Shown piece by piece: positions 1 to 64,000 of a stretch of 64,000 nt of DNA (the stretch's first letter is position 1; every line of letters starts with the position of its first letter). Position numbers and translations under genes: made by a program. The notes below the pieces were generated by a model. That model saw nothing but the letters and a program-made list of their open reading frames with translations. It had not been told where the DNA came from and did not search any database. The stretch covers positions 10,292,001-10,356,000 of the forward strand of contig CM035350.1 in the NCBI GenBank assembly GCA_020137815.1, given 5' to 3'. This DNA comes from Hormiphora californensis (Eukaryota > Animalia > Ctenophora).

Positions 1-1728
1 TAGGCTGTCCTGGAGAGAGGAGGATATGAGATATGATAATGATATCACGAAATGGTAAAGTGTCACCCTCTCTCTGTTTCATACCAGTGTGGAGAAGTAG
101 AATCCCATAGTTGTATAGTAGCTGGTAATAGTGGTTAACGCTGTACACTGCACTTGTATTACCTGGAGGGTGGTTAGAATGGTGACTGAGACCCGGTGAG
201 ACAAAATGGGTGGGACGGCCCCGAGATTCACAACTTCTGTATTCCCCAATCTTGGATTCGAATGTGCGCGCGAGAGAGATCACCATTACCATATCGCGCG
301 CTCCGTCAATGAAGACAGAAAAGTGTGCCACTGAGTGTGCCAAAAAGGTACCTTTTGGGAGGGACTTCACCGCTTTAGAGTTCGCCTCCAATGCCTGGCT
401 GAGATACAGTGCTCCCAAGTTGTATTTTCTCATCTGAGGATAGTTTTAGATCAGGGGACAAGTATTTATTAAAACGAGTCAAAAGAAGTTATTAAAAGGA
501 CTGCTACAAGAAATAATATTTTGAGTGCTGACTCTGTCTCACCGCGGGCCCTCTACATATTTAAAGGTTAGAACATAACAACTAAGTGTTGAGTGCTAAG
601 TGCTAAACCCTAGATTACCTTAAAGTGCATGCACCCAAAGTTGTTGTAGTACAGTGTTGGTATGGGCATCACGTGACACACAATACCATATATGGGCATC
701 ACGTGACAACTAAACCCACCTTAAAGTGCATGCACCCAAAGTTGTTGTAGTACAGTGTTGGTATGTGTTCCTTGCTTGGACAGGTCTTAGGAGAGGAGTT
801 CAGTAGCTTTGCAGCTCTTCTTGAAGTTGCTTCCGCAGATACTCGAACTCAGACTTCAGGAAGAGAGATGAGGCAGGTCTGAGGGAGGAGAGGGCGGATT
901 ATTTAGATTACTAAATATCTGATAATGTAGGATACATGAAGGACACACTCGGAGGTGGGGGAGGCACACACTCACCGTCCCAGAAACAGTCAGAACATTC
1001 TTTATTTCCCTTTTGCAGAGGGGAGGGAGGGGGTGGAGGGGTGGGGGTTTGGGGGCACACACTCACCGTCCCAGAAACAGTCAGAACATTCTTTATTTCC
1101 CTTTTGTAGAGGGGGGGGGGGGGGAGGGGGTGGAGGGGGTGGTGGTTTGGGGGGAGTCACACTTACCGTCCCAGAAACAGTCAGAACATTCTTTATTTCC
1201 CTTTTGCAGGCCTTCAGACACTTCTGTTGCGCATACAACCTAGTTTTGTATTGGTGCATGCGGGCCTTGTGCATCTCGCTCAATAGAGGTTCCTTGGCCC
1301 CAGAGAACTGCTTGTCTAGATAGTAGAGAACCATTGCAGCGTCGTCAGTGTGGTAGGTGCACAGGTAACACTCCACCAACAGGAAACATATCTTGTAGGC
1401 TGTTGGGGGGGGGGGGCAATACAATGCTAGGTTTTGGAATGTATATTTGAGAGTTGTTGTGTAACTAGTAGTCACTATCTACTCACCAAGTACTTCCTCC
1501 AGGGGCTCGATCAGTTTAAAAAGCTTCTTCAGTATCTCCAGAGCCTTGTCAAAGTGTTTCGATTGGTATAGGACCAGGGCCGTGTTATACAGTAGAACAG
1601 ATCTCTCCACCTCATCACAAGACTCATCCTCACCTTCCTTCTTCATCTAGAGAGAGGGAGAGAGAGAGAGAATAACAACCATATCGCTTTAACTAGGAAA
1701 ATATCATCCAGCCAAAACGGGAACTAAG

Positions 1729-1785
<57 letters not shown>

Positions 1786-2187
1786 ATTACCTTTCCCTCG
1801 ATCGTGTAGAGGTGATCCAGGAGCCACTCCAGATCATATTCACTATCCTTTACCAGGTACTGGCATAGAACCATATTCTGCTGGATCTAAGGGGGGGGGG
1901 GGGGGGTCAGCACTGGAAATAACATGCCCGGGGGGGGGGGGGGGGGGGGTCAGCACTGGAAATAACATGAACTAAAGTTTGCCTGCCACCGCGGGCTCGA
2001 TAAGAGAGGGTCGACCAAGGCAAACTAGACAACCTAATTAATTACCTAATTAACTAACTACCTTTAGTGTGAGAGCAGAGTGAGCAGTGGTTGCCATTGT
2101 GTTTAGAGCTGACAGACACTCCCCATACTGGCCTTCATCAAATAGGGTCTTGACAGCATCAACTGCACTCGTATCTTCCCCAGTCAT
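1..2187 (-). CDS. CNOT10: CCR4-NOT complex subunit 10, 5' part, multi-exon, runs off the left edge of the window
   Basis: ATG at 2187. GT-AG exons give MTGEDTSAV..., LLYNTALVLYQSKHFDKALEILKKLFKLIEPLEE, AYKICFLLVECYL, KARMHQYKTRLYAQQKCLKACKREIKNVL, LFLKSEFEYLR and LYYNNFGCMHF, which match recalled CNOT10 motifs. Two apparent indel errors lie near 820-835. Confidence 0.88.
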
Positions 2188-2637
2188 AGCTAGCACAATT
2201 CAGAAGGGAGTTAGTTATGGGGTCAGTGTGGTAATACAATACATTACAATTATATTAGAGACCGGTTATATATATTAAAAACACTGCCCCCTTAATGTCC
2301 TTTAATCCCACTTTCTTGGTAATCCGTAGTCAGGTAGTTCGAGTCCTTTAGCTAAGGAAAGTTGAGGGTGAATGCAATTTGGGCCTCAGTTGAATCTCTA
2401 GTTAAAATAATGCCATGAGGAAAGAGGGAAAGAAAAAGGAGGTAAACAGTGCATATAGTAAAATTGGCACCAAAACTCGGGCAAATGACATGCCGGTCAA
2501 GAGACAGGTGGCATGCCGCATAATTATCCACCAACATGACTAGAGAATCTCGACTCGAGATAGAGAAAAGGTATTTTAGGGACTCAATACAATTAAAATA
2601 CCATTAAAATGACTATTATTGCAGCTGTCTGATAAAA

Positions 2638-5152
2638 TGCCTACTACTGCTGTTGGATTGGTGTTGATCCTCTCGCTCATGGCGCTACTAGGTATGTTTC
2701 AATATATCAGTTATACACCTTCTGCTACTAGGTATAATAGTAGTAATAGTAATAATACCTTTGAACTAGTTTTAACTGCTGATCTAGAATCTAGTTCTGA
2801 TAAACCCCCGTTAGTTCCTACCCTTGATCGACCTCACCATTTCAGGTCTACTTCTACTAGGAGAGAGAACCCCTACGCCAGATCTATACCCCAGGCGATC
2901 CGTCTACTCTCCGTCTACCTCTGTACTGGGGATCAAGACTGGGTCTTCCAACTTAGCCAGCCTAGAATGAGGTTTGCAACAGTGATACTGAAAATGCCGA
3001 TATGCAAAACAAGGCAGTATTACAGTGCGGGTGAAGTTAATGATCTCTTAGCGGCCGCTATTGGAGGAAGGAAGGAGTGTCTAGTGGAGCTGGTGAGGGA
3101 GAATGTTGAACACATGTTGTGCCACAAAGATTATCTACTGCTACTTTTACAGTATACCCTTGATCACTACTGTCAAGGTAAATGTAATGGAGTGACGGAT
3201 GCCCTGATTGAGATAGTGAAGAAGACCAAGCTGCCACCTAGAGAGAGATGCAAGAAGTTAACACCCTATACCAGGCACCTGGCAGCCACCTAGAGAGAGA
3301 TGCAAGAAGTTAACACCCTATACCAGGCACCTGGCAGCTACCAGACAGAGATGCAAGAAGATAACACCCTATACCAGGCACCTTGCAGCTACCAGACAGA
3401 GATGCAAGAAGTTAACACCCTATACCAGGCACCTGGCAGCTACCAGACAGAGATGCAAGAAGTTAACACCCTATACCAGGCACCTGGCAGCTACCAGACA
3501 GAGATGCAAGAAGATAACACCCTATACCAGGCACCTGGCAGCTACCAGACAGAGATGCAAGAAGATAACACCCTATACCAGGCACCTTGCAGCTACCAGA
3601 CAGAGATGCAAGAAGATAACACCCTATACCAGGCACCTTGCAGCTAGAGAGAGATGCAAGAAGATAACACCCTACACCCGGCACCTTGCAGCTACTAGAG
3701 AGAGATGCAAGAAGATAACACCCTATACTCGGCACCTTGCAGCTACTAGAGAGAGATGCAAGAAGATAACACCCTATACTCGGCACCTTGCAGCTACTAG
3801 AGAGAGATGCAAGAAGATAACACCCTATACTCGGCACCTTGCAGCTACTAGAGAGAGATGCAGGAAGATAACACCCTATACCAGGCACCTGCCACCTAGA
3901 GAGAGATGCAAGAAGATAACACCCTACACCAGGCACCTATGCAAGAAGATAACACCCTATACCAGGCACCTGCCACCTAGAGAGAGATGCAAGAAGTTAA
4001 CACCCTATACCAGGCACCTTGCAGCTACTAGAGAGAGATGCAGGAAGATAACGCCCTACACCCGGCACCTGGCAGCTACTAGAGAGAGATGCAGGAAGAT
4101 AACACCCTACACCCGGCACCTTGCAGCTACCAGAAAGAACCTGCCACCTAGAGAGAGATGCAAGAAGATAACACCCTATACCCGGCACCTGGCAGCTAGA
4201 GAGAGATGCAAGAAGATAACACCCTACACCCGGCACCTTGCAGCTACCAGACAGAGAGAGAGATGCAGGAAGATAACACCCTATACTCGGCACCTGGCAG
4301 CTACCTAGAGAGAGATGCAAGAAGATAACACCCTATACCAGGCACCTTGCAGCTAGAGAGAGATGCAAGAAGATAACACCCTACACTCGGCACCTTGCAG
4401 CTACCAGACAGAGAGAGAGATGCAGGAAGATAACACCCTATACTCGGCACCTGGCAGCTACCTAGAGAGAGATGCAAGAAGATAACACCCTATACCAGGC
4501 ACCTTGCAGCTAGAGAGAGATGCAAGAAGATAACACCCTATACCAGGCACCTAGAGAGAGATGCAAGAAGTTAACACCCTACACCAGGCACCTGGCAGCT
4601 ACCTAGAGAGAGATGCAAGAAGATAACACCCTATACCAGGCACCTTGCAGCTAGAGAGAGATGCAGGAAGATAACACCCTATACTCGGCACCTGGCAGCT
4701 ACCAGAGAGAGATGCAAGAAGATAACACCCTATACCAGGCACCTTGCAGGTACTAGAGAGAGATGCAAGAAGTTAACACCCTACACCCGGCACCTTGCAG
4801 CTAGAGAGAGATGCAAGAAGTTAACACCCTACACTCGGCACCTTGCAGCTACCAGAGAGAGATGCAAGAAGATAACACCCTATACCAGGCACCTTGCAGC
4901 TACCAGAGAGAGATGCAAGAAGATAACACCCTACACCCGGCACCTTGCAGCTACCAGACAGAAGCGTCAGTATGGTGTCCAATCCTTCATCGAAACAGCA
5001 ATATTCTACTCCTGTGACAAGCTGTTTATGAAGGCCATCACAGCAAGTTTGGTGAACGATGACCCCGGGATAACAGAGGAGCAGAAAGATTTAATGTTTG
5101 CATTCTTTCTAACTACTGCAAAGTTCACATGCTGCATTCTAAACTCAAGATG
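2638..5152 (+). CDS. Uncharacterised Cys-containing protein with an N-terminal hydrophobic segment, interrupted by a tandem amplification of its own coding sequence
   Basis: The ORF MPTTAVGLVLILSLMALL...KKTKLPPRERCKKLTPYTRHLAAT stops at 3293. After the array the same peptide frame continues ...ATRQKRQYGVQSFIETAIFYSCDKLF...CCILNSR* at ~5152. No family recognised. Confidence 0.5.
3235..4960 (+). repeat. ~48-57 bp (mostly 51 bp) minisatellite, roughly 34 units
   Basis: Unit gagagatgcaagaagWtaacaccctaYacYMggcacctKgcagctacYaga is repeated throughout. Confidence 0.95.
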
Positions 5153-5266
5153 AAATGAGGTGTTTTAGTAAAAACAAGTTCTTTAAAAGGGGGGCAGTAG
5201 AAATTAAATAGAAGAGGACACAATACACATTATCGTCACACAATCTGGCAATTCACATTCACTGCC

Positions 5267-6267
5267 TCAACATAATTTGATAGACAGTTCTCTAACAGAC
5301 CTGTCTGTGTCAGAATCAGGAGGGAGGCGTCTAAAAACTAATGTCTTGTTATTGCTAGGCATATCGAGTACCATCTCCAGCCTCATTCCTTCCTTCTCGC
5401 TCATCTCCTGTAATTGTTATATCTGTAATTCACACCTGTATACTTTATTTAGAGCAGGAAAATGTTTTGATTTATACTCACTTTAAGCTGGTACACATCC
5501 CTGAGTCCCCATCTGGGATCTCTCTGTTTGAGAGAGTTATGAAAGTCGATATTACTCTGTGGTGATATCACGCCATCCACAGCGTAGGGACCATACGTGA
5601 ATAGCAGGCCACCTGTTGCCAACAACTAAACACGGGGGAGACTTACTTTAATATTTGAGTCACTATGCTATGTGTTCGAAGTAATTAACTTTCTTTAGGC
5701 AAGCAGAGCGAATTAGTTGTTCAAAATACCTTGGACATATTCCTGAAGAGGCCATATGTACACTCAATAGGGGATATGTGAATCATATTGATACAAATTC
5801 CAACATCGTACTTCCCAAGATGAGTAGGAGCAAATCCCCACTCAGAGATATCCTTACTAATATCCACAACCTTGAATAGGAAGATGATTAGAAGGAGAGG
5901 TAGAGTGAGCAGAGAAAAGGGTCTTAATAATTTCTCTCTTTTGAACTCACTTTAGGCGCTTTTACATTCTTCAAGTGCTTGCAGTGAGCCTTGATATCTT
6001 CCATATGTGACTCATCGAATTCAGTTGGCTCCCAGGACGCAGCAGCGAAATAGTTGCAGAAGTATTTGGCGTGTTCTCCGGTCCCTTGTATAAAACTGAT
6101 AACATCAAGGTGCCACAAAATGGATCGGGAAATAATGAACTATCTAACTTACCCGAGGCAACTTCGAAGACTTTTACTTTGTCTGCCTGGCCAAGGAACC
6201 CTTTCAGTGTTTCTAAGATAGGCTCAGAGTTCCTAAGAGCGGAAGGATTGCTCCGCGGGCTTGCCAT
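5267..6267 (-). CDS. METTL26: Methyltransferase-like 26 (DUF938 family), 5 exons
   Basis: Spliced translation MASPRSNPSALRNSEPILETL..VFEVASG|TGEHAKYF..WEPTE..NVKAPK|..ICINMIHISP..|LLFTYGPYAVDGVISPQSNIDF..WGLRD|..MVLDMPSNNKTLVFRR has the typical DUF938 motifs. Confidence 0.9.
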
Positions 6268-6949
6268 GCCACAACTCCGCTGGACAATTCGAGTGGTGGT
6301 AACCCCCAATTCGTCAAAGTAGGGTAGAAGTTAGTAGTTTGTACCAATTCAGAGGATCTTACTGCACAATATCACTCACAAAGTAACAAAAGAGGCTGGA
6401 TTCTGGAAAACGGCACGAAATTTTTTAAACTTTGATTTCGAGTTCCAAAACTTTAAAAAAAACATGATATGACACTCAAATTTCTATTAATCCGCGCGCG
6501 ACTTTGCACGCGCAAATGTAGCGCCGCGCTTAACCTTTCCCATTTTCACCAGTCACGCCCCATTATTTGGTACACATACAAGAGACATAATTAAATATTT
6601 GATAACCCTATTTAACAAATTCTTACGAATGGGAATCATAAAACACTTGTACAACACTACAAAACACATTTCATTTTGTATCGCGTTCTATAATCGGTAT
6701 CACACTCACAGTAACAATAACATTTGTGGAGTTACACAAAGTAACATTCCACGGATATATAAAATTTCACTTGCGTTAAATTTCATTTGTACTCCGGTGT
6801 AATAAACTTAAACTTTTCACTTTCAATACCTAACATGAAACGTTCAATATTGTCTCTGAGCTCATGACGTCTGATATTAGTCCAGTTTGTGTGTGAGAGA
6901 GAGGGGGCTCTCTAAGAGGAGGGCGAACTAATTAATTGTCTCTGTTCTA

Positions 6950-13043
<6,094 letters not shown>

Positions 13044-13680
13044 GGCCACTGTCACAGAGAACTATCCAATCAGGATTAAAATATTCTCCGAATTCAATGT
13101 TTACACAGTAGCTTCACCAGGAATTAGGATCTTCCTTACTGGGAAGAGAGTTAGTTGGACTGTCAATCTTTCCAGGAATATACAGACAAGAAACCTAAAG
13201 TTTAGAGAGCCAAAGGGGGAGTGAGGCACAATCACGTACCTATAATAATAAATAAACATTGCAGTTCAGGGCTAATACTAATACCGTCATAATAACGTAT
13301 ACTAACTCTTATAATCTTCATCACTTATGGGAATTGTTCTACTGCTCATATAGAGAAATTGATGACAGGTTGATTGTTTATTAACCGCAGTGAGGAAATT
13401 TAAATAATTTTGTAGTTTTTTGTACAGTCGGAACAACTGGTATTGTACCGACAACTGTGAAACATCAGGTCAGAGAGGACCGAATAGTTAGTGATACACG
13501 ATGAATGCAATAAATTACCTGGAGATTGTGATAGGTAGCCTAGATATTGGTATCCTGATCTAATCACTCAATATTCTGCTAGTAGTAATAGGTTGGAGAC
13601 CTAGACAACACAGTTTCTTAAATGTTTGGTTGGTAAAGAATGATAACATATCACATTCTTTCCAAAAGAGCAATAGTGAC

Positions 13681-13798
13681 AGTATCACTGTATCACGGCA
13701 GTATCTCATTCTACCAGTATCAATGTATCACGGCAGTATCACATTCTACCAGTATCAATGTATCACGGCAGTATCACATTCTACCAGTATCAATGTAT
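13681..13798 (+). repeat. 35 bp tandem repeat, ~3.4 copies
   Basis: Unit agtatcaatgtatcacggcagtatcacattctacc. Confidence 0.9.
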
Positions 13799-15239
13799 TG
13801 ATATCTTAACAAGGTTTTTTATTTGTAAAATGGTCGTCCCCCGGAATGGTAGGTTCACGGTGCACATGGAGAGAGGGTCGAACAAGGTTCACCGGAAACT
13901 TTATCCCCGTCTATGATTCTATCAGACATGCCGGATAGTGGTTTTGAGTAACGGGTATAGTACCCCCAAACACCTTCCCCTGCTGCAGTTGTGAAACTTC
14001 TTTCAAATCTCACATGGTTTCACGATAACATGATTTTACCGAGATCGGCTTCCATAGACCGCCTGACAACCGAATGAATCCAGAAAATAGTGCCAAAAAT
14101 TAGCCACTATGGGTGACCAGATAGAAGTGTATGGAATAACCGACCCAAATAGCCAAGTTGAGTAAACTACTAAACGGTATCTGTCAGAACGTTCGCCGCG
14201 ATCAGAGCTGAGAGCATTGGCCTGACAGTATACAATCAATAGCAAGCACAACTCTAACCAGATCTTAGCGGACAGTCCTATAGCCTCTAACCCGTCGGGG
14301 ATCAACACAATCATTGTTTTAAATATTCCAAGATTTATTGCAATCTTGTAATCACCGTGACGATCTGGGCGTTTACAAATCACATGTCATGTGTGCGTTG
14401 TCAAAAAAGTACCCTGCTCTAAAGTGGCTCTAAGCACAAAGCCACTCAACCGTTTTGGTTAACTTGAAGCTTATCTGATAACTAATAGGAATCTTTTTGC
14501 TCAATAGCCAACTCTCTCACGTGTGCTACTACTACCAAAGCGGTATTGAGAAGAGTCACCCCTCACATGGAACTACCATCTGGCAGGTTCAAGAGTCTGA
14601 TGTTGATAAAGTCTACATTATCTGTTCTGATAGGGATCACTCTTTCTGCCCCAAAGTGCAACAGCCAACAAATGTTGATCTGAACAGGCTAAACCGCCTC
14701 TTTTCACGGACATCATGGTTACTGCGTAGTGCGTATTATTCCTTGTACCTTGAATTGATCTTCCGACTTCCTGGTCGCCCGATCCAAAACGTTCTCCACC
14801 TCTCCAGCAAAACCTACCGATGTAGAGAAAACCAGCACTGACCGTGAGTGCTGGGATATCTTACAGACCCCTTGAAATGTTCCCAGTCTGTCGGCTTACG
14901 CGTGAACCGTGAACGACAGACTGCGTAGCATGGCAACAGACCCCCTAATTTGCTCCAGGTACAGTGCAGGTTAAGGGAGCACTTTTTAACCGTGAGTGCT
15001 GACATTGGCATATGATGATAAGGCAGTTCTTTTCTGCTGACACTGCTGACACTTTTTAACATTAACGTTTAACGTTTTAAAAAATCAAAAACGTTTAAAA
15101 TAAAACGTTCGTATATCTGGTCTGCATATTTGAAACTTAACGGAACGCGCTACTTTAAGCTTAAATCGTCTGCGGCGCGCCGCGCATTTAAAATTATCGC
15201 CGGGCGATCCGAGGGAACACATTTGTGATTTTCGGCCAG

Positions 15240-15490
15240 CGTTAAAATCTGGGTGTTTCGTGAGTGCTGACAAACGGTTTTTCAGGGTTAGGGCTAAACT
15301 AGGGTTAGGGTTAGGGTTGGGGTTTGGGTTGGGGTTAGGCCTTGACATTGCCTACCAGATAAACTTTGAATTAGCCAAAACGGTCGAGTGGTTGGGTGGC
15401 TAGAGTGAATCAACTTTTTTCGCAGCACAAACCTGTAAAGTGTAAACAGGCATCTAAACACCCAGATCGTAACGGTGCCCGTGATTTTCT
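15240..15490 (+). mobile_element. Helentron-associated (HINE/DINE-1-like) non-autonomous element with an internal TTAGGG-like microsatellite
   Basis: 12-bp inverted repeats atctgggtgttt (15247-58) and aaacacccagat (15456-67), internal (gggtta)n, and a short 3' hairpin acgg-tgc-ccgt followed by a T-run. A related inverted fragment is at 44434-44512 and a related copy at 44831-49960. Confidence 0.6.
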
Positions 15491-15878
15491 AGTTTTCTTT
15501 CCCTGTTCATTTTTTCTTAACATTCTCTCGTTTGAAAAGCGTTGCCTTCAGCCCTATTCCGTCCTGTGTATGTGTACCAAGGGGCTGATTCTACAGGCCC
15601 CTCGGTAGCATATCCTAACTCTTTTCAGCATTCTTAAAGGCCCCCCAGTGCGTGCGTCTTTGACGGGGGCCAGGGCCAAGGGATTGCGGCGTAGGCTAAG
15701 TTGGTTGTTACTTGTTAGCGGCAAACCTCCAGGCGTTTTCGAATTACACCAATGATTTTTACTGATACCGATTTCAATCTTTCTCGTTCCTGGGAATTGT
15801 GAGCGAGTGTAGTGTAATTGTTCTATCCTCACAAATTTGATGATTTTAGGGATGATCTAAGCTGACTTCTGAGTGGTT

Positions 15879-16889
15879 ATGAGTTCTGCAAAATATGAAG
15901 CGGTCAATGATACACCAGCGATTACAACAAAATCAACAAAGAATAAGACACTAGTTAACAGGCTCATTTGGACGTTACGTTTAATTGAAGGGAAGCTAAT
16001 GATACTAATTGCTGGATCACTATCAGTGATATGTTTTTCATTTGTCAAACGTGCCTCTGATATCCCTGTTGGTGAGTTTAGTATTATAGTGTTCACTTCC
16101 ACCCTTCCCATTCTCGTCCCGGCTGCTTTGTTCTCCCTCGACCGTCCTGCCTCACTACACGGGAAGGCTAGGTTTGTGATACCAAGGGTACTGATGGGTT
16201 CTACAGCAGGGATCGTGAAACTCTGGGCGTACAGAGTGATGGAGGTGGGAGATGTACAGGCTCTGATGTCTCCAGTTGCAGTGTTCGCCGCCATCTTCTC
16301 CAGACTTCTATGGGGAGAGAAAATCAGTGTGTTCACCATCGTGTCTCTCTTCCTGAGTATAACAGGGATTGCACTGATTGTAAAACCGACCTTTGTATTT
16401 GGGGCTCCTGAGGTTGCAAAATCTTACAATCCTCTGTACCCCCTGATCCCTTTTGCTGCGTGCATCATCCTGGGTCTATCATTCAGCTTGATGAGGAAAC
16501 TAGGAACTAACTCCATCAGTACCCTCACACTAAGCACCATGCTTTCTATCACAGTGGCAACATATGGGGCAGGGTTTCAGTTAGCATCTAAGGAGGCGTT
16601 AGTGCTGCCTGGCTGTACCGATACCAGGTTCTACCTCGTCTGTACAGGGGTAGGTATGTCAGTAGCCCTCCTTCTCTTAAATCGTGGTCTAATGCTGGAG
16701 AAGTCGGGTCCGGGGGTGCTACTGCGGAATTTTGATATGGTAACAGCGTATATTTTACAAGTATGGGTTTTTGGTGAACCAATAGAGTTGTTGAGTGTTT
16801 GTGGGGCAGGTCTTATCTTCATCTCTGTAGCAGTTGTAACTCTGGATAAATTGTTCTTTAGCAAACTTAACTTTAACTGCAAGTTTTAG
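15879..16889 (+). CDS. Intronless EamA/DMT superfamily transporter, SLC35G-like
   Basis: ~336 aa ORF with about 10 hydrophobic segments. Motifs include R.LMGST, VGD, FAAIFSRLLWGEKIS, GIALIVKPTFVFG and GLMLEKSGPGVLLRNFDMVTAYILQVWVFGE. Confidence 0.88.
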   Translation: MSSAKYEAVNDTPAITTKSTKNKTLVNRLIWTLRLIEGKLMILIAGSLSVICFSFVKRASDIPVGEFSIIVFTSTLPILVPAALFSLDRPASLHGKARFVIPRVLMGSTAGIVKLWAYRVMEVGDVQALMSPVAVFAAIFSRLLWGEKISVFTIVSLFLSITGIALIVKPTFVFGAPEVAKSYNPLYPLIPFAACIILGLSFSLMRKLGTNSISTLTLSTMLSITVATYGAGFQLASKEALVLPGCTDTRFYLVCTGVGMSVALLLLNRGLMLEKSGPGVLLRNFDMVTAYILQVWVFGEPIELLSVCGAGLIFISVAVVTLDKLFFSKLNFNCKF

Positions 16890-17192
16890 TTTGCCGCTCT
16901 TATTATTAAACGGAGTTACTATTATTATCATTATTTTAGGAACACTACCACTACCACACGGGTAGTAACAAAATGATTATTGTATATATACATTCTTGTA
17001 TTGGGATTTTACTGTATAAAAGATGTTATTCATCATGTTAGGATTATTCGCTCAGTTTCATTGAGACCCTCATCTATTATTATTCGTATAGCTTTGTTGA
17101 TGTCTGCTATTTATTTGTTTTCTAAAGTTTGTTGTTTTTCTACCCTTCTACCTGACTCACTCACTAATTCTAAACAGTAGCCACCACACATC

Positions 17193-20100
17193 ATGTCGGA
17201 GGAGAAGATGCGGGTAGACCATGACAAACCTCCCTTTTCTCGGGTATTTGTAGTGTGTTCCCGCTCCCACACTGAAGAGGACCTTAGGGACGCATTTGGG
17301 ATGTACGGTGAGGTGAGTTAAGGGATAACGTATTGTATAGGGAATGAGGCAGGACCTGGGTATATTATTGGTTACGCGGCCACCCCTACACTGGTCGCGC
17401 GAAGCGCGGCAAAACGAAGCCCGCGGTATATTACATATATTACAAGGTATATTACATTTGACTTGAATAACATTTCAAGCAGTTTAACGACTTGACAACA
17501 GCTGACAAAGAGGGGTTTGATTTTAACGACTTGACAACTGGGAATACTGGACAAACAACTGATGACTACTCAAAAGAGAACATCTCCGACAATGTAACTA
17601 GACAGTAGTATACATGTTTTTATGAATTAGTAAACTGACAAACTGACATCAGGTAAATATTGACACCCTGCTGCAGCACATGGTTGTGAAAGTGGTGGAA
17701 CATGAGGAAGACATCCCCGGGCCCCCAGTATACAATATATGTAACACATGACGTTTCTGCAGGTTGAGGACGTGTGGGTGGTGAAACACAGAGACACCAA
17801 GGAAAATAAGGGAATAGCGTATGTGAAGTTTGCCCGGGCCTCAGAGGCAGCACTAGCGATGGAGCGACTTCATGGGACTACCATTGGAGACAACAACAAA
17901 CCAATAAAGGTAACTGGCTGGGTCCTGGGACTACTAGACTGGGACTAGACATGCCATTCAGCAATGGCAACACGCCACGAGGTTGTTGTTTACACTACTT
18001 CCGCTACTGGCTACTGCACTGCAGTATAACAACAACGCTGCTGACCCCCACTGTACTACTTCAGGCGCTCCTCGCTGACACCAAATCTAGTAGAGAGAAG
18101 GTAGACCCAATATCACAATTAGCACTGAACGATGACCGACACCGGAGCCGTATCTTTATCCTTGTACCCAAGACCATGTCTGAGGCAGATATCACTGACG
18201 AGTTCAGTGCCTACGGTACTGTAGATCATGTGCAGATACTGAGACACAAGGACACCAACGAGAGCAAGGTAAAAAATGGAATTGGGGGTGGGGCGGGGTG
18301 GAGGGTGGGGGTGGGGTGGAGGGTGGGGTGGGGTGGAGGGTTGCGGGGGGATGGGGGTGGTACTGTAGATCATGTGCAGATTCTGAGACACAAGGACACC
18401 AACGATAGCAAGGTAAAACATGGAATTGGGGGTGGGGCGGGGTGGAGGGTGGGGGTGGGGTGGAGGGTTGAGGGGGGGGGGGACAAGGTAACGCATGGGT
18501 TCATACACATGTGCTTTCAAGTTCTGTGACTAACCATTACCAATTCCTAGGGCTGTGCCTATGTCCGGTACTCCAAACCCTCGGAATCATTTGCTGCCCT
18601 CGAGACATGTGATAAGCAGTACAAGGCTGTGATAGCAGAGCCTCGGGTTCCCAAGAATATGATGACTAATACTAGCAATCCAGACGGACAGGGACAACAG
18701 GGCGCTTATTCGCAGGTCATCTGTCCAGTGCCTGCAGGTTAGTAAGTGTGTTATATTATGTTACATTGTTACACTGTTGTGGTGACGTGGTTAGTGTCAC
18801 ATCTCTAGGCTACATATGATCCTAGTTACATGTGATACAATGTTTTTATTAAGAACTATTAAACGACATATTGAGGAAAGATTTACCTACATTACATTGT
18901 ATCCAAAACTATGCAACTCAAAAACAACCCATTAGTCAACTTATTAAGACCTATAGTGTGTGACTTAGTCAACTTGTTGTATGTGACTTAATCAACTTAT
19001 TGACCCCTGCAGTATGACACCCCCTCTCTAGTCTCTATATCACATGACCCAGTATGTGACTCCCTCTCTAGTCTCTATATCACATGACCCAGTATGTGAC
19101 TCCCTCTCTAGTCTCTATATCACATGACCCAGTATGTGACTTGCTCTCTAGTCTCTATATCACATGACCCCAGTATGTGACTCCCTCTCTAGTATGACTC
19201 TATCTCTAGTCTCTATATCACATGACCCAGTATGTGACTCCCTCTCTAGTCTCTATATCACATGACCCAGTATGTGACTCCCTCTCTAGTATGACTCTAT
19301 CTCCCTCTCTAGTATGACTCCCTCTCTAGTATGTGACTCCCTCTCTAGTATGACTCTATCCCCCTCTTATCAGGTTACACAGACCTCTCTATATCTCCAC
19401 ATCAGGTTACACAGACGTTACAGAACCGGGTGCTACAAACAAACTGACAATAACTTGCCATACCAGCCTGAGCGAGGGACAGATGACTAGGTAAATTGTT
19501 ACACTAATCATGTGGTTAGTGGTTACCATGTGGTTGCCATGTGGTTACCATGGTAACAGTGCCATACCAGCCTGAGCGAGGGACAGATGACTAGGTAAAT
19601 TGTTACACTAATCATGTGGTTAGTGGTTACCATGTGGTTACCATGTGGTTACCATGGTAACAGTGCCATACCAGCCTGAGCGAGGGACAGATGACTAGGT
19701 AAATTGTTACACTAATCATGTGGTTAGTGGTTACCATGTGGTTGCCATGTGGTTACCATGGTAACAGTGCCATACCAGCCTGAGCGAGGGACAGATGACT
19801 AGGTAAATTGTTACACTAATCATGTGGTTAGTGGTTACCATGTGGTTACCATGTGGTTACCATGGTAACAGTGCCATACCAGCCTGAGCGAGGGACAGAT
19901 GACTAGGTAAATTGTTACACTAATCATGTGGTTAGTGGTTACCATGTGGTTACCATGTGGTTACCATGGTAACAGTGCCATACCAGCCTGAGCGAGGGAC
20001 AGATGACTAGGTAAATTAAACCACACGGACTCTATCTCCCTGTTCGCACTGGGACTTAACCACCCCCGAACACTCTACAGCTTACAGAAACTCCCACTGA

Positions 20101-23100
20101 GTTATATAACACCTGGCGTGTGGTTAGTGGTTACCATGTGGTTACCATGAGGTTAGTGGTTACCATGTGGTTACCATGTGGTTAGTGGTTACCATGTGGT
20201 TACCATGGTAACAGTGAGATACAGAGGTAACAGATGTGAGAGTTATTATTTGTACCCGCTGTAGGAAAGAGAGCTGAAGGGTGTGTTGTACACACTGTGT
20301 ACTGAGCTGGTGTACTGAGCTGATTAGAATAAGGGCAAAGAAACCCTGGGTTCGCCGTGAAATGGGGCGTGGATTACAATGACAGTATTACAGTATTAGA
20401 CAATTCTTGTTCCACACACATTGACACCTCTCTCCCCACTAACCCTCTCTCTCCCCTCCCAGATTGTTTGATATTTGCCCGGGACTGTCTGCCTTCCAAA
20501 TGACCATCTCCCCTCGAACGGGCGAGAGTAAGGGTATAGCCTATGCAACCTTTACCACGGTGTCGTGTGCAAGTTATGCCAGACTGAAACTGAACAATCT
20601 GGAGTACCCTCCTGGATATAGGCTTAGTGTTGGGTACATGAAGCAACAACAGTATGGAGCCACCGTAAGTAGGGAAGAGAGGGGGGGGGGAGAGATGGGA
20701 GAATGGGGGGGGGCTGATGGAGAGAGACGGGGAGAGAGATGGGAGAATGGGGGCTGAGTTCGGGGGCTGCAACCTTTACTTTCATTATAATTCACCCTTT
20801 TATCACCCTCATAGTATTATCTTTTTGATAATAAATGGTAGCTCTCATCCACTTATCTGCTGCGCAATGGAGACGCCACAATTCCTTCTAGATCCTGCAG
20901 CGTCATTTCACATGCATCAGCAGCTCTCTAATAGGGGGCATTTCAATGAAACATATATCCTGCTTGCAAATGGATAAATTCCCAACATTATGCACGTGGG
21001 ACATGAATTTTAGAGAGCTTTTAGGCTAAGATGGGGCAACAAAATGGGACAAGAAAATGGGAGAATATTCAAATAGAGCTACTGTGAAACAATATCTGTA
21101 CACAACACTACCATGGCTTCGTGACAGATAACTCAGGTGATAATATAGAGGCTACAACAAAACGATGTGCTGTCGCACCGTACCATTGTTGCCATGGTGA
21201 CGAAAGGGGGTCTACAGGATAATGAGGTGATGATAATCACCGCGGTGCGACAGCACATCATAGTTTAAACACATTCCCATAGGGTCCCATAATCTAATTA
21301 AGGGTCGTACTGTTACACAATAGTATTGCTATGGCTTCGTTTACACACAAGTTCCTTACACACGAAATCCCCTACTCTGTCCGGGAAGATGATCAAGACA
21401 ATCATGACCACGAATGAAAATATAATAAAATTTAAAAAATTAAATAACAGTAATTAACAAAATGGGGAGTAAGCGAGAGAATTGGAATGAACATTTCCAT
21501 TCATTTCAAAAAAGATTCTGTGAGAATCAAATGGCGCGACTAACTTTTAGAAACATGACACTGTGTCTCTTGTGCTCGTCCAATTTAGCTGATCTTGGTT
21601 GGAAAGATAATCGATAGCCAAAGATAATTGCTTCAATTCGGGATCGAAAAACGATCTTTTTGAAACTAATGGAAATGTTCATTCCAATAAAAAATAATTT
21701 CGTTCTTGGTTTTTGCCCCCCCCCCTCCTGAAATGGTGAGAGTGGTGTGAGAGAGAGAGAGAGAGAGAGAGTGAGTGAGTGAGAGAGAGAGAGGGAAGAG
21801 AAGGAGAAAAGGAGAGAGAGAAAAGAGAGAGGGAAGGTAAAGGCTCTCCTCTCTCCCTCCTAAATCCCCTCTCTCTCCCCTCTCTTCCCCTCCTCTCTCT
21901 CTCTCCTCTCCTCTCGCTCCTCTCTCCCTCTCCTCTCTCCCTCCGCAGCCTCAATTCCGCTCTTCAAGAGGGGTGACGGGAAACTGATTTTTTTGGCCTT
22001 CAATATTTTTCTCCAGGGGGGGGGGGGGGGCTGACCCCAAAATTTGTGGCTGACCCCAAAATTTCTCGATTTTTTCATATTGAGGGATGATTTTCGAATT
22101 CGGGGCGAGAGCGAAGCCCGGAAAATTTTGACTTTTTGAGTGAAAAAGTCAGTGTTTTGAGCTCATTTTGACCAAAATGTCAGCTATCCCTGCTCTCTTC
22201 CTCCCCCTCCCCCTATCCATCTCTACCCTTTTTCCCCCTTTCCCCCTCTCCCTCCCCTTTTTACTCCCCTTTTCCCCCTCTTCTCCCCTCCTCTCTCCCT
22301 CGCTCCCCCCTCCTCGCTCCCCAACCCTCTGCTCCTTTACTCGGGGCATCCCATTACCCCGCCCTGGCTCCCTCCCTACTTTTTCAAAATTTTTTTCGTG
22401 GCGGGTCCGGTCTCCCGGCAGGGTCGGTTTCCCGGGTGTGAACTTTTTTGGGGGTTTGGGGGGAAAAAAAAAATTTAAAAGGGGGTATGTTTCTTTCTCT
22501 TGGCAATGGGGGAATTTTTTAAAAAATTTTGGGCCCCATGAATTTGGGGAACTTGGGCCCCCTTAAAAGGTTTAAGGGGGAATTTTTAAAAACAGATTGC
22601 CCCCCCCGGGGGAATACACCCTTATTGTAGCCCCCTTTGAATAAAAAATGGTACGGGGGAAACCTCTTTTTGGTAACCCCCTTTTTCCCCGGGAAAAAAT
22701 CTTCCGATTTGGGGTTTTAGAAATTAACCCGGATAGGTTTTTTTTGGGGGGGGGGGGGATACCCGGTTACAGTAAAAAAAAAGTTTTCGGGGGGGGGGTT
22801 TTTTTCCCCCCCCCCCCCCCTTTTTTTTCCCCCCCCCCCCCCTTTTTTTCCCCTTTTTTCCCCTTCTTTATCTCTTCTCTTTCCTCTCCTTTCTCTTTTC
22901 CCCTCCCTCCCCTTTTCTCTCTCTTCTTTTTCCCTTTTTTAAATCTTGTATTCTCTTTATTCTGCTCTTTTCTCTTACCCTCTTTTTATGTTTCACTTTG
23001 TTCGAAACATTTTATTTTCAAACCCTATTTCTCCGAGTTTAGCCAGATCACCTGTTTTCACCAGTCACTCCTCCCCCCCTTCCCCATCTCCCCCCCTCCC

Positions 23101-25370
23101 ATTTCTCTTTTGAATTCCCGATACCATATCATGATCAGTTTGGGTTTTTTTTAGGTCCCCCAAGTTAGATATTTTCTTTTTAGCTCTCTCCCCGTACTTT
23201 CTACAACTCTCTTCCCGGGTCCCGTATAACCTTGGCTCTACCCCAAACCCCAACCTACCCCTGTCCAAGATCTGCAAAGGCCCGGCTTTTCGTCTCGGGC
23301 CCCCGGAAAAAATTGGTAGGGTTCGAGGAGTGTTTGGGAGTTCAGTGACTTAATCGACTTCAAATCAAACGGTAAGAGCAAAAGATAACTGAAAGAGAAA
23401 GGGGAAAAGAAAGGGGGAAAAGTTTTGCCGCGGTTATATGCGCTCTCCAAAACCTCCGAGCGCTGCGGAGCAAAGGAAATAACCTTTAAAAAAAATTGAA
23501 ACCCCCACCCCCCCCCCCCCCTTTTTCTCCCCCTCTTTCTTTTTTTTTTTCCCCTCTCTCTCTATCTCTCTTCTCTCTCGTCTTGAGTCACTCACCATCT
23601 CTTTTTCTCGTAATGACAACACTTTTCGTTTGTCTCGCTCTCTCGCTTGATGGAGGAGACAGGGGGTATTGAAGTATTTCACTACTACCTTCTGATCCTT
23701 GTTGCCTTTACTGTCGCCCTATCATCCTCTTGTTTTGTGTATCAACTGCTGGAGATAACGTACTATAGCAGTTCCCAGATCCCATCTCACCTCTCCATCT
23801 TTACACTTGTCTGGGTAGCGGTATATGCAGCTCTAGTCATATTCAAGGACAAGTACAATCTCATCTACTATTGTATGACATATGATGAGGGGTAGGTGCC
23901 ATTTTCAATATCTTGTTATGTTTCATTTCATGCAATATGTGCCACACACGGTTTGGTTCCAATATATAGTGAGTACCTGCCAACAAGCTCCAGTTTAATC
24001 TGTATGAATCATACAGTATGATGTCACCTGGGGGCTGGGTATCACTTGTTTTGGAGGTTCGAACAAGGTATCACCTCTATCATGTTTATTATGCTGGCTG
24101 TATTATAGAAAGATACCAACCAACCAACGCTTTCTACTTGGTAAATCAAGAAGTGTTCAATGCAGTAATAGTTAACCTGTGCAGTGCACATAATTACAGT
24201 TCAATTAGTATCCGGGTGTTAGTTTTTAATAACTACTAGCTACACACGTGCTGCTGTACTGCCCAGATAGATGCATTGCTCTCTCTCCTCTTCCCCATCT
24301 GGTGTCTTTGGAAACCCATGGCTAGATGGGAAGGTTGGTACAGTGCGACCCCAGTTTACCGTGCACCCCGATTTACCGGGCAAAACTCTTCCCCCCGAGC
24401 ATCCCGGTAAATCGGGATCCAGCTGTAGTACCCTCCTGTTACCTTCTGATCGCGTTAAACCAACCTCAGCATGGGATCTTTAGCAACACTATAGCGTTGT
24501 AGATACTGCTCACACTGAATAAGAAGTGTTTTCTCATAACATATCCCTTCTGTTAGTTATTCAAACTGGTTAATTGCTGAGGACCATTATTAAGACAGAT
24601 TATGATAACTGAGTTGATCATTAAACCGCGTTGCTATAGCAACTGAATTCGTGAGAAGATGTTGCAGTACCACAAAGTGATTCAAATTAGTTAAGCGAGA
24701 TCATTAGTAACCGCTAATGAAGCTGCCTTCAGAGCAATCTCTTCAGAGATTTAGACCACAATACTTCCACATTAGTTTATACAAAATAAAACTAAATAAC
24801 ACTAATTAGTAATTACATGATAGTCATAGTGACTTGTTGAGGACCATTCCTCCCCGGTCCAACACAGTAGTCCTGTAGTCCAAAGAGACCCCCTGCTAGT
24901 ATCAAGTATCTCTCAGTCTACCAGCTGCTGCTGTAGTAAAGTATTCGGTTTCTCGACATGCACCCAGAGAGTGTGAGTGGCCCCCTTGTGTCCCCCACCC
25001 ACACCTCACTATAGCGGCTACCGCGGAGCTGTCATTTTGGAGTTCCTCGCGCGGGGGTCTACTGCGCGCGGACCGCTCCCTCGTCTCCAATTTCGAACCC
25101 CATCAACCATGAACATGAACTTTGTTCGTTGGACAACTCATTATTCAACTTTGTTGAAGCGTCCTGCAGGATAACTAATTGCTATACTCTAATCACCCCT
25201 CTCTCTCAGGGAACAGCCTACGGGTACATAAGGTACGGCATCAAGGAGAGTGCAGATGCAGCAAAGATGTTGTTAGATGGTGCAAATGTTGCTGGCAACG
25301 TGATCAGACTGTCCTTTGCCGATGAGGACAATTCTGGAAACAAGAGAGCCAAAACAGATCACGGAATGGT
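17193..25370 (+). CDS. RBM45: RNA-binding motif protein 45 (4 RRMs), multi-exon; 3' end uncertain
   Basis: MSEEK..DKPPFSRVFVVC..|VEDVWVVKHRDTKENKGIAYVKFARASEAALAMERLHG, SRIFILVPK, GCAYVRY, LFDICPGL..SKGIAYATF..ASYARLKLNNLEYPPGYRLSV and GTAYGYIRY..LDGANVAGNVIRLSFAD. One RRM4 exon appears corrupted at ~23230-23371. Confidence 0.88.
19010..19365 (+). repeat. Intronic minisatellite (~40 bp units)
   Basis: Unit cagtatgtgactccctctctagtctctatatcacatgacc with shorter variants. Confidence 0.9.
19457..20018 (+). repeat. 104 bp tandem repeat of an RBM45 exon 3' end plus donor site, 6 copies (last partial)
   Basis: Units start at 19457, 19561, 19665, 19769, 19873 and 19977. Each contains gccataccagcctgagcgagggacagatgactag|gtaaatt. 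Confidence 0.95.
24339..24427. mobile_element. Tiny TA-flanked MITE (Tc1/mariner-pogo-like ends)
   Basis: Ends are TA|CAG...CTG|TA, with internal inverted ccgatttaccggg / cccggtaaatcgg. Confidence 0.7.
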
Positions 25371-25564
25371 GAGTTGTACAGGGTGGTGGGGGTGGGGGGA
25401 GGTATACAGGGTGTGAGGGGAAGGGGTGTCTCTATTGGGAATCGGTGGAGTTTTCAGAGGGTTTGTACTCTGTATTTAGTAGCATGTGTGTTCTCAATTT
25501 ACAAAATATAATAAACATGGTTGATATAACAACAGTATAAAACATTACATAGTAACATGAAGGG

Positions 25565-28500
25565 TCAACAACTATTCTCTGCCTGCTCAGACACGACAGT
25601 ATTTTCCTCACTGACACCTCCCAGCCTCTCCTCCTTGTTCCCCTCCCCCTTGGTCCCATCCTGGGAGGAGGATGGTAGTGCAGTGTTCAGCATCATTAGT
25701 TTAGTAATGTGAACTAAAGAGTTAGGTATCTCCCCTCCTTTACTAATGTGTATCTCCCCCTCAACCCTCCTATTCTCTTGGCTGGATATCTCGTGAGCAT
25801 GTAGCACCTCCTCCACAACATCAGTAGCAGCGAACTTCATGGTAGCCAGTGAGACCCTGTTAACTAGAGATCTGAATGATGGTTTTATAGGTGGCACATT
25901 CCCAGATATAGGGGTACAGCTAGGGAACATGTTGGGTGGTGGGGGTGTATCGTCAGGGATTATAAGGGTAGACCTGGCTGGCTGTCTTCTAACTCTCCTA
26001 GTTGTTACCCTCCTTCTCCTCTCCATATCCAGCTCGCTCAGGACATCTTCTTCCTGTGTTTTAGATTGGATAATATCAGCAGGTGTTGCTTGGCACACCA
26101 AACCATTCCGTCTCTCTACAGGTGATCCTTCACCACCAGTCCTTCTAATGAGCCTCAGTAGTAGTTTAGATATCAGGGAGTTGACAGTGCCGTCATACAA
26201 CAGGGGATTTATAACTGAGTTGATAGGGAGGAGGACAATAGAGAAGAAATCATAGTACCTAGTAGCATCAATAACCTCTACAGAGTGCAGCAGACATATG
26301 AATATAAAGGGGATCCAGCACAGGAAATCAGTGACAATGATAATAGTAACCTTCCTTTGTAATCTCTTACTCCGACTCTTCAACTGCTTGTTCCTCCCTC
26401 CCAGCTCCTCGGTAGACTTGCTGTTGATGAAGTGGATCATGAAGTAGGCGAATGTGATGGCTAGGAAGCACACAGTATTAACAAACAACACACCCCATAC
26501 AAACAATAGCTGGGGATCATCCATCGTCACGAAGTATTTGAAGAGACACACCCCAGCATTACCATAGAAGTGGACCTGCCTCGCATCAATCCCTCCATAC
26601 TCCTTACTGAACATCTGGGATGTCAGGATGGCTATGTAGCCCAACTAAGGGGCTTGCTCCTGAACCGCCCATAAAACTTCTTAAAGTGCTCATAGTGAGT
26701 CTGTTTCTTAACAATCCCAATTAAGTACCGGATTCCCCGGATAATGTATCCCGTTTACAAAGAAGTTCTCGAAAGTGGAAACCAGGGGCAGGACAGACAT
26801 TGTCAGTGCTGCGATTGTGATAACCCCAACTATCGCAAAAACACGAAGTGTTGTTCTGAATTGAAGGTTTCGTCTCAACATGACCCGTCCTTATCCTCCT
26901 CAACCTTAGCTATAGATAGTGCAGTCATTGAGAAGAGTGATAACTGTGTTCCTGCTGTGTTCAGTATCCCAAGCACTGCACAGGTATTAGAGGTGAGCCA
27001 GAGGTTCCTATCTTTACAATATGAATTATGAAGGTAGGAATTATAAGCGGATATAATGATGAGATACACCCCTACTAGCATATCTCCTGTTGCTATTAGT
27101 AGTATCAGTATACGGTTCAGTAGAGTGGTGGCTGATACTTTCCTGCAGATAGAACACAGGTTCCTGGTGATGATGATGGAGTTGAGGGAGGTAGCCAGGA
27201 CCCCCAGGACCCATCCCATGAACTCTAGTGTGTGTGATTGGATGATACGAGAGGAGCACAGTGGGTTGCATTCGTCAGCTAGGTTCCTACAGTCCTGGGC
27301 TCCATTACACACCGCTGATGTGTCCACTAGTTGGTCATCACTACAATTGAAATGGTTCTCACAACCCATCTCGTCACTCCAATCTCCACAGTCATTAACA
27401 AGGTCACATACAGCTGAATAGAGTACACACCTGCTGTTTGCACAGGAGAAGAGAGAGTTGTGGTATACCCCTGGCTGGTGGGGCATCCTCAGCACAAACG
27501 ACAGGTAGGAGTTGTCTGCCAGTGTATACAGCCTCCCCGGGTACTGTCCTACACAGGAGCCGTGGGTCAGGAGGGTGGAACGGACTGGGCAGACTGCCAA
27601 GACACCCTGGCACATGCCCAGACATGCCAGATACACGTACATCTCCCCAAACACGTTGCTACAATCCTGTTCCACTCTCAGGACTGAGAGGGAGGTCTCA
27701 GAGCGGCCCAGGATGTGGTGGAGAGGGTGGGAGAACTTGCGGAGAGAGCAGTTAGGAGCGAGGTGACGATGTCTCTCCAGCCCAGGGAGACACTGCCCAT
27801 TAAGGTACAATGTGGAGGAGAGGACGGGTAGTTTGGTAAAGAGATCAGGGGTGGTCCTGGCAACAGAGCAGACTCCCTCCTCCTCTGCACACTGTGGTTC
27901 CCCGTCACACATGGCAGAGAATTGTACATGTGTAGTGGAAGGATATCCACAGAGGAACACCTCCCCACAATCCACACCTTCCTCAGCATACCTCCTAGTG
28001 GAGGGGTTCTCTCCACAGGATGGTAGTTGGATGGTATCGTTCTCATCTGACCCATCCTTACAGTCCACCTCCCCGTCCCCTATCCATGAGGTAGGAAGTG
28101 GTAGTGCCACTTCCTCCCTCCCCGGACTGTAACGCCTCACACAGGAATAGGAGGAGGAGCAGATCCGTGATACTTCATCCCCTCCACTCACACAATCCAC
28201 CACCCCATCACATAACAGGTGTTTGTGAAGGGTACAAGTGTCCACTGGTTTACACATGTTCTCAAAATCCGTCATCACAGAGTGTGAGATCCTCCCTTCC
28301 GTGGCACACCATCCTATCCGCTACAGAGACAGGCCAGCCCTCCCTGGTACAATGTAGCTTGGCTCTGCTGGTGTCTGTACAGTTTAGTTGGTCTGTGTAG
28401 TCCTGACAGTAGGGCAGTACATTGTTAATCAGAACTGCACATCTAGTATAGTTCTCTAGTGGCACCAACCCGCCCTCAAAGTGTCCACTCTCACACAACA

Positions 28501-29618
28501 CCTTCCCCTCCCCACATCCCTCCTCGTCAGTTCCATTAATACAATCCAGGTACTGATCACAGCGGTAGTAGGGCGGTGTATAGATAGTCTCATTGCTATA
28601 GTTGGTCTGGCAATATCTCCCGTACACCAGTCCCCCACAGTATGCCTCATCCTTCACAAGTCAGGGCACAGTCACAATTGTCATCACATATCCTGTCTTT
28701 TGATATAGACTTGTCGGGCTCGTATTTGCACTTCATGGCGTCTTCATGGTCAGTACAAAGGTCTTCATACCGTTCTGGGGAGACATTGGAACATGCAGTA
28801 CTACACACGTCCTGAACCCCTATAGTCCCATTATGCATGGTACATGTCGTGTGGGAACAAAGGGCCTGAAAGTGGTCGTGGTCCGTGGCATGGTCGTTGT
28901 GAATAGCAGGGAGGGAGGAGAAGGGTCTTTTACATAGCCTGATGTTGCCACACACCTAAATAGGAGGGAGAATGGGGTTAGGAGTAACATCTAGGGTTAG
29001 GAGAGGGAGACGGGAGATTAGGAGAGGGGTAAGGAGTTACGAGGGGGATGATATTGGTAGGGGAAGTTTTGTTATCTACCTGATAGGAGAAGGGATCATT
29101 TTGACACGGATCACTAAACTGCTGCCTAGCACACCCCCTGTGTTCCACCTTGTAATAATGTTCTGAGTTAGGACACTTGAAGTATGTGTCTGTAGAGTTG
29201 CCCAGATCTACTGTACACTGAATCTTCAGATACCCCTCGTATTCAACCACACCACAGCTCCTTATTTGATCTGGGGGCAAGAGAGTCAGTGATTATTAGG
29301 GAGTTTGGGGGAGGAATCAATGGTTTAGGGAGTTGGAGTGAGGAATTTAGAATGGAGGGGGATAGTTAAGAAGGGGGGGGGGGAATCAAGAATGGGGAAT
29401 CAAGAATGTGGAGGAGGGGGTTGGTGTTATAGGCAACTCTTCTCACCCTGAAACTGTGGAGCTGCTGTTGAGTTTTTGTAGTAGAAATACTTTGAGAGAG
29501 GGTCGATGGTCCTCCACCTGTTAGTAACGTTGTTAATCCACTGAGACGATGTCTCACCAGGAAACAGGGTAATAATGAGAAGGAGTGGAATCACTCTCCG
29601 GACTACACCATTCTCCAT
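25565..29618 (-). CDS. LDLa-repeat rhodopsin-class GPCR (GRL101/RXFP-like 7TM domain, no LRRs), with several frameshifts
   Basis: Signal peptide MENGVVRRVIPLLLIITLF, many C..CD...DC...DE LDLa repeats, and 7TM motifs IATGDMLVGVYL, WLTSNTCAVLG, FYGNAGVCLFKYF, IIVTDFLCWIPF and LPINSVINPLLY. It is split over ORFs 28647-28955, 28262-28657, 26875-28278 and 25565-26644, probably by sequencing indels. Confidence 0.85.
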
Positions 29619-29907
29619 ACAAGAACACTATTAGGGGAAGGGCAGACATACACGTTATAGGGTGCCCTGGATATTAAACACTATTAGACTAAGCTGTGGA
29701 TCAGTTAGAAAAAAGGGGAAACAAAAATGAGGCATCTGAGAGGAGCTATTACAATCATACCACTGATCATACGGGTTTTCTTCAACTATTCAGAAGGGGT
29801 TAGTCTTGAACAGAAAGAGTGCGCGACACAACTAACTATATGAAGGGGAGATTGGATGTCCCCCGCTCTCTCCCTAACTTGCTGTGGGAACAGTGCCCAG
29901 TAGAGAT

Positions 29908-30030
29908 TGGTTGTACAACTGGGAGGGAGAGGGGTTGTACAAATGGGAGGGAGAGGGGTTGTACAACTGGGAGGGAGAGGGGTTGTACAAATGGGAGAGA
30001 GAGGGGTTGTACAAATGGGAGGGAGAGAGA
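29908..30030 (+). repeat. 24 bp tandem repeat x5
   Basis: Unit ggttgtacaaMtgggagggagagg. Confidence 0.9.
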
Positions 30031-30864
30031 GGGAGCTGGATATAAATACAGTACGTTCTATAAGCGATGTACCGTGGAAGAGTGGCAGCAGGGTGTATCT
30101 AGTACTACTAACTATATATAGGAAGTTAGGTCATTGGAGGAGAAGGAACACTTAGATATACCATGACATTGTCGAGTAAGGGAGAACCATGTGACATACA
30201 CGGACTATAGAATGTGGAAGTGATTATAACAACATGTGGAGTCCACTATAACAGGATTACAGCGAGATAATATCAGATGATGTAACAATACACACACATG
30301 CGAATCAGAGTGCTCCGTCCACAACAACTAACCCCACGTACAGCTGCTGTAGGGGTAGGATCAGTGACCACAAATCACAATTCCCCATGCATCCGGGTTG
30401 GTTGGGTAACAAATCAGGGGGGAGGGGGATCAGGGGGTTGGTAATTGGTTACTATCATTATGTGTCATTTTCCAATGGAATATCAGAAAATATCTCGGCC
30501 TGAACAAGTTATTATATGTGGCAGTATAATCGGCCACATGTTAGTAATGTTACCCTCCTGTTTCAGATCTAAGAGAGGGAGAGAGTTCTAATACTTCAGA
30601 CGATGGAAGAGAGGAAATCCAGTAACATATAGCTATAATATATTTAAAAGATAACTTATATGACTCACGGTGAGCCGCGACAATGAAAGAGAGCCGTGTG
30701 TAGCGAAACACTCTATTTATTTTTTCAACCACCATCACAATATATGTCCAAACACCCCGGTAATGCCCCCCTAGAAGCCGAACTGTGCCATCTGATCCTG
30801 TGTGTGTCATTTGATCCCCTTATTAGTGTGTTTAATATTTGAGAGATTTGTGAGCAGCCTCAGA

Positions 30865-31150
30865 AAACCCCCCTGGTTTTTCTCAGGGGCGAATCCCGGT
30901 AGATCCCGGTAGATCCACCCCTGGTTTTTCTCAGGGGCGAACCCCGGTAGATCCACCCTGGTTTTTCTCAGGGGCGAATCCCGGTAGATCCACCCCTGGT
31001 TTTTCTCAGGGGCGAATCCCGGTAGATCCACCCTGGTTTTTCTCAGGGGCGAATCCCGGTAGATCCACCCCTGGTTTTTCTCAGGGGCGAACCCCGGTAG
31101 ATCCACCCCTGGTTTTTCTCAGGGGCGAATCCCGGTAGATCCACCCCTGT
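30865..31150 (+). repeat. 37-38 bp tandem repeat x~7 with an internal hairpin
   Basis: Unit gatccacccctggtttttctcaggggcgaatcccggta, with stem cccctg...cagggg. Confidence 0.92.
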
Positions 31151-31323
31151 ATGAGCGGCGCCATACCCCATTTGATTCTCAAATGCGCTCAGATGGGTCG
31201 CGGCGCCAGACAGATCCACCCTGGTTTTTCTTATTTCTGCTTTCAGTTTTCTGAGGCTTGCCATGAAGACGTAATAATTGTGTTTTACCTTTTTCACCCC
31301 AAAATTAGGAGTTTTTTAGTACA

Positions 31324-34300
31324 ATGAGTACTTCTGCATGTGATGGAAAGGGAGCGAGTGACAGAGAGAAAAAGAGAGAGAATGGTGATAACCTGGGAGA
31401 GATGGTTGAGTTATTGTTGGGTTACTCAACAAGGGAGAGAGGAGGTACGTGTAACTACAGTGTCTGCAGGTACCCCTAAAATCTTGCAGTGAGTCGACAG
31501 AAAGAGCAAGAAAAGGAGGAAGCATTTTTTTGTACCAACTGATGATCACACACGCAGCGACCACGTACACATTTCTCTTTTTCACTGCCGTGTTGTTGTG
31601 TCTCAGCTGATCCCGTATAGCAACACTAGTTGCCAGAACAGGGGACCACAACAAGTGAAGGTGGTTATAATGGTGCTACAGGAGGTTCTATTGGTGTGCC
31701 GCATTGTCATTCTCCTGTATCTGGGGATGCTGTTAATCCAATCCATCCTATATGCCCTCTCTGTCAGGTCAGCTAAACCTGATAACATCCACATCGCTAG
31801 GTGGGCAGATACATATCTCAATCTTACATCTAGATGATACAATCTGATTCCCTCCCTTTCTAACAATGTCTTCATTTCATGCAGGCAGAGGAGTACTAAT
31901 AGGTGGAACATGGCGATTCACGCTCTGGTTGTGTTATCTTTCTTGTTTGCATTTGTACAGCTGGCTATTAACATGTGGGGAGTGGAGATTGCAGGGGAAT
32001 CGGTTGAGGACTGTGCGACTTGGAGAGGGGTTTGTATGGGGGAGGGAGGACTGTGCAACATGGAGAGGGGTTTGTATGGGGGGGGGGGGAGGACTGTGCA
32101 ACATGGAGAGGGGTTTGTATGGGGGGGGGGGAGGTGGGAAGGACTGTGCGACTTGGAGAGGGGTTTGTATGGGGGGAGGGGGGGGAGGGAGGACTGTGCA
32201 ACATGGAGAGGGGTTTGTATGGGGGAGGTGGGAAGGACTGTGCGACTTGGAGAGGGGTTTGTATTGGGGGAATCGGTTGAGGACTGTGCAACTTGGAGAG
32301 GGGTTTGTATGGGGGAGAAGGACTGTGCGACTTGGAGAGGGGTTTGTATGGGGGGGGGGGCTGTGCGACTTGGAGAGGGGTTTGTATGGGGGGGGGGGGG
32401 GGGCTGTGCGACTTGGAGAGGGGTTTGCATGGGGGGACATGGAGACAGAAGGAAAGACCAACTTATATAAGGACGTGAGAGTTTACAATTATTTTGTTTA
32501 GCTCGATCTCTAACCTCCCCAATTCCCTCCATACCCCCTCTCCCCCTCCAGATCTCTATCCCCTACAATCCCCAACTCTCTCCCCCTATCTCCAGATCTC
32601 TAACCCCCACCAACTCTCTCCCTCCAGATCTCTAACCCCCACCAACTCTCTCCAGCCAGATATATCCCCCATACAACCCTCTCCCCCTCCAGATGTCTAT
32701 CATCATCTGGACAATGTGCCTGCTGCCTGTCACGGCTCTGTTGTGGCTCCGTCAGCGCCTCTTCTACCAGCTAAACATGATCCGTCGAACAACCCCAAAA
32801 TGGATTCTACGGCTTAGCACCTATATTATCTTCCCTTCAGTTGGTATGTGTAATACACAGTGTATGTGAAAAATAAAAGAAGTATATGTCTGATGAAAAA
32901 TGATCAATTTTTACTCTCCCATAATTCCGTTGACAGTTGTGTGCTAAAACAGATCCCCCCGGCCCCTAACTCAACACGCCCTCTCAGGTGTTCCTGCGAT
33001 TATGATAGTAATATTCTTCCTACTTTACTTCTCTCCCCTTTTTCCCATCATGAACTACAGGGTATCAGGAGGGGAATGTAGATCAGGAACATCAAAAGGG
33101 TAATTAGCCACATCTTCGCCATCACAAGCATTTTGTTGTTGTTTCACTGGCAAACAAAATCTTTAGTGTTACTATTATTATTAACACTCACTAATATGTT
33201 AACTGCCCCACTACTACCCTACTAATTTGCCCAGGACGAGCAGTGTTTGGAAAGGACTCGGTCAGGTTTTCATCATTCTGATACATCTTATGTTCCTGTT
33301 CCTATTCCTCTTCCCTCTTCTTTCCAACAAAGCTAGCGAAGGTAAAACACGACACACCCCCATGCCCAAAAACACAACCCCCCCCCCCCGACACACCCCT
33401 TGGTAACGCAGTCAGTAGTCACCCCTACACTACGTCACTACCAGCCCTTGGTAACGCAGTCACCCCTACACTACGTCACTACCAGCCCTTGGTAACGCAG
33501 TTACCCCTACACTACGTCACTACCAGCCCTTGGTAACGCAGTTACCCCTACACTACGTCACTACCAGCCCTTGGTAACGCAGTTACCCCTACACTACGTC
33601 ACTACCAGCCCTTGGTAACGCAGTTACCCCTACACTACGTCACTACCAGCCCTTGGTAACGCAGTTACCCCTACACTACGTCACTACCAGCCCTTGGTAA
33701 CGCAGTTACCCCTACACTACGTCACTACCAGCCCTTGGTAACGCAGTTACCCCTACACTACGTCACTACCAGCCCTTGGTAACGCAGTTACCCCTACACT
33801 ACGTCACTACCAGCCCTTGGTAACGCAGTTACCCCTACACTACGTCACTACCAGCCCTTGGTAACGCAGTTACCCCTACACTACGTCACTACCAGCCCTT
33901 GGTAACGCAGTTACCCCTACACTACGTCACTACCAGCCCTTGGTAACGCAGTTACCCCTACACTACGTCACTACCAGCCCTTGGTAACGCAGTTACCCCT
34001 ACACTACGTCACTACCAGCCCTTGGTAACGCAGTTACCCCTACACTACGTCACTACCAGCCCTTGGTAACGCAGTTACCCCTACACTACGTCACTACCAG
34101 CCCTTGGTAACGCAGTCACCCCTACACTACGTCACTACCAGCCCTTGGTAACGCAGTCACCCCTACACTACGTCACTACCAGCCCTTGGTAACGCAGTTA
34201 CCCCTACACTACGTCACTACCAGCCCTTGGTAACGCAGTTACCCCTACACTACGTCACTACCAGCCCTTGGTAACGCAGTTACCCCTACACTACGTCACT

Positions 34301-37300
34301 ACCAGCCCTTGGTAACGCAGTTACCCCTACACTACGTCACTACCAGCCCTTGGTAACGCAGTTACCCCTACACTACGTCACTACCAGCCCTTGGTAACGC
34401 AGTTACCCCTACACTACGTCACTACCAGCCCTTGGTAACGCAGTTACCCCTACACTACGTCACTACCAGCCCTTGGTAACGCAGTTACCCCTACACTACG
34501 TCACTACCAGCCCTTGGTAACGCAGTTACCCCTACACTACGTCACTACCAGCCCTTGGTAACGCAGTTACCCCTACACTACGTCACTACCAGCCCTTGGT
34601 AACGCAGTTACCCCTACACTACGTCACTACCAGCCCTTGGTAACGCAGTTACCCCTACACTACGTCACTACCAGCCCTTGGTAACGCAGTTACCCCTACA
34701 CTACGTCACTACCAGCCCTTGGTAACGCAGTTACCCCTACACTACGTCACTACCAGCCCTTGGTAACGCAGTTACCCCTACACTACGTCACTACCAGCCC
34801 TTGGTAACGCAGTTACCCCTACACTACGTCACTACCAGCCCTTGGTAACGCAGTTACCCCTACACTACGTCACTACCAGCCCTTGGTAACGCAGTTACCC
34901 CTACACTACGTCACTACCAGCCCTTGGTAACGCAGTTACCCCTACACTACGTCACTACCAGCCCTTGGTAACGCAGTTACCCCTACACTACGTCACTACC
35001 AGCCCTTGGTAACGCAGTCACCCCTACACTACGTCACTACCAGCCCTTGGTAACGCAGTCAGTAGTCACCCCTACACTACGTCACTACCAGCCCTTGGTA
35101 ACGCAGTTACCCCTACACTACGTCACTACCAGCCCTTGGTAACGCAGTTACCCCTACACTACGTCACTACCAGCCCTTGGTAACGCAGTTACCCCTACAC
35201 TACGTCACTACCAGCCCTTGGTAACGCAGTTACCCCTACACTACGTCACTACCAGCCCTTGGTAACGCAGTTACCCCTACACTACGTCACTACCAGCCCT
35301 TGGTAACGCAGTTACCCCTACACTACGTCACTACCAGCCCTTGGTAACGCAGTTACCCCTACACTACGTCACTACCAGCCCTTGGTAACGCAGTTACCCC
35401 TACACTACGTCACTACCAGCCCTTGGTAACGCAGTTACCCCTACACTACGTCACTACCAGCTGCGCGAACGAGGGGATGACATCACCAATGTTACCCCAT
35501 GGTTTTACCAAAAGTTTCAAAACACAAACCCCCTCCTTCCCTTGCCAGGTACAACAGCTACTGTTGCATCAACAGTTAAGACAGGAGATGGACAGACAAA
35601 GGTCACATCAATACTGGACATGGACAGGGCACTCATCAGAAAGATGGTCATAGTTACTGTTATCGTGATTGCATCTGATTTCCTATGCACTGCCATGCAG
35701 CTAATATTGAAAAAGTAAGTTCAAAAAACTAAGTACATGCAGCTAATATTGAAAAAGTGAGTTCAAAAAACTAAGTACTCAAGCAGTTGTTTTGTTCAAA
35801 CCTTTTTATTTTATTCGCGGGGAGGGAGGGCCAAACAAGGCAATCAAGCAGTAAGATAGATTACCCACTGTTATACTTTAGTGAATAGAGATTTGCAACA
35901 ATTGGTCGGGAGATCGCATAGCAGCAAAAAGTTAAACCACACTCACAGGACATTAAAATAGAGAGAGAGAGTTTTAAATTCAGTGAGTACTATTATCGAA
36001 CACACACAAACACCCACTACACGCGACAAACTCGCGATAGGAAAACACTTACCCAACCTCAAAGTGAGAGAGAAATAGGGAGGGAGTGAGAGATAGAGTG
36101 AGAGAGAAAAGAGAAGGAGAGAGAAGGAGAGATGGAGTGAGAAATAGAGGGAGTGAGAGATAGAGTGAGAGATAAAAGAGAAGGAGAGAGAGGGAGAGAT
36201 AGATAGAGGGAGTGAGAGCTAGAGTGAGAGATAAAAGAAAAGTTGAGAGAAGGAGAGAGAAATTAAAGTCTGTATACATAACGACATGTATCCAAGAACT
36301 TCCCTCTTGGAATTCAGTATCTGCCTTCTCCATTGCCACGTGCAATTTTAACGACAGTTCTCTCTCTCTCTCTTTCTCTCCCTCCCTCCTCCTAACTCCT
36401 CCCCTCTAGATTGGATGTGGAACTCTCCTCTCAAGCCCTCCTCTACGATCTGCAGACACTGGTGACGTGTGTTAGTAACGTCCTGGGATGGAAGACGTGG
36501 CAAAAGATAGTCCTTCCCTCACCGAGATACTGGATAAAACAACTCAGATCGAGTAAACAATGTTACTAAACAATGTTACTAAACATGAGGGGGGGGGGTG
36601 CCTCATGAGATGATGTGGGGCACTTTTGATGTTTGTGATCAGGCTGATCTCTCAAAAGTGCCACATAGAACATGTAGTAAAAAGTACTCACAGACTGTCA
36701 AGTGTCAACAGAACTTTTACATATATACAATTTAAAGTTATCTCTGCTATCTCTAATATTAGTTAGGGGCGGGAATGGAAAATATCACCCCGAATTGGAA
36801 AAAAAATCGAACCAGCCAATTTCTTCACCAATGCATCCCAAATGGTCCCCAGAAACACCAAAAAGTTTTGTCCGGCTCGGGATGAAGGGCAGAGGGTCCA
36901 TTTCCGGGTTTATATGCATGCGCGTCAAGTACTGTGAGGGGGGACATAAAAATCGTAAAAATTGGAGTTTTGGACCCGGAAAAAGGGTCTACCCCGACCG
37001 GAAACACCGTGTTAGTGGGGGTAGAGCATGTCAAATTTATGATTAAACCATTTGCTAATGAGATAATTACATAATTAGTTGACTAATTATCAAAAAATTG
37101 TAAAAATTGGAGTTTTTGACCCAGATTAAGACATATTCCGACCAGAATCATCGTGTTAGTGGGGGTAGAGCAGGTCAAAATTACCCTCAACCCATTTTAT
37201 AATGAGATAATTGCATAATTAGACCAATTATCGACAAACTTCAAAATAAGAGTTTTGAAACCGGAAAATGGCCGTGCTAATACCCCTCCGATCCTACCTG

Positions 37301-39223
37301 ATACCCATGAGACCGTGCTATATACCCCTCTAATCCTACTAAAAACTTCTGACCCTACTAGGTAGCCCTCTGACCCTACCCGATACCCCTCAGACCATCC
37401 CAGATACCCCTCTGATCCTACCTGATACCCCTCTGACCATCCCAGATAACCCTTAGACCATACGAGATACCCTAAGGCCCTCCCTGGTACCCCTCTGACC
37501 CAACCTGATAATCCTCAGACCGTGCTAGATACCTCTCGAACCCCATTTGATACCCCTCTAACTCTACTAGATACCCTAAGACCCTCCCATATACCTCTCT
37601 TACCCTACCTGAAAACCCTTAGACCATGCTAGATACCCCTAAAACCCCATTTGATACCCCTCTGATCCTACCTGATACCCCTCTGACCCTCCCAGATAAC
37701 CCTTAGACCATGCGAGATAACCTAAGGCCCTCCCTGGTACCCCTCTGACCCAACCTGATAACCCTCAGATCGTGCTAGATACCTCTCAAACCCCATTAGA
37801 TACCCCATTAGATGCCCCTTTGATCCTACTAGATACCCCTTTGATCCTACCTGATAACTCTCTGACCCTATTAGAAACCATAAGACCCTCCAAGATACCC
37901 CTCCGGTCCTCCTAAATATCCCTCTGTCTTAATAGATACCACTCTGGCCCTAGATACCACTCTGGCCCTACCTAGCCTGATACCTCCAGGGTGCTAGAGT
38001 ATCTAGGAGGGTCACAGGGGTATCAGGTAGGGTCACAGGGGTATCAGGTAGGGTCAGAGGGGTATCTATTAGAGTCAAAAGGGTATCAAATGGGGTTTTA
38101 GGGGTATCTATCATGGTCTAAGAGTTATCTGGGAGGACCAAAGGGGTATCTGGGAGGGTCTTAGGGTATCTAGTAGGGTCAGAGGGGTATTAGATAGGAT
38201 CAAAGGGGTATCTAGTAGGATCAAAGGGGTGTCTAATGGGGTTTGAGAGGTATCTAGCACGGTCTGAGGGTTATCAGGTTGGGTCAGAGGGGTACCAGGG
38301 AGGGCCTTAGGGTATCTCGCATGGTCTAAGGGTTATCTGGGAGGGTCAGAGGGGTATCAGGTAGGATCAGAGGGGTATCTAACGGGGTTTGAGGGGTGTC
38401 TAGCATGGTCTAAGGGTTATCAGGTAGGGCAAGAGAGGTATCTGGGAGGGTCCGAGGGGTATTGGGTAGGGTCAGAGGGCTACCTAGTAGGGTCAGAGTT
38501 TTTAGTAGGATTAGAGGGGTATATAGCACGGTCTCATGGGTATCAGGTAGGATCGGAGGGGTATTAGCACGGCCATTTTCCGGTTTCAAAACTCTTATTT
38601 TGAAGTTTGTCGATAACTGGTCTACTAATTATACAATTATCTCATTGTAAAATGGGTTGAGGGTAATTTTGACCTGCTCTACCCCCACTAACACGATGAT
38701 TCTGGTCGAAATATGTCTTTTTCTGGGTCAAAAACTCCAATTTTTACAATTTTTTGATAATTAGTCAACTAATTATGTAATTATCTCATTAGCAAATGGT
38801 TTAAATATAAATTTGACATGCTCTACCCCCACTAACACGGTGTTTCCGGTCGGGGTAGACCCTTTTTCCGGGTCCAAAACTCCAATTTTTACGATTTTTG
38901 TGTCCCCCCTCACAGTACTTGACGCGCATGCATATAAACCCGGAAATGGACCCTCTGCCCTTCATCCCGAGCCGGACAAAACTTTTTGGTGTTTCTGGGG
39001 ACCATTTGGGATACATTGGTGAAGAAATTGGCTGGTTCGATTTTTTTTCCAATTCACAAGCCCCCCGCCCCTAACTATATTTTCAATTTCAGATGCTACC
39101 CCAATGAACTCATCTGCAACAAATAACACCAGGACAGGACAACGTCTGAACAGCCAAAACAAGCCCTTCCTGACGAGGAGCTATACTGCCACCACGACCA
39201 CTTCAATGTCCATTTTAAAATGA
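31324..39223 (+). CDS. Orphan seven-transmembrane (GPCR-like) protein, ~10 exons
   Basis: Phase-consistent GT-AG exons at approx. 31324-31445, 31490-31564, 31609-31767, 31885-32029, 32693-32843, 32988-33099, 33235-33341, 35549-35714, 36410-36552 and 39093-39223 give seven hydrophobic helices and a W..W....P motif after TM7. One homopolymer indel is needed near 31525. Confidence 0.72.
33398..35460 (+). repeat. Highly homogeneous 41 bp minisatellite, ~50 copies, intronic
   Basis: Unit cagcccttggtaacgcagttacccctacactacgtcactac. Ten units span 410 bp (33481 to 33891). Confidence 0.97.
36762..39075. mobile_element. 2.3 kb foldback (palindromic) non-autonomous DNA element with TA flanks
   Basis: Ends are TA|GTTAGGGGCGGG...CCCGCCCCTAAC|TA. 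About 600 bp of near-perfect inverted arms lead into ~20 bp degenerate repeats (agatacccctctgaccctacc) that switch orientation at ~37985. No transposase is present. Confidence 0.88.
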
Positions 39224-40031
39224 GGAGAATAGAGAGACATGTGTGAAATTAAATAAGAACAAAGGGTGTTCCTTTAGTTTTAGACACTGACTTTATCGAA
39301 CTGGAAAACCGTTATTGAGTTGTCAGGCACTGACTGTATCATCATTATTGAGGGTATCTTCTTTCTCATCCCATCCCATATGTTAACTTCAGTGACTTTA
39401 CCCTTGAGATATTGACTGGACCGCCATTGTGTGGCTCACACAACATTTTATTCCACCATACGCTGGCCTGTGGAGGAGAAAGTATATATCGATTTACTAA
39501 TCCCTAAATTTGACTTTGAGTTGATAGTGGGGCAACAGTTGCCTGTTTTCGATATAATGTTGTATTGGATATGGGAGATATTTTTACAGCGGTGTCAGAT
39601 TGGTGCATGTGCATGATTTTGGTTTTTCACGTGATGTATAATTCAGTAATCGGTTGTGTGATGTTGAACTAGTATGTTTCTATGTATTGTTCTCTCATTT
39701 TGGAATGAAATCAGTTTCTTTATTCTTATTCGTTATTGGATATTCGGTTGATGGGCTGGCAACTTACAAAAAGTGTGGCCACTGGTCCCTAGGTTCTGTC
39801 GTCGCCCCACTTCAAACAAGGGTTTTTCCAATCCTGCGCTGACAAGGGACCTGTGCGCGCGCCTTTTCTTGGCGGGGAGTTCGCGCGAGAAACCCACTTG
39901 TTGTGTCGTTCGGTGGGGCGCGCTACGTTTTAGTGGCTATTGACCGTTGATGGAACAAAACAACAACAGCTTGTTGGGGTAAACAGTGAAACTAAACTAC
40001 AATAAATATACACACATATATAAACAAAATA

Positions 40032-43000
40032 TCACCAGGAAAAGTCACTATCAGTTTTGTCATCTCCTTTAAGTGTCAGATCTTTAGGTCCGGTGAGAGT
40101 ATTACCGCCCAATGAAATGTCATCCGGTGATTGTGGCTTCCCTGGGCTGTATGGTGTCGTGGGCAGTACTGGTGCTTTGTAAGCTTGCAGAGTTGGTTCA
40201 GAATTCACTGCAGCAGGCTTGACAGGAGATACTGCAGTAGGCTGGAATGTAGCAGACTGCTGCTGTACTGGGGCAGGCGACTGTTGGAATGTAGCAGACT
40301 GAGTTTGGAATGTAGCAGGCTGTTGCTGTACTGGGCCAGGCTGAGTTTGGAATGTAGCAGGCTGCTGCTGGAATGTAGCAGACTGCTGCTGGAATGTAGC
40401 AGACTGCTGCTGTAATGGGGCAGGTTGCTGGGATGTAGCAGGTTGCTGTACTGGGCCAGGCTGAGTTTGGAATGTAGCAGGCTGAGTTTGGATTGCAGTA
40501 GGTTGCTGTATTGTAGTAGGTTGCTGCTGATATTGGGATGGTTTTGGTAACTGTGTTGTAGCAGCCTGTGGTTCAAACACGGGATGTTGGAAAGTAACAC
40601 CACCACTACTGTTGGGAGGTAGATGTGAGGTGATAGCAGCAAACTCCCGTTCTAACTGTTCCCCCTCCTGTACTAGTGCCTGGTAACGGTCCCTGGAACC
40701 TGCTACAAGTGACCTATAAGGGGCCCCTGTTGAGCCACTAATATCTGATAGACAGCTATCCATCTTTAGACTGGTGTCATCTGCCTCACTTTCCTCATCA
40801 AGTCGTACTGAACTGATATACTGAGAGGGAGAATGGGATGGTTAGCTGGTGTTGGTAGGTAGTTTCCCCCCTCAAGAGGGGTGGGGGGTAGAGACATTAT
40901 GAGTGACAGTTATTTCTGTCATAGTTAGTCTGTCTCTAACCTTATTACTACTACACTACTAAACACTAGTAGTCCCTAACCTTATTCAAGAAGTCAGGTA
41001 GAGGAACAGAAGAGGCGGCTGTCCCTCCTCCCCCTCCAGTGTTATTGTTGTGATGGGCTCTGCATTCTAAAAACTGGTCCCGTAGCTCCTTCTGGGATCG
41101 TAACCTAGCCTGCTGTTCACGCTCCAATTCTCCCTCTAAACGGCGCACCTGCAATAGAGAGGTTGGTAATGAAACACAATATATATTAGGAATATAAAGA
41201 GAGAGAGAGAGAGAGAGTTACCTTGGAGGCTAGTTCCTCAGCCTGCCGTTCAGATTGGGTTCTCAGTTTAGATAGATCATTCAGTGCCTCTACCTCCCCT
41301 TTACTAGGCCGGGACAGCTGGTCCCTAAGGGAGGTAATTAGCTCCTTTAAACTATCCTCCGTCCTTCTCGCAGTCCCCCTCTCCCTCTCCATAGAATCCT
41401 GGGATTGTTGATTGTTGAAATTATTCTAATCTTATCGTATCGGACCCCACTATAAAAGATTCAATAATATCTGCTGAAACACTCCTCCCCCTCCCCCCGA
41501 ACACCCCCACACCTGCTAGTTAAAAGTCCCCCTAATTACCACTGTCCCCCCCCCCCGCCCCCGGAACAGTGGAGAACCTACCAGGACTTGTCCCCCCCTC
41601 CCGAACACTCCCCCACCCCACTGTGCCCCCCCCCCCCCGAAACAGTGGAGCAGCACCTACCAGGACTTGTTTCCTCTCATTTTCCAGTGTATAAACTTGG
41701 TTTTTGATGGTCTCATAGTCTGCCCAACAGGACACTTTAGCTTCGTAGTGAACAAGGCGTGTAGAGGACTCCTCTAGTCGTGTTTCTACTTGTACTAGTC
41801 TGCAGGATAATGGGATTAAGGAACACATGATTTACAGTTGGTGCGCAGCACGGCTAAACGAAGCCTGCGAAGGGGGGATGTCATCACCAAGCTTTACAGC
41901 TGTGAATCAAAGAATGCTTGCCAAGCTTTACCTATCCATGCAGTCTGCGTGTTCTTTTTGCAGAGAATTCAGCTGTGTCCTTAGAGCCTCATTATCAGCC
42001 CGTACTCTCAGAATTTCCTCCCTCTCTTCCTCAATCTAATAGGTTACCGTGGTTACCACAGTTACCACGGTTATACAGTATTTACAGATAGTATTACCAG
42101 AATGAACCCATTTCATACCTGACTCTCCTTAGCATGTAACTTCCCCTCCCTGTCCCTCAGTTCCTCTTTACACCTCGCTCTGATCCTCGCTGTATTCTGT
42201 TCAACTCTACATTTCAGATCCTCCTCCTTCTCTCGTATCAGGGCATCTCTCTCCTCAAGTCGGGCCGATAAAATTGAAAACTTCTCTTGTTCCAGTGCCA
42301 CCTGTTTAGTGGCCACTGCTTTTTCTCGTTCTATTTGTGTGGCTCGTGATCGGAGGGCTTCCAACTCATGTAACAGTTGCTGCCTCTCCTTATACAACGA
42401 GGCTTCTACCTCAGCTTTCTGAAAATAATGGTGCTACTCCTTCCATGTTTTAGATTGCCTAGCTAGACCCTGTTTCGCAGGAGGGTTAGAACATAACAAG
42501 TTTTAGAGAGGGCATAACGTGTGTAACATGAAAACAAGAAATAAAATACCATTTTATCAAGAGATGCTGTACTCTCTATCTCCCTCGCATGCAGGGCATC
42601 TAGTCTGCGCCTGTATTCTGTCTCATAGTCAGATAGCTTGCTGTTAAATTCTCTCTGCAGGTTGTCCTTTTCAACCCTTTTCAGTTCCCCCAACTGCAAC
42701 TCTTTAAATCGGTCAACCTGAGATGGGAAATGTGGATGAGAAACAACTAAATTAATAATTATAATAGTGCTATATAGTTCTGATATGTAGTGCTACATAT
42801 TGCTACATAGTTGCAACATAGTTGCTACATAGTTGCTACATAGTTGTAACATAGTTGCTACATAGAGCTAACTGCTATTTCACCTCCAGCTTTATAAGTT
42901 CCTGGATATCTGTTGGATAAGCAGGGAGCTCTGATTTAGGAGGGGGTCGCTGGGAAAACTCCCGGTCTAGATGTCTCAGCTTCTCTTCCAGTGTAATGCC

Positions 43001-44376
43001 TTCCGTCTGACAACCTGAACGATTGAATATCAGATTCCGAGAAACTAGAATCTAGAATCAAGATTTCCTGCAATGTTGACATACCTGCATCTTCAGGCAC
43101 TGACTGTACAATGCACACTGACTGTACATCACACTATATAGACCCCGCTGGCTCAAATAGACGCCCGCCCCGCGCGAACAATTTGCACTGGTCTATTGGG
43201 CCGTGCACTGCCGTGAGTTTGTGTCTCGATAGACGCACGCCCTCTGACAGATTTGTGTAAAGATCACAAAGAATCACTGGAAACACGATAAAATGACATG
43301 ACAACACAAGAGGGAGTGTGTGTACAACCAACTACGCTCTCTGTCTAGATTTGGCGCCCGCCAGTCTGTTGGCAACTGTTCCTCTTGACCCACAATTAAC
43401 TGTTATCTCTCTCTGCATTCCACCCTTTTGATTTGTTAAAACGATTGGTACGAGTGTGTAGGAATGTAGAGAGGCACCTTGTAGCTTCATTTCCAACTAT
43501 TTGACCCGTTTTGTGTGAGCTCTCTGTTTGAAAACCACGTAAATTGTGCTTGTTTTGCTTCTAGGTGCCCGCCAGCGGGGTCTATAGAACACAACTCCCT
43601 CCCTTGCGTGCAGATATACCTGTAAACCCCTCGCTGACGCTAGGGATTTACAGGGCTGTAACGCACGGGTCCCGAAGGGACCCGTGCATTACAGCTCAAT
43701 AGACGCACTGCTCTGCAGTGCGTCTATTGATTATCTGCCCGCGCAGGAGGGAGTTATGTACTATGTAGCCTCACCTGCATCTACAGGCACTGTACATCAC
43801 ACTATGTAGCCTCACCTGCTTCTTCGTTACTCCGTCCACACGACTTCACAACACCCTCTAAAAACATTTCCAGGGGACTCCTCCTATCAACTACTTTCCT
43901 TTGTGACAGGGAAAGGGCCAGTGATGAACTGCTAGCGACACCCAACAGCCGCAGCCACTCAACCCAGGTTAGTGTCTTGGTGCCGGGTATATTCGCCTCA
44001 GTGAGGAAGGTTGAGAGGGAGTAATCATAGTTTGCATACTTTAAATGGGCTGCAGTCAACATGTCGCTAACCAAGGCAGGACTCGACTTCTCCTCATCTT
44101 TCTCCTACAACAAATCACACTACAATTACACTTATAAACTCCAACTACACGTGACAACAACACGTGTAGTTATGTAGTGATAACAATATCACCCGCGAAA
44201 TGCTTTCGGCATGAAAGAATGTGATATTTATGAAATCTTATTACCTTTGATTCTTTACTCAAGTGAAGTGCCAGTTGGTTTCGGAGGTGAGACTTGAAGG
44301 ATGATACTACTCCCTTTTTACTGAGCGAGTCGTACAGAGCTTTTCGAAACTCATCCTCAGACAACTGTTCAGCCAT
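40032..44376 (-). CDS. OFD1: OFD1 centriole/basal body protein (LisH + coiled coil), multi-exon
   Basis: MAEQLSEDEFRKALYDSLSKKGVVSSFKSHLRNQL, LisH-like AHLKYANYDYSLSTFLTEA, CQTEGITLEEKLRHLDREF, YKERQQLLHELEALRSR, coiled-coil exons, and a C-terminus DSDFSW. Confidence 0.82.
43137..43586. mobile_element. TA-flanked MITE in an OFD1 intron
   Basis: Perfect terminal inverted repeat tatagaccccgctggc / gccagcggggtctata. Confidence 0.8.
43585..43763. mobile_element. Second, abutting MITE with three internal hairpins
   Basis: Imperfect TIRs tagaacacaactccctcc..gcagata / tatctgc..ggagggagttatgtacta. Hairpins include gcacgggtccc-gaa-gggacccgtgc and aatagacgcactgc-tct-gcagtgcgtctatt. Confidence 0.72.
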
Positions 44377-45015
44377 GTTCACACCTACAATCTATTAATC
44401 CATCTAAATCTTTGTAAATCTTGTAAATCTTGTAAAACCCTAACCCTACTTTAGCCCTAACCCTTAAAAAACCGTTTGTCAGCACTCCCAAAACACCCAG
44501 ATTTTAACGCTGCCCTTGGCATACGTTGCAGGCCCCTTATAATATGAGCTCAGGCCAAACGCGCGCGCGGCATTCCCTTCAGTCCCCTCGTTGCGGGGGT
44601 GCGCGCATGAGGGGGCTGCAGCGCATTCCAAACGCTGCCCTAAAAAACCGTTTGCCAGGACTCACCAAACACCCGCCCCACCAGTCTCTGCACTGGGGGG
44701 TTGATCGCGCGGCGTCAAAATCTGGGTTTTTGAGAGCGCGCAAAACCAAAATTTACGCCGCGCACGTACGCGCACGTTTTTTCGCTTCGAGAAAATCCCA
44801 AATTTTAAATTTGGTCACGTGTTTTTTAAAAATCTGGGTGCCTTCCATAGGGATCCCTAAAAAAGTTCAGTAGTTACACAGCGTTTACACAGTCTTTACT
44901 CAGTCGTTACACCCAGAGCGCCCGCGCCGCTCTGGGTGTAACGACTGCGTCTTTCGCACTCGATTTGCAGCGCTTATGGAAACTTGCCCTAGGTTTATGG
45001 AACTGCCCTAGGTTT

Positions 45016-46263
45016 ATGGAACCGCCCCTCATGGGCAGTCCGACGCTAATGGACGGGGTAGCCGCTTCTTCCTCCCATGTCCCTGATCCCACACACCAAC
45101 TCCAACAAGCGCTGATCAACGAGAACCTTCTTCACCTGTTGGACGAGGATTCTGAACTTCCTCCGAGAAACCCAGACCGAAAATCATTGTGGGCACTGCT
45201 AAAACAGTCATACCAGGCGGTATGTGCACTTACTGATGCTCTAGCTCTCAACACTCGCCAAACTCCTTCGTCCAATGAAAATGACCCTCTCGATAATCTC
45301 AATGTTATAGAAGACATGAACAATCACCTAGAAAAATTCAAGGAAGATATACTATCTGCAGTAACCGACAGAATTACTGCTGCGATGAAACCTCTGAACC
45401 AGGCAGCGCCATATGCTCATGCTACTGCTGCTGCTGCTGCTGCAACCCTTACGCCAGTCCGCACTCCTACCCTACCACCTAAACCGTCTTTCAGTGATAT
45501 TCCCAAACCAGCACTTCCGTGGCGAAAAATCTACATTGACTGTGAAGAGATTGATATCGACGAGGTCCAGAAGTTAAGTGAAAATGCTCTCTCCAAGACG
45601 AAAGTGTCAAGAATGGACAAAAAGAAAAACTTGGTCATCGTGACCGTACCAGAGAGTGAGGGTCAGAAAGCAGCTGACGCCCTTAGCACAGGTCTACGTA
45701 CTAAGACAGTAAGAGTGAGATCAGATCCAACAAGCAAACTCACGGTCCTAAATTTTCCCATCTCTGATTCTATTAATCAAGAAGACGATAGACGAAAACG
45801 AAGTGAAATCATCATAGAAGTCCTACAGGAGAAGAATCCAGAACTACAGGGCATTGCTGTGGATGTTGTGTCTTACAGAAAAAACTATCGGAATCCTGAA
45901 CTCGCTACCATCGGTCTACGCCTACCCACTCAAACAAAGAGACAACTCCTTCGCCAGAGGGTAGTCTTCGTTGGATACACTGCGTGTAACGTTGTCGACA
46001 GAGTACACGTGTTACAGTGCTACAATTGTCAAGGCTTCCATCACTCAGCAGCAGGCTGTGATCGAGACTCAGTGTGTGCACACTGCTCAAAAAACCACGA
46101 ATCAAAGGACTGTCCAGAAAAATCGAACACAGACTTTATTCCTTCATGTGTAAACTGTTCCCTGAATGGAAAGTCAAAGGACGATGTCTCCCACCGGGCA
46201 AACAGCACTGAGTGTCCGGCATACAAAGCTATATATGAAGCTACAAGGTCAAAAAACGAGTAG
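45016..46263 (+). CDS. LINE ORF1, gag-like nucleic-acid-binding protein with three zinc knuckles
   Basis: First in-frame ATG gives MEPPLM. Knuckles are CYNCQGFHHSAAGC, CAHCSKNHESKDC and CVNC..H......C. The ORF ends SKNE*. Confidence 0.88.
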   Translation: MEPPLMGSPTLMDGVAASSSHVPDPTHQLQQALINENLLHLLDEDSELPPRNPDRKSLWALLKQSYQAVCALTDALALNTRQTPSSNENDPLDNLNVIEDMNNHLEKFKEDILSAVTDRITAAMKPLNQAAPYAHATAAAAAATLTPVRTPTLPPKPSFSDIPKPALPWRKIYIDCEEIDIDEVQKLSENALSKTKVSRMDKKKNLVIVTVPESEGQKAADALSTGLRTKTVRVRSDPTSKLTVLNFPISDSINQEDDRRKRSEIIIEVLQEKNPELQGIAVDVVSYRKNYRNPELATIGLRLPTQTKRQLLRQRVVFVGYTACNVVDRVHVLQCYNCQGFHHSAAGCDRDSVCAHCSKNHESKDCPEKSNTDFIPSCVNCSLNGKSKDDVSHRANSTECPAYKAIYEATRSKNE

Positions 46264-49193
46264 AGGTAAAGTTGGCCACTCTGAACTGTTTTTCTCTGAG
46301 AAACAAGGTTGATGATATTTTACTGACTATCATAGACAATGATATTGATGCTGTTTGTTTGACCGAAACTTGGTTACATACTATTGAGAGTGCTATTGAG
46401 AGTCAAATTAGTGAGCTTGGGTATAGGTTAGTTAGTGTTGCACGTGGTTCTAGAGGGGGTGGTGTAGCTATTCTCATGAAAAACTCCTTTCATTTCACTC
46501 AGTTCAATCACTCTTTCTCATCAATGGAATGTATTGAATTATTGCTGACTCATTCAAACTGCATGCCGCTTCGATTACTTGGTGTATACCGCTCCCCATC
46601 CCAATCCCATTCGGTTTTCTTGGAGGAGTTCGAGACACTACTTCATGGTCTGGCTGAAAGGTCGGGAGAGGTCGTCATAACTGGTGATTTCAACATACAT
46701 GTACAGAACATACATGATAGTTTTGCCAAATCCTTCTGTGGACTCCTTGATGATCACTACTTTCACCAGTCGGTAAACACCGCCACTCATGTCTCAGGTG
46801 GAATACTCGATCTAGTTCTCACGAAGAATCTCCCTGATGCTCTTCCAATATCAAATCTTGCTGTAGAGATGACTCCTGCAGCTCCTGACCACGCACTGGT
46901 TTCGTTTAACCTTCCAATCGGGGCTCCAATTCAGCGGAAGGACTTCATCTCCATTCAACGACGGGATATCAAGAATTTGGATGTGGATGAACTTCGATGC
47001 ACCATACTGAAATCCCCACTCTGCGACACAGAAGAATTCCCTAGTGAACTGGTTGAGATCATTAAACTCTATGATGACCTTCTGTCCGAGTTTTTGGACG
47101 AACTTGCCCCGATTGAGAATAAGGTTGTTCCAGAAAATCCTAGCCCTCCCTGGTTTAATAGTGACTGTCAGGCGGCAAAACGGCGACGCAGGAAAGCCGA
47201 GCGTGATTTCAAGGCGTTACTGAAGAGAGATGTTCCCTCGCATATACTGGTTGAATCTCTGAGGAATCTCAGACGGGAGGCGAAAGAGGCATCACGGTTC
47301 ATCACTTCAACCAGAGACGACTACTATCGGAGGAAACTGGAAGAGGCTGGGAATGACCAATCGGTAATATATCGAATTACGAATGGATTACTTGGCAAGG
47401 AGAAGAATCCGAGCACACTACCGGAACATGATGACCCAGTTGATCTCTGTCAAAAATTCATTCAGTATTTCAAGGAAAAAGTGGACAAAATCTATTTGGA
47501 CATCAAGAAACTACGGACAGAAGACGTCACCAGAGGACCCGAAACTCCCAGCCCACCACAACTCGATTCCTTTCGTGCATTATCTAGTGAGGAGCTAGTT
47601 AAAATTGTTCGATCAATGAACTACAAACAATGTGACCTTGACCCTCTACCATCAAAACTGGTCGGAGAATGCATCCACGAACTGATGCCGATAATATTGG
47701 CTATTGTCAACGGTAGCCTTACTAGTGGAGTGTTTCCCTCTACATTGAAAAAGGCCATGATACGACCGGTTTACAAAGGGAAAGGACTCGACTCGAACAG
47801 CATGTCAAGTTATCGACCGATTTCTAATCTGAGTTTTATCTCAAAGATTATTGAAAAGTGCGTTGCTCTACAGATTACAGAACATCTGGAAAGCCATGGA
47901 CTTCTTGCCTCAGTTCAATCGGCATACAGACAGAAGCACTCCTGTGAAACAGCAACACTACGTATATTCAATGATCTGCTAGTTCTCACTGATAAACGGA
48001 ATAAGGCCGTTCTTCTCCTCTTGGATCTATCCGCTGCTTTCGACACAGTCCCTCACAACATTCTCATTAGCCGATTGGACAAGATGTATGGAATCAAAGG
48101 GGTGGCTCTTGAGTGGTTCCAGTCATATCTGAAAGACCGGGTAGCAGTTGTCAAAATTGGCAAAAGTCAATCACTTCCTGTTAACATCGAAATAGGTGTA
48201 CCGCAGGGATCCATCCTCGGTCCGTTACTTTTTATTCTGTTCACTAAGGACTTGGAAGCTATAGCGGCACGACACAAAACCAAGATTCACCTCTACGCTG
48301 ACGATTCTCAGCTCTATGTCAGCTTCACAAACGATGCCTGGAACGAATGTGAGTCTCAACTCAAAAAATGTTTCTTGGAAATTAAAGCATGGATGGCATC
48401 CAGTTACCTGAAACTAAACCCGGCAAAAACTGAGTTGATGTTCATTTCCTCTCGAACTGATAATAGTCCAAACCCACTGGATTATTCAGATCCTCTAACA
48501 TTGTGTGATGAGGAAGGACCCCTCTCGGCGACCATCTTTCCCTCCCGGAGTGCCAAGAATCTGGGTGTTGTCTTTGATGAAAAACTTACCATGAAAGAAC
48601 ATGTTTCAAAAGTTGTGAAGGAATGTAACTATAACCTTGTCAACCTCCGTAGAATTGGAAACAAGCTACAGAGAAGACACAAGGTTCAGCTGGTCCATTC
48701 GCTCATCCACTCTCGTCTGGACTACTGTAACGGCTTACTAATTGGTGCCGATAAATGTGACATTGCCAGATTGCAAAAAGTGCAGAACGCAGCGACTCGC
48801 TTTGTGTTTGGAAGGTGGCAGTGGAGGGGAGTTACAGACCTCAGGCGGCAATTACACTTTCTTCCAGTTGATGCTAGAATTGAATTTAAAATCTGTCTCA
48901 TGGTTTTCAAGTGTCTAAACAATCAAGCACCACAATATCTTCAAAATCTAATAAACAAACGTCAGAGGAAAGGAAAATCACTACGTCACGACGGTGATCT
49001 GACCCTTTTGGAAAGGGATTTTTCAACCAAGTACAAAACCACACAGCGTGCATTTCAAGTTTCAGGCCCGAGGATCTGGAATCAACTTCCCATTGACATT
49101 CGCAACTGTTCAGACGAGGAAACTTTCAAATCCAGACTCAAAACCCACCTGTTTGAAAAGTCGTATGGTGTTTGGGATGGACTGTCCCATTAA
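46239..49193 (+). CDS. LINE ORF2, APE endonuclease + reverse transcriptase (no ATG before the endonuclease motifs)
   Basis: Endonuclease motifs LNCFSL, CLTETW, GGGVAI, VYRSP, GDFNIH, LDLV and DH. RT motifs YRPISNL, QSAYR, DLSAAFDTV, GVPQGSILGP and YADDSQLY. L2-type C-terminus SRLDYCN..LQKVQNAA..LHFLPV..FKSRLKTHLF. Confidence 0.95.
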   Translation, partial: SYKVKKRVEVKLATLNCFSLRNKVDDILLTIIDNDIDAVCLTETWLHTIESAIESQISELGYRLVSVARGSRGGGVAILMKNSFHFTQFNHSFSSMECIELLLTHSNCMPLRLLGVYRSPSQSHSVFLEEFETLLHGLAERSGEVVITGDFNIHVQNIHDSFAKSFCGLLDDHYFHQSVNTATHVSGGILDLVLTKNLPDALPISNLAVEMTPAAPDHALVSFNLPIGAPIQRKDFISIQRRDIKNLDVDELRCTILKSPLCDTEEFPSELVEIIKLYDDLLSEFLDELAPIENKVVPENPSPPWFNSDCQAAKRRRRKAERDFKALLKRDVPSHILVESLRNLRREAKEASRFITSTRDDYYRRKLEEAGNDQSVIYRITNGLLGKEKNPSTLPEHDDPVDLCQKFIQYFKEKVDKIYLDIKKLRTEDVTRGPETPSPPQLDSFRALSSEELVKIVRSMNYKQCDLDPLPSKLVGECIHELMPIILAIVNGSLTSGVFPSTLKKAMIRPVYKGKGLDSNSMSSYRPISNLSFISKIIEKCVALQITEHLESHGLLASVQSAYRQKHSCETATLRIFNDLLVLTDKRNKAVLLLLDLSAAFDTVPHNILISRLDKMYGIKGVALEWFQSYLKDRVAVVKIGKSQSLPVNIEIGVPQGSILGPLLFILFTKDLEAIAARHKTKIHLYADDSQLYVSFTNDAWNECESQLKKCFLEIKAWMASSYLKLNPAKTELMFISSRTDNSPNPLDYSDPLTLCDEEGPLSATIFPSRSAKNLGVVFDEKLTMKEHVSKVVKECNYNLVNLRRIGNKLQRRHKVQLVHSLIHSRLDYCNGLLIGADKCDIARLQKVQNAATRFVFGRWQWRGVTDLRRQLHFLPVDARIEFKICLMVFKCLNNQAPQYLQNLINKRQRKGKSLRHDGDLTLLERDFSTKYKTTQRAFQVSGPRIWNQLPIDIRNCSDEETFKSRLKTHLFEKSYGVWDGLSH

Positions 49194-50276
49194 TTTATGT
49201 GTACATCTATACGTCCGCTGCATGCATTGAGCTTCAGAATTATGGAGCAGTGATTCGCTCCACTCTTTTATTTCGTGATTAATCTCTTTTCTATGTAACT
49301 TATTACATTGATTTAACATATATTTTCATACATATAATTATTTCTTACTTAATCAAAAACATTAATTTATTATCTAATTATTATCATCATATCTGGGCTA
49401 TTAATATCACTCATATCATCTTTCTTTTCCACTTTGGGTTCACCGCTTTAGAAGGCTGGTAGGAGTGCTCTGGCGCTCATCGAGTAATTTTGTATGACGT
49501 TTATCACTCTTACTATTATTAGTCAAAAAGCGGGATGTTAAATGTACATTTTGATTGATTGATTGATTGACTTTTTCGCCGCGGCGCTCAGTTCTCACAA
49601 TTGTGCAGCACACAATCCAATATTTTCTTGCAAATAGCACCTGTGCGCAGCACGCGCCGCTCTGGGTGTAACGACTGAGTAACGACTGTGTAAACGCTGT
49701 GTAAGTACTGAACTTTTTTAGGGATCCCTATTGCTAACAACTCATTGATTTTAGCGGTCGAGACGGGTTAGGGCTGTTGTTAGGGTCGAGTTAGGATTTT
49801 GTTTGGGGTTATCGGTTAGGGCTATCGATTCTCTATCAGATACCGTTTAGAATACTCGAATTGGCCATAATAAGTCGGTCCGGAAAATAAAAGTGTACTC
49901 TTTTTGCTACCGTGCGGCGTGCACCTGTAAACAGACTGCAAGGCACCCAGATTATAATCGCGCCATGTTAAATCCCTCACTTGGTATTATGAAACTTCGC
50001 ACGGTCATTGCTCCACCCCCTGATGAGATTGAGGTTAGGTAGATTATGTCGAGTTCTTCAAGTCTATCTCATCAGGGAGTGGAGTTATGCACGTGGCTTT
50101 TTGTGGTAGATAATAGGCAAAAACATCATAAATCAGTTTTTGAACTAAAACAATACTATGGTACACCCGCACACGTGTTCCTTTTAAGTTTTATCACATG
50201 TTTTTGTCTCGAACACAAGAAGGATGAATATTACTCATACAGGTTACCGAATTAACCCACGTGTCACTTTTTGATT

Positions 50277-52274
50277 CTACTGACTAGATTTTTCATCAAT
50301 TTTCCTGCTTTCACGACGACCCTTCATGTCCTGTAGTTCGATGCTGGCAGTCTGTGCAACATGGATGATTCCTAGTGAGCTGGCGATCTTTCTGTTCCAC
50401 CTGAGAAGCACCCTAATAACAGCGTCCCCATTGTAAATGATGGGGTTGAGGACGCTATTGATTGGGATCAGGAGGATGGAGCAGAACTCATAGAGATTAT
50501 TGCCATCCCAAATACCGTTGTAATGCAGGAACGACAGTGTAATGAATGGGATCCAGGTAGCAAAGTCTGTTGCTATAATCAGAGATATCTTCCTCTGGAG
50601 CCGCCTCATCGATGATCTGCTCTGTTTAGATTCAGAAGTCCCCGCATCTTTTGATGTTTGTTGTGTGTGGGCGATGATCAGGGCATAGCTGATTGTGATG
50701 ATGATGAAGCACACTAGGTTACTGCTCAACACGTAGATGGAGTAGAGATGCTGGGGGTCAGTATCCTTTACGAAGTATTTGAAGAGACAAACACCGCTAT
50801 TGCCATAGAAACCAATACTCATCGACAAATCAGTATACGGGAACGTTTGATTACAACTTGTGTAAGCTGGATCTGTTTCCTGAAAGATGAACGCAATGAG
50901 CCTCCTCCAATTATCCCATGTCATTTCATCACTGTTGTACCCAGAGCCAGGGAGATATGCAGCGAAACTAGTGTTCAGTTCACTCTTTGATTTACTGTCG
51001 GTGATAACGGGGTTACCCTTATAATACAGTCCGTTAACAAAGTAGTCCTCGAACACCTTGAGGATGGGGATGAGGCCTATTGCGAGGGAGTAGGTAACAA
51101 TAGTAACTACTGTTAGGACAATAAGCAGGACCTTCTTCTTACTGAGGGAGGAGAATATCAACATTGTCTTGATGGAGATCAGCCTGAAAACAGATAACAA
51201 TGTCATAGAGAGGAGAGATAGCTGGTTACCAAATGTGCTAACTACACCAATAAACCCGCAGGGGTCACTAGAGAGCCATATCAGCCTATCCTTGCAGTAA
51301 TCTTCACCATAATGCTGGTCGTAAGAGAAGACCAGTACCATATATATCCCCACAGAGAAGTCACCCAGAGCGATGTTGAACTTGCCATGACGCCAGGCAG
51401 ACAGGGGGCTGCAAAGACATGGGTGTTCTCCGATAGAGAGCCATCCAGCCTCTCCGAGCTGGAACTACACGCACTCTCCTCCTCGCTTGGATAACCGTTC
51501 TCCACTACTGGACAGTCTACATAACCATCACAGAACTTGTCTGATTGGATGCTGAAGAAGATTAGTTCAACGCCCCAGGGGCACCGGTACATGGTGTCGT
51601 TTACTGTACCGATGGTATTGATGTACCGGTAGTAGTTAGTTGTGACATCATCTATGATAAGACAATCCTCATCCTCGCCATCGTCACACACCCTCTCCAG
51701 ATCACATTCCAATGTCTCGTCTATTGATGTTTTGTAGCCGCTCACTGCACAGTACAGATTTGTTTCAGCAGTGTGGTCGGATGTACAGTTGACCCATGTT
51801 CTCCACTTGTCGTCACAATACACATTGGTCTCTTGGTAGTTGAATGCGTCACACAGTTGAAACGTATATACGGTGTTGCTGAAAAGGGTGAATTAGGGGA
51901 TGAAAGGTATAGACGGTGTTGCTGAAAGGGGTGAATTAGGGGATGGAACGTATAGACGGTGTTGCTGAAAAGGGGGTGAATTAGGGGATGGAACGTATAT
52001 ACGGTGTTGCTGAAAAGGGGGTGAATTAGGGGAAGGGAGGCAAAGGAACACACACTATAAGTTTCCGGGCGGGGGATTAAGATGATATAAGTGATATATT
52101 TACACGCTGGATTGTTTAGAAGCTGGATGTATTGTTACCTGGTCCCATTAAGAGTACAGTTAAGGGCCTCATATTCAGTGGTACAAAGTTCTGACGTGGT
52201 GACTGTAGTGCTGGAGCAAATTAGATCAGAGAAACAGTAGTTTTTAGGTGGGATCCATTTCGTTAACTTGTTGC
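50277..52274 (-). pseudogene. LDLa-GPCR copy A with a frameshifting ~640 bp internal deletion (lacks late LDLa repeats and TM1)
   Basis: Near-identical to 52921-54017 at the 3' end. At ~51375 it jumps to sequence matching 54659 onward. An upstream exon lies at ~52139-52274 (NKLTKWIPPKNYCFSDLIC). Confidence 0.75.
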
Positions 52275-52920
52275 TGGAAGGGAGAATTGTTATGCACGCG
52301 CCGCTCTGGGTGTAACGACTGAGTAACGACTGTGTAAACGCTGTGTAAGTACTGAACTTTTTTAGGGATCCCTATTGCTAACAACTCATTGATTTTAGCG
52401 GTCGAGACGGGTTAGGGCTGTTGTTAGGGTCGAGTTAGGATTTTGTTTGGGGTTATCGGTTAGGGCTATCGATTCTCTATCAGATACCGTTTAGAATACT
52501 CGAATTGGCCATAATAAGTCGGTCCGGAAAATAAAAGTGTACTCTTTTTGCTACCGTGCGGCGTGCACCTGTAAACAGACTGCAAGGCACCCAGATTATA
52601 ATCGCGCCATGTTAAATCCCTCACTTGGTATTATGAAACTTCGCACGGTCATTGCTCCACCCCCTGATGAGATTGAGGTTAGGTAGATTATGTCGAGTTC
52701 TTCAAGTCTATCTCATCAGGGAGTGGAGTTATGCACGTGGCTTTTTGTGGTAGATAATAGGCAAAAACATCATAAATCAGTTTTTGAACTAAAACAATAC
52801 TATGGTACACCCGCACACGTGTTCCTTTTAAGTTTTATCACATGTTTTTGTCTCGAACACAAGAAGGATGAATATTACTCATACAGGTTACCGAATTAAC
52901 CCACGTGTCACTTTTTGATT

Positions 52921-55171
52921 CTACTGACTAGATTTTTCATCAATTTTCCTGCTTTCACGACGACCCTTCATGTCCTGTAGTTCGATGCTGGCAGTCTGTG
53001 CAACATGGATGATTCCTAGTGAGCTGGCGATCTTTCTGTTCCACCTGAGAAGCACCCTAATAACAGCGTCCCCATTGTAAATGATGGGGTTGAGGACGCT
53101 ATTGATTGGGATCAGGAGGATGGAGCAGAACTCATAGAGATTATTGCCATCCCAAATACCGTTGTAATGCAGGAACGACAGTGTAATGAATGGGATCCAG
53201 GTAGCAAAGTCTGTTGCTATAATCAGAGATATCTTCCTCTGGAGCCGCCTCATCGATGATCTGCTCTGTTTAGATTCAGAAGTCCCCGCATCTTTTGATG
53301 TTTGTTGTGTGTGGGCGATGATCAGGGCATAGCTGATTGTGATGATGATGAAGCACACTAGGTTACTGCTCAACACGTAGATGGAGTAGAGATGCTGGGG
53401 GTCAGTATCCTTACGAAGTATTTGAAGAGACAAACACCGCTATTGCCATAGAAACCAATACTCATCGACAAATCAGTATACGGGAACGTTTGATTACAAC
53501 TTGTGTAAGCTGGATCTGTTTCCTGAAAGATGAACGCAATGAGCCTCCTCCAATTATCCCATGTCATTTCATCACTGTTGTACCCAGAGCCAGGGAGATA
53601 TGCAGCGAAACTAGTGTTCAGTTCACTCTTTGATTTACTGTCGGTGATAACGGGGTTACCCTTATAATACAGTCCGTTAACAAAGTAGTCTTCGAACACC
53701 TTGAGGATGGGGATGAGGCCTATTGCGAGGGAGTAGGTAACAATAGTAACTACTGTCAGGACAATAAGCAGGACCTTCTTCTTACTGAGGGAAGAGAATA
53801 TCAACATTGTCTTGATGGAGATCAGCCTGAAAACAGATAACAATGTCATAGAGAGGAGAGATAGCTGGTTACCAAATGTGCTAACTACACCAATAAACCC
53901 GCAGGGGTCACTAGAGAGCCATATCAGCCTATCCTTGCAGTAATCTTCACCATAATGCTGGTCGTAAGAGAAGACCAGTACCATATATATCCCCACAGAG
54001 AAGTCACCCAGAGCGATCAGTGCCACAAGGATGTCGTTTGTTAGCAGGCTAAATGAAATGTCCTTTGTCGTCAATAGCATCTTGAAAAACATTACCAGGG
54101 ATACTAAGTTGACGACGAGAGAGAAGAGGCCAAAAGTGATTGCGATGCCCCTATAAAAAGGGGTCGTAATCATCCGCCAGACGACAGTGCTGTCCTTGCA
54201 TCCCTCATCACACTCGTCGCTCTTATCAGTACAGTCAAACACCGTGTCGCACACCTGAGTCTTCTTAATAGTTGTGTTATCCGTCCCACAGGTGAAACGA
54301 TTCAGACAGTTCTTCTCGTCCGAGTCATCACCACAGTCATTAATGTAGTCACACACCTTGCTTGAAGCGATCATGATATCGTTGGAGCAAGTGAATATCG
54401 TGTCGGTTGCACTTCCATTGTAAAGCAAGGAGCCAACATCAGACAGGTTATTGAAGAGAGAGTACACTGTGGTGTATCCACTCAGACCCTCTGTTGTAGT
54501 ATCCAGATCTTCAGAGTAGTCCAGTGTGTCGCAGAGATCTGCTGTCACTGCAAGTACATAAACCTCCCCTCCCGTGTTAGGCGCAGTCAAAAGAGGCATG
54601 ATCGTAGTGGAGGTACTTGGTTATACCATACCCCAGTTCAACTTCTATCACAGTGCATGTTGAACTTGCCATGACGCCAGGCAGACAGGGGGCTGCAAAG
54701 ACATGGGTGTTCTCTGATAGATACCCATCCAGCCTCTCCGAGCTGGAACTACACGCGCTCTCCTCCTCACTAGGATAACCGTTCTCCACCACTGGGCAAT
54801 CTACATAACCATCACAGAACTTGTCTGATTGGATGGTAAAGAAGATGAGTTCTACCCCCCAGGGGCACCGGTACATGGTGTAGTCCTCCTCTACTTTGTC
54901 ATTGATAGTGTTGATGTACCGGTAATAGTTAGTAGTAACATCATCTATGATAAGACAGTCCTCATCTTCACCGTCGTCACACACCCTCTCCAGATCACAT
55001 TCCAATGTCTCGTCTATTGATGTTTTGTAGCCGCCCACTGCACAGTACAGATTTGTTTCATCAGTGTGGTCGGATGTACAGTTGACCCATGTTCTCCACT
55101 TGTCGTCACAATACACATTGGTCTCTTGGTAGTTGAACGCATCACACAGTTGAAACGTATAGACGGTGTTG
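52921..55171 (-). CDS. LDLa-GPCR copy B, large terminal exon; 5' exons absent
   Basis: LDLa repeats (CDYINDCGDDSDE, CDTVFDCTDKSDE) and 7TM motifs ALGDFSVGIY, FYGNSGVCLFKYF, IATDFATWIPF and PINSVLNPIIY. Single-base frameshifts at ~53410 and ~54590. Confidence 0.8.
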
Positions 55172-55203
55172 CTGAAAAGGGTGAATTTGGGGCCAGTTTT
55201 TAG

Positions 55204-57682
55204 CTCGGTACAAGGAACACAACCATTAGTGGAAACTCCTGTCAAAACTGGGTCAACTACACTAGTTACGAGTTAGTTGTTAGTTGGGGTGGGGTGGGGT
55301 GGGGTGGGGTGGAGGGGTGGGGTGGGTCAACTACACCAGTTACGAGTTAGTTTCAATGGGGTGGGGTGGGGTGGGGTGGTGGGGTGGGGTGGTGGGGTGG
55401 GTGGAGGGTCAACTACACCAGTTACGAGTTAGTTTCAATGGGGTGGGGTGGGGTGGAGAGGGGTGGGATGGGGGGATGGGGTCAACTACACCAGTTACGA
55501 GTTAGTTGTTAGTTGGGGTGGGGTGGAGGGGTGGGGTGGAGGGGTGGGGTGGGTGGGGGTGAGGGAACCCCCCCCCCCCTCTAACTACACCAGTTACGAG
55601 TTAGTTTCAATGGGGTGGGTGGGGTGGAGGAGGGGTGGGATGGAGGGATGGGGTCAACTACACCAGTTACGAGTTAGTTGTTAGTTGGGGTGGGGTGGAG
55701 GGGTGGGGTGGGGTGGGGTGGAGGGAACCCCCCCCCCCTCTCAACTACACCAGTTACGAGTTATTTCAATGGGGTGGGGTGGGGTGGGGTGGAGGAGGGT
55801 GGGATGGGGTCAACTACACAGTTATGAGTTAGTTGTTAGTCGACCACCCCCCCCCCTCTCAACTACACCAGTTACGAGTTAGTTGTTAGTCGACCCCCCC
55901 CTACACCAGTTACGAGTTAGTTGTTAGTCGACCCATCAAATAGTAATAACTAGACAACCCATCAGATAGAGGCATCTTATAGTGTTCCTTTATAAACCGG
56001 GTTGTCGAAGTTATCTGAATTTCCACTCCAGAGAGGGTATTTACGGAGTTGGTGATCACAATTACTGTAGAAACCTAGACTTTGCACTGGAAGTACCCTG
56101 GTGTTACATCAACAATGTCACACTCCTAAAGGAAAAGTGTTTCCCCTCAACCCCATGCAGTGAGTTAAATTCCTTCGGCCTTCTGATATAATTAATATTT
56201 TAATTAACCTAACTTGATTAATTAACCTAACTAGTTCAATCAACCTAACTTGATTAATTAACCTAACTAGTTCAATTAATTAACCTAACTTGTTCGATCA
56301 TTAACCTAACTTAATTAATTAACCTAACTTGTTCAATTAACCTAACTTGTTCAGCATGTTGGAGTGGGTCTCAGACCTCTTATCGGGGTTACAAGAATCA
56401 CACTGTATCGGGGATCACTTGCCAACCATGGTCCTCCCAATCACCTCAAGAGCATGACTATACCCCAGAGAAGTAAGCTAATTCCTCCATCCCCCCCCCC
56501 CTTAGTGATCAATCAAACAGTTGCATTATATTGTTGTAATTCAGTGATCAATCAAACAGCTGCATTATATTGTTGTGATTCAATCAAACTCCTCCATTTT
56601 GCGCCAGTGTAGGGGTGGCCACGTCACCAACCATTTCAACATTTCTCCCATTCTAGCTACCCGAATGAGGGCTTGGACTCAAACTACTGTAGAAATCCAA
56701 GTGGAAGCAAAGCGTGGTGTTACTCAGAAGACAAATCTGTAAGATGGGGCTATTGTGATCTCCCATCTTGTAACCTCGATATTGCCGGTAAGAGCCCAAT
56801 GAAAACAGCAAAGTGCTAATGTATTTGAGTCAAGACACCACTTCCTAATACCTAGAAAACTGTCGATACTATGCTGCGTACTTTTATCGTGGAAATATCA
56901 ACAAAAGCGAAGACGGGACCCAGTGCGAGAGTTATTGTCGGAGAGTTGTGGAGCCTGGGGATAGTTGGACAAAACCAATCTGTTACACAGATATTACCAA
57001 CACATCATCCCATCAAATATGTAGTCTCACAGACGTCTGCAACGACTTTACTTATCGTAAGCAATCTGTAACTTCAATTTACCTTGAACTACTCCGGAAA
57101 AATACTATATTTCAAGATTACTCTCTTACTAAAGAACACTTCGTTCACACAGTGTGCGGGGACGAGGAGGATTCTTATGCAACATACACTGGAAGTTACG
57201 CTGTCACGGAGACTGGGTGGGAGTGTAGAGACTGGTCTGATGTCCTGGATACCGCAACCCTGGCATTGTACCCCACTCTGGAGCACAACTACTGTAGAAA
57301 TGTTAATGGGTCGGAGCTCAATAAGACTAGAGCGTGGTGCTACTCTACCAACCCTGATGAAGAGTTCGAGTTCTGTTCCATACCGTCATGCTCTGACATA
57401 GGTAATATGCAAGAAATACATCTTTCTAAATCTTCATTGAGTCTGATTTCAGTTGGAAGTAACTCGTCCTATCTCCTGGAAACGTGGCAAACAGACATCA
57501 CGGATGGGGAAGTTACCACTGCTAACCTTACTTGTACTGCCACTATCACACTACTGAATCAAGAGCCCTTTGTTCATAAAGTTGAGGTGTCCATTGAACA
57601 GGTCCCTTCAGAAAGTAAGATTAAATTAATTGCAACATGTCGAACCACTTCATTCATCAGTGGAATTTGGTTGAAAATATAA
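55204..57682 (+). CDS. Multi-kringle protein (4 kringle-like domains), 5' end missing
   Basis: Exons give GTRNTTISGNSCQNW|..HNYCRNLD..PWCY, YRGYKNHTVSGITCQPW|..NYCRNPSGSKAWCY, YRGNINKSEDGTQCESYCR and YTGSYAVTETGWECRDW..HNYCRN..AWCY. The stop at 57682 is followed by AATAAA. Confidence 0.82.
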
Positions 57683-58033
57683 AGTTGAACTCAAACAATA
57701 AAATAAAGCAGTCTATAAAAGAGTTTTTGAGTCCGGCCCCATGCGAGGAACATCAATCACTACAAACACACACTAAATCACACAAAATAAAGTTCCACAT
57801 TTGTGTAGTGAAAGATGGGTAGTGAAAGGTAGGGGGGGTTCCAACCTATTTTTTTGTATTTTTTTGTATTTTTTCGTACGGACCATACATAAAAGTATCC
57901 AAAATTCCTGTTTTTTTCCATACAAACAATACAAAAAAGTACAAAAAAATACAAAAAAATAATGAAGGATGTGGGTGCGTGAAAAAAGTATAAATAATAC
58001 ATAGATACATGAACATAAACCCAGCTATACTAA

Positions 58034-59300
58034 ACGGTAAGAAATTGCGATTCGGGAAATTTCTCGCTTAGAAAATACGATTCGAGAAAATTTTCTCGGT
58101 AAGAAATTGCGATTCGGAAAAATTTCTCGCTTAGAAAATACGATTCGAGAAAATTTTCTCGGTAAGAAATTGCGATTTGGAGAAATTTCTCGCTTAAAAA
58201 TACGATTCGAGAAAATTTTCTCGGTAAGAAATTGCGATTTGGAGAAATTTCTCGCTTAGAAAATACGATTCGAAAAATTTTCTCGGTAAGAAATTGCGAT
58301 TCGAGGAAATTTCTCGCTTAGAAAATACGATTCGAGAAAATTTTCTCGGTAAGAAATTGCGATTCGGGGAAATTTCTCGCTTAGAAAATACGATTCGAGA
58401 AAATTTTCTCGGTAAGAAATTGCGATTTGGAGAAATTTCTCGCTTAGAAAATACGATTCGAGAAAATTTTCTCGGTAAGAAATTGCGATTCGAGGAAATT
58501 TCTCGCTTAGAATACGATTCGAGAAAATTTCTCGGTAAGAAATTGCGATTCGGGAAATTTCTCGCTTAGAAAATACGATTCGGAGAAAATTTTCTCGGTA
58601 AGAAATTGCGATTCGGGGAAATTTCTCGCTTAGAAATTACGATTCGGAAAAATTTTCTCGGTAAGAAATTGCGATTCGAGGAAACTTCTCGCTTAGAAAA
58701 TACGATTCGAGAAAATTTTCTCGGTAAGAAATTGCGATTCGGGGAAATTTCTCGCTTAGTTAATACGATTCGGGAAAATTTTCTCGGTAAGAAATTGCAT
58801 TCGGGGAAATTTCTCGCTTAGAAAATACGATTAGAAAAATTTTCTCGGTAAGAAATTGCGTTTCGGGAAATTTCTCGATTCGAGAAAATTTTCTCGGTAA
58901 GAATTGCGATTCGAGGAAACTTCTCGCTTAGAAAATACGATTCGAGAAAAAAATTTTCTCGGTAAGAAATTGCGATTCGGGATTTTCGGTTCGTATTGGT
59001 CGGGGAAATTTCTCTTAAATTTTCGCTTAGATTAACGATTCGGGAAATTTTCTCGGTAAGAAATTGAGATTCGGGGGAAATTTCTCGCTTAGAAAATACG
59101 ATTGAGAAAATTTTCTCGGTAGAAATTGGCGATTCGCGGGAAAATTTTCTTCTCTGCTAGAAAATACGATTCGAGAAATTTTCTCGGTAAGAAATTGCGA
59201 TTCGGGGAAATTTCTCGCTTAGAAAATACGATTCGAGAAAAAATTTTCTTTTTCTTTTTTTTGGTAAGAATGCGACGGAAATTTTGTTAGAAATCGATCG
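58034..59300 (+). repeat. 63 bp satellite (two related ~31 bp halves), degrading into garbled sequence
   Basis: Unit cggtaagaaattgcgattcggggaaatttctcgcttagaaaatacgattcgagaaaattttct. Confidence 0.95.
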
Positions 59301-60049
59301 GAAAATTTAATCTGCGATTTAAATTGGATTTATTTCGGGGAAATTTCTTTTTTTTGCCATTCTCTTATTTTCCTCCCCTATTTCTTTTCTTCTCGCTTAG
59401 TGTAGAGAAGAAAAATACGATAATATCTCGTTCGAGAAAATTTTTCCTTTTTTCTCGGTAAAGAAATTTGCGCTTTTTGTTTTACCGTTTTTCTCTATTC
59501 TTCTTTCCTACGGGGGAAAATTTCTCTTTTTTCTTCTTTTTTTTGTCCTTTATTCCCTTTCTCGCCGCTTAGAAAAATACGATTTGCGTTCGGGGGTCCG
59601 GGAAAAATTTTTTTTTTCGTCGGGTATGAGATGGTAGTGTGGGGAAGAAAATTTGGAAGGAATTGTTTCTTTGCGATTCGGTAGTATTTCGATTTTTTTA
59701 TTTTGAATTTCGTTCGGCGATTCGGGTCAGGATTCGGGGAAAATTTCTTTCTTTCCCCCCTCATTTTTTCCCCCGGTTTTCCCCCTTTCCTCTTTCTCCG
59801 CTTAGAAGAAATAAGGTTTTCTCGCCTTTTAGTTTAGGAAAATACTGACGATTTCTCAAAAAAAAAAAATAATCTAAATACGGATCTTTTCGTCGGAGAA
59901 AATTTTTTTTCCTTTTTTTTTTTTCTCGGTAGTACTAGGGAAATTGGCAATTTTTTCGGGGAAAAAATTTTCTCTTTTTTTTCTCGCTTAATAGAGAAAA
60001 TAAAAACGATTCCACTGCGTCGGAATTCGTAACGGATTCGAGAGTCTCG

Positions 60050-60092
<43 letters not shown>

Positions 60093-60278
60093 CTTCTCGG
60101 GTAAAGGAAAAATTCGCGAAATTTTCTCGGAAATTTTATCATTTGCATGTTTGTCTATTCCTTTAATTCTTTCGTTCTTTTTTTATTTGCTTTTTGATAT
60201 TCGATATTTATGCTGGACTAAGCTCACAATATGGTAAGAGTGTGGTGGGTGGAATGAGGGGTGGGAAATGGCAGGGAG

Positions 60279-62309
60279 GGGTCAACTACACCAGTTACGA
60301 GTTAGTTGTTAGTTGGGTGGGGTGGAGGGGTGGGGTGGGGTGGGGTGGAGGGAACCCCCCCCCCCCTCTCAACTACACCAGTTACGAGTTAGTTTCAATG
60401 GGGTGGGGTGGGGTGGGGTGGAGGAGGGGTGGGATGGGGTCAACTACACCAGTTATGAGTTAGTTGTTAGTCGACCACCCCCCCCCCCCTCTCAACTACA
60501 CCAGTTACGAGTTAGTTGTTAGTCGACCCCCCCCTACACCAGTTACGAGTTAGTTGTTAGTCGACCCATCAAATAGTAATAACTAGACAACCCATCAGAT
60601 AGAGGCATCTTATAGTGTTCCTTTATAAACCGGGTTGTCGAAGATCTGAATTTCCACTCCAGAGAGGGTATTTACGGAGTTGGTGATCACAATTACTGTA
60701 GAAACCTAGATTTTGCACTGGAAGTACCCTGGTGTTACATCAACAATGTCACACTCCTAAAGGAAAAGTGTTTCCCCTCAACCCCATGCAGTGAGTTAAA
60801 TTCCTTCGGCCTTCTGATATAATTAATATTTTAATTAACCTAACTTGATTAATTAACCTAACTAGTTCAATCAACCTAACTTGATTAATTAACCTAACTA
60901 GTTCAATTAATTAACCTAACTTGTTCGATCAATTAACCTAACTTAATTAATTAACCTAACTTGTTCAATTAACCTAACTTGTTCAGCATGTTGGAGTGGG
61001 TCTCAGACCTCTTATCGGGGTTACAAGAATCACACTGTATCGGGATCACTTGCCAACCATGGTCCTCCCAATCACCTCAAGAGCATGACTATACCCAGAG
61101 AAGTAAGCTAATTCCTCCATCCCCCCCCCCCTTAGTGATCAATCAAACAGTTGCATTATATGTTGTAATTCAGTGATCAATCAAACAGCTGCATTATATT
61201 GTTGTGATTCAATCAAACTCCTCCATTTTGCGCCAGTGTAGGGGTGGCCACGTCACCAACCATTTCAACATTTCTCCCATTCTAGCTACCCGAATGAGGG
61301 CTTGGACTCAAACTACTGTAGAAATCCAAGTGGAAGCAAAGCGTGGTGTTACTCAGAAGACAAATCTGTAAGATGGGGCTATTGTGATCTCCCATCTTGT
61401 AACCTCGATATTGCCGGTAAGAGCCCAATGAAAACAGCAAAGTGCTAATGTATTTGAGTCAAGACAACCACTTCCTAATACCTAGAAAACTGTCGATACT
61501 ATGCTGGTACTTTTATCGTGGAAATATCAACAAAAGCGAAGACGGGACCCAGTGCGAGAGTTATTGTCGGAGAGTTGTGGAGCCTGGGGATAGTTGGACA
61601 AAACCAATCTGTTACACAGATATTACCAACACATCATCCCATCAAATATGTAGTCTCACAGACGTCTGCAACGACTTTACTTATCGTAAGCAATCTGTAA
61701 CTTCAATTTACCTTGAACTACTCCGGAAAATACTATATTTCAAGATTACTCTCTTACTAAAGAACACTTCGTTCACACAGTGTGCGGGGACGAGGAGGAT
61801 TCTTATGCAACATACACTGGAAGTTACGCTGTCACGGAGACTGGGTGGGAGTGTAGAGACAGGTCTGATGTCCTGGATACCGCAACCCTGGCATTGTACC
61901 CCACTCTGGAGCACAACTACTGTAGAAATGTTAATGGGTCGGAGCTCAATAAGACTAGAGCGTGGTGCTACTCTACCAACCCTGATGAAGAGTTCGAGTT
62001 CTGTTCCATACCGTCATGCTCTGACATAGGTAATATGCAAGAAATACATCTTTCTAAATCTTCATTGAGTCTGATTTCAGTTGGAAGTAACTCGTCCTAT
62101 CTCCTGGAAACGTGGCAAACAGACATCACGGATGGGGAAGGACCACTGCTAACCTTACTTGTACTGCCACTATCACACTACTGAATCAAGAGCCCTTTGT
62201 TCATAAAGTTGAGGTGTCCATTGAACAGGTCCCTTCAGAAAGTAAGATTAAATTAATTGCAACATGTCGAACCACTTCATTCATCAGTGGAATTTGGTTG
62301 AAAATATAA
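60279..62309 (+). other. Near-identical second copy of the kringle gene segment (differs mostly by 1-bp indels)
   Basis: Matches ~55650-57682 and continues into the same downstream sequence and satellite. Probably an assembly duplication. Confidence 0.7.
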
Positions 62310-62662
62310 AGTTGAACTCAAACAATAAAATAAAGCAGTCTATAAAAGAGTTTTTGAGTCCGGCCCCATGCGAGGAACATCAATCACTACAAAACACACA
62401 AATAAATCACACAAAATAAAGTTCCACATTTGTGTAGTGAAAGATGGGTAGTGAAAGGTAGGGGGGGTTCCAACCTATTTTTTTGTATTTTTTTGTATTT
62501 TTTCGTACGGACCATACATAAAAGATCCAAAATTCCTTTTTTTTCCATACAAACAATACAAAAAAGTACAAAAAAATACAAAAAAATAATGAAGGATGTG
62601 GGTGCGTGAAAAAAGTATAAATAATACATAGATACATGAACATAAACCCAGCTATACATAAA

Positions 62663-64000
62663 CGGTAAGAAATTGCGATTCGGGGAAATTTCTCGTAGAA
62701 AATACGATTCGAGAAAATTTTCTCGGTAAGAAATTGCGATTCGGGAAAATTTCTCGCTTAGAAAATACGATTCGAGAAAATTTTCTCGGTAAGAAATTGC
62801 GATTTGGAGAAATTTCTGCTTAGAAAATACGATTCGAGAAAATTTTCTCGGTAAGAAATTGCGATTTGGAGAAATTTCTCGCTTAGAAAATACGATTCGA
62901 GAAAATTTTCTCGGTAAGAAATTGCGATTCGAGGAAATTTCTCGCTTAGAAAATACGATTCGAGAAAATTTTCTCGGTAAGAAATTGCGATTCGGGGAAA
63001 TTTCTCGCCTAGAAAATACGATTCGAGAAAATTTTCTCGGTAAGAAATTGCGATTTGGAGAAATTTCTCGCTTAGAAAATACGATTCGAGAAATTTTCTC
63101 GGTTAGAAATTGCGATTCGAGAAATTTTCTCGCTTAGAAACTGCGATTCGAGAAATTTTTCTCGGTAAGAAATTGCGATTCGGGGAAATTTCTCGCTTAG
63201 AAAATACGATTCGGGAAAATTTTCTCGGTAAGAAATTGCGATTCGGGGAAATTTCTCGCTTAGAAAATACGATTCGAGAAAATTTTCTCGGTAAGAAATT
63301 GCGATTCGAGGAAACTTCTCGCTTAGAAAATACGATTCGAGAAAATTTTCCGGTAAGAAATTGCGATTCGGGGAAATTTCTCGCTTAGTTAATACGATTC
63401 GGGAAAATTTTCTCGGTAAGAAATTGCGATTCGGGGAAATTTCTCGCTTAGAAAATACGATTAGAGAAAATTTTCTCGGTAAGAAATTGCGATTCGGGGA
63501 AATTTCTCGATTCGAGAAAATTTTCTCGGTAAGAAATTGCGATTCGAGGAAACTTCTCGCTTAGAAAATACGATTCGAGAAAATTTTCTCGGTAAGAAAT
63601 TGCGATTCGGGGAAATTTCTCGCTTAGTTAATACGATTCGGGAAAATTTTCTCGGTAAGAAATTGCGATTCGGGGAAATTTCTCGCTTAGAAAATACGAT
63701 TGAGAAAATTTTCTCGTAAGAAATTGCGATTCGGGGAAATTTCTCGCTTAGAAAATACGATTCGAGAAAATTTTCTCGGTAAGAAATTGCGATCGGGGAA
63801 ATTTCTCGCTTAGAAAATACGATTCGGGAAAATTTTCTCGGTAAGAAATTGCGATTCGGGGAAATTTCTCGCTTAGAAAATACGATTCGAGAAAATTTTC
63901 TCGGTAAGAAATTGCGATTCGGGGAAATTTCTCGCTTGAAAATACGATTCGGGAAAATTTTCTCGGTAAGAAATTGCGATTCGGGGAAATTTCTCGCTTA
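62663..64000 (+). repeat. 63 bp satellite, second array, runs to the window end
   Basis: Same unit as at 58034. Confidence 0.96.

Follow-up and report, generated by a model that had tools for sequence, protein, structure and literature searches.

How the second gene of a two-gene retrotransposon is translated when no AUG precedes its first catalytic residues is the question raised by this locus in the window (the whole 64,000-nucleotide stretch of DNA that was analysed). The element is an intact two-ORF LINE. Excerpts of three reviews call the translation of LINE ORF2 an open question, and the worked-out cases described there use reinitiation (PMC3894237, PMC5009743, PMC2881922). The element is laid out as follows.

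45016..46263, plus strand: ORF1, 415 aa from the first in-frame ATG; Gag-like.
46018..46215, plus strand: region of three zinc knuckles near the ORF1 C-terminus (C334-C399 of the 414-aa query).
46239..49193, plus strand: ORF2, stop to stop, 984 codons in the -1 frame; endonuclease and reverse transcriptase.
47802..48569, plus strand: reverse transcriptase domain, ORF2 residues 522-777 (Pfam RVT_1, E 5.8e-31).
49430..49571, plus strand: 3′ end of the element, with two predicted hairpins (z -2.6 versus shuffles).
49553-49568, plus strand: (GATT)4, read from the sequence; simple-repeat 3′ tail of the element.

Pfam Exo_endo_phos and RVT_1 matches in ORF2, together with the repeat tail and the lack of long terminal repeats, identify an APE-type non-LTR retrotransposon (LINE); self-BLAST returned nothing beyond short inverted arms at the flanks and a direct match of 31 nt that belongs to those arms. 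Pfam recognised endonuclease and reverse transcriptase families only in the element, with no protease or integrase family. In-frame ATGs of ORF1 are at 45016, 45031 and 45049. A Pfam search with the window's own ORF1 protein gave no match. Ten Cys/His columns are invariant across 61 aligned ORF1s, the homologue P0138 has a Pfam zf-CCHC match, and the three CCHC knuckles fit a type I (Gag-like) ORF1. A sister ORF1 gave a weak PHD match, below cut-off.

The following features concern the junction of the two frames.

45879..45885, plus strand: internal in-phase A_AAA_AAC, unconserved, an internal control; the -1 frame closes after 6 codons.
46089..46095, plus strand: internal in-phase A_AAA_AAC, unconserved, an internal control; broken in the organism B contig.
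46251-46257, plus strand: slippery heptamer A_AAA_AAC in X_XXY_YYZ phase with ORF1; predicted -1 shift site, ORF2 being entered at 46257.
46261..46263, plus strand: ORF1 stop TAG, one codon past the heptamer.
46263..46286, plus strand: first endonuclease beta-strand, E9-N16 (AlphaFold model, mean pLDDT 94.4).
46272..46274, plus strand: TTG in good Kozak context (aagTTGg), 8 nt past the ORF1 stop; candidate non-AUG start.
46476..46478, plus strand: first ORF2 ATG, codon 80, downstream of four strands and two helices in the predicted endonuclease fold.

The ORF1 protein ends S-K-N-E-stop. The sequence-only reading held that its last codons are TCA AAA AAC GAG TAG, with A-AAA-AAC in phase at 46251-57, and that ORF2 is open in the -1 frame from 46239; both are confirmed, and ORF2 runs to 49193. 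The junction has an in-phase X_XXY_YYZ heptamer inside an open -1 overlap, as in a canonical -1 signal. A_AAA_AAC is the gag-pro frameshift heptamer of MMTV. It is also among the most shift-prone heptamers on mammalian ribosomes, according to an excerpt of one review (PMC5009743). A single occurrence is weak evidence, because ORF1 has two more in phase, and is not unusual by chance; AAAAAAC occurs eight times on the plus strand of the window. The two internal heptamers must also be tolerated by ORF1, which counts against frameshifting. Only the terminal one of the three is conserved, and run X7 differs at 46087 and 46089, which disrupts an internal one. What goes beyond chance is the conservation of the terminal heptamer at the junction position.

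The claim that the first ATG (~46476) lies after the essential endonuclease motifs also proved correct, the catalytic N16 (46284) and E43 (46365) both being upstream of it. The predicted endonuclease model matches L1 and TRAS1 endonuclease structures, and a profile alignment to 8sxt pairs the Asn at the end of the first strand (N16) with the N-terminal Asn motif of the endonuclease of human L1. According to the model, starting at 46476 would delete four endonuclease strands and both N-terminal catalytic motifs. No ORF2-frame AUG overlaps or adjoins the ORF1 stop, as it would in SART1-type stop-start coupling. The ATG at 46235 sits in the +1 frame; a one-A indel placing it in frame is rejected, no indel being listed in the public contigs.

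Conservation of the heptamer and the -1 overlap across relatives had been set beforehand as a test, and both were kept in family copies, in the sister family and in distant loci. A public contig of depth 374 (run X4), possibly from the window's own sample, spans 45900-46376 with zero differences. The organism B contig, a copy about 95 % identical, has 40 changes over 45918-46700, including those that break the internal heptamer at 46089, and none within 46249-46294, and it retains A_AAA_AAC. With the sister family, alignment is confined to one knuckle and the junction, and there 46248-46265 are identical. Among the contig alignments listed, from four runs of which three cover the junction (44 further aligned pieces aside), there is no indel, no other ORF phase and no upstream in-frame ATG.

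At greater distance, four of 80 metagenome loci (L003, L004, L005 and L006; about 30-37 % protein identity) all carry A_AAA_AAC in phase, and ORF2 is in the -1 frame in all three that are long enough to resolve; 44 junctions in the set were unresolved (ORF1 off the end or no endonuclease match). Neither L003 nor L006 has an ATG ahead of the catalytic Asn. In control Gag-type LINE junctions, several of the resolved ones being near-duplicates, an ATG precedes the Asn motif in 31 of 33 resolved cases, and none of the 19 of -1 phase has a heptamer in the overlap; the Asn motif was placed by eye in L003, L004 and six controls. Proteins P0125-P0127 and P0259 are unrelated multi-copy gene models, and scans of viral contigs gave no relevant match.

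Among ORF1 proteins, all four close homologues (43-50 % identity) end [ST]-K-N-x. KN starts 2-4 residues from the end in 57 of 153 ORF1 homologues, against a background of 0.0066 per position. On the window's side of one branch of the ORF1 tree (SH-aLRT 98), 74 out of 89 proteins have KN among their last 20 residues, a protein-level count obtained with a search profile that itself ends in KN and thus favours such matches; on the other side three out of 55 do. The tree was made by a quick method and midpoint-rooted, with 10 of 154 rows left out, and its rows are not independent because kin share labels. In 70 of the 74, KN follows S, P, T or A, all codable as NCA. The site is conserved clade-wide.

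The ORF2 side points the same way. A FastTree reverse transcriptase tree built from 127 of 136 rows (no named clade references among them) has a clade of 38 rows (0.996) nested in a group of 106 (0.991), which holds the search homologues, fish reverse transcriptases included. Six of 37 ORF2 proteins of the same clade reach back to [FLIV]-K-K-[LH], the -1 reading of S-K-N. Five of these K-K-extended ORF2s could share 9-12 codons in -1 with ORF1s that end in SKN; the +1 control of this test gave one 9-codon run, from a Ser/Leu-rich pair.

Because distant relatives share the heptamer, and ORF2 here has no AUG before its first catalytic residues, it is likely that ribosomes slip back one base, and that programmed -1 ribosomal frameshifting yields ORF2 as part of an ORF1-ORF2 fusion of about 1392 aa. 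The majority of ribosomes would halt at TAG, releasing the 415-aa ORF1p, and a minority would slip with tRNA-Lys and tRNA-Asn on the heptamer, reading ...S-K-N/R-V-E-V-K-L... and entering the endonuclease two residues ahead of its first strand. The consequence would be a low ORF2:ORF1 ratio and an enzyme tied to the RNA-binding protein. The fusion would probably be left uncut, because the element codes no recognised protease. The retrovirus-style Gag-Pol fusion proposed by the sequence-only reading is supported to this extent.

The description of the signal as canonical stands for the heptamer and fails for the stimulatory structure; because no stimulatory stem or pseudoknot was seen, the signal is canonical in its heptamer only. 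Folding revealed no stimulatory stem-loop or pseudoknot at a spacing of 5-9 nt; in the window and its relatives local folds had z from -0.96 to +1.6. The best pseudoknots were equalled in 6 to 24 of 30 shuffles. The window does have a weak hairpin (-10.7 kcal/mol) that starts 5 nt past the heptamer, but shuffled sequences fold as well, and L003 and L004 lack an equivalent. Two other candidates were rejected: a hairpin at 46287-46305, 29 nt away and with one pair broken in organism B, and a long-distance pairing of the junction to the 3′ end, matched by 156 of 200 shuffles (window only). The source of a pause can be guessed at, and might be the nearby stop codon or a trans-acting factor. A wider reading is offered tentatively, as one that may well prove wrong: that a clade of animal LINEs with Gag-like ORF1, comprising dozens of families under 50 % identity, makes its endonuclease-reverse transcriptase only as an uncut fusion through a structure-free A_AAA_AAC shift, with the adjacent stop codon or a protein factor causing the pause. 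If true, this would be a structure-free eukaryotic -1 signal, and the absent stimulator gives the site interest for recoding specialists.

An alternative that we consider unlikely is termination-reinitiation, in which ribosomes would stop at TAG and restart at the TTG at 46272 (ATG or ACG in relatives) to give free ORF2p, the A-rich heptamer then belonging to the reinitiation signal. It is the mechanism reported for SART1 and L1 in excerpts of the literature (PMC2881922, PMC10275272, PMC3894237), and it draws support from the failure to find a frameshift stimulator and from the context and position of the TTG. Likewise, L004 has an ATG 5 nt past the ORF1 stop, where L003 and L005 have ACG, and at the protein level the called start is at least 7 residues ahead of the Asn in nine of 37 clade ORF2s, seven of them at 10-11 residues; both the L004 ATG and these starts count against frameshifting. 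However, a TTG start would, in the structural model, cut three of the eight residues of the first strand, and the families share no one start codon. The position of the stop varies (KN lies 2 to 20 residues from the end) but the heptamer stays in phase, and in L006 the stop is 6 codons ahead of the catalytic Asn, with no ATG and with the heptamer 48 nt upstream.

Transcriptional slippage, whereby the polymerase would add one A in the six-A run and a fraction of the RNAs would fuse ORF1 to ORF2, is very improbable. The run is conserved, one extra A gives the -1 frame, and an RNA stimulator is unneeded, in agreement with none being found. Yet the run is read as Lys-Asn in every case, whereas slippage could occur in any codon phase, and six A's are short for slippage by RNA polymerase II. 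No insertion is listed in the DNA contigs, which drop rare variants, although reverse transcription would copy such RNAs.

It is also highly improbable that S-K-N is a protein motif and the heptamer a by-product of codon choice, with ORF2 started otherwise (IRES-like entry or a separate transcript). In 55 of 74 proteins the residue before KN is Ser, above the heptamer's own requirement, and the survey is mostly at the protein level. Against this, xxA AAA AAC is found in all four families compared as DNA, despite AAA being 54 % of Lys codons, AAC 36 % of Asn codons and A-ending codons 28 % of all codons in these ORF1s, so that the heptamer is conserved beyond protein needs. The six K-K extensions imply the same codons, and in L006 the heptamer context is L-K-N, with the ORF1 stop 16 codons past the heptamer. 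Joining of the frames by a spliced RNA, or by an assembly or copy-specific indel, has next to no probability: P0005, a gene model in a database, fuses SKN to an endonuclease that lacks its first strand, and GT and AG sites are present near the junction, but 25 of 26 in-frame GT-AG joints delete the Asn motif, the last one has poor splice sites, and no indel is listed in the aligned public contigs.

A literature search found no description of this junction site. The frameshift reading shares with retroviral gag-pro and gag-pol the heptamer and its phase, the position at the end of a zinc-knuckle ORF and an enzyme ORF in -1; unlike them, the element is non-LTR, with no protease or integrase family and no 3′ hairpin or pseudoknot detected. 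The earlier assertion that well-studied LINEs use reinitiation or coupling is right for SART1 (UAAUG stop-start coupling) and human L1 (unconventional reinitiation), as their excerpted descriptions have it; these too have a bicistronic RNA and an ORF2 output dependent on ORF1 translation, but make free ORF2p from it, whereas here there is no AUG overlapping or after the stop. It needs qualifying for the APE-type non-LTR elements TRE5-A and TRE3-A of Dictyostelium, which have two overlapping ORFs and both need a -1 frameshift for ORF2, as stated in a review's figure legend (PMC5911963). Those elements are amoebozoan and target tRNA genes, whereas the present site can be followed through a clade of elements with Gag-type ORF1. 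For Paramecium LINEs, recoding for ORF2 translation was proposed from consensus sequences, as a +1 shift, reinitiation or stop read-through and not as -1 (PMC5405496).

If frameshifting is the mechanism, it would answer for this LINE group how the second gene is translated, and the working enzyme of these LINEs would be the ORF1-ORF2 fusion. Database ORF2 models starting at the first Met would be missing catalytic residues, and non-LTR elements too would use retrovirus-style control of the Gag:Pol ratio. The conserved heptamer offers a single-site test of ORF2 translation.

The reverse transcriptase contains an LHFLP motif, which we take to be a mark of the L2 group, and on sequence grounds the placement in that group made by the sequence-only reading fits. 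In the L2/CR1 lineage, type I ORF1s combine an RRM with three CCHC knuckles (subgroups L2_2, L2_8 and CR1_3), and the words 'frameshift' and 'overlap' are absent from that survey (PMC4120745). The present element resembles these in having a three-knuckle ORF1 ahead of a putative CR1/L2-group ORF2.

The heptamer junction between ORF1 (Gag-like, with zinc knuckles) and ORF2 of the LINE is real and conserved, and both its anatomy and its conservation are documented here. No further copy of the LINE was found within the 64-kb window. The features at the junction are:

~44950-49570, forward strand: full-length LINE
46239 onwards, −1 frame: ORF2, open for 984 codons, with endonuclease and RT domains
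46251-46257, forward strand: slippery heptamer A_AAA_AAC
46261-46263, forward strand: ORF1 stop TAG

Because ORF1 ends TCA AAA AAC GAG TAG, the heptamer is in X_XXY_YYZ phase with it, as the sequence-only reading had stated. That reading was also right that ORF2 is open in the −1 frame from 46239 and that its first ATG (46476) lies past the endonuclease motifs. This ATG is codon 80 and lies behind four modelled strands. In the AlphaFold model (first 229 residues of ORF2, 47 sequences, mean pLDDT 94.4), the first endonuclease strand is E9-N16, followed before residue 81 by three further strands and two helices, and the shift site, K5-K6-R7, immediately precedes the first strand. The modelled endonuclease resembles L1 and TRAS1 endonuclease structures by structure match, and alignment to L1 ORF2p pairs its Asn (N16) and Glu (E43) motifs with counterparts there, residues that are catalytic in L1.

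Two more in-phase A_AAA_AAC sequences are present in ORF1, at 45879 and 46089, with the −1 frame shutting 6 and 40 codons after them, respectively. One heptamer is little proof; the case depends on conservation. Contigs from four of the 22 listed public sequencing runs were aligned to 45900-46700. That of run X4 (depth 374) has zero differences across 45900-46376 and may be from the same sample as the window. The contig of organism B (run X7) has 40 substitutions over 45918-46700 but none in 46249-46294, and the internal 46089 heptamer is broken in it, since 46087 and 46089 are substituted. There are no indels in this region among the matches listed for the four runs, those of X8 stopping short of the junction; neither another phase of ORF1 and ORF2 nor an in-frame upstream ATG, which would have told against a frameshift, was seen in these listed copies. 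A sister family, for which alignment of at least 80 % is confined to one knuckle and the junction, has in X7 the same 18 bases as the window at 46248-46265.

The window RT sits in a 38-row clade (FastTree support 0.996). A metagenome scan with the ORF1 alignment identified 80 loci, with 36 junctions resolved by rule. Conservation of the heptamer, put forward earlier as a check, holds in the X7 contig, the sister family, and the metagenome loci L003, L004, and L006, which are clade members with A_AAA_AAC in phase within a −1 overlap; L005 reads like L003, its sequence being too short for ORF2 phase. These distant relatives are ~25-32 % (ORF1) and 34-37 % (ORF2 start) identical to the window, and neither L003 nor L006 has an ATG ahead of the Asn motif. 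L006 is the most telling case among the distant families. It is identical to the window over 12 bases starting at the heptamer, yet its ORF1 extends 16 codons more because the TAG of the window is TAC there, placing the stop 16 codons beyond the heptamer and 6 codons ahead of Asn. The other 33 resolved junctions (19 in −1, 12 in +1, two in frame) have an ATG ahead of the Asn motif in 31 cases (27 by rule, four by eye), the remaining two being one in-frame UGA and one broken junction. An overlap heptamer is absent from all 19 junctions in −1, and A_AAA_AAT stands beside the stop of one +1 junction. In L035, a lone TGA with C as the next base lies between ORF1 and ORF2, which share a frame, and 322 codons go by without an ATG, making it a candidate for stop read-through in another LINE.

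The ORF1 proteins of four close homologs end in TKNQ, SKNQ, SKNE, and SKNW, and internal KN (Lys-Asn) sites are unconserved in them. With 149 additional matches, KN begins 2-4 residues before the C-terminus in 57 of 153 homologs (background 0.0066 per position), and in a quick IQ-TREE tree (144 rows; dividing branch SH-aLRT 98) it is within the last 20 residues of 74/89 proteins on the window's side versus 3/55 on the opposite side, these being protein-level rather than DNA counts from related rows, with a search profile that itself ends in KN. Control dipeptides reach at most 18/89 on the window's side. KN follows S in 55 of the 74, P in six, T in five, A in four, and another residue in four. 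C-terminal dipeptides able to hide an ATG, such as Tyr-Gly, are found in 37/55 on the opposite side versus 18/89 on the window's side. A subgroup on the KN side (P0135, P0146, P0157, P0164, P0176, P0183, and P0203) lacks KN and has endings near I/V-P-F-Y/H-Q; here I-P-F could be coded as another heptamer, C_CCU_UUY, or another route could be used. P0001, P0002, P0003, and the ORF1 of the window are sister proteins sharing the C-terminal two thirds and differing in N-termini, which is a PHD-like Cys/His region (weak Pfam match) in P0002 and P0003 and an unrelated, helical-looking one in the window.

In the 37 other ORF2s of the clade, the called start is after Asn in 17, 1-6 residues before it in five, and at least 7 before it in nine, while six reach back to [FLIV]-K-K-[LH], which is TCA AAA AAC read in the −1 frame. 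When 81 ORF2 N-termini were compared with the 153 ORF1 C-termini for codon compatibility, five of these six gave −1 runs of 9-12 codons, all via S-K-N; the +1 control gave a single run of 9. All six have a called Met upstream, within the overlap, which may be incidental, since it is mostly placed at the last knuckle Cys codon of ORF1. The database gene model P0005 joins ORF1 S-K-N to the endonuclease with the first strand missing, probably through an invented intron spanning the frameshift.

It is likely that ORF2 is expressed by programmed −1 frameshifting. The TAG would terminate most ribosomes, and the few slipping at the heptamer would read on through ORF2, producing an ORF1-ORF2 fusion of ~1392 aa; that ribosomes slip, how often they do so, and what becomes of the fusion are all presumed. 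The main rival, reinitiation at a TTG, ACG, or ATG right after the stop, is rather improbable: the ATG 5 nt past the stop in L004 (ACG in L003 and L005) speaks for it, but reinitiation leaves both L006 and the fixed phase of the heptamer unexplained, and a TTG start would shorten the modelled first endonuclease strand. Frameshifting and reinitiation could coexist in certain families. Transcriptional slippage is very unlikely, S-K-N as a protein motif is hardly credible, and splicing or an indel can practically be dismissed.

Frameshifting at this heptamer would work like the retroviral gag-pro shift site. However, the check proposed earlier, for a stimulatory stem or pseudoknot 3′ of the heptamer, found none, as the window sequence there folds no better than shuffles, and in L003-L006 shuffles do as well. 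The best H-type pseudoknots were equalled by 10, 6, 8, and 24 of 30 shuffles, and the best helix between the junction and the 3′ end of the window's element (−6.3 kcal/mol) by 156 of 200. The LINE 3′ end folds on itself instead (49430-49571, two hairpins, z −2.6), including:

~49522, forward strand: 5′ arm of the last 3′-end hairpin, GTCAAAAA, with the same letters as the shift site

Because GTCAAAAA repeats those letters, a weak pairing (−4.3 kcal/mol) of the LINE tail is conceivable with the hairpin arm or, alternatively, with the shift site; the repeat is likely due to chance. Since the search for downstream structure came out negative, the site is not canonical in the retroviral gag-pro signal class. 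For the retrovirus-style fusion proposed earlier, the in-phase heptamer and −1 ORF2 stand, and the fusion itself we infer.

In the accessible portions of published sources, A_AAA_AAC is rated highly shifty in a frameshifting review that covers, among LINEs, HeT-A, TART, and L1 only (PMC5009743), and −1 frameshifting is described in another review as required in Dictyostelium TRE5-A and TRE3-A (PMC5911963). The same portions give reinitiation or IRES-like routes for LINE ORF2 translation (PMC3894237, PMC2881922, PMC10275272) and propose +1 shifting or read-through for Paramecium LINEs (PMC5405496). Within the accessible text, the word 'frameshift' is absent from CR1/L2 ORF1 surveys (PMC4120745, PMC13343379), and PMC5443660 and PMC5006619 contained nothing further for comparison. 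No published account of this junction site was found, although subscription papers, Repbase notes, or supplements may hold one. Overlapping ORFs were reportedly remarked on in early CR1 papers.

The surroundings of the LINE in the window include:

44847-44950 and 49650-49730: inverted arms around the LINE (73-74 nt, 97 % identical), a small inverted-repeat element
25565-28320, 50277-51892, and 52921-55272, reverse strand: several related receptor genes that have long exons and code for LDLa repeats plus a 7TM region of rhodopsin type

At 52294-52375 the right arm is present again, followed by the same adjoining DNA but without the LINE, and the receptor gene copies at 50277 and 52921 look duplicated.
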